Below are positions 1 through 64,000 of a stretch of 64,000 nucleotides of DNA, piece by piece. The DNA is from Escherichia phage ES12, in the sequence record MN508614.1; one strand, written 5' to 3'. Numbering within the stretch: position 1 is the first letter of the stretch; the number at the start of each line of letters is the position of its first letter. Under the pieces are notes generated by a model that was given only the letters and a program-made list of their open reading frames with translations, had not been told where the DNA came from and did not search any database. Both the position numbers and the translations under genes were made by a program.

Positions 1-575
1 TTTCCTTGAAGAGCTTGCAGTACAGCTTTCTTGACAGAAGAAACACTATGAGGAAGAATGTAAGTTGCATAACCAGTTGCAATACCGGAAACGCCATTAA
101 GAAGAACAGTAGGAATAATAGGCAAATAGAAAGCAGGCGGAATGTGTTCTTTATCTTGATGTACCGGAGCATATTCAGTATCTTTATATACGTTATAGAA
201 ATTTTTACTTACACGAGCAAAAATATAACGACTTGCTGCTGCCTTTTGGACAGTACGAGAACCAAAGTTTCCTTGACCGTCTAACAGAGGAAAGTTATTA
301 TTCCAAGTGTTAGCCATCAAAGCACCTGCGTCTTGCGCAGAGTTTTCACCATGATGATATCCAAGGTCCGCTACACCGCCTGCGATAGAAGCGAGTTTGT
401 GAAACTTATCTTTATTTCCTCGTGCCAAATCAAGAGCTCGAGCAATAACAAATCGTTGAACTGGCTTAAATCCGTCAATCATATTTGGGATAGCACGATT
501 TTCAACCGTGTACATAGCATAAGCCAATGCTTCATTATCAATGATACTTTTTAAATCACGATTATTCAGTTGCAT
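1..575 (-). CDS. 52: DNA topoisomerase II medium subunit gp52, 5' part (gene runs off window start)
   Basis: Hand translation from ATG at ~573-575: MQLNNRDLKSIIDNEALAYAMYTVENRAIPNMIDGFKPVQRF..., GyrA-like N-terminus; open to position 1; not in ORF track (no stop in window); T4 synteny. Confidence 0.8.
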   Translation of the reverse strand, partial: MQLNNRDLKSIIDNEALAYAMYTVENRAIPNMIDGFKPVQRFVIARALDLARGNKDKFHKLASIAGGVADLGYHHGENSAQDAGALMANTWNNNFPLLDGQGNFGSRTVQKAAASRYIFARVSKNFYNVYKDTEYAPVHQDKEHIPPAFYLPIIPTVLLNGVSGIATGYATYILPHSVSSVKKAVLQALQG

Positions 576-579
576 AAAT

Positions 580-720
580 TTACCATACTAGTGAATGTAG
601 TGCCATAATAACATCAGAAATGAAAAGCACGACTTGAATTAATCCGAACATTATTCCGTAATATAATGCTATCAATAAAATAGCAAGGGCTAATGAATAG
701 CCCAAGATTTTCTTAATCAT
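580..720 (-). CDS. small hydrophobic membrane peptide (~46 aa), ac/stp-region ORF
   Basis: Hand translation MIKKILGYSLALAILLIALYYGIMFGLIQVVLFISDVIMALHSLVW; start overlaps stop of upstream peptide ORF. Confidence 0.35.
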   Translation of the reverse strand: MIKKILGYSLALAILLIALYYGIMFGLIQVVLFISDVIMALHSLVW

Positions 721-871
721 TAGTAGATAACAACACAAATGTTAAATATGCACACATACCCTGAGCTAAAGCTTGCGAAAACACACTGCTGGCATCAATA
801 CAGATAGTTAAAACACATGCTACTATCCAACAAATAAATGAAATAACTCCTAATAATTTTGCAATATTCAT
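716..871 (-). CDS. small hydrophobic membrane peptide (~51 aa)
   Basis: Hand translation MNIAKLLGVISFICWIVACVLTICIDASSVFSQ...; GAGGAAA RBS upstream; below ORF-track size cutoff. Confidence 0.35.
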
Positions 872-883
872 ATTTTCCTCACT

Positions 884-899
884 GGCGTCCGAAGACGCC
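884..899 (-). terminator. GC hairpin ggcgtc-cgaa-gacgcc (UUCG loop in minus-strand RNA), terminator or stability element
   Basis: Perfect 6-bp inverted repeat with 4-nt loop between ndd and downstream peptide ORF; T-run follows on plus strand only. Confidence 0.3.
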
Positions 900-958
900 T
901 TTAGTTTTAAGATTATTACGATAGAACTGCATCACGTGTTCGTTGTGGAAATTACTCA

Positions 959-1417
959 TTAATATGCCTGCAAAACGAATTTAAAGTTATCAGCCAACAT
1001 ACGGTTCATTTCTTCAAGTGTTTGATACTCGGAATGATGATTACGGGTAAACGCCAAAGCTAACTGACCTTTACCAAATCCTGTCGTCAGAGGTTTCATC
1101 TTAGAAGCAGGCAGATAAAATACTGTGTATACCATATTGTTATTTGCAATAGTACGTGCAAGCTGAGACCGACGTTGACGAATATGACTTAGAACTGCAC
1201 TGAATCCTTGCTTAGAACGCTGATTACCTACATAAAATCGTGCAGACACACATGGATTACTAAATGGACGACCATCTAATTTACTTACTAAAAAGTAAAA
1301 TCCAGGTTTAGATAAAATATCTTTATGCGGAGTTCCTAAAAACCACTCACCACCCTTGATTGTACCAATAACAGTAGCGCCTGCGTTGTTCAGATCAGTA
1401 ACAGTCATGTATTTCAT
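959..1417 (-). CDS. ndd: nucleoid disruption protein Ndd (~152 aa from internal ATG)
   Basis: ORF 959..1471 trimmed to ATG at 1417 preceded by GAGGAAA RBS; size and position match T4 ndd. Confidence 0.6.
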
Positions 1418-1449
1418 ATTAATTTCCTCTAAATTATTTTCTACTCCAA

Positions 1450-1469
1450 GGCCGCATGAATACGCGGCC
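1450..1469 (-). terminator. hairpin ggccgc-N8-gcggcc between upstream ORF and ndd
   Basis: 6-bp GC inverted repeat with 8-nt loop in the 1472-1418 intergenic gap. Confidence 0.3.
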
Positions 1470-1475
1470 ATTAAA

Positions 1476-1691
1476 TTAATCGTCGCAGTCGACGCTCAAT
1501 TCCCAAAACTCTTCTACAGTATAAGTTTCAGTATCATTTTCAATACAGAAACGTTCATTACTGTTATTTGCTAAAGTAGCATTAACTGTCGGTTTCTCGC
1601 TAGTGCTCTTAAGAGGTGAAATACGAATTAACTGATCACCGTTATCTAAACAGAAAATTTCACCAACTTTTACATCTTTAAAACTTTTCAT
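1476..1691 (-). CDS. hypothetical protein (71 aa)
   Basis: ORF track; compact operon context. Confidence 0.5.
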
Positions 1692-1806
1692 AATTCACCT
1701 CAAGGAGTATAAAATCCAAACGCAGTTGTTGACCATCCCATCCAATATGGAAAATTTGCACCAATGTAAAACATAAGAATATAAAACCAACCGCTCAGCA
1801 AATTCA

Positions 1807-2004
1807 TCATTTTACACCATTCCAAATTGTTTCAACCACAGATTTTAAACCATTTTGATGAATATCAATTCCGACTACTGCCATCAAATAGATTCCAACT
1901 ACAACTGAACCTAAGGCAAAAATCAGCATGAAAATGAATAAAGCCGGAAAAATATTATCGAAAAACCATTCAATAAATGTAAAAGCACTGCGTTTACGCT
2001 TCAT
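1807..2004 (-). CDS. small membrane protein (start taken at MKRKRSAF)
   Basis: ORF 1807..2025; hydrophobic core; internal ATG avoids overlap with upstream peptide ORF. Confidence 0.4.
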   Translation of the reverse strand: MKRKRSAFTFIEWFFDNIFPALFIFMLIFALGSVVVGIYLMAVVGIDIHQNGLKSVVETIWNGVK

Positions 2005-2011
2005 ATTTTCC

Positions 2012-2125
2012 TCACATAAATCCAAAGTAAACGTTTAATACATCAATCATTAAAACGATTGGGAATATACTCAAAACTATTAGTATTATAACTACATTCC
2101 ATATAGCTTTAATAATCTTTTTCAT
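2012..2125 (-). CDS. small hydrophobic peptide (37 aa, MKKIIKAIWNVVIILIV...)
   Basis: ORF 2012..2260 trimmed to ATG at 2125 immediately after conserved promoter leader with GGAGGAA RBS. Confidence 0.4.
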   Translation of the reverse strand: MKKIIKAIWNVVIILIVLSIFPIVLMIDVLNVYFGFM

Positions 2126-2153
2126 TTTCTGTTCCTCCGTAGTTGATAGGGTA

Positions 2154-2183
2154 ATAGTACCACGGAAGAACAGTCTTGTAAAC
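2154..2183 (-). promoter_or_regulatory. T4-type early promoter (GTTTAC -35, 18-nt gap, TACTAT -10)
   Basis: plus-strand atagta at 2154-2159 and gtaaac at 2178-2183; conserved leader to ATG at 2125. Confidence 0.55.
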
Positions 2184-2368
2184 AACTTTTTTAAAAATAT
2201 TCGTAATAAATGTGAATACCAACTACTACCGCTGAAACCTGTGCAACCCACCACGCACAAGCAATAAGTACAGAATTCAAAATTTTCATAATAACCTCAT
2301 TACAAAAGTAAATGTTAAACAAATTACTGGAATACTAATTAACCAAACAAAACACCACCATAATGAAC

Positions 2369-2632
2369 TCATAGTTCAATCTCAACGATTTCCAAGTGTT
2401 TTTGTTTTATTGCCTTTTTAACACAATCATGGACTAAATATGACCATGAATCATTATATTCTCCATTAACTAATCGTTGGAGATCTTCACGTGATGATAA
2501 GTAAGGTTGATCTGATTCCCATTTTGATAAAAATACTGCAGTAAAAATATCTCCTTCATCTGTAGTTGAAGTCGTAAATGCAATAAATTCACCGGTAATT
2601 TTATGTTTAACGTAAAAGAACTTAAATTTCAT
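2369..2632 (-). CDS. hypothetical protein (87 aa)
   Basis: ORF track; ATG directly after conserved early-promoter leader. Confidence 0.5.
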   Translation of the reverse strand: MKFKFFYVKHKITGEFIAFTTSTTDEGDIFTAVFLSKWESDQPYLSSREDLQRLVNGEYNDSWSYLVHDCVKKAIKQKHLEIVEIEL

Positions 2633-2660
2633 TTTCTGTTCCTCCGTAGTTGATAGTTGT

Positions 2661-2690
2661 ATAGTACCACGGTCCTTGTGATATGTAAAC
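2661..2690 (-). promoter_or_regulatory. T4-type early promoter (GTTTACA -35, TACTAT -10)
   Basis: atagta 2661-2666, gtaaac 2685-2690, 18-nt gap; leader ...ctacggaggaacagaaaATG. Confidence 0.6.
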
Positions 2691-2707
2691 TGTTTTATGA
2701 AAATTTT

Positions 2708-3265
2708 TTAAATGGAAAGATACCATCCGCTGTAGTTGCTTTTTCTTACAACTTTACGAAGGTCTTCTCTGTCACCGATGAACTTCGGAGTGTACTGGAT
2801 GACACCTGGATGAATTTCTTTAGTGTTGAATATAATTATACAGTCGGCGACTTGATAATTTAGAATGGGCCCTAGATTTATTCCAGAACCATATGGATAC
2901 TCTCCGCTGCATCCTGTTGTTACAGAAATCCAACGTGAGTCAGTTTGATGTGTCTTAACTTCTACGCGAAGCCCACAGTATTTTGGATGTGCTAAAACAT
3001 CCCATGCATATGTGTACGGATCATCGACATCTTCTTGGCCTTTATTGACATATCCGCTTAGCCAATCTGCCACAAAAAACTCTGCGTACACAGCGATACG
3101 GCATCTTTCGATAACTTCTGCCTTATCCTGATTTGGGTTTTGTTTTAAAGAGTATCTTGCAGTATCAGCAATTTTGACCTTCATTTCACTAGTCAAGTCA
3201 CTGTTCGATAGGGTAAATGACGGAATCTGAAATAGTCTCTGCAAACCCGGATTCGTTTTCTGCAT
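2708..3265 (-). CDS. denB: endonuclease IV DenB-like protein (185 aa)
   Basis: Size identical to T4 DenB and position just downstream of rIIB; no motif verified. Confidence 0.5.
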   Translation of the reverse strand: MQKTNPGLQRLFQIPSFTLSNSDLTSEMKVKIADTARYSLKQNPNQDKAEVIERCRIAVYAEFFVADWLSGYVNKGQEDVDDPYTYAWDVLAHPKYCGLRVEVKTHQTDSRWISVTTGCSGEYPYGSGINLGPILNYQVADCIIIFNTKEIHPGVIQYTPKFIGDREDLRKVVRKSNYSGWYLSI

Positions 3266-3331
3266 TTAAACTTTCCTTTTATGTCTGAATCACTGGTATT
3301 CATATAATAAATCATAATTTCTCTTAAAACA

Positions 3332-3349
3332 AAAGGGCCGAAGCCCTTA
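3332..3349 (-). terminator. intrinsic terminator hairpin gggc-cgaa-gccc (UUCG tetraloop in RNA)
   Basis: aaaagggccgaagcccttatttt; A-run before and T-run after on plus strand, so possibly bidirectional. Confidence 0.55.
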
Positions 3350-3351
3350 TT

Positions 3352-3546
3352 TTATTTGAATTGTGCAATTCTTTTCTCTAGACATTCAGCATAAGATTTC
3401 ATTGAGATGAACTGTGAAAGTAGCAGTTCTTGCTCAACTGCACTAACTGTTAGAAACTTTGCGCTTTCTAAAAATTTGCTCAGTGCATTAATTTTGAGCA
3501 TTAATTGATCGTATTCTTCTTTTACTCGTGCTTGATAACCTAACAT
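3352..3546 (-). CDS. hypothetical protein (64 aa)
   Basis: ORF track; lies between rIIB and denB. Confidence 0.45.
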   Translation of the reverse strand: MLGYQARVKEEYDQLMLKINALSKFLESAKFLTVSAVEQELLLSQFISMKSYAECLEKRIAQFK

Positions 3547-3560
3547 AATTTTCCTTAGTT

Positions 3561-3576
3561 AAGGGCCGAAGCCCTT
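3561..3576 (-). terminator. hairpin aagggccgaagccctt overlapping rIIB stop codon
   Basis: GC stem with cgaa loop directly after rIIB. Confidence 0.5.
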
Positions 3577-4513
3577 ATTTAAATTGTTCAGTAACGTCTT
3601 CAACTACTTCGTATTGGCAGGTACGCATTTTAGCATCGTTGTAATCAATCGGAATTGATACTACATCGCGAGGATGAACCTTAACTTTTACAACTCGGCT
3701 GGTTGAACTGCCAAAGTGACGAATATAAGATTTAGAACACACATGCAGACCACGAGAACAAGTTTGTGTATCATCGTCATTCACACGAGTACGTGGCATT
3801 TTAACTACTTTACCCGGACTGTTATCAAAGGTGTTTGAGTGACAGTCAAAGTAATTGCTGCGAACTACTTTCCAAGCATAGAAGTAGCCATCTTCTGTAA
3901 TTTCAATATCATTTGCTACCAAGAAATCAAAGAGTCGAGATACCGCTTTTTGGCTTGGGTTTTCCAGCAGATTTTCCAAGAACGGAAAATAAAATTCAAA
4001 GTTTTCACCTTTTTCCATCGAGTCGAGAATACGATCAACCAAACCAGATCGCAATTCAATATTTTGATAGAACAAGCTTCCACCTTCAATTCGAACATCA
4101 CCGGAAATATATTTTTCAACAGCGCGACGAACATTAATTTTTTGTGCCGCTTCTTCCAACTTATCCGCTACAAGCAGATTAAGAATTTCCTGGAAGTTTG
4201 AATGAGTATTAGGAGTTGCGTTATAAGTTACACCATCAACAGTAATTGAAATGAATTTTTTAGATGCATTCCAAATAATGTCAGATTTAGCAACTGGAGC
4301 AATAACTGCATCGCTATTAACTTTAACTGTAATATCACCACTAATAGTAACTTTAGGGCGTTTAGCTTCTTCAGCATTTTTCAAAACACGACGGATTGTG
4401 TCAACCGATACATCCTTCCAATAAGCTAATTCCTGCTGAGTGTAATTACCACTTGAATACAGTTTAACAATTTCAGCTTGTTCGTTTTTGGTCAGGCATT
4501 TAATATTGTACAT
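3575..4513 (-). CDS. rIIB: rIIB membrane-associated protein (312 aa)
   Basis: 312 aa exactly as T4 rIIB; directly downstream of rIIA. Confidence 0.85.
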   Translation of the reverse strand: MYNIKCLTKNEQAEIVKLYSSGNYTQQELAYWKDVSVDTIRRVLKNAEEAKRPKVTISGDITVKVNSDAVIAPVAKSDIIWNASKKFISITVDGVTYNATPNTHSNFQEILNLLVADKLEEAAQKINVRRAVEKYISGDVRIEGGSLFYQNIELRSGLVDRILDSMEKGENFEFYFPFLENLLENPSQKAVSRLFDFLVANDIEITEDGYFYAWKVVRSNYFDCHSNTFDNSPGKVVKMPRTRVNDDDTQTCSRGLHVCSKSYIRHFGSSTSRVVKVKVHPRDVVSIPIDYNDAKMRTCQYEVVEDVTEQFK

Positions 4514-4524
4514 AATTTTCCTTA

Positions 4525-6702
4525 TTAGGCCGCAAGGGCCTTCATAGTTTTAGCGATTTGAGAAACTTCATCATCACTTAAAGAGTTGCGATATCCGATG
4601 AAGTCGGAAACAATACGGAATTTCTTGGTAAACTCAGCAACCATTTTATCACTGTTTTTTGAAGCATTATGTGATAATTCATCAAAAAGATTAGTTACTG
4701 TCCAGATGTCATGACCGATGGTATCTTTTCCACCATTAAAATATACACCCTGTAATGAACTAACCATATTAGCGAGTCGTGTATATTCTTCAGAAACTTC
4801 ATCTACACTGAAGTACTTCATCATAAAATCTAACTCAGGATACTTGATAATTTTATCAATATATCGTTTAGCTGAACTTGAATAACCTACATACTTATCA
4901 TAATCTACATCATCAAAAGCATCTACATATAAATCACGCAAAGCTTCAAAAATACATTGGCACTGACCGAGTTCTTTTACCTTTTTCTGTAAAAGCGGAC
5001 GAATAACATAAAATTCATTAATGCCAATAAGATTAGCCATACGAATCAAAATATTCATAGATGGATGACAAAGCGATGTAGTACCATCCATAGAGAAAAT
5101 ATCAGAACGATGCATATACGCTACATAACCAGTAATTTCATCTGCTTCTGATGTGAGCGTAAATAATTCCTCTTTTTCCCAGCGTCCGTCTTTAATTTCA
5201 AACTTAAATGCTGTAGCAGCTTTAGGACGAGGAGCTTTACTTTTAACTACCTTTGGAATATAGCTTTTAACTAAAGCTTCAATTTCTGACAAATAATGAA
5301 TGTTAACTTCATCACTTTCAAACATCGCCATAATATCAGGAAGTAAATCAATCTGTGATTCTACTTCTGGGTTAATAAACAGAAGGCGTTCGTTATGATG
5401 AATATTCAAAGTGTTATTAAATTCACTATCATCTAACGCACGTGCTAATCCACGGACAATATTAACACGATTTTTAATATTATCAATAACGATATTAATT
5501 TTTGTTGCATTAATACCAAACAGACGATAACTTGATGCAACGGCCGAAGTTTCATGGCTTTGTTTAATTCGTTTCAGTCGAGGGTCAAGATTTACTTCAT
5601 ACACAACCCCCGCGTTGCATAACTTACTATCAGGTTCAAACATGCTTTGCATCTTTTTATATGACAGATTTTTAGTCGTAAATTTGACTGAATTACTAAT
5701 CATATAATCTCGAGCAGAATACCCCATCTTCATCAATTCACGATATGTGTGACGAGGAGATGTAGATTCTTTAAATCGTTTTACATCTTCATTAAATGCT
5801 TTCTCACTGAGTTCTTTAACTCGTTCAATGATATTTTTACGAGTGCGATCATCTAGTGAAAGAGCCTCGCGAGATGGAGCAATATCAAGTGAACCCATTG
5901 GAAATTTAATGTAATTCACTTCATTGCGAATGCTTAGCCAGTTACGGTCTCTAATAACACCATCGATAGGATAAACAATACCGCCATAGATAGCATATAA
6001 TCCACCACGATCTGGCCAGTATCTTTCTGGATTTACACCGTAATAGTCATCAAAATCCGGAAAATAATCAATTTCGCGGTCAAGACCATTAATGATAGCC
6101 AAATCTTTGAATGGTCGCATGATATAAGAAACTTCATAAGCAAAGTTTCTAAAGTCTTTTTCTTCAACTGGAACTACGATTTCAATACCAGTTTTATCAT
6201 TTGGACCCATTTCTTTTACGAATGTAGGTTTAATCTGTGGACCATCACCATCCATGTAAGCTACATAACCACGAATTTCACCTTTATGATACGAAGTAAT
6301 ACTAAACGTATCAGTATAACTAAACGGAGATTTAGAACCTAAACCAAATCCGCCAATGAAATCGTTAGATTCAGCCTTAGATGAACTGAAGTATGAATTA
6401 TACAGACCAGGAGAATTATCATCACCTTGAATATCAAAATCACTCATACCCGGACCAAAATCTCGACAAACAAATCGTGGGTCTAAACGTCCTGGAACTT
6501 GTATGATAAATTTTTCAGGATTTCCATTGAGAGCATGGGCATCAATCATGTTAGTAATCAATTCACGGACTACTGCGCGAATCTTGTTTGTATACAAATC
6601 AGATGATAGAATTTTAAATACTTTAGGAGATGCTGTGATGCTAAATGCTTTTGATTTAGAACCATTGCCAAGAATTGTTTCTTTTTCAGTGGTGATAATC
6701 AT
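4525..6702 (-). CDS. rIIA: rIIA protein (725 aa)
   Basis: 725 aa as T4 rIIA; between gene 39 and rIIB. Confidence 0.9.
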
Positions 6703-6712
6703 AATTTCCTCA

Positions 6713-6916
6713 TTAATTCATATTACGTTTAATAACTTCGGCAACTTCTAGTAGTTCATCTTTAGTTGCGGTGTCGGATTGAATTTTATCTCTAATATCC
6801 TTAAAGCGGTTTTTAAATTCTTCGGCTTCTCCCATATCGAAAAAGCGTTGAATGATTCTATATTCTCGATGAACTGCTTTATCAAAAAGTTCTAAATTTA
6901 CTTTATATGATTTCAT
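6713..6916 (-). CDS. hypothetical protein, rIIA.1 position (67 aa)
   Basis: ORF track; GAGGA RBS; own early promoter upstream. Confidence 0.5.
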
Positions 6917-6941
6917 TTCAATATCCTCATTTGCCCAATTA

Positions 6942-6971
6942 ATTATACCACATCCTTGTGGTAAAGTAAAC
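6942..6971 (-). promoter_or_regulatory. T4-type early promoter (GTTTAC, 18-nt gap, TATAAT) with CCACAAGGATGTGG hairpin in spacer
   Basis: attata 6942-6947, gtaaac 6966-6971; block identical to 51156-51185. Confidence 0.55.
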
Positions 6972-8788
6972 TACTGGCTCATCCATTCTTTACGAAGGTC
7001 AGCATTATCTCCCATGAGCATTTCAAAAAGCTCTTTCCAATTCTCAGGAAGTTTAACAACATCATATACTGGGTTTTGAATCATCTCACGATATTCAGAT
7101 TTTTCCAAAGAGCCAAGTCCCTTAATATAACGGATGCTATGTTTAGGTAGAGCATCTTTAGCACTCTCATATTCAGCGACTGTATAAAACCATTCTTGTT
7201 TTTTACCGACCTGAGCGATGATTACAGGAGTTTTGACGAAGCGAATTCTTCCTTGTTCAAACAGTTCTGGCCAATTACTAAAAAATCCGAGCAGAGAAGG
7301 ATAAATGCTTCCTAGACCATCATGGTCAGCATCAGTCATAATAGCGATATTATGATAATTCAAGTTTTCAGCTTTTTCACCGAGAACTAATCCAGTGATT
7401 GCGCAAATATCAAACAGTTCTTTGTTTTTAAGCATGTCAGCATATGACATACCCCAACTGTTGAGAACTTTACCACGTAATGGATAACCACCGTGAAGTT
7501 CTTTATCACGAACATCAATAAGATATCCGATAGCCGAATCACCCTCAGTCAAGAAAAGAGTAGTATCAGCATCTTTACCACAAAGATTCGCTTTAATATG
7601 TTTATGAACCTTAGCTTTAGAAGCCTTTTTAGCTGCTTTAGTTTCTGCTGCTTTTTCTGCCGCTAATTTACGAGCCAAAGCAGCTTCAATAATCGGCATT
7701 AGAATTGCTTCATTATTTAGAATAGCACGTGAAATCTTTTTAGCATCAAGTTGAATATGACTACGGATTTCGCCAAATGGAGAAGTCAAACGCTCTTTAG
7801 TTTGAGAATCAAATCGCATGTTTTTCATATCACGGACAAACATAACGATAGTCAAACATTCTTTAACGCGTGCTTTAGTCACATCAATTTTGAACTTACG
7901 TTTGATTTGTGGAATAAGGTCTTCACAAATATCATCCATAACACAGTCAATGTGATGGCCACCATTCTTAGTGTGAATGTTATTCACATAAGTTAATTGA
8001 CGAAAACCATCCGGTGAACGACCAACCGCAATAGAGCAATTTTCTTGTTCTTGAACAATAGCATGCTCATCATATTGGCGTGCATATTTCTTAAAATTGC
8101 CCTGAACCTTTTTACCATTAAAGGTAAATTGAATATCAGGATAAACTACTGCAAGTGTCTGGAGACGATCTAGTGTAATGTCAAGATAAACTTGGGACAG
8201 CTCATTAGTTTCAAATGACATAAAATCAGGAATGAAAGTAACACGAGTTCCTTTCCATTTTCCAGGAATAGTTTCCCATGATTTATTTTCCATGCCATTT
8301 GAACAACGAACTACAATATTATTTTGACCATCACCAGTTTCACCAACAAACATCACAGAAAAAATGTTTGTCAAACTAGAACCAACACCATTCATACCGC
8401 CAGTGACACGTTCTTTATCATCGCCAAAGTTACCACCTGCTTTTGGAATAGTCCATGCAGCAACAGGACCAGGAATTTCTTCACCGGTAGGTGTTTTAAC
8501 CATCGCCTGCGGAATACCACGACCGTTATCTTCAACTGTTACTTGATTGTTTTTAATAGTAACATTAATTTTATTTGCGAATTTAAACTTAGTACGAATA
8601 CCTTCATCTACTGAGTTATCGATAATTTCATCAATAAGCTTAACAAGACCAGGTACATACTGAACACTTTCCCATTTACCAAACAGAAAGCGCTCATGCA
8701 TTTCATTAGCAGAAGAGCCAATATACATGCCGCTACGCTTTTTGATATGTTCAATATCGCTCAGAATTTTAATTTCATTCTTAATCAT
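6971..8788 (-). CDS. 39: DNA topoisomerase II large subunit, uninterrupted gp39+gp60 equivalent (605 aa)
   Basis: GyrB-like ATPase N-terminus (GMYIGS, IDEIIDNSVDE); 605 aa single ORF; ATG at 8788 after GAGGA RBS (track start 8791 is an upstream GTG). Confidence 0.9.
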   Translation of the reverse strand: MIKNEIKILSDIEHIKKRSGMYIGSSANEMHERFLFGKWESVQYVPGLVKLIDEIIDNSVDEGIRTKFKFANKINVTIKNNQVTVEDNGRGIPQAMVKTPTGEEIPGPVAAWTIPKAGGNFGDDKERVTGGMNGVGSSLTNIFSVMFVGETGDGQNNIVVRCSNGMENKSWETIPGKWKGTRVTFIPDFMSFETNELSQVYLDITLDRLQTLAVVYPDIQFTFNGKKVQGNFKKYARQYDEHAIVQEQENCSIAVGRSPDGFRQLTYVNNIHTKNGGHHIDCVMDDICEDLIPQIKRKFKIDVTKARVKECLTIVMFVRDMKNMRFDSQTKERLTSPFGEIRSHIQLDAKKISRAILNNEAILMPIIEAALARKLAAEKAAETKAAKKASKAKVHKHIKANLCGKDADTTLFLTEGDSAIGYLIDVRDKELHGGYPLRGKVLNSWGMSYADMLKNKELFDICAITGLVLGEKAENLNYHNIAIMTDADHDGLGSIYPSLLGFFSNWPELFEQGRIRFVKTPVIIAQVGKKQEWFYTVAEYESAKDALPKHSIRYIKGLGSLEKSEYREMIQNPVYDVVKLPENWKELFEMLMGDNADLRKEWMSQ

Positions 8789-8815
8789 CACTTATCCTCG
8801 TTTGGTTTCGGGAAT

Positions 8816-8841
8816 ATTATACTCCGGTAATCATAAAGCTA
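8816..8841 (-). promoter_or_regulatory. candidate middle-type promoter (variant MotA box TAGCTTTAT, 11-nt gap, TATAAT)
   Basis: attata 8816-8821; ataaagcta 8833-8841 abutting the terminator hairpin; same module recurs at 38750-38775. Confidence 0.35.
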
Positions 8842-8858
8842 AAGGCCCGAAGGCCTTT
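8841..8858 (-). terminator. intrinsic terminator hairpin aaaggcc-cgaa-ggccttt
   Basis: GC stem with UUCG-type loop, A/T runs on both sides; overlaps stop of 8858..9127. Confidence 0.55.
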
Positions 8859-9127
8859 TATTTAAAACGGATAGTCGAATCTTTGAAGAATAGACCAGAA
8901 CATACTGTTCCTTCTACTTTCTGCCCGGTAGGTCCAATAGCACGAAATCCAGTATGCTGGAAATCATTTTCAGAGCAACCGAACCAATTATATCCAGTGA
9001 TTTCAATATTAGTAAAACCGCTTGATGACAAAATTTTGGTTGCATTATCAGTATCAGTACATCCTGCTAAAGACACTGCTAATACTAATGCTGCGATAGA
9101 ACGATTAATATATTTCATAATTTTCAC
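8858..9127 (-). CDS. putative lipoprotein (89 aa)
   Basis: N-terminal signal peptide with LAGC lipobox. Confidence 0.5.
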   Translation of the reverse strand: MKIMKYINRSIAALVLAVSLAGCTDTDNATKILSSSGFTNIEITGYNWFGCSENDFQHTGFRAIGPTGQKVEGTVCSGLFFKDSTIRFK

Positions 9128-9495
9128 TCAAATTTAATGGCTTGAAGGAGACTAATAACTCTCAAGCGACTTCTTTCATCTTTAACTGTAAAAGAAAGAG
9201 GGTCACCAGATTTCATAGTAATAGTACATTCAAAATCAAAATCTTCGGAAACTTCTTTGAAGAAGTCAAATTCTTCATCATAAATTAGAACATTACTCTG
9301 ACAACTATGAAGAATTTTTCCATCATTTCCAGATGCTGTACTAATCATTGTAACATTATGACCTTTCATATCTTCAACGATAAATTCACTAGTCAATATT
9401 ACAGCATTAATAGAACTATTCCTATTACTAGCAGAAAGTAGATATTTCTGTTCTTCACCTTCACGAATGCGATATTTCTTACCGATTTTAAACAT
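9124..9495 (-). CDS. hypothetical protein (123 aa)
   Basis: ORF track; operon context. Confidence 0.5.
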   Translation of the reverse strand: MFKIGKKYRIREGEEQKYLLSASNRNSSINAVILTSEFIVEDMKGHNVTMISTASGNDGKILHSCQSNVLIYDEEFDFFKEVSEDFDFECTITMKSGDPLSFTVKDERSRLRVISLLQAIKFE

Positions 9496-9497
9496 AA

Positions 9498-9674
9498 TTA
9501 CCCTTTAAGTAAGTCGTAAAATCCACCATTCACATGCTTAGGAGCGGAAACTAACCGAATAGCAATCCGATGACAATCAGGACATACATCAGTATCTCTT
9601 TCAGAAATTTTCTTGATTTTTTCGTATTCTTTTGCACAGTCTTCGGATTGGCATTTATAATCATAAAGCGGCAT
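9498..9674 (-). CDS. zinc-ribbon protein (58 aa; CxxC...CxxC)
   Basis: Hand translation MPLYDYKCQSEDCAKEYEKIKKISERDTDVCPDCHRIAIRLV...; AAGGAA RBS. Confidence 0.4.
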   Translation of the reverse strand: MPLYDYKCQSEDCAKEYEKIKKISERDTDVCPDCHRIAIRLVSAPKHVNGGFYDLLKG

Positions 9675-9676
9675 AA

Positions 9677-10096
9677 TTATTCCTTAAAGTGAGCTTTCAA
9701 CATCTGATACAAGGACCATGCTTGTTCATTATTTTCAATAGTAACTTTCATGATCGGGAATTCTGTGAAATCTTCTATTTGTTCTTGCTCTTCCTGCTCT
9801 TGTTCTTCAGCTGCCTGATATGGATTTTCCACTTCATTAAAGAACTCAGCTTCGCTCGTTGAAAGCCAAATAAAATCTTCATCCAAAATATCTTTACCGG
9901 AGGATAACGCCAATCTTCCAGTAGATGTCACAATTTTAGTAGGACGACCAAGATGGTCAATATCTATAACTTTAAAAGGTTCCATACCTAAACGCCGCGC
10001 ATAGATTCCGTTATCAGTATGGTCTTTAATAAAATTTTCTTGAGCTTGTTTATTTTTAAATTGATACCATTTATTAACTTCGAATTTAATAGCCAT
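9677..10096 (-). CDS. hypothetical acidic protein (139 aa), T4 goF position
   Basis: ORF track; [10 protein letters not shown] acidic tract; synteny only. Confidence 0.45.
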
Positions 10097-10311
10097 TAAT
10101 AAATTTCCTTCCAGTAAGTTGTGCCGTCTTCAGTAATTTCACGAAATACACCGTAAATTGGTTGTTTATCACCGACTTTCTCATACACATAAACTGAAGT
10201 CAAGTGAGTAAACTTGACAGTGTGTTCCTTTTGAACTACTACCAAATTTGGATCAAATAATACATCTTCAAATTCATCATTAGTGCAGTTCTGAACAATT
10301 TTGTGTTTCAT
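10096..10311 (-). CDS. hypothetical protein (71 aa from ATG; T4 cef position and size)
   Basis: ORF track start is TTG at 10323; ATG at 10311 with GGAG RBS gives 71 aa. Confidence 0.45.
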
Positions 10312-10330
10312 TACATTCTCCAAGTTTCTG

Positions 10331-10375
10331 TATCAGTAGTTGATATTGATATAGTACCATAATCAACTACTGATG
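10331..10375 (-). promoter_or_regulatory. 13-bp perfect inverted repeat (atcagtagttgat / atcaactactgat) enclosing a -10-like atagtacca box
   Basis: Read directly; lies in the gap upstream of the 10311 start; no GTTTAC -35. Confidence 0.35.
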
Positions 10376-10404
10376 TATATAGTTTTATGAAAAAATTTTA
10401 AACT

Positions 10405-10896
10405 TTATGCATAGCGAGCTTTGCTGTAGTGTTTAATCCAGCTTTCAGGAATGACTTTGTATGTTCCTAAAAATACAACGTTGTACAACTTAACGCCATC
10501 TTCTACCCATTGATCAGTAATGTATGCACACATAGCGCGAGTACGGCGAGGAAGGGGTTGTCCACCTTCGGTAAATTCAAACTCATAAGGAGCAACGAAC
10601 TTAATAGCTTGACCGAGTTTCCACTTAAAGTCTACACCTACATGCGAAGTATCAATCGTTTCAATTCCTTTAGCGGGAACAGCTTTCAAAAACGCAGGCT
10701 CAAGAAATTTCCATCGAACATAACCAAACTGAGGTTTAGACATTCCATCTTTAGGAATGATACGCACTTTTACTTCAGAATCTTCATCTTTAACACCGTG
10801 TTTAAGCTGAATGCTTACGACTTCAACCAATTTTCCTGCTGCTTTAGAACGGGATTTATCAGATACACGAGCCAATTCACCAATATTAATAATCAT
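10405..10896 (-). CDS. MotB-position protein (163 aa), paralog of 10973..11518
   Basis: Shares C-terminal block ITDQWVEDGVKLYNVV with neighbour; size matches T4 MotB. Confidence 0.45.
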   Translation of the reverse strand: MIINIGELARVSDKSRSKAAGKLVEVVSIQLKHGVKDEDSEVKVRIIPKDGMSKPQFGYVRWKFLEPAFLKAVPAKGIETIDTSHVGVDFKWKLGQAIKFVAPYEFEFTEGGQPLPRRTRAMCAYITDQWVEDGVKLYNVVFLGTYKVIPESWIKHYSKARYA

Positions 10897-10940
10897 AGTT
10901 ATCTCTCACTTGTTAAAAAGATTTTATACTCCACAGGACC

Positions 10941-10970
10941 ATTATACTCTGGTCCCAAGAGTTTGTAAAC
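10941..10970 (-). promoter_or_regulatory. T4-type early promoter (GTTTACA, 18-nt gap, TATAAT)
   Basis: attata 10941-10946, gtaaac 10965-10970; short inverted repeat ggacc/ggtcc flanks the -10. Confidence 0.55.
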
Positions 10971-10972
10971 TA

Positions 10973-11518
10973 TTAATTCAAAATAGCTACCACCGCACTA
11001 CGAGGTACTACGCTAAAATCACCTGCATGAACAACGTTCAGAAGTTCAACACCATCTTCAATCCACTGGTCTGTTACCCAACCACAGATAGGATTATCAA
11101 AAGGACGATGGATAGACACAGCAGCACACAACAGGTCTGTAGGGTCTTGTTCTTCAACTTCTTGGAACAGGATGAACTCATCTTCATAAACCAGGTTTTT
11201 CTTTATTTTGTTATTATCTAACCGGCGACCGTGGATGACGTAAGATTTATCAAACCACTCACTTTTGGCAAATTCTTCAACAATAAATTCGCCTTCGCCA
11301 AAAACATCAGTCAGAGTTTTATGACCAGAAATCAAGGCATTAGTTTTAATTTTAGGTTCAACCAGTTTGTAGGTTTTGCCGATTTCAATAGCGGTAGTCA
11401 TAGTAGGTTCCTTAATTTCCAGTGGTTTAACAGGGCATACATAAGTGCTTACAACATCAAAATCAATCAGTTTAGCTACCGGATTTGGTATGTATTCAGG
11501 ATTATAATTAAATTTCAT
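10973..11518 (-). CDS. hypothetical protein (181 aa), paralog of 10405..10896
   Basis: C-terminal VTDQWIEDGVELLNVV block shared with neighbour. Confidence 0.5.
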   Translation of the reverse strand: MKFNYNPEYIPNPVAKLIDFDVVSTYVCPVKPLEIKEPTMTTAIEIGKTYKLVEPKIKTNALISGHKTLTDVFGEGEFIVEEFAKSEWFDKSYVIHGRRLDNNKIKKNLVYEDEFILFQEVEEQDPTDLLCAAVSIHRPFDNPICGWVTDQWIEDGVELLNVVHAGDFSVVPRSAVVAILN

Positions 11519-11520
11519 AA

Positions 11521-12021
11521 TTATCTCATTTCAATAAAATCTACGAGTTCAGCATGCGATTTGCGGAACATTACTTGGTGCCCACCAATGATAACTTCAT
11601 CTTCAGGAACTTCGTATACAGCGAGATAAAATCCTTTAGAAGATAATTCTTCCCGCTCTTCTCGTGTGAACCATCTCATCATATCATACTCACTAGCGAA
11701 AGCAAAATGATAAAGAGCTATAAACCATCCTGGAATATGATATTCTACTCCAACATAATCTTTCTTGAACTTAGTATTAATTACTATATTAGCGTTTTTA
11801 ACTAATAGTTTATCTTCGTGTGGTAAAGGAATTCTTTTATTATTATCGCTATGATGCATAAAATTAGGTCTGTCATAACCTACGTGTAATAGCCACTCTT
11901 CGCTCCATGAATCTATTATACTCCTGTACGGCGTTATTTGAACACAAAGATTTCGACGTATTGTTATAGCATCTTCATAATCAAGAATACTAAACGATGA
12001 TTCAACACGATAAATTTTCAT
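11521..12021 (-). CDS. hypothetical protein (166 aa)
   Basis: ORF track; GAGGA RBS; early promoter upstream. Confidence 0.5.
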   Translation of the reverse strand: MKIYRVESSFSILDYEDAITIRRNLCVQITPYRSIIDSWSEEWLLHVGYDRPNFMHHSDNNKRIPLPHEDKLLVKNANIVINTKFKKDYVGVEYHIPGWFIALYHFAFASEYDMMRWFTREEREELSSKGFYLAVYEVPEDEVIIGGHQVMFRKSHAELVDFIEMR

Positions 12022-12048
12022 TTTATTATCCTCAGTAGCTATGGTGTT

Positions 12049-12078
12049 ATAATACCATAACTAACCGAGGAAGTAAAC
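12049..12078 (-). promoter_or_regulatory. T4-type early promoter (GTTTAC, TATTAT)
   Basis: ataata 12049-12054, gtaaac 12073-12078, 18-nt gap. Confidence 0.5.
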
Positions 12079-12083
12079 AACTT

Positions 12084-12767
12084 TTATCGTTTTGTTGGAA
12101 GAGATAGAGGATCGCACTCTTCCTCTGATGGAGCGTCTTCAAGACCCATAGCATATCGCAAAGCATACTTCATCATCAGAATGTCTTTCGCACAGTCATG
12201 AATAGAATCATGCGCAACGAATCCATCTAAAGTTCCCTTTGGAAGAGGACATGTGGTCATATCACGAACAAGCAGAAGTGCTTCAATTCTGGTACGAATA
12301 TCACGCTGATTCCAAAATTTACATGGTTCTAACTTAAATGTGTCAAGCTCATTCTCAGATACACCATTAAGACGCTGAATATCACGAATGAGATCGACTA
12401 AAATTGGAAAATCAAATGACATTCCACGACACCAGCCTTGAGATTTCCAAGGATCGATATTATGTGCATTAATGTAATCATTAAATTTTGCAATACCATC
12501 GATAGTGCTTACATCTTCATCGGATGGTGCAATATTTTTTCTAGCTTCAGGAGATTGATTCTTCCACCATTCGATAGTGCTTTTAGTAAAAAGACGATGT
12601 CCTTTTTGGCTTTTTAAATCAAACTTGATTTTAATGCCGCGTGAAACTAATTCATCAAATGTTTCAACTACTTCTGGATTAGGGTCAAAGGCAATAACAG
12701 CCAAATCAATAACAGCTGCCTTTTCACCGCTTCCCATTGTTTCAAAATCTATAATAAAATCAAACAT
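12084..12767 (-). CDS. dexA: exonuclease A DexA (227 aa, DEDD-type 3'-5' exonuclease)
   Basis: N-terminal FDFIIDFETMG acidic motif; 227 aa as T4 DexA; synteny. Confidence 0.8.
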   Translation of the reverse strand: MFDFIIDFETMGSGEKAAVIDLAVIAFDPNPEVVETFDELVSRGIKIKFDLKSQKGHRLFTKSTIEWWKNQSPEARKNIAPSDEDVSTIDGIAKFNDYINAHNIDPWKSQGWCRGMSFDFPILVDLIRDIQRLNGVSENELDTFKLEPCKFWNQRDIRTRIEALLLVRDMTTCPLPKGTLDGFVAHDSIHDCAKDILMMKYALRYAMGLEDAPSEEECDPLSLPTKR

Positions 12768-13009
12768 TAAATTTTCCTCGCTAAATCGCGAATTTGGCCT
12801 ACAGTATAGTCTTGAATATAAACTTTATTAATAGGTTCATCAATAAATTTTGCCATAGATTCAATATCTTTTTGCATCTCTTCAAGACTGTATATTATCT
12901 TTAAAGCTTTTTCGCGAATAGTAATATTTTCAGGACCAGAATTTTTCTCAATGACAGCTTTAACATTTGTCATAAGAGATTTAAACTGACACCAACTTAA
13001 TTCAATCAT
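12767..13009 (-). CDS. small helical protein (80 aa), dexA.1-type
   Basis: ORF track; C-terminal similarity to 13002..13262. Confidence 0.45.
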   Translation of the reverse strand: MIELSWCQFKSLMTNVKAVIEKNSGPENITIREKALKIIYSLEEMQKDIESMAKFIDEPINKVYIQDYTVGQIRDLARKI

Positions 13010-13262
13010 TAATAATCGCCTTATAAAGATAGCTAATTTCGCCTAAAATATAATCATTGATTGTAACAGTTTTCACTTCACCGCAAAAGAATTCTAACGC
13101 AATCAAATCTCGTTCAATTTCTTCCAATTGAAGCATTAACTTGCCTGATTCAATTTTCACGTTTTTGCGATTTTTACTATAAGCTATTTCATAAATTTCG
13201 CTCACTTTATCTTGAAGCAGATAAAACTGGTCTTTAGTTATTTCCACGAATAGCTTCCTCAA
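13002..13262 (-). CDS. small helical protein (86 aa), dexA.2-type
   Basis: ORF track; LEEIERDLIALEFF...INDYILGEI resembles neighbour. Confidence 0.45.
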   Translation of the reverse strand: MRKLFVEITKDQFYLLQDKVSEIYEIAYSKNRKNVKIESGKLMLQLEEIERDLIALEFFCGEVKTVTINDYILGEISYLYKAIIND

Positions 13263-13494
13263 ATTTAATCAGCAGCTTACAGACACTTTCATCTAATGTA
13301 ATTACCGTGTCTGTATTACTATGATATGATTGTTTTTCAATTCGTTTAATTGCTAGTATAGTATCACTTATAAGATTAAGTTTATAAAGGAGCTCAGCTC
13401 CTGTTACCATAACACTGAGGTTATCTTGCTTATCAGTATGCTTCTTTATACCATCTATTAGACGATTTAAATATTTTGAATTGATGTTAATCAT
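13234..13494 (-). CDS. small protein (86 aa)
   Basis: ORF track; translationally coupled to dda. Confidence 0.45.
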   Translation of the reverse strand: MININSKYLNRLIDGIKKHTDKQDNLSVMVTGAELLYKLNLISDTILAIKRIEKQSYHSNTDTVITLDESVCKLLIKFEEAIRGNN

Positions 13495-13500
13495 ATATCC

Positions 13501-14820
13501 TCACACATAAAACACATCATAACGACCACGAGTAACACCAACATAAAGAAGCTGCTGAGCTAGTTCAGCGTCTGCATAATGAATACAAGGCGTATAAATG
13601 AAAGCACGGTCTACAGACATACCTTGAGCTTTATGGAATGTTGATGCAGGAAGTGCTTTCACTTTACTAAACTGTGATTTAGCATCCCAAAAATCACTCC
13701 ATGGAGCTTTTCCGCCTTTGTTCCAATTTTTATAAGTTTCTGCCGTTTTACCTAAAAATAGGTTAAACTTATATAACTCTTCATCAGATGAAATTATTTT
13801 AATCTTTTCACGATAATATTCATCATCGCCGTAAGTTTCTACTGTTAAATCCCAATGACGAATTAAGTATTCTCCAGGAACACCACGAGCTTTAACAAAC
13901 GTCGATGTATACTCTGCTTCTATAATACGAACTAATTGTCCGTTATTAAAAATAATTTCTGACACAGGCTTTCCATCAATTTTATATGTTTTAATTAATG
14001 GTTCCTGCATTACAATAATTTCACCGACAATAAAATCTTTATCAGTTTCAAAAATCTTTTTACGAATAATGCTATTTAACTTGTCAACAGATTTATTTGT
14101 AAATGCCATTACGCGATTTTCAAACAAATCGTCTAGTGATTTTACGATTGAAAAATAATTTACCATAAAATCGCGTAAAGCGGTATCACCAGTAAATCCA
14201 CGTACTCCATGGCCGTCAACAACTTTATCATAAATCCACTTACCGTTGCGAACATCAGTAGCTACATCAATAATAGGAGCATTACTGCGTTTAACTTCAG
14301 TGAGTTCACACTGATAAAAATCTTTATGTGTAAAGAATGGACTGATATAAGCAGTATTTTCTCCTGGGTCAACAGGTCTAATTTGCTTATTATCACCTAT
14401 TCCAATTATAGTACACCACGGCGGGATAGTTGAAAGCAGAATTTTAAATAGCTTTCTATCATACATTGACACTTCATCGCAGATTAATACTCTGCATTTA
14501 GCTAAATCCGGTACTTCCTTCTGCTCAAAGAGGACATTTTCTTCATATGTTACTGGGTTAATTTTAAGAATGCTATGAATAGTACTTGCTTCTTTCCCTG
14601 ATAGTTTTGAAAGAATCTTTTTAGCTGCATGAGTAGGAGCTGCTAAAATAATACCAGTTTCACCCGTAGATATTAAAGCTTCAATGATGAACTTAGTAAG
14701 AGTAGTCTTACCGGTACCAGCAGGTCCATTAATAGTTACATGATGTTTCTTTTCTTTAATAGCCCTCATAACGATGTTAAAGGCATTTTTCTGGCCTTCT
14801 GTCAAATCATCAAATGTCAT
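13501..14820 (-). CDS. dda: Dda DNA helicase (439 aa, SF1B)
   Basis: Walker A GPAGTGKTT, Walker B CDEVSM; 439 aa as T4 Dda. Confidence 0.9.
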   Translation of the reverse strand: MTFDDLTEGQKNAFNIVMRAIKEKKHHVTINGPAGTGKTTLTKFIIEALISTGETGIILAAPTHAAKKILSKLSGKEASTIHSILKINPVTYEENVLFEQKEVPDLAKCRVLICDEVSMYDRKLFKILLSTIPPWCTIIGIGDNKQIRPVDPGENTAYISPFFTHKDFYQCELTEVKRSNAPIIDVATDVRNGKWIYDKVVDGHGVRGFTGDTALRDFMVNYFSIVKSLDDLFENRVMAFTNKSVDKLNSIIRKKIFETDKDFIVGEIIVMQEPLIKTYKIDGKPVSEIIFNNGQLVRIIEAEYTSTFVKARGVPGEYLIRHWDLTVETYGDDEYYREKIKIISSDEELYKFNLFLGKTAETYKNWNKGGKAPWSDFWDAKSQFSKVKALPASTFHKAQGMSVDRAFIYTPCIHYADAELAQQLLYVGVTRGRYDVFYV

Positions 14821-15128
14821 CGGAAAGTCCCTGCAATTGGAATACTAACAATACGCCCAGTATCTAGAATTCGTTGATATAATCTTTGTGTATCTACATC
14901 AGGCTTAACATGTTTAACTTCTATTTTATTAAACCAAAATTTACGTGGAGTCTCAACTAATCTTGGAATTCCTTTACCTAAAGCTAGTCGATACTGCTCT
15001 TTAAGAGTGGTAAATACTTTATCAGCAATCTTCCATTCAAAAAATACAGCAGGACGATGTTCATCAAGCGGAACTGGCGCCGTAAATCCGTCTTTGTCTC
15101 GGTAAACTATCGCATATACATAAACCAT
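14817..15128 (-). CDS. hypothetical protein (103 aa)
   Basis: ORF track; overlaps dda start. Confidence 0.5.
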   Translation of the reverse strand: MVYVYAIVYRDKDGFTAPVPLDEHRPAVFFEWKIADKVFTTLKEQYRLALGKGIPRLVETPRKFWFNKIEVKHVKPDVDTQRLYQRILDTGRIVSIPIAGTFR

Positions 15129-15129
15129 A

Positions 15130-15876
15130 TTATCCTCGGATAAGTTTAAAAATTGAACAATTTAGCGGGTATCCTCTTTTCAGTTTAAGTTTATCAATAA
15201 AAGACAAATTTTGATACCGCTCTACACCTTGAATAATTTTATCACACATATCATATTGCATTTCTGCTTCTGACAGCTTTTTCACAATTTTCCAATCCGA
15301 GCCTTTAAGAAGAACGTTCAATTTAACAACTTCAGCGCCTTCTGCTATGCGAGAACCATCAATACGTGCTTTAAGTGCTATAATCCTTAGCTTAATGTCA
15401 GAGGTCTGTTTTGATTTAGAAAGCTGAGAAATGTGTTCAATTCGGTTTTCACGTTTTTTCTGTATAGCTTTAATTTGATTATAAGTCTTTTTGATTTTAG
15501 CCCATTTCTTTTCATCTAAATTTAGTTTATGAACTTTTTTCGCAGATGAACGACCAATTCGCAAAGCAAATAAATCACGCTTTTCAATCAACTCTTCTAA
15601 AGTATAATCAGAACGAAATGTATTATACTTTTTCTTTACTGCAATAACATTCCCTTTAATGTATCCAACGTTATTATCAAAACGTTCTAATGATAATTTC
15701 TCTCCTTCAATACGATTATCAAAAGGTTCTCCCGAGTAAGCACAAACTTTTTGATCTAAAATGTTCTTAATGTAATTGAAGTCTAAGTTAAAATCTTTAG
15801 AACGTCTTTTTGCAGATGCCTGAGTATGCTCTAGACGACGTTTAATTTTACGAATTTGGTTATTAGACAGCTTCAT
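15130..15876 (-). CDS. Srd-position protein (248 aa)
   Basis: Size and position match T4 srd; basic N-terminus; no motif verified. Confidence 0.45.
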   Translation of the reverse strand: MKLSNNQIRKIKRRLEHTQASAKRRSKDFNLDFNYIKNILDQKVCAYSGEPFDNRIEGEKLSLERFDNNVGYIKGNVIAVKKKYNTFRSDYTLEELIEKRDLFALRIGRSSAKKVHKLNLDEKKWAKIKKTYNQIKAIQKKRENRIEHISQLSKSKQTSDIKLRIIALKARIDGSRIAEGAEVVKLNVLLKGSDWKIVKKLSEAEMQYDMCDKIIQGVERYQNLSFIDKLKLKRGYPLNCSIFKLIRG

Positions 15877-15912
15877 ATTTTTCTCACATCTTACGGACGG
15901 TTAACTACTTAT

Positions 15913-15942
15913 ACTATAACATTTTTACCTTAACTTGTAAAC
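15913..15942 (-). promoter_or_regulatory. T4-type early promoter (GTTTACA, 18-nt gap, TATAGT)
   Basis: actata 15913-15918, gtaaac 15937-15942. Confidence 0.5.
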
Positions 15943-15956
15943 AACTTTATGAAAAA

Positions 15957-15981
15957 TGCTTTAAAACTTTCATGGTATAAT
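15957..15981 (+). promoter_or_regulatory. consensus MotA-dependent middle promoter on PLUS strand (aaaTGCTTTA, 12-nt gap, TATAAT), antisense to modA
   Basis: tgcttta 15957-15963, spacer aaactttcatgg, tataat 15976-15981; no plus-strand ORF downstream. Confidence 0.5.
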
Positions 15982-15998
15982 GAATCTAAGTCCTTCCA

Positions 15999-16601
15999 TT
16001 ATAGATTAAATCCTTCAAAATCAAGAGTATAGATAGTGTATGTTGAATACTTTTTATACTCGTATCTATCCGCAATTCTAAATACACTTCCAGCTGGTAT
16101 CATTACTTCTTGTTCATCTGAAACTAATTCCATATTACGATAGCGATGGCTATCCGGAAACTTAAAGTTTGGATTGTATTCTTTACAGCGTAGAGCTTTT
16201 ATAGCATACTCCTGGAAATTAAACACCATAGGAGCTTTGAATTCAAAAATAACTTGTGTGTTGTATTCTAATCCAGAAGCAAAATGTAGAGCTATATTTT
16301 TATCATATGAAGCTGATACTACTTTATCAAATGTAATAATATCAATTCCTTGATTTAACACCTGTTTAGTCTCAACTGGAACACCTCTCCAAAGAGGTTT
16401 ATCGTTTGGAACCAAACGAGATTTGACTATTTCATTTAACCAAGAATGATCGTCTGGTTTATTAGTAATACAATGAATTAAAAGTTCAATTTCAGATAAA
16501 TTAAATCCTTCAGAAAGTAATTCTTCACGAATAGAAGCACGCACCGATGCATCCATTGATTTGATTTTAAAATCTTTTAATTGCATTGCTGAATATTTCA
16601 T
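15999..16601 (-). CDS. modA: ADP-ribosyltransferase ModA (200 aa)
   Basis: 200 aa as T4 ModA; paired with 207-aa neighbour; R / STS-like / E pattern. Confidence 0.65.
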   Translation of the reverse strand: MKYSAMQLKDFKIKSMDASVRASIREELLSEGFNLSEIELLIHCITNKPDDHSWLNEIVKSRLVPNDKPLWRGVPVETKQVLNQGIDIITFDKVVSASYDKNIALHFASGLEYNTQVIFEFKAPMVFNFQEYAIKALRCKEYNPNFKFPDSHRYRNMELVSDEQEVMIPAGSVFRIADRYEYKKYSTYTIYTLDFEGFNL

Positions 16602-17221
16602 TCAACTACCTCAATATCATACACTTTAAATGTTCCAAATGAATCGTGTAATTTTTCTTTTGAAATAGAAGTTATTCTATACTTTCCAATTGGAATCATC
16701 CATTCTTGTTCACGCACAATCATCATTAAGTTATCAGTACGCTCTGAATCTAATCCATCAGTATCTTCATATGTATACTTAAATTCAGTATTAGGAGAAG
16801 AAAGTATAATATCGCTGATATGGTCAGAATAATTAAAAGCTTTATCAGTTTTTAAGCGAAATATTATTTCAGTGAAATACTCAACATAAGAAAAACCACA
16901 TGCTGTGTGCAAACTAGTAGTAAATGAATCTACTCTGTTCGTTGAAAACACTTCTCCGACTTGTAAATCTTTAATGAGTTCTTTTGTCGATTTTGATATA
17001 CCACGATATAGCTGATAAGGCGATTTAGTTAAATGCTTTTTAACGATTTTATTCAACTGCCGATGAAGAGCTTCATTCTTTTTGGCTTCTATACACTGCC
17101 AAAGAACTGACTGTTCAAAGTCAGTAAATTTTTCACAGACCTTTTTATACATATCATATTGAAAATCAACGCTTTCAGCTTTTATAGATAACTGTTCAAC
17201 ATCTGCAGGATTAATAATCAT
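16598..17221 (-). CDS. modB: ADP-ribosyltransferase ModB (207 aa)
   Basis: 207 aa as T4 ModB; YRG...STN...E motifs; overlaps modA start. Confidence 0.65.
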   Translation of the reverse strand: MIINPADVEQLSIKAESVDFQYDMYKKVCEKFTDFEQSVLWQCIEAKKNEALHRQLNKIVKKHLTKSPYQLYRGISKSTKELIKDLQVGEVFSTNRVDSFTTSLHTACGFSYVEYFTEIIFRLKTDKAFNYSDHISDIILSSPNTEFKYTYEDTDGLDSERTDNLMMIVREQEWMIPIGKYRITSISKEKLHDSFGTFKVYDIEVVE

Positions 17222-17247
17222 GATAGCCTCCGTATACTTCAGAAGCT

Positions 17248-17277
17248 ATCATATCATCGTTAGAAAGGAAAGTAAAC
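17248..17277 (-). promoter_or_regulatory. T4-type early promoter (GTTTAC, TATGAT)
   Basis: atcata 17248-17253, gtaaac 17272-17277, 18-nt gap. Confidence 0.5.
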
Positions 17278-17288
17278 AACTTTTTGAA

Positions 17289-17471
17289 TTATTTTGTCCA
17301 GGGAGCCCAAGGCGGAGGGTCAAGATGGTATGAAGCTAGTTCTTCTAGAAGAGCATCTGGGGCTTCAATTCCATAATTCTGTAATACTATACGGTACTCT
17401 TTCTTATAATCACTAGAATCATTCTGGATATTCGTAGAATGATTATCTTCTAACATCTCAAATAAATCCAT
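17289..17471 (-). CDS. hypothetical protein (60 aa)
   Basis: ORF track. Confidence 0.4.
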   Translation of the reverse strand: MDLFEMLEDNHSTNIQNDSSDYKKEYRIVLQNYGIEAPDALLEELASYHLDPPPWAPWTK

Positions 17472-17479
17472 ATTAATTC

Positions 17480-17950
17480 CTAGCGATAAAAACCAAATTG
17501 ACGATTAGCTTCAATAATCTTTCTTTCTTCTTCGGACATTCTCCAGCGTAGTCCAACATCAAAATGAGCCCAGACCATCCTAACAAATGCATTTATATCT
17601 TTAATATCTTCAATAATGAATGTTTTACTTTTAGAAGGTTGACTCGCTAATTTAACTTTATCGTCTTCAAACATGTCAAAAAGACCATATTCATGAGCTC
17701 TTTTATAGCCTTTAATAGTTAAAGCTTCAGAAGAAGAAAATGGTGAATCTGTATTCTGCAAAATATCTTCAGTATGCTTTATAATTAGAATAACATTTTC
17801 TGGATATTTTCTTTCTTTTATATCTTTAATTAAAATATCCGGATTTTCTGCTAAAGGAATAATTAACGAGCATTTTTTATCAAGTGTATTTACTGATTTA
17901 CCTTCTTTAGACATAAATCCTATTGAATACAGTTTTGCTACTTCAATCAT
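17480..17950 (-). CDS. hypothetical protein (156 aa), mrh region
   Basis: ORF track; synteny with T4 mrh cluster. Confidence 0.45.
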
Positions 17951-18103
17951 GTGATTTCCTCTTGCCTACTAATGGACCATCAGGAATTTTGTTTTCCTGG
18001 ATATATTTCTCATTTTCTTCCATCATTTTACTACCAATTTTAAGAAGCAAATCCATTGCTTCATTTGCTTTTGCTTTGGCCTCTTCTAACGTCATATCTT
18101 TGC

Positions 18104-18307
18104 TCATGATTTATCACCGTAAATATCTCTCATTAATTTAAGAGCTGAGCGCTCTAATTTCTTTTCTTTCTCAGCACTAATCATTGATTTCATCCATTCT
18201 TCCGATTCGTTCTGCATTTCTTTATTTGCCTGTTCAACCCAACCATCATCAATATACATTGAGTTTGGTCTATTGAACCATTCAAGCATTTTCTTCAGAA
18301 CTTTCAT
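18104..18307 (-). CDS. hypothetical protein (67 aa)
   Basis: ORF track. Confidence 0.4.
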
Positions 18308-18779
18308 TTGTTTTACCTAAAACAATAGTAGGAGCATCGTCAAATTCATGAATTTTTAGCAATTTTGGATTTAAATTATTCCATACATAATAAATAAAGT
18401 ATGATAAAGCATCTTCACTCGCAATTATAAATTTATTTCCTTCATTTATTTTCCAGTCATATACTGAATCGTACGAATAAAAAGATAAAGGATTACCATT
18501 ATATTGTTCTGCGCTAACATTAATGTATTCGGATTTAGTAAATGCTTCAATTGCTCTAAACGGACTATTTGGCACAGTTTCAATAATTCCGATCTTTTTA
18601 AGTTTTATTTCAACATCTTCTGGAACTGGCATTGAAACGAAATTTTCTACGAGATACATAGGGTTACAATAACCCTTATCAATCACTACGGCTACAGTAA
18701 TTGGAACATCTTTAGCAAACGACATGCTATTACTGCTAATATACATTTCAAACAAAATCGCTTCCATAATTTTCCTCAA
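18282..18779 (-). CDS. hypothetical protein (165 aa)
   Basis: ORF track. Confidence 0.5.
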
Positions 18780-19117
18780 TCACAAGATGTAGATGAACAA
18801 CTAGAATCACAAGAACTTCCACATGAATCACCTGCCCATACATGAACAGGAACATTGGTGTCATATGAATCAGAACTAGACTGTGTATTCTGTGCATTAG
18901 ATGATGTAGTAGGTACTGACCAGCGCCAAGGATTTTTATAATATTCTTGGGCTTCTTCATAAGTCATAGTAACTGCTTCTACTGTTCCATCTCCCATATA
19001 AACATATTCAACTACAGTTAAAGGAAGATAGTCATTTGAAATAGGAACTACACCTTCTCCCGGAGTTGTAGAGAAAAAATCTGTAAAGAAATTTTTAAAC
19101 CAATTAAAGATAAACAT
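18776..19117 (-). CDS. hypothetical protein with Cys/Ser-rich C-terminal tail (113 aa)
   Basis: ORF track; tail [15 protein letters not shown]. Confidence 0.5.
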
Positions 19118-19329
19118 TACAAAAAGCCTCTTTGAAATTCGACTCTTTGAAATCCACCCCAGTCAGTATATCGCATTTCAGCATTGAACTCGACTGAACC
19201 ATCTGCATGCATCATGAATGAATGCGTGACGACATCACAATCCCAGCTTTTCATACCCCATTTATCAGAGATAGCTTTATCAAGAACCTTCTGAAGGTCT
19301 TCATTTGGTTTAATCCAACGATTTAACAT
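19117..19329 (-). CDS. hypothetical protein (70 aa)
   Basis: ORF track; early promoter upstream. Confidence 0.5.
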   Translation of the reverse strand: MLNRWIKPNEDLQKVLDKAISDKWGMKSWDCDVVTHSFMMHADGSVEFNAEMRYTDWGGFQRVEFQRGFL

Positions 19330-19355
19330 AGTGTTCTCCTCTATAAGATATTTTT

Positions 19356-19385
19356 ATTATACCACACTCATTTTGACATGTAAAC
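19356..19385 (-). promoter_or_regulatory. T4-type early promoter (GTTTACA, 18-nt gap, TATAAT)
   Basis: attata 19356-19361, gtaaac 19380-19385. Confidence 0.55.
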
Positions 19386-19398
19386 CATAAAATGAAAA

Positions 19399-19420
19399 AA
19401 GGAATCCCGAAGGATTCCTT
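19399..19420 (-). terminator. intrinsic terminator after soc (aaggaatcc-cgaa-ggattcctt)
   Basis: 9-bp stem, UUCG-type loop, A6 run on plus strand before hairpin (U-run in minus RNA). Confidence 0.65.
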
Positions 19421-19427
19421 AAATTAT

Positions 19428-19685
19428 TTAACCACCTACACCAGGTGTAGGTGTAACAGTCCAAAGACCTTCATTAGCAGTGATCCATTCAGTACGCTGA
19501 TTTTCTTCATATACTGTAGAATATGCTGCTTTTTCAGAAGGGAATGTCTGATAATGAGCACCAGAAATTTTGTGAACATCAGAATAAAGAGGGAAAGCTA
19601 CAGAAATTTCTTTACCCTGAATTGTACCACCATCAACTGCTTGGTCAAATGTTTTGATATTAACATAACCGCGAGTACTAGCCAT
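19428..19685 (-). CDS. soc: small outer capsid protein Soc (85 aa)
   Basis: MASTRGYVNIKTF...ISVAFPLYSDVHKISGAHYQTFPSEKAAYSTVYEENQRTEW recognised as Soc; late promoter upstream. Confidence 0.9.
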   Translation of the reverse strand: MASTRGYVNIKTFDQAVDGGTIQGKEISVAFPLYSDVHKISGAHYQTFPSEKAAYSTVYEENQRTEWITANEGLWTVTPTPGVGG

Positions 19686-19701
19686 GTAATTCTCCTTTTA
19701 T

Positions 19702-19911
19702 TTAAATTACATGATTATTTATAATAAATTCTCGCGGAACGTTAAAATACCCGATTTTAGTTAATATAACAACATCGCCGTTAATAATTACCGGAGAATA
19801 ATCTTCTGGAGCATTAAATTTCCAATGGGCTCTAATATTATATCCATCAGAACCAAATGCTCGCGTAGCTGGTCTCCCAGCTTTTTGCCATGCGTAGAAA
19901 TCAAATTTCAT
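19702..19911 (-). CDS. hypothetical protein (69 aa)
   Basis: ORF track. Confidence 0.45.
   Translation of the reverse strand: MKFDFYAWQKAGRPATRAFGSDGYNIRAHWKFNAPEDYSPVIINGDVVILTKIGYFNVPREFIINNHVI
19716..19723 (-). promoter_or_regulatory. T4 late promoter box TATAAATA for soc
   Basis: plus-strand tatttata ~30 nt upstream of soc ATG, AAGGAG RBS between; inside 3' end of upstream ORF. Confidence 0.6.
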
Positions 19912-20102
19912 TTTGAATGCTCTATAATTAATTTTAAAGCTTCTTCACTGACAAAAATTTCGTCAGGACCTTCTATAACTTCAACCATACGAAGTTGATT
20001 AGTTAAGAGCTCACATACGAGCTCCTTGTTATAATCTTTAAATAGCTGGTCAATACGTTTCTTGTGGGCTTTCTTAAGCTGGCGTTTATTTAAACGAGCC
20101 AT
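19908..20102 (-). CDS. hypothetical basic protein (64 aa)
   Basis: ORF track; overlaps stop/start with neighbours. Confidence 0.45.
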   Translation of the reverse strand: MARLNKRQLKKAHKKRIDQLFKDYNKELVCELLTNQLRMVEVIEGPDEIFVSEEALKLIIEHSK

Positions 20103-20620
20103 TAATAACCTCGGTCTTGACGAGCGAAGTTTTCAGCATTTTTCAGATAATAAAGTTTAAAGATTTCTTCAGCCGTAAGACCGAGGCCTTGGAACATGTT
20201 CAGAACGAAATGAAGAATATCAATCATTTCGAATTTAATTTCCAACTGGTCTTGTGGAGACAAATCAGTAATCAGAGTTTCACGTCGTTCACCATGTTGA
20301 GCTTTCCAAGGCTTCCATACAGCAGATGCATCTTTTTCACCATTGCTCATACCACCAAGAGAAGTCAATAGTTCGCGGAATTCATCATCAATATAATCTT
20401 TCTGATTACGCAGCCAATCAACAACTTCACCCGCAGTAGCCAAATCATCAGGATGACGGTTATATTCAGGTTTATCTTTAGCTAAACGAACCTGCAGAGA
20501 TTTCTGCATATCAAGCATAACTTGCAACGGGTCTTTTTCATCACCGAGAATATCCCAGTATTCATTTTGAGCTTTATCAGCGCCTTCAATCAGTTGTGAA
20601 CATTCATTAAAGTATGCCAT
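20102..20620 (-). CDS. 56: dCTP pyrophosphatase gp56 (172 aa from internal ATG)
   Basis: MazG-like all-helical NTP-PPase sequence; ORF 20102..20713 trimmed to MAYFNEC start downstream of middle promoter; T4 gp56 is 171 aa. Confidence 0.8.
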   Translation of the reverse strand: MAYFNECSQLIEGADKAQNEYWDILGDEKDPLQVMLDMQKSLQVRLAKDKPEYNRHPDDLATAGEVVDWLRNQKDYIDDEFRELLTSLGGMSNGEKDASAVWKPWKAQHGERRETLITDLSPQDQLEIKFEMIDILHFVLNMFQGLGLTAEEIFKLYYLKNAENFARQDRGY

Positions 20621-20653
20621 TATTTTTCCTTTCAATTCATGGGTTAGTAGATT

Positions 20654-20680
20654 AATTATACAATAAATATATAAAGCAAT
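20654..20680 (-). promoter_or_regulatory. MotA-dependent middle promoter for gene 56 (tatTGCTTTA, 11-nt gap, TATAAT)
   Basis: plus-strand attata ~20654-20659 and taaagcaata ~20671-20680; coordinates +/-1. Confidence 0.6.
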
Positions 20681-20691
20681 AAGGAGGACAT

Positions 20692-20892
20692 ATGGTACAA
20701 AAATTAATGGCACTTGTTAATGCCATCAAAGGTAATAAAAAGCGTATAGCTTTTACTATTTCTGCTATGGTAGGAATTTTACTCTGGAACTTTATTTTAT
20801 CACCTGTTGCAATTGCACATGGTATTAATATTCCAGTAGTTACTCTTGATACATTCGTAGATTTAGCATTTGCTTTGGTTGGGTTAATTTAA
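20692..20892 (+). CDS. small two-TM membrane protein (66 aa) on plus strand, convergent with gene 61
   Basis: ORF track; strong AAGGAGGA RBS; hydrophobic segments; occupies the T4 dam locus. Confidence 0.45.
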   Translation: MVQKLMALVNAIKGNKKRIAFTISAMVGILLWNFILSPVAIAHGINIPVVTLDTFVDLAFALVGLI

Positions 20893-21917
20893 ATCTTAGC
20901 ATATTTAGATAGCCGCATTTTAGCCATCAACCCTTGGGCAATATTATTTTTCATATATTCCATAATTTGTTTAGGGGTTGCACCTTCCTTTCTAATCATA
21001 TCATTAACATCTTTTGATTTCCAGGGAGATTTGTCCCAAAACATAACCCTTTCTCCTGCATCAACCAATTTAGTCATTCGTTTAATAGTGTCAGGGTGAC
21101 GAGGTTCATTATCTAAAACCCATACACGTCTATCTTTAAATGGAACAATTTCTAGGTCTAATTGACCACCCGTAATAGCTATACCATTTTCAATAAAAAG
21201 TGAATCTATAGGTCCTTCTAGAACATATACATCACCATCTTTAACTCGTTCGACTCCATAGATTTTTGTTGCCTCAGGATAAGCTTTAATGGTGATATAT
21301 TTTTGAGGAGCATTTTTCTTTAATGCACGTCCTTGAAAAGACTCAGCTTTTCCATTAGCATTATAAATTGGAATAACAAGACGAGGCTCAGATATTTCCT
21401 TTTTATATGTTCCCGGTGCTATGCTATTAACCAATTTAGGCCATTCGGTTGTAAACCAAAGATATTTCCATTTATCCTTTGGAATACAACGAGCTTTTAC
21501 ATATTTTATAATTGGATGGTCTTCCGCCAGTTTATCTAATCTAACACATGACGGAAGAGATTTAATTATTTTCTTCTCAGGTTGTTTAGGAAGTTCTTTA
21601 GGTTTTTCTACTGGACGACTTTTACCTTTTTCTTTTCTTATTTCAAAGATATACTCACGATATAAATCGGGTTCAAACTCCTTTAAATATATTCCGATTG
21701 GTGCATGATAGTTACAGTTATAACAATGAATATTTCCTTCATTATTATCACCATAATACCATCCACGGGCTTTATTCTGGTCGGTTTTTGAATCTCCACA
21801 CACTGGGCATCTAAACCGTAATTTAAAAGTTGAACTATTATTTACTTGTGTGAATTTAGGTAAATGAGCTAATGCACGATACGCAAACTCATTATCAATC
21901 CAAGGTATTGATGACAT
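20889..21917 (-). CDS. 61: DNA primase gp61 (342 aa)
   Basis: N-terminal zinc ribbon CPVCGDS...CYNCNYH, Toprim-like centre; 342 aa as T4 gp61. Confidence 0.9.
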   Translation of the reverse strand: MSSIPWIDNEFAYRALAHLPKFTQVNNSSTFKLRFRCPVCGDSKTDQNKARGWYYGDNNEGNIHCYNCNYHAPIGIYLKEFEPDLYREYIFEIRKEKGKSRPVEKPKELPKQPEKKIIKSLPSCVRLDKLAEDHPIIKYVKARCIPKDKWKYLWFTTEWPKLVNSIAPGTYKKEISEPRLVIPIYNANGKAESFQGRALKKNAPQKYITIKAYPEATKIYGVERVKDGDVYVLEGPIDSLFIENGIAITGGQLDLEIVPFKDRRVWVLDNEPRHPDTIKRMTKLVDAGERVMFWDKSPWKSKDVNDMIRKEGATPKQIMEYMKNNIAQGLMAKMRLSKYAKI

Positions 21918-22085
21918 TTTTACTCTTCTTTTTCTTTAGATTCCTCTTTTTTCTTTTTAGAAATCTGTTCAGGGCCTTTATTTACTACAGCGCCTGACGC
22001 TGTTCCAGTAGAGATATTTTCAGGATTACCACCTGAATCTCCAGCAACCATATCTTCTTTGATAAATTCTTTATATGTTTTCATA

Positions 22086-22442
22086 TTAACCTCTATTCAT
22101 AAAAGCATTAAAAATTTGGTCATCAATAGATGGAATAGCAACTTTTTCTGCATCATTTAGCAAATCATTAATTTCATCAGATAGCATAACACATGTACCT
22201 TTATTTCCTGTAATTGTTACTGCGCAATTACGAACGTTTTCTTTATTAAATTTTAGGTTAATATTTTCGTAATGAAAATCCTTTAATGCTGAATATATTT
22301 TTAAAATAAAATTGTCTTTTACTACAATAAACCCAACCTCACTATTAAAACGTGGTTCATGGAAACTGTAATAAACCTTTTCATCTATAAAATCGTATGA
22401 AATTTTTTCCATTTTTAAATATGAAAATTCAGAACTATACAT
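22086..22442 (-). CDS. hypothetical protein (118 aa), 61.2 position
   Basis: ORF track. Confidence 0.5.
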   Translation of the reverse strand: MYSSEFSYLKMEKISYDFIDEKVYYSFHEPRFNSEVGFIVVKDNFILKIYSALKDFHYENINLKFNKENVRNCAVTITGNKGTCVMLSDEINDLLNDAEKVAIPSIDDQIFNAFMNRG

Positions 22443-22454
22443 ATTAACCTCTAA

Positions 22455-22748
22455 TTACTCACCTACCACTTCAGCGATGATATTTTTATTATTAAAGTTT
22501 TTATCGCAATACAGAACATAATTATACTGCATTACACCACCAGACTTAAGCTGTTTTTGCACTTCAGCTTTCATTTCAGGGCGATCGCGCTCAACGATAT
22601 TCATAATATCTGCTTCAATTTGAGTTTCAACCTCGGTTTGATCAGCAGTCATAGACCATTCGCACAAATCTTTATCATAACCTGCCATAGCAGGCTGAGC
22701 AGCACAAGAAGCTAAAGCAAAAATTGTGGCAAAGATAAATTTTTTCAT
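22455..22748 (-). CDS. sp: spackle Sp periplasmic protein (97 aa)
   Basis: Signal peptide MKKFIFATIFALASCAAQPAMA; 97 aa as T4 Sp; position between 61 and 41. Confidence 0.7.
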   Translation of the reverse strand: MKKFIFATIFALASCAAQPAMAGYDKDLCEWSMTADQTEVETQIEADIMNIVERDRPEMKAEVQKQLKSGGVMQYNYVLYCDKNFNNKNIIAEVVGE

Positions 22749-22776
22749 GATAATCTCCTCGGTAGTTTATGTTTAT

Positions 22777-22806
22777 ATAGTATCTCAATTTCCAACAAAA
22801 GTAAAT
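22777..22806 (-). promoter_or_regulatory. early-type promoter (ATTTAC -35, TACTAT -10)
   Basis: atagta 22777-22782, gtaaat 22801-22806, 18-nt gap; upstream of sp. Confidence 0.45.
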
Positions 22807-22808
22807 AG

Positions 22809-23108
22809 TTATTTTAAAACTTCTGCGTAATCACATGTTACAAACTGTTTCTCTAGCTTGACGATTTTACGAAAGTATCTTTTGCATTGGCGAATCTGCC
22901 TCTTCGTAGGACGTACAGCAAACTTAATAAATTCCACTCGACCAAATGGAGGACTTTCTTCTGCTGGAATATCTAACACCAATTCCCATGTATCTGCAAT
23001 AAGTGCTTTGAATTGCGTATTTTTCCTGACGTTATACGGAGTAGGTTTAAATAAAACAATATGCATATTATCCTCGGCAATCCACTTCACATACTTTCTT
23101 GTCATCAA
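22809..23108 (-). CDS. hypothetical basic protein (99 aa), 61.4 position
   Basis: ORF track. Confidence 0.5.
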   Translation of the reverse strand: MMTRKYVKWIAEDNMHIVLFKPTPYNVRKNTQFKALIADTWELVLDIPAEESPPFGRVEFIKFAVRPTKRQIRQCKRYFRKIVKLEKQFVTCDYAEVLK

Positions 23109-23250
23109 TGAAAGCTTTAACTAGTGCTTTATTAACTTCAGCATATTGAGTAGTAGCCCATTGAACGTCATCTTTCATCATTGTGATCTCTTTAGTAAAC
23201 ATGCTTTCATTCTTAAACCACCCCATAAAAACTACCTTTACCAATTCCAT
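23068..23250 (-). CDS. dmd: Dmd-position protein (60 aa; T4 dmd/61.5 antitoxin)
   Basis: 60 aa, immediately downstream of gene 41 as T4 dmd; sequence not independently verified. Confidence 0.55.
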   Translation of the reverse strand: MELVKVVFMGWFKNESMFTKEITMMKDDVQWATTQYAEVNKALVKAFIDDKKVCEVDCRG

Positions 23251-23279
23251 AACAATCTCCTCATTTAACCAACAAGACT

Positions 23280-23309
23280 ACTATACCATAGTCTTGTCAG
23301 CTTGTAAAC
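23280..23309 (-). promoter_or_regulatory. T4-type early promoter (GTTTACA, TATAGT)
   Basis: actata 23280-23285, gtaaac 23304-23309; overlaps gene 41 stop. Confidence 0.5.
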
Positions 23310-24736
23310 TAAAATTTTAATTCATTTGCCAAAGCATCTAACTGAGCTCGAGTCGATTCGTTTCTTTGATAGCGATTCTGCTCAGCTTGTATCTGTTGTG
23401 AACCTGCTACCTCACTCACTTCAGTTGGAGTAGAATCTTGTTCAATTTCTACCCATTTCTGATTTCCTTTTTGAACACCCATCAAAAACTTATTCCATTT
23501 GTTCTTATCGCCATATCGTGATTTGATTTGCTTAATGAGTTGCTGTTCAGCAGCTGCTAACTCCTCGGTTTCAATGACCGCAAGCATAAAATCGGCTGTT
23601 GCTGGAAGACCGGCAGATTCTGCGATATCACTCATGTTAACATCAGAAGAATCCCAAGCTTGTTTACCAACCTGTGCTGCGGTCCAAAGAACAGTTTCGG
23701 TTTCAACAGCCAGAGCACGCAATTCCTCTGCGATAGCTTTAACAGTTGTGTAACTATTTTCTGAATAAACTCTAATGCGGCAAGATTTACAAATACCCAG
23801 ATAGTCAACAATAATGATTGTTGGAACAAAATTCTTCTTGAGCTTTAATTCATTTAAAAGTGATCGAAATGTATTAGCGTCTGCTCCACCAGTAGGATAC
23901 TGTTTAACGATTAAACGACCAAGAGTAGATTTCTCACGCCATTTTTCCATTTTTCCTTTATACTCAGCGTAAGAAATATGCCCATCATCAATGTCATCAA
24001 GAGAAACATCAAGCATATTAGCATCAATACGCTTAGCACAGACTTCTTCTGCCATTTCCATGGAAATGTAAAGAACATTATGTCCGAGCTGCAAATAATC
24101 TGCTGCCAATGAACACAGACCTAATGACTTACCAACGTTAACGCCAGCCATTAAAACGTTCAGTGTTCCTGTCTCAGCTCCGCCTTTAGTAATTTTGTTT
24201 AGAATTCTGAGTTTAAATGGAACTTTACGAGCTTTATTCATATAAGATAGCCAGCGTGCTTCGTAGTCATCCATCCAATCATGACCAACGTAGCTATCAA
24301 ATGAAATTGATAATGCTTGACGCATGATATCAGGAATAGCACCTACATCTGGCATTTTCTTATTTCGTTTTTCCGGAGGAAGTTCAGCATTAGTTTGGAT
24401 TTCAATTATTTTAGACGTAGCATTAAACATCGCCCTTTGCTGAACATATTTTTCTGTTTCTTTTACTAACCAACTGTGGTCTTCCGGAGAATCAGCCAGT
24501 TTTGAAATAAGTGTTTTTACACCAGAATATTCTGTTTCAGTAAATGAACTATTTTCTAATGCAACATTTAACGCATTAATAGATGGAACGCTATGATACT
24601 CATTAACATGAGATTTAATTAATTTGAATGTATTTTTAGCTGGACCACTTTCAAAATATTCTGAATCCATATATGGCCAAACTTTTGAAAAATAAGCTTG
24701 ATCAAATATAAGATGAGAAAGAATAATTTCTACCAC
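23309..24736 (-). CDS. 41: replicative DNA helicase gp41 (475 aa, DnaB-like)
   Basis: Walker A GVNVGKS, RecA-like core; 475 aa as T4 gp41. Confidence 0.9.
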   Translation of the reverse strand: MVEIILSHLIFDQAYFSKVWPYMDSEYFESGPAKNTFKLIKSHVNEYHSVPSINALNVALENSSFTETEYSGVKTLISKLADSPEDHSWLVKETEKYVQQRAMFNATSKIIEIQTNAELPPEKRNKKMPDVGAIPDIMRQALSISFDSYVGHDWMDDYEARWLSYMNKARKVPFKLRILNKITKGGAETGTLNVLMAGVNVGKSLGLCSLAADYLQLGHNVLYISMEMAEEVCAKRIDANMLDVSLDDIDDGHISYAEYKGKMEKWREKSTLGRLIVKQYPTGGADANTFRSLLNELKLKKNFVPTIIIVDYLGICKSCRIRVYSENSYTTVKAIAEELRALAVETETVLWTAAQVGKQAWDSSDVNMSDIAESAGLPATADFMLAVIETEELAAAEQQLIKQIKSRYGDKNKWNKFLMGVQKGNQKWVEIEQDSTPTEVSEVAGSQQIQAEQNRYQRNESTRAQLDALANELKF

Positions 24737-24745
24737 ACTTACTCC

Positions 24746-25102
24746 TTAAAAGAATTTAAACTTTTTCTTTGACCTTTTATTAAATGCATCTTGTAGTTGC
24801 ATTGTAATACATTTTTCTACATGAGGAGCTAACTCAGCTTTTCTTTCTTGGTCAAGAACAGCAAAGTCCATTACGACTTTTCCATCAACCCAATCTAATT
24901 TTGTCACATACACAATGTGTGTAGAACCATCTTCTAGTTTAATGACAATCTCCTGGATAACATTTTCCATAGCGGATTTAATTATCTTAAGAGACTTATT
25001 AAAAAGACGTTCTTTTCTTTCTTCTTCCCCCTCCGAAGAGGGGGATTCATCGATAATTTCTAAATCTAAATCATCTTTACTCATTAAATTCTTCCATATC
25101 AC
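24746..25102 (-). CDS. 40: gp40-position protein (118 aa)
   Basis: Size and position between uvsX and 41 match T4 gene 40. Confidence 0.5.
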   Translation of the reverse strand: MIWKNLMSKDDLDLEIIDESPSSEGEEERKERLFNKSLKIIKSAMENVIQEIVIKLEDGSTHIVYVTKLDWVDGKVVMDFAVLDQERKAELAPHVEKCITMQLQDAFNKRSKKKFKFF

Positions 25103-26258
25103 TTAACTGCTCGAGGTCAGTTTCTAAATCAGCTGCTGATTTACTTTTACTTTCTGGAGATTTAAATTTTTCAACCTTTGAGTTAATCAATTCATCAACT
25201 TCAGCTTCAACAATTTCATTACTATCAATAGCACCTAACTGATAAGCACGTTTAATAGCATCTCGGAATGGTTGATGCTTAAATAAAGGACCCCAGAATG
25301 TAGTGCAGTTGGTATCTTTTGCACGCCAAGATTTTTCTTCGCGAATCATCTCGCCGGTTTCTTCATCAAGAAATTCACGAGCATACCAACCATTTTTAGG
25401 TTTTACTACAAATCCTAATTCTAGAGCCATATCTAACAATCCAGAATAAGGATCAATACCACCGTCAAATTTAACATCAATAAAGAATTTACTTTTTTCT
25501 TTAACGGTACGAGATTTTTCTACATTTAGAACAAATTGATACCCCTGAAGATCAGAACCATCTTTAATCTGACGCTTACCGATAATGAATACAGTATCAG
25601 CCGAATACATTACGCCTGTACCACCTGTCATCACGGTTTTACTAAACATTTCAATTGTTTCAATTGTATGGTTAACCGCAACACATGGAATATTTTTAAT
25701 GCTAAAGTAAGGAGTAACAATACGGAATAATGACTTCAGTGATTTAGCACGAGTCATATCTGCCACAGATTTTTCATTCAAGGCATCTTCCGTTTCTTTC
25801 TTAGAAGCCATATTACCGATTGAGTCGATGAATACAATAACTTTTTCACCACGCTCAATAGCTTCAAGCTGATTCACCATATCAATTTTCAGCTGTTCAA
25901 CTGACTGGATTGGCGTATGAATTACTCGTTCCGGGTCAACTCCCATGGATCGCAAATAAGCTGGAGTAATACCAAATTCACTATCATAGAATAGACAAAC
26001 CGCGTCAGGATATTTGTTCAAATATGCCGCAACCATAGTCAAAGACATATTTGATTTAAAGTGTTTAGAAGGCCCTGCGAAAATAGTTAAACCAGACTGC
26101 ATACCGCCATCAATCGCACCAGAAATAGCAATATTCAGCATTGGAATTTTTGTACGGATTACATCCTTTTCATTAAAGAATTTAGATGTAGTCAGTTCAG
26201 CAGTCATTTTAGAAGTGGAAGCTTTAATCAAACGGGATTTTAAATCTGCAATAGACAT
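25077..26258 (-). CDS. uvsX: UvsX recombinase (393 aa, RecA-like)
   Basis: RecA fold motifs (GPSKHFKS P-loop); size as T4 UvsX. Confidence 0.9.
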   Translation of the reverse strand: MSIADLKSRLIKASTSKMTAELTTSKFFNEKDVIRTKIPMLNIAISGAIDGGMQSGLTIFAGPSKHFKSNMSLTMVAAYLNKYPDAVCLFYDSEFGITPAYLRSMGVDPERVIHTPIQSVEQLKIDMVNQLEAIERGEKVIVFIDSIGNMASKKETEDALNEKSVADMTRAKSLKSLFRIVTPYFSIKNIPCVAVNHTIETIEMFSKTVMTGGTGVMYSADTVFIIGKRQIKDGSDLQGYQFVLNVEKSRTVKEKSKFFIDVKFDGGIDPYSGLLDMALELGFVVKPKNGWYAREFLDEETGEMIREEKSWRAKDTNCTTFWGPLFKHQPFRDAIKRAYQLGAIDSNEIVEAEVDELINSKVEKFKSPESKSKSAADLETDLEQLSDMEEFNE

Positions 26259-26335
26259 TCATTTTTTCCATAGGCATCATTATATTTTCCTCACTGGTTA
26301 AAGATAGAGTAATTATAACACAATAAATTTAGGCA

Positions 26336-27184
26336 TTAATCAACTGCTATTGGATGAATAGCATTAAACTTATGAAATGCTTCTGATTTTTCTTTACGTG
26401 AAACGCACATGCGAAGAACCTTTAATGGCTCGTCTTCTTCACCCAACGATTTTCGTTTTTCAATATTCGACGTTTTCCAACGAGCTTGCTCTGGAAACTC
26501 TCTATTGATTTGCTCAAGCGCTCTATTATGTTTAGAATTACTACGAATTGAACTACACCCACCAGGAGCTTGCGCTTTTCCAGATACAACCAGATATTTG
26601 AACAAGGCCAAATGCGGATAACCTTGATTAATTAAATTGAGAAATGCATACATATCTTCGCACAAATCAATTTTTCCATACCCAATTTGTTCTGTCGTAA
26701 GTTTTCCGAGGTCATACCATGTATTCGTGAATCCATATGAATTTTCACGATAATTACCCCAAGATGAAGTAATTTTAAAAATTGGTAGACGAGCATGGCC
26801 ATGATAATACCCGCAATCCATGGCATCCTCAACATATTGAATCAATTCATAGAACTGTTCACGAGTCAATTGATTGACTTTATCTACACAACGACGGTCA
26901 TCTCTTTTTCGCATTGAACTCATACGAATAGTAGTATCATCGTCAATCATCCAGATTCGTTGACCTGCATACATATCAGTAATTGCTTTACGAGTACCGG
27001 CAATTCCGTTTACATCATCAGGAATAGTTATAATTTTAGCTCTAGACCCATAGGCATCATAATAAGCTTTTTCTTCATGTTCACGCACTATAATATGCGG
27101 TTCATAATCAGTCGGAAACATATCAAGGGCAGAAACTGCCCCTACACGCTGATAACTTGGAATTACGAATTGAATCATTTCCAC
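26336..27184 (-). CDS. putative hmC-DNA glycosyltransferase at beta-gt locus (282 aa)
   Basis: Position between uvsX and 42; size differs from T4 beta-gt (351 aa); identity by synteny only. Confidence 0.4.
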   Translation of the reverse strand: MEMIQFVIPSYQRVGAVSALDMFPTDYEPHIIVREHEEKAYYDAYGSRAKIITIPDDVNGIAGTRKAITDMYAGQRIWMIDDDTTIRMSSMRKRDDRRCVDKVNQLTREQFYELIQYVEDAMDCGYYHGHARLPIFKITSSWGNYRENSYGFTNTWYDLGKLTTEQIGYGKIDLCEDMYAFLNLINQGYPHLALFKYLVVSGKAQAPGGCSSIRSNSKHNRALEQINREFPEQARWKTSNIEKRKSLGEEDEPLKVLRMCVSRKEKSEAFHKFNAIHPIAVD

Positions 27185-27915
27185 TCACCATTATAATCTT
27201 TTTTCACAATATGAGTTTCGCCAGTATTCCACCAATGATCAACCAAGTAAAAATGACGAGAATATACATGAAGACTTCCAACATTCCATATAATAGAACC
27301 TGCTTTATATTGACGAGTTGAATCGCCTGCATTCAAATCAGATACTAATTTATCTAATACGTATTTTTGCCATGCATAATCATTACGGAATCCGAAGACC
27401 ACATCATTTGAGCGCATGTTAACAACCGCATTGATTTTCTTGTCACGAATCAGGTATTGTACTGTATTTGTACACATGAAATCTGACATGCCATCTTTAT
27501 TGTAGTCAAACTGCATAGATGGACGAGTATAAATCATGATACCACGTCGAGAATCAGGATTTTGACCAAGTTCAGCTAAACACATGTCATATTGAGCATA
27601 GTTATCTTCTGACCAGATAGCCCAACCATAATTCGAGTTAATTTCACCTTTAGAAGATGCTACTTGTTGCCAAATCTTCGGTGTTTCACCCGGAATATCT
27701 TTAACGAACAAGCTTTTAGATTTATACCATTCAAGTTCACGCTGAATGTATTCATCATTAAGAGCGCCAAAAATAAACGGTTCATCTGCTACAAATGATG
27801 CGCCAATAATTTCAATAGTTTTAACACCAGTTTTATCAACTACGAAATCTTTTTCTTTTAATGCAAGCCCCAAATGAAGACGGATTTCTTCAACTGTCAT
27901 AGAGTCACTAATCAT
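27175..27915 (-). CDS. 42: dCMP hydroxymethylase gp42 (246 aa)
   Basis: Thymidylate-synthase-like fold; 246 aa as T4 gp42. Confidence 0.9.
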   Translation of the reverse strand: MISDSMTVEEIRLHLGLALKEKDFVVDKTGVKTIEIIGASFVADEPFIFGALNDEYIQRELEWYKSKSLFVKDIPGETPKIWQQVASSKGEINSNYGWAIWSEDNYAQYDMCLAELGQNPDSRRGIMIYTRPSMQFDYNKDGMSDFMCTNTVQYLIRDKKINAVVNMRSNDVVFGFRNDYAWQKYVLDKLVSDLNAGDSTRQYKAGSIIWNVGSLHVYSRHFYLVDHWWNTGETHIVKKDYNGEWK

Positions 27916-27922
27916 TTAAACC

Positions 27923-28072
27923 TCAATTGATACATTCATATTTAACTTGTAACAGTAATAAACCCCAACCTAAAATAATAGTTGGAATCATAAGAGGAAC
28001 CGTTACACTATAGTATATACTTATTATAATCATCAAGATTAAAAGCAACACTGTTATAATTTTGCTTTTCAT
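27923..28072 (-). CDS. small hydrophobic peptide (~49 aa) coupled to imm
   Basis: Hand translation MKSKIITVLLLILMIIISIYYSVTVPLMIP...; ATG overlaps imm stop (ATGA). Confidence 0.3.
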   Translation of the reverse strand: MKSKIITVLLLILMIIISIYYSVTVPLMIPTIILGWGLLLLQVKYECIN

Positions 28073-28320
28073 TCCTTCTCTCTGATGATAATTACCTGAT
28101 TTGGCTGCGCAAACTTTTTAGTTTCACCTGCAATTGACCAAATAAATGTAATAAACCAACCAATAATTGACCAGTTAAACAGTAAAGACGTGAAAAAGAT
28201 TCCTACTGTCGATTTTGACCCACGCATCAAGGCGATAAACCATGGAAGCATGTATATAATAATAGCCAACACGCCTGAAACTAAAACCATAAAAATTGAA
28301 CCTGCTACTAAAGTTTCCAT
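28069..28320 (-). CDS. imm: immunity (superinfection exclusion) membrane protein Imm (83 aa)
   Basis: 83 aa two-TM protein adjacent to 42/43 as T4 imm. Confidence 0.75.
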   Translation of the reverse strand: METLVAGSIFMVLVSGVLAIIIYMLPWFIALMRGSKSTVGIFFTSLLFNWSIIGWFITFIWSIAGETKKFAQPNQVIIIREKE

Positions 28321-28327
28321 GTTTTCC

Positions 28328-28708
28328 TCACTTAGTCAAATTTTTTACGCATGAATTATAAGAATTCACTACATACTCCATCGGAGCATTTTTACCAGTA
28401 CGCCATTGGTAATTATTAGCCCAATTAGCCCAAATTTCGGCGCAGTAGTTTTCAATTTTTTCTTCGCGTGTAATTACATCAGAATTACGATATGCTTGAG
28501 CAGATTCATCTGGACGAATAGCTTCGTCAAAATTCGCCTGCATTTGTTCGACTGTTTGCTTTGGAGCTTCTTTATAACACTTGACATTAGGATTATAAAA
28601 TTTGCTTGAACAGTTTACAATTTTTCCTACATCAGACTGATTTACTACCGGTCCTTGAGCTACACAACCAGTAAGACCTAATGCAATAACCAAAATAGCG
28701 ATTTTCAT
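28328..28708 (-). CDS. putative lipoprotein / secreted protein (126 aa)
   Basis: Signal peptide MKIAILVIALGLTGC with lipobox. Confidence 0.5.
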   Translation of the reverse strand: MKIAILVIALGLTGCVAQGPVVNQSDVGKIVNCSSKFYNPNVKCYKEAPKQTVEQMQANFDEAIRPDESAQAYRNSDVITREEKIENYCAEIWANWANNYQWRTGKNAPMEYVVNSYNSCVKNLTK

Positions 28709-28718
28709 AATAATTTCC

Positions 28719-28955
28719 TCAAATGCAAGTAGTAATTACTCCAGTAGTGCTTATGCAGGTATTACCCATTTGCACACCTAAAGATCCATTTGTATTCACA
28801 TGAAGATTATCATCAATTTTAACTGATATTTTACCATTAGTGTGAATAACGGTGCTAGATTCAATCACAGGTTGAGTATCATTTTCAACACTAACAAATG
28901 GAACTGCTGCTAATGCAACTAAACAAACTGCTAAGCATCCCATAACAATTTTCAT
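28719..28955 (-). CDS. small secreted protein (78 aa from ATG after promoter leader)
   Basis: ORF 28719..29147 trimmed to MKIVMGCLAVCLVALAA start with GGAGAA RBS. Confidence 0.45.
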   Translation of the reverse strand: MKIVMGCLAVCLVALAAVPFVSVENDTQPVIESSTVIHTNGKISVKIDDNLHVNTNGSLGVQMGNTCISTTGVITTCI

Positions 28956-28992
28956 TTCATTCTCCAAATCCGTATCAGTAGTTGATAGTTGT

Positions 28993-29022
28993 ATAGTACC
29001 ATAGAAGAACAGGGATGTAAAC
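28993..29022 (-). promoter_or_regulatory. T4-type early promoter (GTTTACA, TACTAT) with conserved leader
   Basis: atagta 28993-28998, gtaaac 29017-29022. Confidence 0.6.
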
Positions 29023-29110
29023 CGTTTTGTGAAAAAATTTTTAATGAATTCTAGAGGTCCAGAATCATCTATTTTTCCTAAGTATAGATTTATATTACTT
29101 GTATGAAAAA

Positions 29111-29126
29111 GGGACCCGGAGGTCCC
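29111..29126 (-). terminator. intrinsic terminator after gene 43 (gggacc-cgga-ggtccc)
   Basis: 6-bp GC stem, A5 run precedes on plus strand. Confidence 0.6.
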
Positions 29127-29139
29127 TAGATTTATTCTA

Positions 29140-31836
29140 TCAGCCAAACAGGAAGTCTAACGAAGCTTTTTCTTCATAGTCCATACCTGCCGATTCACAC
29201 ATACCAGCAAGCGGTTTAACAAACGATTTTTGGAACAAAGTTGAGTAGTCAATCCAAGACAGTACATCAGAACGAATTTCTTTTGGAAGTTCTGTACCCG
29301 ACGGCCAAGCAATGCACTTATCACCAAATGGATTTCCTTCACGCAATGGAAGAACCATTACCTTATTTCCATCCAAAATTGGAGCTACACCTAAACCGCT
29401 AACAGCTCGACGATAAGTTAGCACACCACGAATATGGAACGGACATTTAAATCCTGGCCAACCTTTATCATCATATTTCGCTATATCGTTCGCAGTTTTT
29501 ACTTCAGCAATAACTTTATAGTCAAGTTGACGATATTCTTTCTCGAAGTTCTTGTAATATTCTTGGACAGACTCTTCACCTTCCTGAAGAATACGACGAA
29601 TACTTTCTTCGAGAGCTTCTTGGACCGCTTTAGGCGTTGAACTCTGCTGAGTTTCCATACCCATGATTTTTAGATGCGGTTCAGCAAATCGCTTATCTTC
29701 CATATCATAAACGTTCAGAGCATAACGCTTTTTCGCTTTCCAAAATCCACCAACGCCCTTTGAACCAAGTGGAGGGCAAGAAATAGCTTCACGGTCCATA
29801 TGCATCAGATGCTCGCGGTTATTCATATAATCACATAACTCACGATATGCAACATCAATCATAGGTTCCATCTTTTTCTTACCGAACTGATTCATGAATT
29901 CAACTAAATCGTTCTGCTCTTTGAATCGGTCAAGACCAACTTTTTCAATAACTTTATCTACACAAACATATACCGAATCAGTATCACCTGCTGCGATGAA
30001 ATCTTCGCCATTAGTTCCACATACTTTATTCAGATACTCATTAATTTTACGAGCAATCCACTGAATACCGACTTGACCAAAAATTGTAATAGCAGTAGCA
30101 TTTCGCAAATCATAGTAACGGAAATGAATATTACCAAGAGCACCATAAAGACTGTTAATAAGAATTTTACGGTTCAGCTGATTTGTGTTAGCAAGTGTAG
30201 CTGCTTTTTCACATTCTTCGATCAGACTATTAAGAACAGATTCAGTATAATTCGATAGTTCATTTAAGAAATCATCACTGAACTTAACATATCGTTCAAC
30301 TTCTGGTTTAGTTGAACAAGACCCTGCGCCTTTCATAATAATCTTTTTAATAGCTTCGGCATTCATTTCTTCAGCGAACATTTTCTTTTTCCAGTCTTTA
30401 CGCTGGAAAAATACTTTAGCGATTTCCTTTGGAATGATACCTTCTTGATGCTTATCATACATCCATCCATTCGGAGAACAAGAATATTCATCACTCGGTT
30501 TAGGAGCTGTTCCTGCGATATATTCATGAATTGGATGAACTTTAAATTGTCCACGAATAGTTTCAGGACTAATGTTAACCTGACGAATAATGCTCGGATA
30601 CAGAGACGTCAAGTCAAAACTCATAATATATCGACGAGCAATTGGTTTAGGTTCAAATACAAATGCACCCGGAAAACTTTGTTTAACGTGCGAACCTTGT
30701 TGAGGAATAACCTTATGTTCACCTTTCAATGAGTTAAAAATAATAGCATCCCAAGTTTTAATAGGACTCATTACACCAGAAAAAGGCATTTTAGCATAAT
30801 AAGACATACTTAAAACTAGATCGATAAACCCGCGAATTTTATCAATTGCTTGAACTGATTCTACGTCAATGATGTTATAACTAATGTATCGTTGATGATT
30901 AGTCTCACGGAGTTTATTAATAGGACCGTCGTATGGTAATTTACCTTTTTTGGTTTCATGTTGAGCAACTGATTCCAAAGAGAATGACGGCAAATTAGTA
31001 AAAGCGAATTTCTTGTACAAATCTAAATAATCAAGAATAGATACGCCATCAATAGAATAAATTTCTTTGCTACCGTACATATTTTGAATTAGTTTAGATT
31101 TTACCCGACCGATTGGAGAGAAACGTTTCATACTACGTTCACCTAGAATCATTTTAACGCGATTCATGATATACGGAACGTCAAATCCCTCAATATTCCA
31201 ACCAGTAAAAATAGCAGGTCGTTTCTGTTCCCAGAGATTGATATATTCCATGAGCATATCACGCTCATTATCGAATGGCATATAAATTACTCGGTCAAGA
31301 ATTTCTTGAGGAACTTCATCACCACCTTCACAGTCAAGCTTAGCAGCTAACTTTGCATCCCATTTTGATACTGAACCGTACATTGAATTCAAAAGGTCGA
31401 AAACATAAAAACGATCATCAATTGAATCGTAATGAGTGATAGCATCAATTTCATATTCAGCTTTCATTGGGTCAGGAAATTTATCACCAGTAACCTCAAT
31501 GTCACAGTTAGCTACACGAACAAATTTTCGGTCATAAACAATTTCTGAACCGTATGTATCACTGATATAAGCGAGTTTAAAATCGTTCATACCGAGAGCT
31601 TCGAGACCGATGTCTTCCATTCGTTTCATCCAATCTCGAGCATCTTTCATTGATGGAAATTTTTGAGGAGCACAATTTTTACCATAGATGTCTTTGTACT
31701 TTGACTCTTCCTTACAATGCCTAAACATAGTCGGAAGATATTCTACTTCACGAGTACGTTCCTTTCCGTTTTCATCAATATAACGTTCAACAATGTTATT
31801 TCCGACTGTTTCAATAGAGATATAAAATTCTTTCAT
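29140..31836 (-). CDS. 43: DNA polymerase gp43 (898 aa, family B)
   Basis: Exo motifs (FDIE), pol motifs (SLYPSII, YGDTDS); 898 aa as T4 gp43. Confidence 0.95.
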   Translation of the reverse strand: MKEFYISIETVGNNIVERYIDENGKERTREVEYLPTMFRHCKEESKYKDIYGKNCAPQKFPSMKDARDWMKRMEDIGLEALGMNDFKLAYISDTYGSEIVYDRKFVRVANCDIEVTGDKFPDPMKAEYEIDAITHYDSIDDRFYVFDLLNSMYGSVSKWDAKLAAKLDCEGGDEVPQEILDRVIYMPFDNERDMLMEYINLWEQKRPAIFTGWNIEGFDVPYIMNRVKMILGERSMKRFSPIGRVKSKLIQNMYGSKEIYSIDGVSILDYLDLYKKFAFTNLPSFSLESVAQHETKKGKLPYDGPINKLRETNHQRYISYNIIDVESVQAIDKIRGFIDLVLSMSYYAKMPFSGVMSPIKTWDAIIFNSLKGEHKVIPQQGSHVKQSFPGAFVFEPKPIARRYIMSFDLTSLYPSIIRQVNISPETIRGQFKVHPIHEYIAGTAPKPSDEYSCSPNGWMYDKHQEGIIPKEIAKVFFQRKDWKKKMFAEEMNAEAIKKIIMKGAGSCSTKPEVERYVKFSDDFLNELSNYTESVLNSLIEECEKAATLANTNQLNRKILINSLYGALGNIHFRYYDLRNATAITIFGQVGIQWIARKINEYLNKVCGTNGEDFIAAGDTDSVYVCVDKVIEKVGLDRFKEQNDLVEFMNQFGKKKMEPMIDVAYRELCDYMNNREHLMHMDREAISCPPLGSKGVGGFWKAKKRYALNVYDMEDKRFAEPHLKIMGMETQQSSTPKAVQEALEESIRRILQEGEESVQEYYKNFEKEYRQLDYKVIAEVKTANDIAKYDDKGWPGFKCPFHIRGVLTYRRAVSGLGVAPILDGNKVMVLPLREGNPFGDKCIAWPSGTELPKEIRSDVLSWIDYSTLFQKSFVKPLAGMCESAGMDYEEKASLDFLFG

Positions 31837-31854
31837 AGATATTCCTTAGTTTAT

Positions 31855-31872
31855 AGCCCGAGTTATTAGGCT
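31855..31872 (-). promoter_or_regulatory. gene 43 translational operator hairpin (5-bp stem, 8-nt loop AAUAACUC)
   Basis: Minus RNA AGCCU-AAUAACUC-GGGCU upstream of AAGGAA RBS; loop matches the T4 gp43 operator loop as recalled. Confidence 0.6.
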
Positions 31873-31896
31873 CTTGATATATTATACTCCAAATAA

Positions 31897-31910
31897 GGGG
31901 CCGAAGCCCC
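31897..31910 (-). terminator. hairpin gggg-ccgaag-cccc between upstream ORF and gene 43
   Basis: GC stem with UUCG-type loop downstream of 31915 ORF stop. Confidence 0.55.
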
Positions 31911-31914
31911 TTGC

Positions 31915-32136
31915 TTAAATTAGTACTATTTGCCGGGTGAAAATTATCATTCCATCTGCATTAATTGACTTAACGACTGCAGTAAAATGTTTTTGTTCTG
32001 GGTGAACTAATTTTTGAAATTCTACCTGAAATTTTAATTGGAGGTTTTCTGGTAAATCAAAAAGTGTTTCTGTTGCAGAAAGATTATATTTTTCTTTAAG
32101 AGACGCCATGTATTCTTGTGGAGTTATAGCAGTCAT
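31915..32136 (-). CDS. hypothetical protein (73 aa from internal ATG) between regA and 43
   Basis: ORF 31915..32178 trimmed to MTAITPQEY, which abuts the regA stop. Confidence 0.4.
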   Translation of the reverse strand: MTAITPQEYMASLKEKYNLSATETLFDLPENLQLKFQVEFQKLVHPEQKHFTAVVKSINADGMIIFTRQIVLI

Positions 32137-32137
32137 A

Positions 32138-32506
32138 TTAATTACCAATCGTATATTTAGGAACGAGTTTCCATTCATGTTTTTGTTTAAAAGAAATAAC
32201 TCGGAAGTTATTAGTTAAATCTTTCATAAAAGTTCTTTGACCAGGAACGATTTCAATCAGTCCCCAATCTTCTAACAGCCATGCAATCGAATCACGACGA
32301 ACTTCATCTTCTTCTGTCATTTCAACTTGACGGCCATCCATACGAAGCATTTCTTTAAAATGAACGATATAGTATAGTCCTTTTTTCTGAAGAATATGAC
32401 AGGACTGATACAGAACTTTATCTTTATTATTAGCAATTCCCATACGAGTCAAAGTTTCTTTTACTTTCAGAAAATCTTCAGGTTTTTTAAGAGTAATTTC
32501 AATCAT
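32138..32506 (-). CDS. regA: translational repressor RegA (122 aa)
   Basis: 122 aa as T4 RegA; position after gene 62. Confidence 0.8.
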   Translation of the reverse strand: MIEITLKKPEDFLKVKETLTRMGIANNKDKVLYQSCHILQKKGLYYIVHFKEMLRMDGRQVEMTEEDEVRRDSIAWLLEDWGLIEIVPGQRTFMKDLTNNFRVISFKQKHEWKLVPKYTIGN

Positions 32507-32507
32507 T

Positions 32508-33071
32508 TTACCATTCCAATGCTAGTTTTTTGAGTTGTTTCTGTTCTTTTACGTTCTTAGTCACTTCTTTCAAAAAATCATCCGTGACTAAACCTTTTAG
32601 TTCTTTTAATACTAAAGGAAGTTTTCCATTTTTAGTAAGAATTGATTTATAGTTAATTGCATCATTTGTATTAACTTGATACCGCTTAGCAAGTAACTTA
32701 ATAATCAATACTTCGGTGGAATCTTCAACCAGTTTTGCCCATTTACCATATCTTTTACCACGAGGAACTGCAGCCATTAGATAATTAAAATGAGCTTCAT
32801 CACTTAATCCAGAACCGATTAAATTCATAGCATATACAGCTGGCATGCACTCTGGAAATTGTGATAATGCATTTTCAACCATGAATTTTGAATAATCTTT
32901 TTGAGCAATAGAGCATTTAGTTTTATTATTAATAGCTCCAATTATTTCAAAAAATTCATTTTCAGCTTTTTCTTTAAAAGAATCAGCAGCGGATTGGACA
33001 GCTGTCCAATCTTTTGAATACCAAGCAACTTGATGCTCGTTTAATTGAATATCATCTTCAAATAAGCTCAT
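32508..33071 (-). CDS. 62: clamp loader small subunit gp62 (187 aa)
   Basis: 187 aa as T4 gp62; coupled to gp44. Confidence 0.85.
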
Positions 33072-33072
33072 A

Positions 33073-34047
33073 TCACTTCCACTGCATTTCGCATGCTAAT
33101 TGAATGAAAAGATAAGCTAAATGCAATTCAGTATTAGCTGCAATACCATGATACTGATTATTTTCGCCTACAATTTCGTACATACGAATAATACTCTGCG
33201 GAGTTACACGTGAATAGATTTCTTCGGCAAGTTTACCAACGAACCACGAATAATCAGCTGCATATTTTGGTGCTAAAGCTCTGAGTTGTTTAACATCTTT
33301 ATTTTTGAGAGACTCAAGAACATCATCAATAGCACCACGATCGTTAGTAACCAGTGATAAAATACCAGCATCCAAAACACCTTTAGATGAATAACTATCG
33401 AGCTCGCCAATAGTTTTACGAAAATCAGGAAAATTCTTTTTAACCAAAGCTGCTACAACTTTCATATCAGCTATAGCAATTCCTTCATGCTTACAGATTT
33501 CAGTCAATCGACGAATCATCTGCTTCATCATTTCAATTTTATCTTCATCGGTCGGTTGACCGAACGTAATAACTCGGCAGCGTGACTGAAGTGGTTTAAT
33601 AATACCATCAATATTGTTAGCAGTAATAATAATACTACAGTTTGAACTATAAGCTTCCATAAAGGAACGAAGATGTCGCTGAGACTCTGCTAATCCTGAA
33701 CGGTCAAATTCATCAATAACGATTACCTTTTGACGACCGTCAAATGAAGCTGCACTGGCAAAATTAGTCAAAGGACCACGAACGAAATCAATTTTACAAT
33801 CTGATCCATTCACAAACATCATATCAGCATTTACATCATGACACAATGCTTTTGCTACAGTTGTTTTACCTGTTCCTGGAGAAGGAGAATGAAGAATAAT
33901 ATGTGGAATTTTACCTTTACTTGTAATAGATTTAAAGGTTTCTTTATCAAAGGCGGGAAGAATACATTCATCGATAGTAGATGGACGATATTTCTGTTCA
34001 AGAATGTGTTCTTTTTCATTTACAGTAATCATAATTTCCTCATTCAA
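33073..34047 (-). CDS. 44: clamp loader ATPase gp44 (324 aa, AAA+)
   Basis: Walker [11 protein letters not shown], Walker [12 protein letters not shown] motif (LQSRC). Confidence 0.9.
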
Positions 34048-34064
34048 GTTTTAGTGTAAATTAT

Positions 34065-34082
34065 AAAGGGCCGAAGCCCTTT
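34065..34082 (-). terminator. hairpin aaagggccgaagcccttt between 45 and 44
   Basis: GC stem with UUCG-type loop; overlaps gene 45 stop region. Confidence 0.5.
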
Positions 34083-34083
34083 A

Positions 34084-34770
34084 TTAAAAATCGTGAGTAG
34101 AATCAGCTTCAAGAGCTACTACATAATTCGCATGTTCACCTTCAAATTTAGCAGCACCTTGTTTACCTTTTGCCCAGAGCAGAAGTTTATAATTTCCTGG
34201 TTGCATTTTCATATTTGCCATATTGATAATGAAATTAAATGTATTTTCACCATCATAATCACCAAGAGTCAAAGAATATTTAACACGGGTCAGAGCAGAA
34301 TCTTCTACTTTATTAAAACCGTTAATTACGATTTTACCTTCTTTTACCGTGATAGCAATTGTATCAATTTGCAGACCACGAGATACGCGCAACAGTTGTT
34401 GAAGGTCTTCAGCTTTAATTTCGGTAACAACAGATGCTACCGGGAATGGAATTGGTTTATTAGGAGCAACTACTGTACTCGGATCGGCTGCTGGCCAAAA
34501 AATTGTTGAGCGGGCATCAGCAATTTTAATATTTCCATCTTCTGACTGGGAAATTTCTGCATCATCATTAACTAGAGACAGAATACCGAGAAAACCGTTC
34601 AAATCGTAAATTGCTACATCAAAATCAATAACGTCAGAAATATTTGCTTCCGCATAAGTTGTACCATTAACCGCGCGAGTCATAATAAATTGACCGGATT
34701 TAAGCATAATGCCAGAGTTAATAGTAGCGAAATTTTTCAAAATATTCAGTGTATCTTTAGACAGTTTCAT
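34084..34770 (-). CDS. 45: sliding clamp gp45 (228 aa)
   Basis: 228 aa as T4 gp45; upstream of 44/62. Confidence 0.9.
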   Translation of the reverse strand: MKLSKDTLNILKNFATINSGIMLKSGQFIMTRAVNGTTYAEANISDVIDFDVAIYDLNGFLGILSLVNDDAEISQSEDGNIKIADARSTIFWPAADPSTVVAPNKPIPFPVASVVTEIKAEDLQQLLRVSRGLQIDTIAITVKEGKIVINGFNKVEDSALTRVKYSLTLGDYDGENTFNFIINMANMKMQPGNYKLLLWAKGKQGAAKFEGEHANYVVALEADSTHDF

Positions 34771-34799
34771 GTAATTTCCTTCAATTCAAATGAGATTTA

Positions 34800-34823
34800 A
34801 TTTTATAACTAATTTAATAAAGC
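34800..34823 (-). promoter_or_regulatory. candidate middle promoter for gene 45 (TTGCTTTA, 11-nt gap, TAAAAT)
   Basis: plus-strand taaagca 34817-34823; -10 ~34800-34805. Confidence 0.45.
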
Positions 34824-34825
34824 AA

Positions 34826-35215
34826 TTAACGATTAAAATCAGCCGCAATTGTTTCGGCAACAATTTGAGCGGCAACAATCAGACGTTCATCTGCATTGCC
34901 ACAATATTCATCTTCAAGGCGTTCACCACATGAAGTCATAATAAATTTAGCACCAGCGTTTAGGGATTCTGTAGTATGTTTGCGCATTAGTTCAATCCAT
35001 TTATTACTTACTTCACGATCGATAGCTTCATAATACGCATGACGAGCAGGTGCAGATTTAATTTTGTTCTGAATAACTTCCATTGCGTTATCAGAAAGAG
35101 ACAAAACCCATGCTCGACGAATTTTATTTTGGTTTTGTGGATTTGATTCAGAACGCACGTGTTTTGGCTGAATATCTTTTACATCAACAGTATAATTCAC
35201 AGTAATTTTAGTCAT
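34826..35215 (-). CDS. rpbA: RpbA-position protein (129 aa)
   Basis: 129 aa as T4 RpbA; adjacent to gene 45. Confidence 0.55.
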
Positions 35216-35224
35216 AATACACCT

Positions 35225-35413
35225 TTAGTCATAATAATCAGTAACAGTCCAAGCTTCATTTCTATTGGACATTATTTTTGTATATTCTGCTTTAAATGCA
35301 TTCCTAAGCATAGATTCAGTAACTATATGCTCTTCATTAGAAAAATTATTTCTCAGAATATATCGTTTTATTTCAGGAATAGTTAATAGATGCTGTCCAG
35401 TTGAATATTCCAT
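35225..35413 (-). CDS. hypothetical protein (62 aa), 45.2 position
   Basis: ORF track. Confidence 0.45.
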   Translation of the reverse strand: MEYSTGQHLLTIPEIKRYILRNNFSNEEHIVTESMLRNAFKAEYTKIMSNRNEAWTVTDYYD

Positions 35414-35430
35414 GTTTTTCCTCCATAGAG

Positions 35431-35454
35431 ATTATACTCTAATAAATTAAAGCA
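35431..35454 (-). promoter_or_regulatory. MotA-dependent middle promoter (TGCTTTA, 11-nt gap, TATAAT)
   Basis: plus-strand attata 35431-35436 and taaagca 35448-35454; between gene 46 stop and 45.2 start. Confidence 0.55.
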
Positions 35455-35468
35455 TAATCTCTTATAAA

Positions 35469-37151
35469 TTAAACCATTACAGTAAATCGACCAACTTTCT
35501 TCATTTGAAGATGCTGACCGTATTCTTGCGGGTCATGGTCTTTATGCGAAATTATAAAAACATTAGTGTTTTTCATTGAATTTATAATATTAGCTACACC
35601 TTTAATACCTTCGGCATCAAATGACCCATCAAACACTTCATCGAGTATTAATGTACTAATACTAACACCAGATACAATAGAAGCAATATCACGCCAAGTA
35701 AATAAAAGAGCAATATCAATTCGCGCTTTTTCACCTTCACTAAATGAAGCATAACTAAAATCTTCGCGACCACGGGATTTAATTGTCTCATTAAATTCTT
35801 CATCTAATGTAAACACATAATCCGCTTCCATTATTTTAAGATAATGGTTAATCTGCTTATTAAATAATGGAATGTACTTTTTAATAATAGCACCTTTAAT
35901 ACCAGAATCTTTGAGCATATCAGTCAAAATTCCTCGGTGGTATTTTTCCATTACTAAATTAGTTTTTGTCTTAACAATTTTATCAAGTTCTTCTTGAAGC
36001 AGTGCTATTTCATCAGCATGGTCAATAAACTCAGAAGATGCTTTTTCTATAGCCGCTTTAACTTTTTTAGCTTTATCTACCGTCGTGATTAGAGATTGCT
36101 TTTTATTGCGGATATCATTTGCCAACGACTGTTGGGTTTTAATATTATCTCGGTATTCATCAACAAGAACTTTTAAATTATCACGATGCGTTGAAAGCTG
36201 TTCAAATGAATGTGTGCATTCAGAAACTTTATCTTTAATTTTAGAAACAACTTTATCACCGGAACTTAATTGTGACAAACAGGTTGGGCATAATCCACCT
36301 TCGTGATACATATTAATGACTTTATTATACGAGTCAATTTTTGATTTAATTAAAACTGCTTCTTGACCGATTTTATTAAATGCATCAGTCGGGTCTTCGT
36401 CTAAAACAATATTAACTAATCTTTCATTAGCTTCTTCTATTTCCGATTTTAGCGTTCTAGCTTCTTTTGCCAAATCATCATACATATTTTGCAGACGAGT
36501 AAGGTTGTCACCCGTTAATTTTTTCTGGCGTTCAACGTTATCATTATATATTTTAATTTGTTGGATAATACTATCTTTTTTAACATCAAGCACTTGGTTT
36601 TGTGAATTTAATTCACGTATTAGTGCTTTATTAAGCTTATCCATTTCAGCTAATGTTCCTACCTCAAGCAGGTCTTCCACAAGCTTTCTTCGCGCAGGGG
36701 TCGACAAACCCATGAAAGGGGTATACCCTGCTGTACCAAGGACAACAATCTGCTTGAAACTGGCATATGACATTCCGATAAGCTGTTCAAATTCTGCTTG
36801 GAAATCTTTACTGCTGGCAGATTCATTAAGACGTGTACCGTTAACGGTGATTTCGAAAACGTTTGGTTTTTGTCCTCTTTTGATATAGTACTTTTTCTCA
36901 TCATATTCCATCCACAGTTCAACTAAAAGTTCTTTCTTATTTGTGCTGTTTATTAATTGGCCTTTCTTTACATCACGAAATGGCTTGCCAAAAAGCCCAA
37001 ATGTGATGGCTTCTAACATAGTAGACTTACCACCGCCATTTCGTCCAGTAATAAGAGTTTTTTGAACCTTATCTAATTGAATGTCAATCCCATTTTGACC
37101 AACTGACATTATATTTTTATATTTTACTCTATTAAGTTTAAAATTCTTCAC
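35469..37151 (-). CDS. 46: recombination endonuclease subunit gp46 (560 aa, Rad50/SbcC-like)
   Basis: Walker A GRNGGGKST, zinc hook CPTC, signature SGGEK-like and D-loop; 560 aa as T4. Confidence 0.9.
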   Translation of the reverse strand: MKNFKLNRVKYKNIMSVGQNGIDIQLDKVQKTLITGRNGGGKSTMLEAITFGLFGKPFRDVKKGQLINSTNKKELLVELWMEYDEKKYYIKRGQKPNVFEITVNGTRLNESASSKDFQAEFEQLIGMSYASFKQIVVLGTAGYTPFMGLSTPARRKLVEDLLEVGTLAEMDKLNKALIRELNSQNQVLDVKKDSIIQQIKIYNDNVERQKKLTGDNLTRLQNMYDDLAKEARTLKSEIEEANERLVNIVLDEDPTDAFNKIGQEAVLIKSKIDSYNKVINMYHEGGLCPTCLSQLSSGDKVVSKIKDKVSECTHSFEQLSTHRDNLKVLVDEYRDNIKTQQSLANDIRNKKQSLITTVDKAKKVKAAIEKASSEFIDHADEIALLQEELDKIVKTKTNLVMEKYHRGILTDMLKDSGIKGAIIKKYIPLFNKQINHYLKIMEADYVFTLDEEFNETIKSRGREDFSYASFSEGEKARIDIALLFTWRDIASIVSGVSISTLILDEVFDGSFDAEGIKGVANIINSMKNTNVFIISHKDHDPQEYGQHLQMKKVGRFTVMV

Positions 37152-37363
37152 AAAAGATTCCTTTTAATGTATCTTTTAGACCATTCTATCATATCATCAT
37201 AATCTAAAAAGTATTCATCAAATTCAGCCATGCAAACAACACCTTGTGCTGTTTTTGATGTAATATAAATTATTCCAACATATCTAGAATCTTCTTCGGT
37301 ATAATCAATGTTTGCTATGAATTCATCATTAATGTCAAATGTCGAAAACTTCACAGTATGCAT
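37148..37363 (-). CDS. hypothetical protein (71 aa from internal ATG), 46.1 position
   Basis: ORF 37148..37411 trimmed to MHTVKF. Confidence 0.4.
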   Translation of the reverse strand: MHTVKFSTFDINDEFIANIDYTEEDSRYVGIIYITSKTAQGVVCMAEFDEYFLDYDDMIEWSKRYIKRNLL

Positions 37364-37598
37364 CCTTAATACAAGATACAGCCATATCTTGTAATGATTT
37401 AGGTGTGTCATTATCTAAAATGTTGAAGTTAAAAGATACAGCCCAGTCAGTGCAGACTGTAACCTTTTTAATACAATTATCTTCAACCTCTAACGGTTCA
37501 AACCAATATTCAATAATTTCTTTATGCCCAATATCATCTTTTACTTCGCATTCAAAATGCTGACTCATCATAACATTTTTAAATTCATCAAAAGTCAT
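37335..37598 (-). CDS. hypothetical acidic protein (87 aa), 46.2 position
   Basis: ORF track. Confidence 0.45.
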   Translation of the reverse strand: MTFDEFKNVMMSQHFECEVKDDIGHKEIIEYWFEPLEVEDNCIKKVTVCTDWAVSFNFNILDNDTPKSLQDMAVSCIKDAYCEVFDI

Positions 37599-38614
37599 TG
37601 TGTTGCCTCTACATATAGCTGATTTGCATATTGAATAAGTGCTTCACGATCAGAATCAGTGATGTCTGGAATTGCATTAATATACTCTTCCATTAATGTC
37701 TGAAGCGATTGAACTTCAACTTCTTCACTGTCATCTGACTCGACAGAGTTATCAATCTTTGACACAACTCGTAACGAATGCACAACTTTCTCTAGTTCAG
37801 ATTCGAACTTCGTCAGATTTTTGTCTACTTCAGTTACTATAACACGTACTGATAGATTTGTAAAATCTTTATAGTCAATTTTTCCTTTAAATGGATAATG
37901 AATTCTACGATGCCAGGTAGTATTGTTTGGAATAAATTCCATTCGTTCTGTTTCTGTATCAAACATCCAGAACCCACGAGGGTCATTCTCGTCACCTGCA
38001 GTTAGTGTCCATGGTGTCCCAATATATCTGACGTTTGCAGCCTCAGAGATAGTATGGAAGTGACCAGACCACACTTCTTTATAAGTCTTAAGGAAATCAG
38101 GTTCAAGACCGTGAGATTTCATTCCTTTATAAAAATAAAATCCGTTCAGTTCCCAGTGACCAACGCAAAAAGAAGCAGATGAAGTTTTGATGTGTTCAAG
38201 AATTTCACCAGTATTTTCTTCACACATCCAAGGAATTAAATCAATTAAACATCCGTCAAAATCTACTGTAGTAGGCTTATCATATACTTTAACATTAGGA
38301 TATTTAGCCAAAAGCTCAGTAGAGGCATTTGGAGTTAAAGTATTTTTAAAGTGCATATCATGGTTTCCTACAACAGTATGTAGGGTAATACCAGCATCAT
38401 CAAGCATTTGAACTATTTCACGAGCGAACTCCATAGTTTTATGCGTGATTGCTTTTCGCACATCAAAAATATCGCCGTATTGAATCCAGGTAGTAATTCC
38501 ATTTTTCTTAGAATATTCTATTGCTTGTTTAATTCCATCCAACTGAATGGATTGAACCCACTCATCATCGGCTTTAACGCCTAAATGCCAATCACCTAAA
38601 TTTAAAATTTTCAT
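37595..38614 (-). CDS. 47: recombination endonuclease subunit gp47 (339 aa, Mre11/SbcD-like)
   Basis: Calcineurin-like phosphoesterase motifs (GDWH, GNHD, GHWE); 339 aa as T4. Confidence 0.9.
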   Translation of the reverse strand: MKILNLGDWHLGVKADDEWVQSIQLDGIKQAIEYSKKNGITTWIQYGDIFDVRKAITHKTMEFAREIVQMLDDAGITLHTVVGNHDMHFKNTLTPNASTELLAKYPNVKVYDKPTTVDFDGCLIDLIPWMCEENTGEILEHIKTSSASFCVGHWELNGFYFYKGMKSHGLEPDFLKTYKEVWSGHFHTISEAANVRYIGTPWTLTAGDENDPRGFWMFDTETERMEFIPNNTTWHRRIHYPFKGKIDYKDFTNLSVRVIVTEVDKNLTKFESELEKVVHSLRVVSKIDNSVESDDSEEVEVQSLQTLMEEYINAIPDITDSDREALIQYANQLYVEATQ

Positions 38615-38751
38615 ATATCAAGAACCGTCATTGAAATGCAAAATAAAATTATTGAAATAAACCCATCTGGCGTGCTAAAGAACCCAATCCAACATGCTCT
38701 AGTGAATAGATAAAATGCAAGAAAAAGTATCACATATCCAAGAAATATCAT
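38611..38751 (-). CDS. possible small hydrophobic peptide (~46 aa), 47.1 position
   Basis: Hand translation MIFLGYVILFLAFYLF...; its ATG overlaps the -10 of the candidate promoter, so may not be a gene. Confidence 0.25.
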   Translation of the reverse strand: MIFLGYVILFLAFYLFTRACWIGFFSTPDGFISIILFCISMTVLDI

Positions 38752-38775
38752 TATATCAAACTCCGTATAAAGCTA
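38750..38775 (-). promoter_or_regulatory. candidate middle-type promoter (TAGCTTTAT, 11-nt gap, TATAAT)
   Basis: attata 38750-38755; ataaagcta 38767-38775; same module as 8816-8841. Confidence 0.35.
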
Positions 38776-38792
38776 AAGGGCCGAAGCCCTTT
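38775..38792 (-). terminator. intrinsic terminator after alpha-gt (aaagggccgaagcccttt)
   Basis: GC stem with UUCG-type loop and flanking A/T runs. Confidence 0.55.
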
Positions 38793-39993
38793 ATTTTGTA
38801 ATAATGTCAAACTGTTCTTTAAAGCAGAAGCTTGAATCTTGATGCTGATACAAAAATTCATAAGCTTTTTCGCGTTCACGGTCATAAAGAGTTCGGTCAG
38901 ATGACAGTTCTTTAATACGTTCAAATGTTGATTCCATGTCATTTTCATCAAACCAAATGATACCGCTATCATGTGAGGTCAAAGGAGTATTATCAACACG
39001 GAATTTTAAATTTTCGCCAGTAGATTTCCAAAATACCGGAATTGTTCCACATGCACCAAGCTCGAGATGAGTATATTCTAAAGAACGTTGTAGATATTTT
39101 TTGTCCAACTTACTCAGCTGATAACCAAATCCGGATTTACTCATGCGTTCAAGCATTTCGCTATTTACATAACGGTCAAGAATTTGCGTTGGCAAATTAG
39201 GAGCAATTTTAATTTGGTCTACTTGATGAAGACGATAATACTCGTATGGAATTCCTTTTTCTTTAATAGGAATGAACGCTGGAGAACGTTCCAGACCTTC
39301 CATAATAGTACTTAGTCCTGCAGGTTTAAGATGTTTTTCGTGAAAATCAAACATCTGATAAAAACCTTTCCATGTAGTCGTACGACCAATCCAACGGTTG
39401 ACATTCATGTTAATTTCAGAAACATCTTTCCAGTAGGTTGACCGAACCTTCGCAATATCCATAGGAGGCTGAAAGTTATATACTGTCGGTGCTTCTTCAA
39501 TATCATCAAACAGAGAAACAGTTTCTGGATACCATTCTTTCATCAGAACTTTATTAAAATCACCATTATCAGAATGGCTAAAAATAACATCAGCTCGACG
39601 AACAGTTTCTTCTAATCCCAAATTTCGACGCAAAGAAAGAGAAGAATGGTCATGCTGATAAACTACAACACGAACCGAAGGTTTAATGTTATCAATAATT
39701 TTTTTATAGTTATTAATAGTGTCTTCTTCAACCGAAGTAGCAGGAACTGAATTGATAATTAGAATATCACAATCATTTACCAGCTTAAGTGTTTTATCAT
39801 ATTCTTTTGCCAATAAAACCGGAATTGAAAATGATTTATAATCATGCGCGCAATTACGAGTAAATGATTTATCTTTAGCATAAACCAAAGTCACTTCATG
39901 ACCATTTTTAATAAACCAATCACGTTGCTCGAGTGAGAATTTTGTTACACCACAACCTTCAAGACCTCGAGCCATAAAAATACATACTTTCAT
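38791..39993 (-). CDS. agt: alpha-glucosyltransferase (400 aa)
   Basis: 400 aa as T4 alpha-gt; between 47 and 55; identity by size and synteny. Confidence 0.75.
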   Translation of the reverse strand: MKVCIFMARGLEGCGVTKFSLEQRDWFIKNGHEVTLVYAKDKSFTRNCAHDYKSFSIPVLLAKEYDKTLKLVNDCDILIINSVPATSVEEDTINNYKKIIDNIKPSVRVVVYQHDHSSLSLRRNLGLEETVRRADVIFSHSDNGDFNKVLMKEWYPETVSLFDDIEEAPTVYNFQPPMDIAKVRSTYWKDVSEINMNVNRWIGRTTTWKGFYQMFDFHEKHLKPAGLSTIMEGLERSPAFIPIKEKGIPYEYYRLHQVDQIKIAPNLPTQILDRYVNSEMLERMSKSGFGYQLSKLDKKYLQRSLEYTHLELGACGTIPVFWKSTGENLKFRVDNTPLTSHDSGIIWFDENDMESTFERIKELSSDRTLYDREREKAYEFLYQHQDSSFCFKEQFDIITK

Positions 39994-40017
39994 TTAATAT
40001 CCTCTTTGTTTTGGTTT

Positions 40018-40041
40018 ATTTTACCAAAAATTTATAAAGCA
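40018..40041 (-). promoter_or_regulatory. MotA-dependent middle promoter for alpha-gt (tatTGCTTTA, 11-nt gap, TAAAAT)
   Basis: plus-strand taaagca 40035-40041; -10 at 40018-40023; GAGGA RBS. Confidence 0.5.
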
Positions 40042-40043
40042 AT

Positions 40044-40063
40044 ATAGGAGCCGAAGCTCCTAT
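40044..40063 (-). terminator. hairpin ataggagc-cgaa-gctcctat
   Basis: 8-bp stem with UUCG-type loop immediately upstream of middle promoter. Confidence 0.5.
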
Positions 40064-40236
40064 CCGCATAATACGCCATACAGAGGCTCGTTAGAACTTT
40101 TAAATTTTATGCGCTTATATTTTATAGTTCCTTCTGCTTTAGCTTTATCATGAGACTCTTTAAAGCGTCTCATCATTTCCTCTTTAGAGGAACGAATTTT
40201 ATTATAATCTATTTCAGAAGTCTGGGTGTTCATCTT

Positions 40237-40443
40237 TCATAGTTGCCACCATTTTTTGACTTGATAGGAATCAACCCACACTTTCATATTAGGGTCTGCT
40301 CTTACAATAGGAGGATTAACTTCTTTAATTGAACTATCATGGTATTCTTTTTCAGAAATTTTCACACAAAGATGACCATTCAAAGATTCAGTAAATCCTG
40401 CATTAATTTTAAGACGCTTGAATTTTACGTGTGTAAGCATCAA
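40237..40443 (-). CDS. hypothetical protein (68 aa)
   Basis: ORF track. Confidence 0.4.
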   Translation of the reverse strand: MMLTHVKFKRLKINAGFTESLNGHLCVKISEKEYHDSSIKEVNPPIVRADPNMKVWVDSYQVKKWWQL

Positions 40444-40726
40444 TCATATCCTCAATTTGCGATCTAGTAGTCTTCCAAAGAATACTGATGAGTTCATCGT
40501 TATATGGCTGTTTTAGAATATCCCGACTTTTCTTGATAGCATATTCGTATTGAGCAAAATTATTGTTTTCAGCTGCGATCTGAGCGTGCTTATAAAGACG
40601 ATTCAGTTCGCGTTTGTTTTTAGACAATAACTTATTTGCTTTTCTTTCTGCTTCAAGACGGTTCTTTTCTTCAATAGAAGAAATAAGCTTTTCCACTTCA
40701 TCATTAATTTCGGGTTTATCAGTCAT
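40409..40726 (-). CDS. hypothetical coiled-coil protein (105 aa)
   Basis: ORF track. Confidence 0.45.
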   Translation of the reverse strand: MTDKPEINDEVEKLISSIEEKNRLEAERKANKLLSKNKRELNRLYKHAQIAAENNNFAQYEYAIKKSRDILKQPYNDELISILWKTTRSQIEDMIDAYTRKIQAS

Positions 40727-40727
40727 A

Positions 40728-40946
40728 TTATTTCTCTAATATAAAATAAAAATCATCATCTGTTAAATGATACCGATAGTTTAATTCTACACCATTAGAT
40801 TTAAAAGCGGTATCATACGGATTTTCTGGATCAATATCAATGTCAAGAGCTAAAACTTCCCTGAGATACATTTTAAGTAAATAGGGAATAGCTTCAACTT
40901 CAGGTATTTCTTCCAAGAATCCGGAGAGGTTAATCGTTAGCCTCAT
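40728..40946 (-). CDS. hypothetical protein (72 aa)
   Basis: ORF track. Confidence 0.45.
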
Positions 40947-41487
40947 ATAAAAAATCCAAACTAGGAGAATCGTCTACAACACTTTTCTTTTCAGCCCCCG
41001 GTGTTCTATAGGTTGATTCTTCGTAATGCGTCATTTTATCGTAGATGTCTTGAATAAAAGTTTCATCTACTAACGCAACCATATCGTCGTCACGACTGTC
41101 ATAGACATTGTGAACGAAGTAACTATATTTCTTTGCAACTTCCTTACGTTCTTTTTTAATACGCTGGACGAATGCATTAAAACAAGCTTGAGTTATATAC
41201 GCATGTGGGTTTTTATATTTCGTTTCATCAAAATTATGAAGCCCCTTAATAGAAGCTTCTATACCATCTGCAATCATTTCTTGTTTCCAAGACTGGGTGT
41301 ATCCTGAAAAGTTGAAACGTTTAGATAAGCCTTCTGCAATAAGCATAATGGCTAATCCGATAGTATCATTCTGACGAACTACTTTATTTGGGTCTTTATT
41401 ATTTGCTAATTCTGTTTTCCAATCAATAATAGCTTGTAAAAGCTCTTTATTGTTTACGTAATTATATTTAGGCTTAGTTTCTGACAT
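40930..41487 (-). CDS. 55: late sigma factor gp55 (185 aa)
   Basis: ORF trimmed to [14 protein letters not shown] (track start is an upstream GTG); 185 aa as T4 gp55; GAGGTG RBS. Confidence 0.85.
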
Positions 41488-41565
41488 TTTCACCTCTTAG
41501 CTCAATTCATAGATCTATTATATCATAATATTTGAAGATCTATCTTAAAGCATAGAGGATATCAG

Positions 41566-41835
41566 TTATCTAAGTAAACAGTATGCTTGGAACACTTTTT
41601 CCATCATCTTTTTAAATTCATGAATATCTATGTAATGACTAGTTAAATCAGCATGATATAAAAAGTCTAAAAACTTTTCATGTGTACTAACATATTCACT
41701 TTCATTTAATTCAGAAACATGGCTTTCCCAATATCCAACACCAGTCTTATTTGGGAAAAATGAAATTTTCATGTATTGGTCAACATAGAAAATGCCATAA
41801 TTTTCAATAGTAATAGAAATATTAATAAATTTCAT
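41566..41835 (-). CDS. hypothetical protein (89 aa)
   Basis: ORF track. Confidence 0.45.
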   Translation of the reverse strand: MKFINISITIENYGIFYVDQYMKISFFPNKTGVGYWESHVSELNESEYVSTHEKFLDFLYHADLTSHYIDIHEFKKMMEKVFQAYCLLR

Positions 41836-42047
41836 ACATTCATCAACTTAGCCGCTTCAAGAGCTGCATCTAATGAATCAAATTGATCAACATATTCAAT
41901 CAATTCGCCGTAATTGGCATATAACCACCATTGGCTAAATTCATACTCAAGGATGAATCCGTTTCCTTCAATTTGAGTTAAACCAATGCCATTTGTATTT
42001 ACTTCATACCCAGCAAGACGTAAATCGTTAATAAGAGCTTCGTTCAT
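41832..42047 (-). CDS. hypothetical protein (71 aa)
   Basis: ORF track. Confidence 0.45.
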   Translation of the reverse strand: MNEALINDLRLAGYEVNTNGIGLTQIEGNGFILEYEFSQWWLYANYGELIEYVDQFDSLDAALEAAKLMNV

Positions 42048-42049
42048 AA

Positions 42050-42376
42050 TTATACCTTAGTAATTTTCAGGTCTGCAAATTTTTTCTTGCGTTGATTTTT
42101 CATGCGACGAATAGTTTTATCGGAAATTTCATGCTTTTGATAAGCTTTAGATTCTACGCCAAAAGCTTTAACATCAAATTCCGACAAGATATATTGAACC
42201 AGCAATTCACGGACAGTATTACGTCCAATCTTCTGATCATTCTGTTTCATCGTCTGATGAAGCTCTTTTTCCCATTTATCCAAAATTTGAGGAGTTACAA
42301 TATCGCCTTTTTCTAGCAAAGAAACTACTTTATCATATGCGTAAGAATTAATGACGTTTTTAATTTGAATAGTCAT
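42050..42376 (-). CDS. hypothetical protein (108 aa)
   Basis: ORF track. Confidence 0.5.
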   Translation of the reverse strand: MTIQIKNVINSYAYDKVVSLLEKGDIVTPQILDKWEKELHQTMKQNDQKIGRNTVRELLVQYILSEFDVKAFGVESKAYQKHEISDKTIRRMKNQRKKKFADLKITKV

Positions 42377-42414
42377 ACATTATCCTCAATTACGTTAAAA
42401 TTTTATTATCCAAA

Positions 42415-42430
42415 AAGGGCCGAAGCCCTT
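42415..42430 (-). terminator. hairpin aagggccgaagccctt
   Basis: GC stem with UUCG-type loop, A5 run precedes on plus strand. Confidence 0.55.
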
Positions 42431-42629
42431 AGCTAAACTTTTTGGCACCCTTCCAGCCTTCATACATCATTGCGGCTGATATTAATATTGCTCCTGAGCA
42501 ACTTGAATATTTGTGATTCCAAAACCAGTTTAGAAAAACTTCGTCATCAATACCTTGTGCTATCATATTTTCAAAGAACTGACGACGAGCTTCGGCAATT
42601 CGCTGCGATAATTTAGATTCAGGATTCAT
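42429..42629 (-). CDS. hypothetical protein (66 aa)
   Basis: ORF track. Confidence 0.45.
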   Translation of the reverse strand: MNPESKLSQRIAEARRQFFENMIAQGIDDEVFLNWFWNHKYSSCSGAILISAAMMYEGWKGAKKFS

Positions 42630-42761
42630 TTAAATTTCCCAATTACCATTTTCATCAATGAATTTAATCCAGTCATTTACTGACCACTTAGTTGTATCGC
42701 CTTTTGGAGTAACATTTAAAGTATATAGCCCTTGCTTAAAAAGCATTCGTTTGATATTCAT
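42630..42761 (-). CDS. small protein (43 aa from internal ATG)
   Basis: ORF 42630..42845 trimmed to MNIKRMLFKQ with GAGGAAA RBS, just after upstream stop. Confidence 0.35.
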   Translation of the reverse strand: MNIKRMLFKQGLYTLNVTPKGDTTKWSVNDWIKFIDENGNWEI

Positions 42762-42768
42762 AATTTCC

Positions 42769-43062
42769 TCAGCTGTAACGATAACACTCGTTTGATTTAC
42801 GTTTAGCAACTCGTTGAGAAGTATTATAATCAAAATCATCGTCAATGTAAACTGATTTTTTCAACTTTCTTACTTCACCACGTAATTGGCGATTTAGCTC
42901 ATCTTTAACTTCTGAATCAATACCTTTCATTCTACGCCATTTATCTGAGCGAAAAATGTTTTCAACCATATCTTTATGACTTACACCATCAGGAGCTTTA
43001 CGCTTTCCGAAATAGTCATAATCACGCACTTTTAAGTCTTTACGACGATACGTTTTACCCAT
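42769..43062 (-). CDS. highly basic small protein (97 aa from internal ATG)
   Basis: ORF 42769..43101 trimmed to MGKTYRRKDLK; Lys/Arg-rich. Confidence 0.4.
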   Translation of the reverse strand: MGKTYRRKDLKVRDYDYFGKRKAPDGVSHKDMVENIFRSDKWRRMKGIDSEVKDELNRQLRGEVRKLKKSVYIDDDFDYNTSQRVAKRKSNECYRYS

Positions 43063-43237
43063 GGAGTTTAATTTCCTTAGCAACTGAACTAAATGCAGCA
43101 CGATCGCAAATCATGCGTTTATGTAACTTGAGTATAATATAGCAAACTTCAAAACTATTTACATGAGTAACACGAACAGCATTACCATTAATGAGATAAT
43201 ACTGTCCCTTTTTAATTTCTTTATCAACCACAACCAT
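43055..43237 (-). CDS. hypothetical protein (60 aa)
   Basis: ORF track; early promoter upstream. Confidence 0.45.
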   Translation of the reverse strand: MVVVDKEIKKGQYYLINGNAVRVTHVNSFEVCYIILKLHKRMICDRAAFSSVAKEIKLHG

Positions 43238-43267
43238 ATCAATTCCTCAAAGGTAATTCATATGTTA

Positions 43268-43297
43268 ATAATACCACGGTTTGAACTTGTTGTAAAC
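43268..43297 (-). promoter_or_regulatory. T4-type early promoter (GTTTACA, TATTAT)
   Basis: ataata 43268-43273, gtaaac 43292-43297. Confidence 0.5.
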
Positions 43298-43378
43298 AAC
43301 TTTGTGAAAAATATTTTAGGGAATGACAAGAAGGGAACGATAGCTTAGAATGGTAATATACAGAATGTAAGAAAGAAA

Positions 43379-43392
43379 GGCCCAGAGGGCCC
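43379..43392 (-). terminator. hairpin ggccc-aga-gggcc after nrdH
   Basis: GC stem preceded by A-rich run on plus strand. Confidence 0.5.
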
Positions 43393-43395
43393 GTC

Positions 43396-43722
43396 TTAGT
43401 CTTCTATGATATCTCTATCATATCCAAGTGAAATGAGAGTTTCTTTGAAGTGTTTAATGTTCTTTTGTCTAGAATCATTGATGAAAATGACTGGATAACG
43501 AATGTTAAGAGATGTGAATCCAGCGCGTTTAGCAAGAGATACAATCAGTGGACGATCATACTCAATCTTACCATTATTTGTAAGAACTTTATAGAAAGTA
43601 AAAGGAGCATTAAGCTCCTTTAGAAGTTTTGTAACTGATTGACATCCAGGACAACGACCTACTTCATCTGGAATTCCATAGACTTCAATCTTATTCTTTA
43701 AGTTCGAGTTTTGTTCCACGAG
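43396..43722 (-). CDS. nrdH: NrdH-like glutaredoxin (CPGC active site); start uncertain
   Basis: ORF 43396..43848 contains CPGC redox motif; start either GTG ~43722 (AAGGAA RBS) or ATG 43767. Confidence 0.5.
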   Translation of the reverse strand, partial: LVEQNSNLKNKIEVYGIPDEVGRCPGCQSVTKLLKELNAPFTFYKVLTNNGKIEYDRPLIVSLAKRAGFTSLNIRYPVIFINDSRQKNIKHFKETLISLGYDRDIIED

Positions 43723-44002
43723 AAATAATTCCTTGATAAGCCCAGTATGGCGGGTTAACAGAATCATCGCCAGAATTTTCTTCAGGAAAATAAACCTGGA
43801 TAACAAATCCAGATGCATCAAAGGTAAAATAAACCGTAGGTAATTCACCTAACAATTCAGCGCGGTTATTAATTTCTTCAAGTTCTCGTTCTCGTCCAGC
43901 CCAAAAACTAGGATTTAGACTACATTCATAGAAATAATAGTCATTACCGAACATATCAAAACCCTTCCAACTCTCTACCACATATCGCTCAAAACTAATC
44001 AT
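43691..44002 (-). CDS. hypothetical protein (103 aa)
   Basis: ORF track. Confidence 0.4.
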   Translation of the reverse strand: MISFERYVVESWKGFDMFGNDYYFYECSLNPSFWAGRERELEEINNRAELLGELPTVYFTFDASGFVIQVYFPEENSGDDSVNPPYWAYQGIISRGTKLELKE

Positions 44003-44004
44003 AA

Positions 44005-44220
44005 TTAGGCCTTTTTATCAAGAACAGCATTCAGTTTGTTAGTAATTTTATCCAGACGCTCATTGAACTCGCTAGAAGATAAGCCTTTTTCTGGAGAAAT
44101 TAAGCTAATCACGAAAAATATAGCAATAAAAGGAATAAGAAAAATAGCACCAACTGCCATAAACAAAAAGAACGTTACAGTTGTAAGAAAATCAGCTAAA
44201 CCTTTACGAAATTTATACAT
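44005..44220 (-). CDS. small membrane protein (71 aa)
   Basis: ORF track; one long hydrophobic segment. Confidence 0.45.
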   Translation of the reverse strand: MYKFRKGLADFLTTVTFFLFMAVGAIFLIPFIAIFFVISLISPEKGLSSSEFNERLDKITNKLNAVLDKKA

Positions 44221-44335
44221 ATTTTACCCTTAATTGATTAACCAAGCATTGATAAGCACTAAACTATATTGCGAATAAAATTCTGGACCAAAATGAAAAA
44301 TCATATCATTTATAGTATCCATAATGTAATTCAAT

Positions 44336-44806
44336 TTAATCATGTGTCCACACCCCATCGGTATTTGACCAAAGTCGCTGATTATCTGATCCTCGCCACA
44401 GCTTTTTGGTCGGAAGATTTTTCTCATACTTCCCATCAATAATAACATCAACATATTTAAGCATTTCTAGTTGTTTAATATCTTCAAACTTATATCCTGT
44501 CCACAACCAAATGCTTTTATTGGGATAAAGATTTTTAATAGTTTGAACCACAGAGTGAATCACGTCTCTGTTATCAGGATAGAGAGGGTCACCTCCGGTT
44601 ATAGTCAATCCTTCTATATAATCATTATTCAAACATTCAATTAATTGTTCTAGTGTTTCACCAGTGAATGGAACACCATTTCTAGCATTCCATGTTGATT
44701 TATTATAACACCCTTCACATTTATGCAAACAACCTGTAACGAAAAGAACGGTCCTGCAGCCAGGACCATTAACAAAATCGCAAGGATAAAATCTATCATA
44801 ATTCAT
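44336..44806 (-). CDS. nrdG: anaerobic ribonucleotide reductase activating protein NrdG (156 aa, radical SAM)
   Basis: Cys cluster CLHKCEGC; 156 aa as T4 NrdG; coupled to nrdD. Confidence 0.85.
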   Translation of the reverse strand: MNYDRFYPCDFVNGPGCRTVLFVTGCLHKCEGCYNKSTWNARNGVPFTGETLEQLIECLNNDYIEGLTITGGDPLYPDNRDVIHSVVQTIKNLYPNKSIWLWTGYKFEDIKQLEMLKYVDVIIDGKYEKNLPTKKLWRGSDNQRLWSNTDGVWTHD

Positions 44807-46620
44807 TGGTGCTTAACCCTATGCATGATTTCTTTATTTTTGCCGAGATTAAATCCGCGTTCGTTCGGATTTCCCAAATAACCACATGTTCTTCTTATTG
44901 TGTTCATCTTTTTAGGATCAGTTTCTCCACAAATAGAACAAACAAATCCGTTTTCAGTAGGAGTCATTTCATGGGTACTTCCACATGTAAAACATTTATC
45001 TACTGGCATATTAACACCAAAATAATCTAAATGTTGTGCAGCATAATCCCAGACAGCCTCAAGACCTTTTAGGTTATTTTTCATATCAGGAAGTTCAACA
45101 TAAGAAATGTGACCACCTGTCGCAATGAAATGATATGGGGCTTCGCGAGAAATCTTTTCAAACGGAGTAATATTTTCTTCTACTGAAACATGGAAACTAT
45201 TAGTGTACCAGCCTTTATCAGTAACATCTTTTACACTTCCATATTTTTCAGTATCAAGTTTACAGAAGCGATAACAAAGGTTTTCAGCGGGAGTAGAATA
45301 CAAGCTAAAAGCAAAACCGGTTCTTTCAGTCCACTGTTTAAGACGAGCATTCATTTTAGTTAAAATTTCCTGTCCAATATCACGACCGACAAGAATATTC
45401 AATTCGTGAATACCAATGTATCCTAGGGACACTGAACTTCTACCGTTTTTAAATAACTCAATTATGTCGTCATCAGGTTTAAGACGAACCCCGAATGCAC
45501 CTTCTTGGTAAAGAATAGGAGCAACAGTCGCTTTAACTCCTTTTAATGAACTAATTCTACACATCAAAGCTTCAAAACATAAATCCATTCGCTCATTGAA
45601 CAATTCGATAAATTTCTGTTCATTGAACTGTGTTCCAATATAAGAATCTAATGCGATACGAGGAAGATTCAGTGTTACAACACCAAGATTATTACGTCCA
45701 TCAAGAATTTCATTACCAGTCGAATCTTTCCATACGCTCAAGAAACTACGGCAACCCATCGGAGAAACAGGAATAGATGAACCGGTGATAGCTTTATTGT
45801 TCTTAGCTGAAATAATATCAGGATACATTCTTTTGCTTGCGCACTCTAGAGCAAGCTGCTTAATATCATAGTTCGGATCGTCTTTATAAAGATTAACACC
45901 TTCTTCAACAAACATAACAAGCTTAGGGAAAATAGGAGTTATCCCATCACGACCAAGACCTTTAATACGATTTTTCAGAATTGCTTTCTGAATCATTCGT
46001 TCAGTCCAGTCAGTTCCCGTACCAAATGTAATTGTTACAAAAGGCGTTTGTCCGTTTGAACTAAAGAGAGTGTTTACTTCATATTCATAAGCTTGAAATG
46101 CATCGTATACGTCTTTTTCTGTTTTAGATTGAGCATAATTCAACGCATCAGCGATTTGCCATTTTTCTGCATCCTCAATATGTTTTGCATAGGTGCGTTT
46201 AACATAAGGAGAAAGTACTTTATCTACATTCGCAAAAGTCGTTCCGCCGTATTGATGGGAAGCAACTTGCGCAGTAATTTGCGCCATAATTGCAGTAGCA
46301 ACGCCAATTGATTTAGGAGTTTCAATCTGTGCATTACCAAGCTTAAATCCGTTTTCAAGCATTCCTTTTAAATCTACTAAACAACAATTAGTAAATGGAA
46401 GAGCAGGGGAATAATCAATATCATGGAAATGAATAATTCCGCTTTCATGCGCTTTCATAATAAAAGACGGGACCATATTTTTGGCAATGTGTTTAGACAC
46501 AATACCAGCCATAAGGTCCCGTTGAGTTGGAAAAACACGAGAATCTTTATTAGCATTCTCGTTTAAAAGGTCTTTATTAGTTTTATGAATCAATCCTTCA
46601 ATTTCTTTTTCAATTGTCAT
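44803..46620 (-). CDS. nrdD: anaerobic ribonucleotide reductase NrdD (605 aa), uninterrupted
   Basis: C-terminal glycyl-radical and CxxC zinc motifs (CSICG...RTCGYLG); 605 aa; no intron. Confidence 0.9.
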   Translation of the reverse strand: MTIEKEIEGLIHKTNKDLLNENANKDSRVFPTQRDLMAGIVSKHIAKNMVPSFIMKAHESGIIHFHDIDYSPALPFTNCCLVDLKGMLENGFKLGNAQIETPKSIGVATAIMAQITAQVASHQYGGTTFANVDKVLSPYVKRTYAKHIEDAEKWQIADALNYAQSKTEKDVYDAFQAYEYEVNTLFSSNGQTPFVTITFGTGTDWTERMIQKAILKNRIKGLGRDGITPIFPKLVMFVEEGVNLYKDDPNYDIKQLALECASKRMYPDIISAKNNKAITGSSIPVSPMGCRSFLSVWKDSTGNEILDGRNNLGVVTLNLPRIALDSYIGTQFNEQKFIELFNERMDLCFEALMCRISSLKGVKATVAPILYQEGAFGVRLKPDDDIIELFKNGRSSVSLGYIGIHELNILVGRDIGQEILTKMNARLKQWTERTGFAFSLYSTPAENLCYRFCKLDTEKYGSVKDVTDKGWYTNSFHVSVEENITPFEKISREAPYHFIATGGHISYVELPDMKNNLKGLEAVWDYAAQHLDYFGVNMPVDKCFTCGSTHEMTPTENGFVCSICGETDPKKMNTIRRTCGYLGNPNERGFNLGKNKEIMHRVKHQ

Positions 46621-47090
46621 TTTAAACTCTTTCTAAGCTGCTTCTTAAATGAAGCTATTAACTGTGTTTTGGTGTCAGATTCATTATATTCAAATCCTCT
46701 TTGAAGCATCTCGGCCATCATTTCCTCTTTTCCTAAACGAGAAAATTCCTTTGATTTATCTCCAACAAAGTTAGGGTGAATATTATTTTGGGTGTAATCG
46801 GATTTTAAATAAGTAAGTAAATTTTCTAACCATTCAAGATAATCAACACCTTGTCCCTTTAATCCAGAACGATTAAATTTATGCTTCATTTGACCTTCTG
46901 CGGCATTGCAGAGATTACAAAGCAATCCACGTACCTTTCCTGCTTTTGGTCCATTTAATTCATGGTCATGATCAAGATGATTAGCTTGAACATCAGGATT
47001 TAGTTCTCGTTGGCAAATTAAACATTTACCGTTTTGTGCATCATAAAATTTCTGTTTTTCTTCTTTATATAATTTGCCAGTCAATAACAT
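46617..47090 (-). CDS. 49: endonuclease VII gp49 (157 aa)
   Basis: N-terminal CLICQ zinc motif and HLDHDH; 157 aa as T4 gp49. Confidence 0.8.
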   Translation of the reverse strand: MLLTGKLYKEEKQKFYDAQNGKCLICQRELNPDVQANHLDHDHELNGPKAGKVRGLLCNLCNAAEGQMKHKFNRSGLKGQGVDYLEWLENLLTYLKSDYTQNNIHPNFVGDKSKEFSRLGKEEMMAEMLQRGFEYNESDTKTQLIASFKKQLRKSLK

Positions 47091-47131
47091 AATAAAACCC
47101 TTACCTTAAATAGATAAGGGTATTTATTATT

Positions 47132-47308
47132 TTTAAGTATTGTAAAACATTCGATGCAATCGTTTATACTGTCGAATCATCTTTTTAGTAGGACGAGAAT
47201 AGGTTCCTACGCAAGTGGTCATATGAGGGTCCGTAGAATGTCCTTTAATAAAAAGTTTCCAAACCTTACCGCCATTTAACTTTTCAGTATAAACCAATTC
47301 GGTTTTCA
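47132..47308 (-). CDS. small protein (~58 aa) sharing the pin C-terminal tail
   Basis: Hand translation MKTELVYTEKLNGGKVWKLF...KKMIRQYKRLHRMFYNT; tail duplicated from pin. Confidence 0.3.
47134..47180 (-). repeat. direct repeat unit A (~45 bp, encodes MIRQYKRLHRMFYNT tail)
   Basis: aagtattgtaaaacattcgatgcaatcgtttatactgtcgaatcat vs unit B, ~5 mismatches. Confidence 0.6.
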
Positions 47309-47345
47309 TTAAAATGCCTTGTCAGAAAAAGAATTTTGAGTTTTT

Positions 47346-47394
47346 TCAAGTATTATAAAACATTTGATGCAATCGCTTATATTGCCGAATCATT
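47346..47394 (-). repeat. direct repeat unit B (3' end of pin)
   Basis: aagtattataaaacatttgatgcaatcgcttatattgccgaatcat. Confidence 0.6.
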
Positions 47395-47831
47395 TGGTCA
47401 GAAAAAGAATTTTGTGTTTCAAGCCATTCAATATATTCTGCCGCAGCTTGCATCAGGTTACCTTCATAATCATCAATATCTTTTTTCAATGCCACTTTAG
47501 CTAATGCATATGAAATACGTTCACCTTGAAAAGCGGCTTTAGGCTTCTGAACATCTTGGCTAGTTCTCTCTACAACTTCTTCAATTTCGCCATTTTCAAC
47601 GGATTCAGTATTCCACAAGCACCAATACGTAATTGGCTTATCATAGATGTTAATAATCTTTCCGTCGGAAAGTTCAATTTCAATAATTCCAGTATCAGGC
47701 TCTATATCATCTTCACATTCTTTTGTAAGTTCACGAACTTTAAAGACAGTACCTGCACTAAGTTCCGGCCAGTAATTACATAGCCCTGTATCAACACGAT
47801 TAATTCTAAACCACTTATCTACTGTAATCAT
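47346..47831 (-). CDS. Pin-position protein (161 aa from internal ATG; T4 protease inhibitor)
   Basis: ORF 47346..47849 trimmed to MITVDKW with GGAG RBS; 161 aa as T4 Pin; early promoter upstream. Confidence 0.5.
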   Translation of the reverse strand: MITVDKWFRINRVDTGLCNYWPELSAGTVFKVRELTKECEDDIEPDTGIIEIELSDGKIINIYDKPITYWCLWNTESVENGEIEEVVERTSQDVQKPKAAFQGERISYALAKVALKKDIDDYEGNLMQAAAEYIEWLETQNSFSDQMIRQYKRLHQMFYNT

Positions 47832-47871
47832 GTCCCATCTCCATATCAATTAAGTCATTTATCGTTGGTTC

Positions 47872-47901
47872 ATTATATACTGTTTCTTCATCAGTGTAAA
47901 C
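47872..47901 (-). promoter_or_regulatory. T4-type early promoter (GTTTAC, 18-nt gap, TATAAT)
   Basis: attata 47872-47877, gtaaac 47896-47901. Confidence 0.5.
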
Positions 47902-47953
47902 CGGTTCTTCCGGCTCTGGCTCTACAGTTTCCCATCTAGCCGCCCACCAGGGT

Positions 47954-48124
47954 TTAACCCCGAAGCTTATTAAGTTCTTCATAATCAATCCAGGATTCTA
48001 GTCCTGATGGCAAATCAGATTCAATTTCCCAAAGAAGCTCTTCAATTTTCTGAAGACGATCTAGTTCTTCAGCTGGAATAGTAACCATTGATGGAGTTCT
48101 TGATACACTAATATCGTAAATCAT
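47954..48124 (-). CDS. hypothetical acidic protein (56 aa from internal ATG)
   Basis: ORF 47954..48163 trimmed to ATG just after upstream stop. Confidence 0.35.
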   Translation of the reverse strand: MIYDISVSRTPSMVTIPAEELDRLQKIEELLWEIESDLPSGLESWIDYEELNKLRG

Positions 48125-48126
48125 AT

Positions 48127-48342
48127 TTACCCCAGTTTGACCATGCAATCGCCGTATTTCCACTTAGAAATAGACTTTTCGCCATTAGAATAATAAACTT
48201 CGAGTTTAGCACGGTTATTTTTAATTTGAATAACCTTGGCTGTCATTAAAGTTCCATACCCATAGTAAACTGCAACTTCATCACCTACATATACCGCGCT
48301 TCCGCGGTAATCATGGATATAATCAGTTCCTTCGAGCATCAT
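48127..48342 (-). CDS. hypothetical protein (71 aa)
   Basis: ORF track; overlaps nrdC start. Confidence 0.45.
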   Translation of the reverse strand: MMLEGTDYIHDYRGSAVYVGDEVAVYYGYGTLMTAKVIQIKNNRAKLEVYYSNGEKSISKWKYGDCMVKLG

Positions 48343-48602
48343 TTAAAGTATTCCCGCAATTGGTCAAATCCACCAATATGACTTCCATCAGGAGCAAATA
48401 CCTGAGGCACTGTTAAGCCGATTTGAGTATCACGACCTAGTTTAGTCAGAAGCTCAGCGATTTTCTCATCATCAAAAACACCTTTTTCCGGCATAATGTT
48501 GATAAATTCAAACGGCTGTTTCTTCACGGTCAAAAGACGTTTTGCATTATCGCAATACACGCATTTATGAATGTTGCTATCATAACCATATACTTTAAAC
48601 AT
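48339..48602 (-). CDS. nrdC: thioredoxin/glutaredoxin NrdC (87 aa)
   Basis: CVYC active-site motif; 87 aa as T4 NrdC. Confidence 0.75.
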   Translation of the reverse strand: MFKVYGYDSNIHKCVYCDNAKRLLTVKKQPFEFINIMPEKGVFDDEKIAELLTKLGRDTQIGLTVPQVFAPDGSHIGGFDQLREYFK

Positions 48603-48603
48603 A

Positions 48604-48846
48604 TTATTCCTTAATTCCTAATACTTGTTTAAAAGTCTCGTCGTAATCAAGACTTTGGCCTGTTTGTTCTTTATGTTTGTATATAATATCACTTACTTCT
48701 GATAGCATATTTTTATATGAACGAGTTAAAGCAGATTTAAGCACGCTGTATCTATCAGGAAATTTACCGTGTTCATTATAATAAGCTATTGCTAATTCAC
48801 GGACTGCCTTTTCAGCAGCCTCCATATATTCTTTACGCTTTGTCAT
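48604..48846 (-). CDS. hypothetical protein (80 aa from internal ATG)
   Basis: ORF 48604..48987 trimmed to [10 protein letters not shown]. Confidence 0.4.
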
Positions 48847-49147
48847 TTTCTTCTCGGTCAAATCGGTGTTTACAATGGCGACATTTATAACGAAGATTAC
48901 TAGTCTGCCAATGGACCAATTGCACCTGTTCAGTTCCACATTCAGGGCAATTAGGAACGTTTTTAGAAGCACGTTCGCGGCGTTCAACCATGACCGTTAC
49001 AGAATCCCAATTAATAGGGCTGCTATAATCATCACAACCATGAATCTTTCCACGCATTTCCAAATCGTCTTCTTCACCGGCCATAATAATTTTAATTAAA
49101 CTGGAATTACTTGAAGCTGCAATGTCTTCTAATAGACGCTTTTTCAT
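48833..49147 (-). CDS. zinc-ribbon protein (104 aa; CPECG...CRHCKH)
   Basis: ORF track; two CxxC pairs. Confidence 0.5.
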
Positions 49148-50073
49148 TTCAATACCTCAATAGCATTACGTAAACCATTTGCTTTTGCATTAAGAGCTTT
49201 TAACAATTTGGTGTGTTCTGCAATTTGGGCTTCAACTTCAATCAAACGAGCATTGAGATATTCGCGTTCTTCACTCAGATTATCAGCCTTTTCTGCTTTA
49301 GGTTCTTTTACAACTTGCTTATATGTATTAGGGTTCTTCAGTTTAATTAGAATGCGTGAACTGTACAGCATTGAACCATTATCTTCGGTTTCGTCATACA
49401 TTTCCACTACGTCCATCATCTCCACCATCGTGCAGAGTTTATAAGACAACGAACGAATAATTTTGTTGTGCTTATTAATTTCTCTAGCTGTCATGGTGCC
49501 GAGATTACGTGAGTAATAATAAGGAACCTGGATATTAATTAATACTGATGAACCACCTGGCTTGTGTGTTACTTCATCAGCAATAACCCAATCCTTAACA
49601 TGAACTGTATTTGTACGGTCATCGCCCGCGGTAAATAGTTTACGAGCATGCTTAAAAAGCATATTCACTTGGTCATTGAATTGACAAGCGAATTTATCAG
49701 CAAATTTAGTTTCGGGAATGGTAGATAACCAATCAGCCAAATGAGTCTTTTTAACATCGTTAACAATAGTAAATTCAACCAAATCGGTTATAGATGTCTC
49801 AGATTTAATGAAGCTCGGCTTCATAAAGTTTTTAATGTTATCGCGAGCTACAGTAGAAGATAACATACGAGAACGTTTAAACCATTCAAGCAAATTGCCT
49901 AACGAATGAGAATAAGCGTTTTGAGTATCTTTACAGATATGATTTTCCTGGCCAACATATTGAAGGAAATCACGAAGAATATTATTGATTACTGCTCTGT
50001 GTCCTATCTGATAATTACGATGTTTAGTAATAAGACTGTCAAAATAATCAATATAATGTTTACGAGTTTTCAT
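49144..50073 (-). CDS. paralog family member 1 (309 aa, C-terminal coiled coil)
   Basis: ORF track; shares central LCxM block and coiled-coil tail with 50126, 51185, 52213. Confidence 0.6.
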   Translation of the reverse strand: MKTRKHYIDYFDSLITKHRNYQIGHRAVINNILRDFLQYVGQENHICKDTQNAYSHSLGNLLEWFKRSRMLSSTVARDNIKNFMKPSFIKSETSITDLVEFTIVNDVKKTHLADWLSTIPETKFADKFACQFNDQVNMLFKHARKLFTAGDDRTNTVHVKDWVIADEVTHKPGGSSVLINIQVPYYYSRNLGTMTAREINKHNKIIRSLSYKLCTMVEMMDVVEMYDETEDNGSMLYSSRILIKLKNPNTYKQVVKEPKAEKADNLSEEREYLNARLIEVEAQIAEHTKLLKALNAKANGLRNAIEVLK

Positions 50074-50125
50074 GTTCTTCTCACTTGGTTAATGATTTAT
50101 ACTCCGAGCCATCCTTGGCTTTAAA

Positions 50126-51127
50126 TTACTTAATTAACTGTAAAGCTTGTTCAAGACGATCCAGGCGATTAACAGATTCTTCCCAAATCCTTTTAGCCTG
50201 CTCATATTCTTTCTGCGCTTTATTAGAAATTTCTAGAACTTCTTTATAAGCTTTTTCTAGTGCAATAACTTCTGGACGAATTTCTACCGGTTCAGGTGAA
50301 TCATCAAGACATTCCATTAGTTCCTCAAGGGTAGTTTCTTCTTTAGGAGTATTCACAATTTCATCACATTTTTGTTGGTAAATTTCTTTACTAGTAGGTG
50401 AATAAGTACATTTCACTTCACGAAGACTAACTACAATTTTATATCCTTCCCAACCGCATATATTCTTAAAAGGATATGTATGAATATTTTCTACTGTTTC
50501 CATACAAAGTAATGCGGTCTCTAATTGACGAGTTATAGTGCTAGCAATTGAGAAAAATTTATTAATGTTCTTTTGGTTAGTTTCTGGTGTAAAAAATCCA
50601 TAATTCACAAAAATAGCTACTTTATTTTTATCAAGTTCATATTCTTTTATGATAATCATATCAGAAGCCAAAGGATGAATTTGACGATAATCGCCATAAC
50701 ATAATTTAGAAGCTGATTTTAGAATTTGCTTCTTGAAAAGTCTGAAATTACTAATCCAACGACGAGTAAAAATATTCTCAGGGTCTTCTTTATTATTGAG
50801 ATGATAAGAATTAACATCACCGAACCAATTATATCCTACTACATCTTTAGTTCGTTTAATTTCTTTCCCAAAATTACCAAGAATATCCCGATTAACCAAA
50901 TATGAAAGAAGACGAGACTCTTTAAAGGTTTTCTTGATAACATCTTTATCTACACGGCTAGAAATTTTACGAATTTCATGAATAAATTTAGTAGAAGAAA
51001 CAATACTTGCATCAACACTATTGAGCCATTGATTGATAATAGAAAGAACGATATTTTGACCAAACATCGGTATAGCTTTATCATCAATAACGCTATTGAA
51101 TGATTTGATATATTCGTTACGAGTCAT
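50126..51127 (-). CDS. paralog family member 2 (333 aa from ATG MTRNEY)
   Basis: FKKQILKSASKL motif matches FRKQLKQILSTASRL of member 3; promoter upstream. Confidence 0.6.
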   Translation of the reverse strand: MTRNEYIKSFNSVIDDKAIPMFGQNIVLSIINQWLNSVDASIVSSTKFIHEIRKISSRVDKDVIKKTFKESRLLSYLVNRDILGNFGKEIKRTKDVVGYNWFGDVNSYHLNNKEDPENIFTRRWISNFRLFKKQILKSASKLCYGDYRQIHPLASDMIIIKEYELDKNKVAIFVNYGFFTPETNQKNINKFFSIASTITRQLETALLCMETVENIHTYPFKNICGWEGYKIVVSLREVKCTYSPTSKEIYQQKCDEIVNTPKEETTLEELMECLDDSPEPVEIRPEVIALEKAYKEVLEISNKAQKEYEQAKRIWEESVNRLDRLEQALQLIK

Positions 51128-51155
51128 AATAATCTCCTCAGTAGAAAGTAAGAAC

Positions 51156-51185
51156 ATTATACCACATCCTTGTGGTAAAGTAAAC
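51156..51185 (-). promoter_or_regulatory. T4-type early promoter identical to the 6942-6971 block
   Basis: attata 51156-51161, gtaaac 51180-51185; 31-bp identity attataccacatccttgtggtaaagtaaact. Confidence 0.55.
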
Positions 51186-52204
51186 TAGTTCAGTGCATTT
51201 AATGCATTGTTCAGTTTAGAACGTTGCTTCGTGAGATTTTTGACTTTTTCTTGTGCTTTTTCTAGCATCTTTTCAGCTTCTAACACTTCATTGGTCGCTT
51301 TAACGAGTTCATCATCTACTGCCTTAAGGGACTTCTCAATCGCATCCGCGTGCCATTTTTCAACAGGTTTAAGACTCGGATTTTCAATAGGAAGAAAATT
51401 CACTTTATTGAATTTCCATGCATCTTTATTACCTGAACTATACATCCAAAATTTAGGATCATTTGACGAGTAATTAGATAAATTTAAGGTATCTTGTACT
51501 TCCTGCTTTTTCTCTTGTGTAACTTCGTCCTTTCTCAAAAAATCGTATTTAAATGAAACGATCATATCAAGTTCATATGTTGTTGTGTCTAATTTAAATC
51601 GTTCGAAATGCTGTGAAATCTTAGACTGAACTGCAGCAACAACATCCATATACTTAAATGCTTCTGTCAGCTGTGATTTAAGGCATTCACAAATTGAAAG
51701 AGAATTTTTTGTATTAGGTTTAAAGCTAATTCGTGCAGTTCTATTATTTTCTTTTAATGGTCTTACTTCCATCTGAAGAGTATAACCATCAAATTTCAGA
51801 TTCTTTAAGTTAATATCAGAGCCTTTTAATCGACTAGCCGTCGACAAAATTTGCTTTAATTGTTTACGGAATAGAGCAATAAATCTCCACTCAAGACGAT
51901 AATGATTTGGATTAAAAAATCCAGATGATAAATCGACCTTACTCTGACCAACACCTTGAACAAACAGAGGATTTTTATAATCAATAGTTTTACAGAAATC
52001 GGTGAGCTGCTCACGAGCAGTCATTTGTGTAATATACCCCGCTTTACTAAAATGACGTAACCATTCACTGCTATTCATATATTTAAAGTGAATATCACGA
52101 TTAACTTTATCAGGGTCTAAATTATTTTCACACAAAAATGTCATAACATCACGAGTATAGCTGGCATTACGAACCATATCTTCAATTTGAGAACGAGTTT
52201 TCAT
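51185..52204 (-). CDS. paralog family member 3 (339 aa)
   Basis: ORF track; coiled-coil C-terminus. Confidence 0.6.
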   Translation of the reverse strand: MKTRSQIEDMVRNASYTRDVMTFLCENNLDPDKVNRDIHFKYMNSSEWLRHFSKAGYITQMTAREQLTDFCKTIDYKNPLFVQGVGQSKVDLSSGFFNPNHYRLEWRFIALFRKQLKQILSTASRLKGSDINLKNLKFDGYTLQMEVRPLKENNRTARISFKPNTKNSLSICECLKSQLTEAFKYMDVVAAVQSKISQHFERFKLDTTTYELDMIVSFKYDFLRKDEVTQEKKQEVQDTLNLSNYSSNDPKFWMYSSGNKDAWKFNKVNFLPIENPSLKPVEKWHADAIEKSLKAVDDELVKATNEVLEAEKMLEKAQEKVKNLTKQRSKLNNALNALN

Positions 52205-52212
52205 GGTGTTCC

Positions 52213-53121
52213 TTAAGATTTAAGTAAATCAACAATTTTAATTAACTTTTCACGCTCAGATTTAGCTTTACTACTCAATCCAGATAGTCTGAAAATTTCA
52301 TCATCATATTGTTGAATAGAAATATTCAGCTCTTCAATTTGCTCATTAAAATAATCAATTTGCTCAGAATGTTTTTCGTTACTACGAACTGGTACAGGTT
52401 TTGTAGGTAATTTAGATGAACTGGATTCATCCGGGCGATAAATTAAAATACAACTTGAACCAATTGGACATTTTGCACCAGATGAATATTCTAACGTTCC
52501 AGCTTCTTTTAAAACTTCAAAAGCTAAACAGAGATGATGCCCCATATTAACATAATCTGTAGAGCGAGCTCTGATATAATAATCATCGCCGCGAATACTA
52601 AATTTAAAGCATTTAAGGTCTTCTGTATTATTGGTCTTAAAAATCATTTGTTTATCTAGACCTTTAGCTAATCGAGCGCCTAATGCTAATAATCGTCGTT
52701 GATTTTCCCACAAATCTGCGATCATTTGGTCAAATGATAATTTCGGCATTAATCGACCATAAAGGTCATATCCTTTATTATAATTGCGAAGGATTTCACT
52801 CGCATTAATACGAGACAACGCTCCAATTTTATTAAGGGCTTTCATGATGCGATTAGATAAACCCATTCCAGACCCGTTTGTTCGTTGTAAATGTTTATCT
52901 AATCCAAACCCAATATCAACTTTAAATTTATCTAAAATTTCAGCATGAACATCTCTGTCAATAACATTCAAATCCAAAGTTGGGTTAAATCTATGAAAAA
53001 ATTTATCTGGCTCTCCACGACGAAGTACAGTCCATTCATTCAATTTTTTATTAACTAAAGATTTAATTACTGCATTGACATTATTAATTACTACTGACAT
53101 ATTTTCCTCACTCAATTTCAA
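52213..53121 (-). CDS. paralog family member 4 (302 aa)
   Basis: ORF track; QRRLLALGARLAKG block and coiled-coil tail. Confidence 0.55.
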   Translation of the reverse strand: MKLSEENMSVVINNVNAVIKSLVNKKLNEWTVLRRGEPDKFFHRFNPTLDLNVIDRDVHAEILDKFKVDIGFGLDKHLQRTNGSGMGLSNRIMKALNKIGALSRINASEILRNYNKGYDLYGRLMPKLSFDQMIADLWENQRRLLALGARLAKGLDKQMIFKTNNTEDLKCFKFSIRGDDYYIRARSTDYVNMGHHLCLAFEVLKEAGTLEYSSGAKCPIGSSCILIYRPDESSSSKLPTKPVPVRSNEKHSEQIDYFNEQIEELNISIQQYDDEIFRLSGLSSKAKSEREKLIKIVDLLKS

Positions 53122-53515
53122 TTTTACTAAATATACAGAATAAGATGGAACAGACTATATAAACACCACACACAGATTGAACTAATACCATTCCAAAGAA
53201 CCAAACAATATTATCAAACAATGTCTGTTTTACGTCGAAAGGACGTAAACTTACAGTAATATTATCGCCTTTTTCTATTGATGAATACATCTCTGGTGAA
53301 ATATATTCGCTAAATCTATAACCGTCTTTGAGTTCATATACAGCAATAAACGATAAACTAGACCCCTTTCCTTGAGTTCCTGTAAAGGTATTAACTACAG
53401 TAACATCATAATCTTTATAATGCATATAATCATTAATTGCGTAATAACCATATGCAACTACTACACATAAACAACATATCAATAAATTCAATCTTTTAAT
53501 TATCAACTGTTTCAT
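53108..53515 (-). CDS. membrane protein (135 aa, N- and C-terminal TM segments)
   Basis: ORF track; hydrophobic ends. Confidence 0.5.
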   Translation of the reverse strand: MKQLIIKRLNLLICCLCVVVAYGYYAINDYMHYKDYDVTVVNTFTGTQGKGSSLSFIAVYELKDGYRFSEYISPEMYSSIEKGDNITVSLRPFDVKQTLFDNIVWFFGMVLVQSVCGVYIVCSILFCIFSKIEIE

Positions 53516-53544
53516 AATAATCTCAATTAAAAGGGCTTAGAACC

Positions 53545-53569
53545 ATTATACCATCCTTGGTATAAAGCG
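53545..53569 (-). promoter_or_regulatory. candidate promoter (CGCTTTA box variant, 12-nt gap with CCAAGGATGG, TATAAT)
   Basis: attata 53545-53550; degenerate copy of the 6942/51156 cassette. Confidence 0.35.
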
Positions 53570-53570
53570 G

Positions 53571-54098
53571 TTATGCGAGTACCGTCTTTAACCGTTCTTC
53601 AAACTTCCGAAGAGTATTTTGGCGTTCAGCTCTTTGCTTTTTGTAAGTTTCAATACGCTCTGAAATGAGAGTGTATCGTTCATTTACTGATTCTTTCATA
53701 AAATCAGGAATTTCACGAGAAGCTTTAATCTCATCAAATTTATCAATAACAGCTTGCTCTTCAGCAATTAAGTTATCATACATCAAAATATCTTTCTTGA
53801 TGAACTCAATATCTTCTTGAGTTACACGAGATAATTTAGATGCTTTATCCTTTTTGTACTGTTCGTTAGTATCACGAGACCAGTGTAATGTACGATTTTT
53901 ATTCGTATTCTTGTAAATTTCTACAATACCAATCTCATCGATAATAACGATCCAATTCCAACGAGATTTGTAAATTTGTCCTCCGTCAACCACGATTTCA
54001 CCTCCGATTGAGATGTCATTAAAGAACTTGCTTTGTGCTTCAGATTTAAATTTACCATCATTGTAGTTTACCAAGTTGAAAATATCTTTAGCATTCAT
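53571..54098 (-). CDS. hypothetical protein (175 aa from ATG MNAKDIF)
   Basis: ORF 53571..54158 trimmed; ATG follows conserved promoter leader. Confidence 0.5.
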   Translation of the reverse strand: MNAKDIFNLVNYNDGKFKSEAQSKFFNDISIGGEIVVDGGQIYKSRWNWIVIIDEIGIVEIYKNTNKNRTLHWSRDTNEQYKKDKASKLSRVTQEDIEFIKKDILMYDNLIAEEQAVIDKFDEIKASREIPDFMKESVNERYTLISERIETYKKQRAERQNTLRKFEERLKTVLA

Positions 54099-54125
54099 TT
54101 TTGTTCCTCCGTAGTTGATAGTTGT

Positions 54126-54155
54126 ATAGTACCACAGAGGAATGGTCTTGTAAAC
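54126..54155 (-). promoter_or_regulatory. T4-type early promoter (GTTTACA, TACTAT) with conserved leader
   Basis: atagta 54126-54131, gtaaac 54150-54155. Confidence 0.6.
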
Positions 54156-54157
54156 CA

Positions 54158-54472
54158 CTAAAAGAAACTTCTTTCACAATTTTTTCCACTGAACCAAGCG
54201 CTCACTGCTTTCTTAGTCTCAGGAGCAGTGTTATCCATAAACCATTCAAAAGCAGCCTTTTTATGATTCTGGAGGGCTTCTCGGGCTTTAATCTGCTCAC
54301 GGTCTATTAACACTAACATATGAGCCTTTCTTGTCACCAAGGGCTTCTTATGATTCTTGGAGTATTCCCAGTCATTTGTCCAACGCATTGTCGTTGCGAA
54401 CTGATGAACCGCGTCTTTAATTTTAGTTTCGTAAATTTCACGAGCCTTTGAGTATAACATCACTACCTCCAT
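54158..54472 (-). CDS. hypothetical protein (104 aa; likely starts at M5 after GGAGG)
   Basis: ORF track. Confidence 0.45.
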   Translation of the reverse strand: MEVVMLYSKAREIYETKIKDAVHQFATTMRWTNDWEYSKNHKKPLVTRKAHMLVLIDREQIKAREALQNHKKAAFEWFMDNTAPETKKAVSAWFSGKNCERSFF

Positions 54473-54561
54473 TTACCAGTTTAATTCTAATCATCTTTTT
54501 GATGGCAGTCCATATAATCTATTTCTGAACTGCCTTTTTGTCATAGAAGGCCTCTTATGAA

Positions 54562-55530
54562 TTATTTCAGAAGAGTAACCTCAGCGATTTCTTCCCAACC
54601 GTTTTTGTCGGTCATAATAAAGTCAGCAAGATAAAGTGCAGTACGCAGTGAAACATTGCGTAAACGATTAACATTGACTTTCATCCATGATAATGCTTTA
54701 TAAGTTTCTTCATCAGAAAGACCGCGTTTTTGCATCATGTCAGTTGAAAGAATAACATCTTCAACCCTGACCATAATTTCTTCATTAGTGTGAACACCCA
54801 AATCTAAATAAACTGAGCGGGACACTAATGCTTGTAAATGTGGAGCAAGTTTAGTACCACGGTCTAATTCGCGGTCAATGTCAACGTTTGTGATAAAAAC
54901 AATCGTTCCTTTAAATTCAAACTCACGCTCAATGCCTTTTTCTTCTAAGTAAGAAGATGCAGTGCTCCAGCAGACTTTACGGGTCTCTCCAGTGTCCAGA
55001 GCAGCTTTCAGAAGATTAAGAATGTCCATATCAGAGAAAACATCCACATCATCAATCAAAAGGACAGAATTCTCTTCACGATTATTCCAAAGCTGCTCAT
55101 AAAGACCAATACCAGAGATTTTACCATTAATGCTTTTATATTCAATGTATCCAATATCATTTGCTTTATTTAAAGCTTTATCTAAAGAATACGTTTTACC
55201 AATACCTGCTGCGCCAGAGATAATTAATGAACGAATATTTCCGTTAATAATACCATTCGTCATCATTCCCATAACATTAAATCTTTTATTAATGCGGGTT
55301 TTCATATCTTCATACGATTCTTTAACTTCTTCAACTTTTACACCATCATATGAAATGTCTGATTTGTAAACCCAAACACCGCGACGCTTACCGTCAATTT
55401 CAACAAAAACTTTACCATCTCCTTGTGCATCTACCGGAGCATTATCTGGGAACCATTCACCTAAGAGCTCAAAAGTTCCAGAGATTTCTTTACCGAAGTA
55501 GATACCCTTATTGATAGTTACAGTTTTCAT
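54562..55530 (-). CDS. P-loop NTPase / AAA-like ATPase (322 aa)
   Basis: Walker A GAAGIGKT, Walker B VLLIDDVD; ORF 54562..55650 trimmed to MKTVTINKG after promoter leader. Confidence 0.6.
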   Translation of the reverse strand: MKTVTINKGIYFGKEISGTFELLGEWFPDNAPVDAQGDGKVFVEIDGKRRGVWVYKSDISYDGVKVEEVKESYEDMKTRINKRFNVMGMMTNGIINGNIRSLIISGAAGIGKTYSLDKALNKANDIGYIEYKSINGKISGIGLYEQLWNNREENSVLLIDDVDVFSDMDILNLLKAALDTGETRKVCWSTASSYLEEKGIEREFEFKGTIVFITNVDIDRELDRGTKLAPHLQALVSRSVYLDLGVHTNEEIMVRVEDVILSTDMMQKRGLSDEETYKALSWMKVNVNRLRNVSLRTALYLADFIMTDKNGWEEIAEVTLLK

Positions 55531-55564
55531 TTTATTCTCCAAATCCGTATCAGTTGATAGTTGT

Positions 55565-55594
55565 ATAGTACCACAGTATGCTTTGGTTGTAAAC
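55565..55594 (-). promoter_or_regulatory. T4-type early promoter (GTTTACA, TACTAT) with conserved leader
   Basis: atagta 55565-55570, gtaaac 55589-55594. Confidence 0.6.
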
Positions 55595-55626
55595 CGTTTT
55601 GTGAAAAAAATTTTTGAAATAAAAAA

Positions 55627-55644
55627 GGGAGCCCGAAGGCTCCC
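55627..55644 (-). terminator. intrinsic terminator (gggagcc-cgaa-ggctccc)
   Basis: 7-bp GC stem, UUCG-type loop, A6 run precedes on plus strand. Confidence 0.65.
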
Positions 55645-55646
55645 TA

Positions 55647-56660
55647 TCATTTATAATAACTTCGGTGGTTTTCAAGATAAACCCTCTCAAGGAAGTCATC
55701 CCAGAAACCCATGTCTACTTTTTGCTGCATACCGTTCTTAGAAGCTTCAATGGATGCTGCTTCTACTTGATCGACCACATCTTCCAAAAACTCTTGAACA
55801 GTTTTAAATGGATGTTTACCCAACTTCACGTCGAGAATAAATGGAGCGTCTTGAAGTGGATAGACTAAGTCACCAGTTTTGTAAATTTCCAATAGTTGGA
55901 GTCCACCACGGCAAGCATGACTCAGAGCTTTCCAGTCAATGCCCTCATTCGCTTCAGCCTTACGAGCACGTTCGCCGTATTCAGCATCAAGTTTATTCAA
56001 AGATTGCTTAAGCTCAATAAGAGAAAGTGTTGTTTGATATTTACGACCCAACACAGTGTAGAACGTTTGTGGGCCTGTTTTCTCATGATTATGGAATACC
56101 CATTCACAGAATTCGTTCTCTGGAAGACGATGCTTAATATCTTCAACTTTAGTTCGACGCTGCTTAATGGAACCGTCTTCTTGGTAATCAACCCATTGCT
56201 CAGGGATTTGATTAACTACTTTCAATACATCACGTAATGCGGCCAAACGAGAACCCTTAACACCGTATTTAGAAGCTTGCTTGCGAACATATCCTAAATA
56301 GGATTTCATGTTAGTCGTATAAAAACGAGAACGATTATCTTGGATAAACTTCCATACATCAGGCAAATCAGATTTAACCACTAGTTCAGGCGGAGTGTGA
56401 AGCATATCCAATGCTACAGTTTCACCATCTGCCGCTAATTTAAAGAAATACTTAAGACTGTATAGTTCATGGTCAATATCATCTTTAGTGTTTTTAGATG
56501 ATGTGTTGTTAGTGTTTTTGCTCATATGCTCTTTAACATTTCCGATAAGAATATCGCGAGCAGGAGGAACAAAAATTTCTTTAAAATCTACATCAGATTC
56601 TGGAGTAGAAGTTCCATAAAGATGACTACCAAAATAGCTTTTCATTACTGTTTTCATCAT
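55647..56660 (-). CDS. nucleotidyltransferase-fold protein (337 aa)
   Basis: N-terminal GSHLYGTSTPESDVDF (GS-x9-SDhD Pol-beta-type NTase motif); ATG overlaps stop of upstream membrane protein. Confidence 0.55.
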   Translation of the reverse strand: MMKTVMKSYFGSHLYGTSTPESDVDFKEIFVPPARDILIGNVKEHMSKNTNNTSSKNTKDDIDHELYSLKYFFKLAADGETVALDMLHTPPELVVKSDLPDVWKFIQDNRSRFYTTNMKSYLGYVRKQASKYGVKGSRLAALRDVLKVVNQIPEQWVDYQEDGSIKQRRTKVEDIKHRLPENEFCEWVFHNHEKTGPQTFYTVLGRKYQTTLSLIELKQSLNKLDAEYGERARKAEANEGIDWKALSHACRGGLQLLEIYKTGDLVYPLQDAPFILDVKLGKHPFKTVQEFLEDVVDQVEAASIEASKNGMQQKVDMGFWDDFLERVYLENHRSYYK

Positions 56661-57118
56661 TCAGCCTTATATTCAATAACAGGACATACTTTAGCTTTAC
56701 GAGCTTTTAAAAATTCAACGATAACCGATTTCTTTGGTTGAATAGGAGGTAAACCTTTATACGCCCTATCAATATTTTCTACGTGTAAAGCATAATCCTT
56801 TTTCCATTTATAATCTTTATATTTTTCACGCAAATGTGCAGGAATAACAAATGAACCGATAATAAGTAAAACAACCAAAAGTGCAAGTATAAATGCTGAT
56901 GGAATAAGAGTCCATAAACTACCAAAAATAAGCCATTTCTGTATGATTTCTGCACAGATAATAGTTAGACCTGCGAGTATAGTACATCCGAAAAAAGAAA
57001 CGAAAAATGTAGGGATAACAATAGACCAAAAGTATGCACACAGTGTCTTAGGTCGTTTCCATTCGTCGTTAAACAGTTTGAATAATTTATAGTGCCAAGA
57101 GTTTTCATTAATAATCAT
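56657..57118 (-). CDS. multi-pass membrane protein (153 aa)
   Basis: Three hydrophobic segments; translationally coupled to NTase. Confidence 0.5.
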   Translation of the reverse strand: MIINENSWHYKLFKLFNDEWKRPKTLCAYFWSIVIPTFFVSFFGCTILAGLTIICAEIIQKWLIFGSLWTLIPSAFILALLVVLLIIGSFVIPAHLREKYKDYKWKKDYALHVENIDRAYKGLPPIQPKKSVIVEFLKARKAKVCPVIEYKAE

Positions 57119-57120
57119 AA

Positions 57121-57642
57121 TTATCCTTTCATTGAAGGTGTAACAGTTGTTAAATACTTAATCATAGCTTCAGCTTCTGATTTTGATAATGAAATTTCTT
57201 CATTGTTTTGACGAATAGAAATAAAATCCGGATGACGGTCACCACCAGCTTTTAAAACACACATATAAGTATCAGTTTCATCTTCAATATCTGAAATGAT
57301 TGAAGCAGTTCCACATGAATGTGGTTTTTGATAAATCAATACAGCTTTTCTTCCACCGTTTGACTGTTCATAAACTTTTAACACATCAAACAAATCGCTT
57401 CTTTTATCAATAGCTAAGATGTTGTTTTCATCTTCAATATTAAATCCTTCGGATACTTCATAAAGTGTCACCCATAAATCACCAATATCAATAACAGCGT
57501 TCACTTTTCCATGACTTTCAAGAGCATTACAAATTTTCTTAATTTCATCATAACTCATTTTAATAATATCATCTCCTTGAATAAGGAAGATGTCATTTTT
57601 AAATTCAACACGAATTAAACCACTTCCACTTGAAATAAACAT
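57121..57642 (-). CDS. hypothetical protein (173 aa), paralog of 57649..58182
   Basis: Shared C-terminus SKSEAEAMIKYLTTVTPSM vs TKDEAIALKTYLDSVIPTM. Confidence 0.5.
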   Translation of the reverse strand: MFISSGSGLIRVEFKNDIFLIQGDDIIKMSYDEIKKICNALESHGKVNAVIDIGDLWVTLYEVSEGFNIEDENNILAIDKRSDLFDVLKVYEQSNGGRKAVLIYQKPHSCGTASIISDIEDETDTYMCVLKAGGDRHPDFISIRQNNEEISLSKSEAEAMIKYLTTVTPSMKG

Positions 57643-57648
57643 ATTTCC

Positions 57649-58182
57649 TCACTTTGAAATCATAGTTGGAATGACAGAATCGAGATAAGTCTTTAGCGCA
57701 ATAGCTTCGTCTTTGGTAAATGTGACAATATACGATCGAAAATCATCAATTTGACGAATAGTTAAGACATCACCATCTTCATAGCATTTTGATACGTTTA
57801 AAACAGTTTCATCATTCTGATTGCAAGCGTTAGTAATAATAGCATTGCAATTTTTGAGCCATTTTAAACTATGTTTTCTTTCATTAGAATAATAAAAATA
57901 TTTAATCTTATCTATAAAACTATCCCAATGGATAACTGATAAACACATTGACTCACTTTTAATATTAAATCCTGGGCATGAAGAATAAAAATGAATTTTG
58001 TGCTCATCATTGATGCTTACTATTTTATCAGTATAAGGATATTCAATTTGGGTTAAATGAATGATTTCACTAGGCGTAAAATATAGCATATCGTCTTCTT
58101 GTGTCAAACGATACATATTATTTACTTTTTCTATAGCTAATTCACCAAAAAGCGGACTAACTTCTAATACTAATCGTTTCAT
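57649..58182 (-). CDS. hypothetical protein (177 aa from ATG MKRLVLEV)
   Basis: ORF 57649..58206 trimmed (track start is GTG). Confidence 0.5.
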   Translation of the reverse strand: MKRLVLEVSPLFGELAIEKVNNMYRLTQEDDMLYFTPSEIIHLTQIEYPYTDKIVSINDEHKIHFYSSCPGFNIKSESMCLSVIHWDSFIDKIKYFYYSNERKHSLKWLKNCNAIITNACNQNDETVLNVSKCYEDGDVLTIRQIDDFRSYIVTFTKDEAIALKTYLDSVIPTMISK

Positions 58183-58351
58183 ATTGATTCTCTTCGACTC
58201 ACCCACAATTACATACTCCTTTGAATAATATCAATAATGTTGTTCACCAGATTATAAGTAAACATTGGATAATTATATTGAATCATCACATACACAACAA
58301 ACAAAACTTTCATTATCTTCTCCTTGGCAGTTGACAAGATTACTATACCAT

Positions 58352-58381
58352 AACCTTGCCAACTTGTAAACCGTTAAATGA
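58352..58381 (-). promoter_or_regulatory. T4-type early promoter (GTTTACA, TATAGT)
   Basis: actata 58352-58357, gtaaac 58376-58381. Confidence 0.5.
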
Positions 58382-58536
58382 CGTTTTCGATAAAATTCTG
58401 AAGCTTTGTATGAGCATCAACCATGATTTTCATTTCTTCTTTGGCAAAAGCTGTGCCTCTTTCACGAGAAGAACATTCATAGTCAGAAACTGCATTAGCA
58501 TATTCTTCAATTAGCTTCATTAAAAACATCTGCTTT

Positions 58537-58731
58537 TCAGTTTTCATTATTCCACCTAATCATTTCAAGATATTGAACTAACTTAGCTTTGGATTTATCC
58601 AAATCCTTTTTAGCTGCTTCTATACCGTCGTATGAATATCCTTCACAATGCTCAACTGCTAATTGGTATGAATCTATTTCAATATCACGTGCTAATTTAA
58701 TGATTTTTTCAAACTGTTCACGTGTTAGCAT
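58537..58731 (-). CDS. hypothetical protein (64 aa)
   Basis: ORF track. Confidence 0.45.
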   Translation of the reverse strand: MLTREQFEKIIKLARDIEIDSYQLAVEHCEGYSYDGIEAAKKDLDKSKAKLVQYLEMIRWNNEN

Positions 58732-58733
58732 AA

Positions 58734-58937
58734 TTAAACTCTCGTATTATGATCGATAATTTCATCAAGAAACATATCTAACGCTTCTAAAGCATTATCA
58801 ACTTTAGCTTCAAATTTTTCAATACCTTTATTTGCAATGCCTGCCGAAAACCAAGCAAAGTCACTAAGTTCCTCATCTGCTTTGCGAATTAAAGCTACCA
58901 ATTCTTTAATTTTATCTGCTTGTTCAATTCTAGTCAT
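58734..58937 (-). CDS. hypothetical protein (67 aa from internal ATG)
   Basis: ORF 58734..58973 trimmed to MTRIEQ; ATG overlaps upstream stop (TAATG). Confidence 0.4.
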   Translation of the reverse strand: MTRIEQADKIKELVALIRKADEELSDFAWFSAGIANKGIEKFEAKVDNALEALDMFLDEIIDHNTRV

Positions 58938-59125
58938 TATTCCACCACATATGAAAGAGAGAATATTGCACACGCCATATGAGTTGCAGCTTCATCACAC
59001 ATATCATAACGTTTCTTAAGAAGTTCTACAAGTTCTTCACTAGTAACTTCATCCATGTCGACGAAAAAATCACCATTAATGATGACGTAGATATTTCCTT
59101 CTTGATTAAGTGCTTCAATTTTCAT
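58937..59125 (-). CDS. hypothetical acidic protein (62 aa from [11 protein letters not shown])
   Basis: ORF 58937..59170 trimmed to ATG after conserved promoter leader. Confidence 0.45.
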
Positions 59126-59153
59126 GATGTTCTCCTCTTTATCCGATAGTTGT

Positions 59154-59183
59154 ATAGTATCACAGCTCAAATGGAAAGTAAAC
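59154..59183 (-). promoter_or_regulatory. T4-type early promoter (GTTTAC, TACTAT)
   Basis: atagta 59154-59159, gtaaac 59178-59183. Confidence 0.55.
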
Positions 59184-59198
59184 CGGTAAAATGAAAAA

Positions 59199-59216
59199 AG
59201 TCTCCCGAAGGAGACT
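59199..59216 (-). terminator. intrinsic terminator (agtctcc-cgaa-ggagact)
   Basis: 7-bp stem, UUCG-type loop, A6 run precedes on plus strand; after rI.-1. Confidence 0.6.
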
Positions 59217-59220
59217 AATG

Positions 59221-59607
59221 TTATTCGAGAGAAAGAAGATACTTACTCTGGTAAAACATTCCAGTAATATCATCTATCGTGCTTTGAATGGCTGGAGGCA
59301 TTTCTTTATAAATGCTGTTAGATTGGTCTAGTATGCGATCAATCATTTTAATTGTGTCGGTAGGAAGTTTACTGGCATCTGGAATTGAAGGCGTGTATTT
59401 TCTACCAGAATACCCCAAATATTGCTCACCAAATTTATCAATCAAATCTGGCAACTCGGAGAAAATAAAATCGTATGCTTTGTGTCTAGCATAACTTTTA
59501 GTTTCAAAATGTGCAGAATGAAAATAAGCTTGTGCAGCCATTAATAAACCTAAGTATTCATCTGCCTTTGAAGGTTTTCCACTTTGTGAAAAGTCGCTGA
59601 ATTTCAT
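59221..59607 (-). CDS. rI.-1-position protein (128 aa)
   Basis: ORF track; directly downstream of rI. Confidence 0.5.
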
Positions 59608-59897
59608 TCAGTCTCCAATTTAATGTTCATAATTCTAGCGTATGATTGTGCCATCTCCGCGCCTCGTTCTATACATTCAAAATCAGAAGAGCACGGGTCA
59701 TTTTTATAGGTCGTTCTCATAAAACTATAGAATTGTTCAGACGATTCTACGCTTTTATTTTCAAAAAGTGTATAAACGTGCCTAATACCAGATTCCATAA
59801 ATTTATCAAAATGAGGATCGACATTCGCTTCAATTGATGGAGATAAAACAAATGACAATCCTAGCATGGCAAAAAGTGCCGTTGCTTTTAAGGCCAT
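59604..59897 (-). CDS. rI: lysis inhibition regulator RI (97 aa, periplasmic)
   Basis: Signal-anchor MALKATALFAMLGLSFVLSP; 97 aa as T4 RI; adjacent to tk. Confidence 0.75.
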   Translation of the reverse strand: MALKATALFAMLGLSFVLSPSIEANVDPHFDKFMESGIRHVYTLFENKSVESSEQFYSFMRTTYKNDPCSSDFECIERGAEMAQSYARIMNIKLETE

Positions 59898-59909
59898 AAA
59901 GGCCTCCTA

Positions 59910-60122
59910 TCATTTTTGTCCTGTATTTACTTTATGCCGATGCACGGCCTTAACTTTATCAAGGTATTTTTCAAAATTTCGCAATCTAGTATAGTCTGCC
60001 GGAGATTGGTTGAGTGATACTTCTCGACGCAAAGCTGAAATGATATTTCCAACTTCCCTACGAATTTCATCTAATTGAAGAACAGTAAGATTGCGAAGTT
60101 GCTTTTCAGTTAATTGTAGCAT
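59910..60122 (-). CDS. hypothetical protein (70 aa), rI.1 position
   Basis: ORF track; late promoter box upstream. Confidence 0.45.
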
Positions 60123-60147
60123 ATATACCCCTTTAGTTAGATAAACC

Positions 60148-60155
60148 TATTTATA
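60148..60155 (-). promoter_or_regulatory. T4 late promoter box TATAAATA upstream of rI.1/rI
   Basis: plus-strand tatttata ~26 nt upstream of ATG at 60122, AAGGGG RBS between. Confidence 0.5.
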
Positions 60156-60164
60156 ACTTTTGCA

Positions 60165-60746
60165 CTAACCGAGCTTTTTAGTTAATTCATTCCAATGTTT
60201 TCTACACAAAGAAACATAAATTTCATCACCAATACAGATTTGATTACCTTCTTTAATTGGTGTTCCATCTTCCATTAATCGAGCTGTCATAATAGCTTTT
60301 TTACCACAATGACAAACTGCCTTTAGTTCAATAAGTTTATCTGCAATCGCCAAAAGTTCTTTAGAACCTTCAAATAATTTTCCAGCGAAATCAGTCCTTA
60401 GCCCATAAGCCATAACAGGAACATTATATGTATCAACAATTCGACTTAATTGATGCACCTGTTCAGTTTTTAAAAACTGAGCTTCATCTACAAATACACA
60501 ATGAATATCTTTTTGTGCTTCAGCCCATTTATAGAACTCGAAAATATCCATATCATCTGTAATAATATTCGCTTCCTGTTTAATTCCAATGCGAGAAACA
60601 ACTTCACAGACAGAATCGCGAGTATCAATAGCAGGCTTAAGAACTAATACACTCATTCCACGTTCTTTATAATTATGTGCAGCAGTCAAAAGAGAAGCAG
60701 ATTTTCCAGCATTCATTGCTGCATAAGTAAAAATTAAACTCGCCAT
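60165..60746 (-). CDS. tk: thymidine kinase (193 aa)
   Basis: P-loop AAMNAGKS near N-terminus, C-terminal zinc Cys pairs (CHCG, CRKH); 193 aa as T4 Tk. Confidence 0.9.
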   Translation of the reverse strand: MASLIFTYAAMNAGKSASLLTAAHNYKERGMSVLVLKPAIDTRDSVCEVVSRIGIKQEANIITDDMDIFEFYKWAEAQKDIHCVFVDEAQFLKTEQVHQLSRIVDTYNVPVMAYGLRTDFAGKLFEGSKELLAIADKLIELKAVCHCGKKAIMTARLMEDGTPIKEGNQICIGDEIYVSLCRKHWNELTKKLG

Positions 60747-60755
60747 ATCACCTTC

Positions 60756-60941
60756 TTAAAGCGTATTCACATAAGCTATTAATTCATTTTCTTTCTTATC
60801 AAACCGATCAGCAAATTCTTCCTGCTGTTCGGGAGATAGCGGGCCGTATTCATCATAAAAGGTGTTTGCTTCTGTATGCTCATCTAGAAGTTCATGGATA
60901 AGCTCAAACAATTTATCTTTTTGTTCTTTGCTTAGGCTCAC
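60756..60941 (-). CDS. hypothetical acidic protein (61 aa; GTG start)
   Basis: ORF track. Confidence 0.4.
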   Translation of the reverse strand: MSLSKEQKDKLFELIHELLDEHTEANTFYDEYGPLSPEQQEEFADRFDKKENELIAYVNTL

Positions 60942-61110
60942 AGTATGTCAATCCCCAAAAGTTTTAAAATGACTCGTTTCTGATTCATAACCGCTACGAT
61001 TGAATGACCGTTGGGGTCTTTTTGACCTGATCCAATTATAAATCCTTTTTGCGCAGAAAGTTCAATCAAAACATCAAGTTCACGTAATAATTGATATTTT
61101 AAATCATCAT

Positions 61111-61317
61111 TCATTTTGGTTTACCTTCTTTAACGAAATCAGGATAAGGATAAAATCCCGAATAAAATCCTTCACCTTTATGATTGATGCATCCTTTATT
61201 AGAACAATAGCACCAATAATCGAAATCACAAGCCATTTCATCGTTGCATAAAGCAAAAACAACCGGCCACTTACACTTTTCACAGTGGGCATTTTTAAGA
61301 ATATTAGTTTGGCTCAT
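61111..61317 (-). CDS. Cys-rich small protein (68 aa from internal ATG)
   Basis: ORF 61111..61338 trimmed; CEKCKW...CYCSNKGC. Confidence 0.4.
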   Translation of the reverse strand: MSQTNILKNAHCEKCKWPVVFALCNDEMACDFDYWCYCSNKGCINHKGEGFYSGFYPYPDFVKEGKPK

Positions 61318-61526
61318 AACCATGTAACCTTTAAGCAATATTCTTCTACATGTTGTTTACGACCTTTCTTATCAATAAAGGTATATTCAACGAATGTTCC
61401 AATGTAGTCTTTATCTACATCGTGTGGACTATTAATTGGACATTTAGTACGGCAAATGCGTTCCCATTGACGAATAATTACTGCTTTGTTTTTAGGATCA
61501 AACGGATGCGGGTAATGTACTTTCAT
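61314..61526 (-). CDS. hypothetical protein (70 aa)
   Basis: ORF track. Confidence 0.45.
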   Translation of the reverse strand: MKVHYPHPFDPKNKAVIIRQWERICRTKCPINSPHDVDKDYIGTFVEYTFIDKKGRKQHVEEYCLKVTWL

Positions 61527-61977
61527 AATCCACCACTATTAAATCAATATCAGGAGTAAACATGTCGATTAATTTAGAAACCTTATCCCAATCTCCGCCA
61601 GCAATACCACAACCTATGCGTGGAATGTAAATTACCGGTTTAAACAAAAGGGTTTCTGCCTGTAGATTTAATTCTATCATGCAGTTTACTAAAGCACCAT
61701 AATCAAGATTAGGACCTGGTTCGTATTGCGTATACAGGTTATAGCATATACCAAAACCATTAGGTTTATGTTTAAAAACAATAGACATATCGCCTAATTT
61801 ATCACGAGAACCGTACTCAGTAGTGGTTTTATCTATTTCTAAAATTTTGGGATAGGCTCTTGCTAATTGACCAGCTACACCACTGCCCATTGTATGAAAA
61901 CAGTTACACCCATGCGCAATAATATTACCTTCAAGAAAGAGGGCGACAATATCGCCCTTGATATATTTTACAATCAT
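61498..61977 (-). CDS. macro-domain protein (159 aa; putative ADP-ribose binding/hydrolase)
   Basis: Macro-like motifs NCFHTMGSGVAGQLA and IGCGIAGG. Confidence 0.55.
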   Translation of the reverse strand: MIVKYIKGDIVALFLEGNIIAHGCNCFHTMGSGVAGQLARAYPKILEIDKTTTEYGSRDKLGDMSIVFKHKPNGFGICYNLYTQYEPGPNLDYGALVNCMIELNLQAETLLFKPVIYIPRIGCGIAGGDWDKVSKLIDMFTPDIDLIVVDYESTLPASV

Positions 61978-62315
61978 CTAGTACTCAATCCTCGATTATA
62001 AGAATCTACCAAACGGTCAACCATTGAATGACAAGCGGCTTTATCTTTCTCCTCCGCAACTGAACATTCTAAGGTATTCCACTTTTTAGCATATCGTTTT
62101 AACAATGTATCATTTTTGTATCTGCTTGATTTATCTCTTTCTCCGTCTTTATATGCATATATTAATTTCTGCGCAAATTCAGCTTGACATGTTTTATTTT
62201 TCCCGCAATAATCCGCTGCAGTACGGTTTACATACTCTCTAATTTCAGTATATGATGTATCTGCTAACGCAGAAAATGAAATTAATCCTATACATAAAAC
62301 CAAAATTTTAGTCAT
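61974..62315 (-). CDS. secreted protein (113 aa) with signal peptide
   Basis: MTKILVLCIGLISFSALA signal peptide. Confidence 0.5.
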   Translation of the reverse strand: MTKILVLCIGLISFSALADTSYTEIREYVNRTAADYCGKNKTCQAEFAQKLIYAYKDGERDKSSRYKNDTLLKRYAKKWNTLECSVAEEKDKAACHSMVDRLVDSYNRGLSTR

Positions 62316-62853
62316 TTACTATTTCCAAAAGTTTATTATTTTTAAGGTAATTAGCCTTTTCTAGGACTTCAGAAGCATATTTAGAACCTGCTTTAACATT
62401 CCATCCCGAATTATAAGAGGATATTGCTTTTCTTATATCGCCCTTATGTATATTTAACCAATAAGAAAGTTCAATGTACGCCCAGGAAGCTGAATTGGAC
62501 CGTTTATTCAACATTCTTTTTATTTCAGCATCGGTCATATTATAACCAAGTTCCTTAACTCTTGCTCGCATAGTAGGCAAATAATTTTGGAACATTCCGT
62601 AGGCGTGATGCTTTGGTTTAGATTTTAAATTAACTCCGCCAGAGCTTTCTTGCCATAAAATGGCAGCCATTATATGACCTAATCCGCTCTTGTGGATATT
62701 TTTATGTGTTTTATATTTTCCATCCTTAGAAAATTGTTCCCCGAATTGATACGCGTAACGCATGTTATCGAGTTGGACATTACTGAAAGTATGCTCGGAG
62801 CTATGTGCCATCATTGAAATGGCCAATAGACCAGCGAGTAGTGCTTTTCTCAT
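62308..62853 (-). CDS. secreted lytic transglycosylase-like protein (181 aa)
   Basis: Signal peptide; Slt family-1 motifs LWQESS, YGMFQ, SSYNSGW. Confidence 0.55.
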   Translation of the reverse strand: MRKALLAGLLAISMMAHSSEHTFSNVQLDNMRYAYQFGEQFSKDGKYKTHKNIHKSGLGHIMAAILWQESSGGVNLKSKPKHHAYGMFQNYLPTMRARVKELGYNMTDAEIKRMLNKRSNSASWAYIELSYWLNIHKGDIRKAISSYNSGWNVKAGSKYASEVLEKANYLKNNKLLEIVND

Positions 62854-62860
62854 GTTTACC

Positions 62861-63322
62861 TCATTGAGTTTTAATTACTGCTTTAGAAGCCTTTCCTGGT
62901 AAACGACGACTGTTGATAATTGCCATCCTGCATTGAAGTGACGGGTTTTTGAACTTCTCATTAGGCTTACAAACTGTAAATCCAAGCCAAAGATTTCCAT
63001 CTGTGATTTCTAAACGTCCAGGACGATATTCAACCCCATCAATAAAATCCTCGTCAATGTCAGGACGCGGAGGCATACTCAGGAATTCATTAACTTCTAA
63101 AACATGGTCTTTTATTTTATGGAATAATTCAAAAACATATGTCTCATCAATCTCCCGTTGAATTGCACGATCAAGAAGATGCTGAGAATATTTTAGATGA
63201 AACGATGAGACTCCTGCTGCTTTTGATGCCTCACGAATCTCATTGTTAATTTGACGAAACTCCGACTCAAAGTGACGACGAAGCTTATTTCGACGGATAA
63301 AAACTTCTGTATTGATAGTCAT
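62861..63322 (-). CDS. regB: RegB-position endoribonuclease (153 aa)
   Basis: 153 aa as T4 RegB; position in tk-vs-regB block; TATAAT early promoter upstream. Confidence 0.6.
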   Translation of the reverse strand: MTINTEVFIRRNKLRRHFESEFRQINNEIREASKAAGVSSFHLKYSQHLLDRAIQREIDETYVFELFHKIKDHVLEVNEFLSMPPRPDIDEDFIDGVEYRPGRLEITDGNLWLGFTVCKPNEKFKNPSLQCRMAIINSRRLPGKASKAVIKTQ

Positions 63323-63349
63323 GTTATTCTCCTCTTAACTGATAGAAAA

Positions 63350-63379
63350 ATTATACCACAGTCAAGAGGAAAAGTAAAC
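63350..63379 (-). promoter_or_regulatory. T4-type early promoter (GTTTAC, 18-nt gap, TATAAT)
   Basis: attata 63350-63355, gtaaac 63374-63379. Confidence 0.55.
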
Positions 63380-63381
63380 AG

Positions 63382-63660
63382 TTATTCTTTAAATCTAATC
63401 AATTTATTCATAGACTTTGAAACTTCTGCACGAACCTCATGTAAGTTTTTAAGCTGTTCAAGACGCTGCTCATAGTAAGCAATTTCATCTTCTTCGAGAC
63501 AGTCCTGTGAATCTTCTTTAAGATAACGTGCATAGTCCTGAAAAGCTTTACGGACTACTTCCTGGAAGTCATCAAGACTTTGAATTTTCTTAGGAGCGGC
63601 AGATACACGACGAGGGGCAGTATAATACTCATAACCAAACCCTGCGCTTAATTGAGCCAT
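63382..63660 (-). CDS. small protein (92 aa from internal ATG), vs.3/vs.4 position
   Basis: ORF 63382..63702 trimmed to [13 protein letters not shown]; ATG overlaps upstream stop. Confidence 0.45.
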
Positions 63661-63962
63661 TAGTATTTTTCCTCTGGTTGGAACACTGCACGACAAGCCC
63701 ACATACTGGCTTCTTTGAGTTTCGTTTTAGCAATAGTTAACTGATCGAGACTTTCAGCATAATTCTTCGCGAGTTCATAGTCTTCACAGCTATCAAATGC
63801 TTCCCAAAATTCATCGTATAAAGCATCAAAGATAAGTCCTAAACGAACTTCAGCGTCTTTGATAGCATTCACTTTACCGATTTTCTCTTCAGTATGCGGC
63901 TTATAACCTTTAATGTCTTCAATCATATTTGACTTCCTCACCAGTACATAAATCATATTCAA
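63660..63962 (-). CDS. small helical protein (100 aa), vs.4/vs.5 position
   Basis: ORF track. Confidence 0.45.
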
Positions 63963-64000
63963 CTAAACGAATAGGTTCATGAATGCCATATCCTTGAACC

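Follow-up and report, generated by a model that had tools for sequence, protein, structure and literature searches.

A Gln-type macrodomain encoded by the tk.4 gene of Escherichia phage ES12 and its probable role against DarTG2

Described macrodomains and the tk.4 locus of ES12

The tk.4 gene of phage T4 has been described in the HIDEN-SEQ preprint of 2025 (10.1101/2025.11.20.689424), in which a T4 transposon library was screened on a DarTG2-expressing host and tk.4 was the single significant hit. A clean deletion of tk.4 sensitised T4 to DarTG2, and the gene was dispensable on plain K-12 and required only with DarTG2. The authors named it adfM (anti-DarT factor macrodomain) and proposed, from the phenotype, that its product removes ADP-ribose from DNA. 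The name AdfM was independently given to gp104 of phage PhiKZ (Cell Rep 2026, PMC13309987), which strips DarT2-made ADP-ribose off a TNTC oligonucleotide in vitro and protects against DarTG2, and whose N23A mutant has reduced activity. A similar stand-alone macrodomain of bacterial origin is SCO6735 of Streptomyces coelicolor (PDB 5E3B), in which the position of TARG1 Lys84 and DarG Lys80 is occupied by Gln85 (Hlousek-Kasun et al. 2022, PMC9411070). SCO6735 efficiently removes DarT-made thymidine ADP-ribose both in vitro and in cells; its Q85A mutant has lost all activity, Asn27 is believed to keep the glutamine in position, and the phosphate-loop residue Gly128 is needed as well (PMC9411070). 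SCO6735 and TARG1 hydrolyse N3-uracil ADP-ribose in RNA as well (PMC13036486). The CmdTAC paper was also checked for a link between macrodomains and T-even counter-defence, and macrodomains appear there solely in the reference list.

We analysed a 64,000-nucleotide stretch of the ES12 genome (hereafter the window), which contains the following coding sequence:

61498..61977, minus strand: tk.4/adfM-type coding sequence with an ATG start, encoding a 159-aa single-domain macrodomain of the ALC1/TARG1-like class (Gln-type)

An earlier note on this DNA had described a 159-aa ORF of macrodomain type at these positions. The ORF lies exactly there, on the minus strand, and the two motifs that had been quoted from it were found in the product, NCFHTMGSGVAGQLA (residues 25-39) and IGCGIAGG (residues 121-128). 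In the 3.3 kb compared (60100-63400), ES12 was 100% identical to Escherichia phage ES26, and the best-matching phages of Tequatrovirus (T4-like) shared 98.6-99% identity with it. The genes are arranged as in T4, namely rI, rI.1, tk, small tk.x ORFs, tk.4, vs, vs.1 and regB, and a synteny comparison showed that the vs - tk.4 - tk position is conserved across five phage genera. The ES12 protein is homologous to T4 Tk.4 over its full length (58% identity over 155 aa, gap-free) and matched PHROG 335 with E=2e-71. Judged by homology and position, the ES12 ORF is the ortholog of T4 tk.4 (NP_049723, 155 aa), an assignment that the earlier note had not made, and represents an ES26-type allele. Both genes lie between vs and tk.3/tk and overlap vs by the same ATGA, and their products are of similar length (155 aa in T4 and 159 aa in ES12).

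The T4 protein carries the product name 'phosphatase; contains A1pp phosphatase motif', and a near-identical protein of Shigella phage Sf22 has already been named 'macro domain-containing protein, pfam01661'. In the RefSeq records of Sf22 and T4, name-transfer errors are likely in the small neighbour ORFs of T4; the labels 'molybdopterin-guanine dinucleotide biosynthesis protein MobD' for MobD.4/MobD.5 and 'starvation-inducible transcriptional regulator' for rI.-1 are implausible. The Tk.4 counter-defence family is present in approximately 2,750 of 50,697 phage records. The gene, its macro domain and the anti-DarTG2 role in T4 are thus already described, and little is gained by confirming them: since the ES12 ORF is the ortholog of an annotated T4 gene that has been functionally characterised since 2025, it counts as known. 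What this analysis adds are the Gln-type classification, the distinction from the PhiKZ AdfM and the allele swap, which are modest refinements.

Fold, class and active site of ES12 Tk.4

Searching ES12 Tk.4 against Pfam gave a match to PF01661 (Macro) of 33.1 bits (E=6.2e-8; gathering score 22 bits) that covers profile positions 2-117 of 118, and this match is no chance resemblance. A structure was predicted with AlphaFold2 from an alignment of 63 homologs, from which the T4 sequence had been left out. The model was of high confidence (pLDDT 94.0, pTM 0.88) in all but the last nine residues and displayed the three-layer alpha/beta/alpha macro fold. A Foldseek search of the PDB with this model returned TARG1 at the top (E=1.9e-10, TM 0.72-0.81), ahead of BT1257, yeast Poa1p and the DarG macrodomains, and sequence searches of the PDB returned the same neighbours together with SCO6735. 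By structure and by sequence, the nearest neighbours all belong to the ALC1/TARG1-like macrodomains and stand well apart from the classes of MacroD, viral and PARG macrodomains. On the predicted structure and the sequence comparisons, ES12 Tk.4 is a macrodomain of the ALC1/TARG1-like class, which holds TARG1, DarG, Poa1p, SCO6735 and BT1257. The macrodomain call of the earlier note was therefore borne out by the Pfam profile, the predicted structure and the fold search; a non-macro fold, which the note had named as evidence against its reading, was not what the prediction returned.

The putative active site is formed by three segments:

61861..61914, minus strand: first active-site loop, residues 22-39, HGCNCFHTMGSGVAGQLA, with invariant H22, G23, N25 and C26 and a glycine-rich loop (distal ribose/diphosphate binding)
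61726..61734, minus strand: Y-T-Q, residues 82-84, with Q84 at the position of TARG1 Lys84 / DarG Lys80, like Gln85 of SCO6735
61588..61623, minus strand: phosphate-binding loop, residues 119-130, PRIGCGIAGGDW, with A126 at the position of TARG1 Asp125 and invariant P119, G122, G124 and W130

Conservation was read from two alignments, one of 63 and a later one of 122 sequences. In both, the residues H22, G23, N25, C26, G33, A35, D49, N80, Y82, Q84, P119, G122, G124 and W130 were invariant. Glutamine occupies position 84 in all database relatives (118 of 118), and also in T4 Tk.4, which has H22 and N25 as well, and in Bacteroides BT1257 (2AFC/2FG1), a protein without known function. A profile-to-TARG1 alignment placed Q84 on the first K of 'LITKK' (Lys84) and A126 on Asp125, and MAFFT L-INS-i agreed that Q84 corresponds to TARG1 Lys84. 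Compared with human TARG1/OARD1 (4J5S), the Lys84/Asp125 catalytic dyad is thus absent from ES12 Tk.4 and replaced by Q84/A126.

The equivalence of Q84 with SCO6735 Gln85 and DarG Lys80 was reached through the alignment on TARG1 K84 and the published structural alignment (PMC9411070). SCO6735 itself was aligned with ES12 Tk.4 over the phosphate loop only, and H22, N25 and G124 were mapped by motif. Read in this way, the residue set of the SCO6735 type (Gln at the Lys position, Asn27, His24 and Gly128) is matched by Q84, N25, H22 and G124, with H22 and N25 probably corresponding to His24 and Asn27 by motif position. The phosphate loop PRIGCGIAGGDW is nearly identical to PRIGCGLAGGTW of SCO6735 and PRIGCGLAGGKW of BT1257, the TARG1 loop being PRIGCGLDRLQW. 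The similarity between SCO6735 and ES12 Tk.4 was significant both with a single sequence (E=8.6e-8) and with a profile (E=8.6e-16). The two proteins have in common a single-domain ALC1-like architecture, a glutamine at the TARG1 K84/DarG K80 position, a first-loop His...Asn pair (by motif) and an almost identical PRIGCGxAGGxW loop. In contrast to the phage protein, SCO6735 is bacterial, is under DNA-damage control, also removes Glu-linked ADP-ribose from protein, and has a 181-residue chain, about 20 residues longer, with a longer 'mobile loop' that has been proposed as a DNA clamp. The beta-hairpin of residues 64-84, which may correspond to this mobile loop, is the most variable segment of ES12 Tk.4.

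ES12 Tk.4 departs from DarG (M. tuberculosis 5M3I; T. aquaticus 5M31/5M3E) in several respects. It does not have the C-terminal DarT-binding domain of DarG, and the position of the catalytic Lys80 is Gln84. The NCBIfam model NF048014 (DarG equivalog) scored 27.8 bits, where its cut-off is 250, with the 159-aa protein matching model positions 2-142 of 338. No darT gene lies beside tk.4 in ES12, which is flanked by vs and a tk.3-like ORF. A homolog from Pelagimonas phthalicica (40% identity; 6001-6459 of the chromosome stretch inspected) is likewise a lone gene, located between peptidase M23 and tryptophan halogenase genes with no DarT nearby, which suggests that the bacterial members of the Tk.4 family are free-standing like SCO6735 and are not antitoxins.

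PhiKZ gp104 is, like ES12 Tk.4, a phage-encoded stand-alone macrodomain with a conserved asparagine, and N25 of ES12 Tk.4 aligns with N23 of PhiKZ AdfM. It differs in belonging to a DarG-like subfamily with an FPTK lysine motif and in being imported into the phage nucleus. The pairwise similarity of the two proteins was marginal (BLASTP E=0.001 over 31 residues). When the family profile was compared by hhalign with the Lys-type gp104, the probability was 96%, and the gp104 lysine fell two residues off Q84 in a stretch of zero confidence; with MAFFT it was one residue off. We treated this offset of one to two residues as alignment wobble and did not count it against the equivalence of Q84. The single name AdfM thus covers two non-orthologous phage macrodomains, the Lys-type PhiKZ gp104 and the Gln-type T4 Tk.4 family, which probably use different chemistry. 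Given Gln84 in place of the catalytic lysine and the likeness to SCO6735, ES12 Tk.4 is best read as a stand-alone Gln-type hydrolase, and not as a DarG.

A divergent allele in a packed gene run

ES12 and T4 are closely similar on both sides of tk.4. The protein identities were 99% for Tk, 95.7% for Tk.3, 96.5% for Vs, 100% for Vs.1 and 99.3% for RegB, but only 58% for Tk.4. At the DNA level, identity fell to 40-60% only within about 61500-61900 and was 95-100% on both sides (61330-61480 and 61950-62400). Within the protein, residues 1-44 were 86% identical between ES12 and T4, whereas residues 45-79, comprising a helix and the beta-hairpin, were 40% identical and residues 131-155 were 24% identical, so that these two segments are largely replaced in the ES12 allele. 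The phosphate loop also differs, being GIAGGDW in ES12, which is the family consensus, and an atypical GIGKGNW in T4. The T4 allele is an outlier, only 50-58% identical to every other allele compared. The ES12 protein is 74% identical to the allele of Dhakavirus UGJNEcP4, whose flanking genes are merely 45-71% identical to those of ES12. Of the records in the phage collection, 318 have the ES26-type allele (at least 90% identity) and 224 the T4 type, with a further 159 at 80-90%. The localised divergence in tk.4, together with the closeness to the Dhakavirus allele, points to an exchange of tk.4, apparently as a cassette, by recombination among T-even lineages, perhaps under diversifying selection.

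Two further features bear on the expression of the gene:

61974..61977, minus strand: ATGA overlap of the tk.4 start with the vs stop, read from the sequence and the same in T4, UGJNEcP4 and Marfa
63350..63378, minus strand: candidate sigma-70-like promoter ahead of regB, TTTACT-17-TATAAT with an upstream TG (extended -10), from a consensus scan

The ATGA overlap suggests translational coupling of vs and tk.4. The genes upstream are also packed head to tail, with vs.1 and vs overlapping by 8 nt. At the place equivalent to the promoter candidate, just upstream of regB, fPS-90 carries the annotation 'predicted early promoter'; promoter-like sites overall were not enriched (12 found vs 15.2 expected from shuffles). 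From the gene packing and the sigma-70-like site upstream of regB, we tentatively infer that 63350..63378 may act as an early promoter for a regB-vs.1-vs-tk.4 transcript and that these genes may be co-expressed early. The gene just upstream of tk.4, vs (61974-62315; valyl-tRNA synthetase modifier), showed the strongest depletion of all T4 genes in minimal medium (10.1101/2025.11.20.689424), and the putatively coupled pair of vs and tk.4 thus has a conditional phenotype for each member.

Annotations around the start and the end of tk.4 vary. A G+C-rich hairpin of 8 bp at 61940-61958 (AGGGCGATATTGTCGCCCT) lies within codons 7-13 of tk.4 and is called a terminator in fPS-90, where the tk.4 coding sequence begins at Met30 and yields a truncated 130-aa protein. 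As a functional RNA element this hairpin was rejected, being broken in ZX13 and Marfa and folding no better than shuffled sequences (z = -1.0). The hairpin is probably incidental and the truncated tk.4 annotations are probably wrong. At the other end, the last 29 nt of tk.4 (61498-61526) are shared with the beginning of the tk.3-like ORF (DUF7202) that follows it, compared with only 4 nt in T4; part of this larger overlap comes from the C-terminus, which is four residues longer in the ES12 allele (pLDDT about 65). Further downstream, 60756-61338 on the minus strand holds three small ORFs of 61, 58 and 75 aa at the place of T4 tk.1/tk.2. Only the first resembles T4 Tk.2 (52%), the 75-aa ORF matches the Pfam family 'Phage zinc binding domain' (PF23895), and the 58-aa ORF gave no family match. 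This region is a second variable cassette, adjoining tk.

Proposed mechanism, alternatives and meaning

We consider it probable that ES12 Tk.4 is an early-made DNA ADP-ribosyl glycohydrolase of the SCO6735 type that defeats DarT2. The ORF, fold, class, active-site residues, synteny and orthology come from this analysis, and the anti-DarTG2 phenotype of T4, the hydrolysis of thymidine ADP-ribose by SCO6735 and the role of Gln85 come from published relatives. In the proposed mechanism, the stand-alone macrodomain would be produced early in infection from the tightly packed regB-vs.1-vs-tk.4 run. Host DarT2 would place ADP-ribose on thymidine N3 of single-stranded phage DNA and replication would be blocked; the macrodomain cleft of Tk.4 would then take up the ADP-ribose and the ribose-thymine bond would be cut, restoring the DNA and allowing replication to continue. 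The chemistry would be that of SCO6735 and not of DarG or TARG1, working without a catalytic lysine, with the invariant Q84, steadied by the invariant N25, orienting the distal ribose so that water can attack. By analogy, the 58%-identical ES12 allele would share the activity and target of the T4 allele. Since ADP-ribose-1''-phosphate is a substrate of Poa1p, and SCO6735 also removes ADP-ribose linked to Glu in protein and to uracil in RNA, DNA may not be the sole substrate. The earlier note had offered three functions, of which the countering of DarT-type toxins fits the genetics of the T4 ortholog (tk.4 knock-out gives DarTG2 sensitivity), and the reversal of ModA/ModB marks and the degradation of ADP-ribose-derived signals found no support here.

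A different use of the same fold would be to neutralise DarT2 or another toxin chiefly by binding and blocking it, with hydrolysis of little account. There is precedent for such an activity, in that the dead Q85A mutant of SCO6735 remains an inhibitor of DarT in vitro, and a stronger one than DarG or TARG1 (PMC9411070), and AdfB of phage ICP1 acts purely through DarT binding; the fast, surface-concentrated divergence of tk.4 alleles would also fit co-evolution with a protein partner. However, none of the active-site residues varies in over 100 homologs from bacteria and phages of different genera, which argues for selection for catalysis, and the DarT-binding domain at the C-terminus of DarG is absent. 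We therefore regard binding as the chief activity of ES12 Tk.4 as unlikely.

Still less likely is a Poa1p-like small-molecule hydrolase that clears ADP-ribose-1''-phosphate or O-acetyl-ADP-ribose. Of the active-site residues probed in Poa1p (6lfs, 6lft, 6lfu), His23 is matched by H22; the residue aligned with Ser30, T29, is not conserved (71 of 122 sequences have T, the rest L, V, Q or M), and the position of Phe152 is A126 in ES12 Tk.4. No Tpt1/KptA-type source of ADP-ribose-1''-phosphate came up in those parts of the window that the analysis covered. The database labels 'A1pp phosphatase', 'phosphatase' and 'O-acetyl-ADP-ribose deacetylase' are transfers from the domain name, and the only known phenotype of the ortholog is specific to DarTG2 (10.1101/2025.11.20.689424).

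It is very unlikely that ES12 Tk.4 destroys immune signals such as the cyclic ADP-ribose isomers of Thoeris, or removes ADP-ribose from RNA bases (uracil-ADP-ribose), instead of or besides acting on DNA, and no evidence connects the Tk.4 subfamily with Thoeris or any other signalling system. Macrodomains cut at the 1'' position, and we know of no TARG1-class enzyme that acts on cyclic ADP-ribose isomers. From genomic context, Iyer and colleagues assigned most phage Macro domains to low-molecular-weight ADP-ribose derivatives (PMC9503650), and the RNA activity of SCO6735 and TARG1 on uracil-ADP-ribose (PMC13036486) would favour an RNA target; the single available phenotype, however, concerns DarTG2, a DNA modifier (10.1101/2025.11.20.689424).

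ModA and ModB are encoded in the same genome, as the earlier note had said, by adjacent ORFs (15999..16601 and 16598..17221) that match PHROG 832 'RNA polymerase ADP-ribosylase'. The residue modified by Alt, ModA and ModB is arginine, from which enzymes of the ARH/DraG type remove ADP-ribose; to our knowledge, the targets of TARG1-class macrodomains are acidic residues and nucleic-acid bases and not Arg-linked ADP-ribose, so the linkage would be the wrong chemistry for this class. That ES12 Tk.4 erases or modulates the marks which the phage itself, through Alt, ModA and ModB, places on RNA polymerase, S1 or other host proteins is scarcely credible, for although both gene sets occur in the 64-kb window and in early-gene regions, tk.4 is unlinked to modA/modB, which lie about 45 kb away from it within the window, and T4 tk.4 is needed only with DarTG2 and dispensable on plain K-12 (10.1101/2025.11.20.689424).

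The divergence of the alleles also allows the conjecture, which we hold to be rather unlikely, that tk.4 is a polymorphic counter-defence locus at which T-even macrodomain cassettes are swapped under differing host ADP-ribosylating toxins, so that the ES26-type and T4-type alleles neutralise different things. If this were true, the alleles may differ by the DarT2 variant that they bind directly, or by other base- or RNA-linked ADP-ribose marks, and tk.4 would be no fixed housekeeping eraser.

The T-even AdfM is a Gln-type stand-alone macrodomain like SCO6735 and BT1257, and no Lys-type 'orphan DarG' like the AdfM of PhiKZ. Among T4-like phages, at least two strongly divergent tk.4 alleles occur at comparable frequency, and the allele tested in T4 is the atypical one, which calls for caution in extending the T4 results to ES26-type phages. 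Tk.4 probably helps to decide whether T4-like therapeutic and model phages grow on hosts that carry DarTG2.
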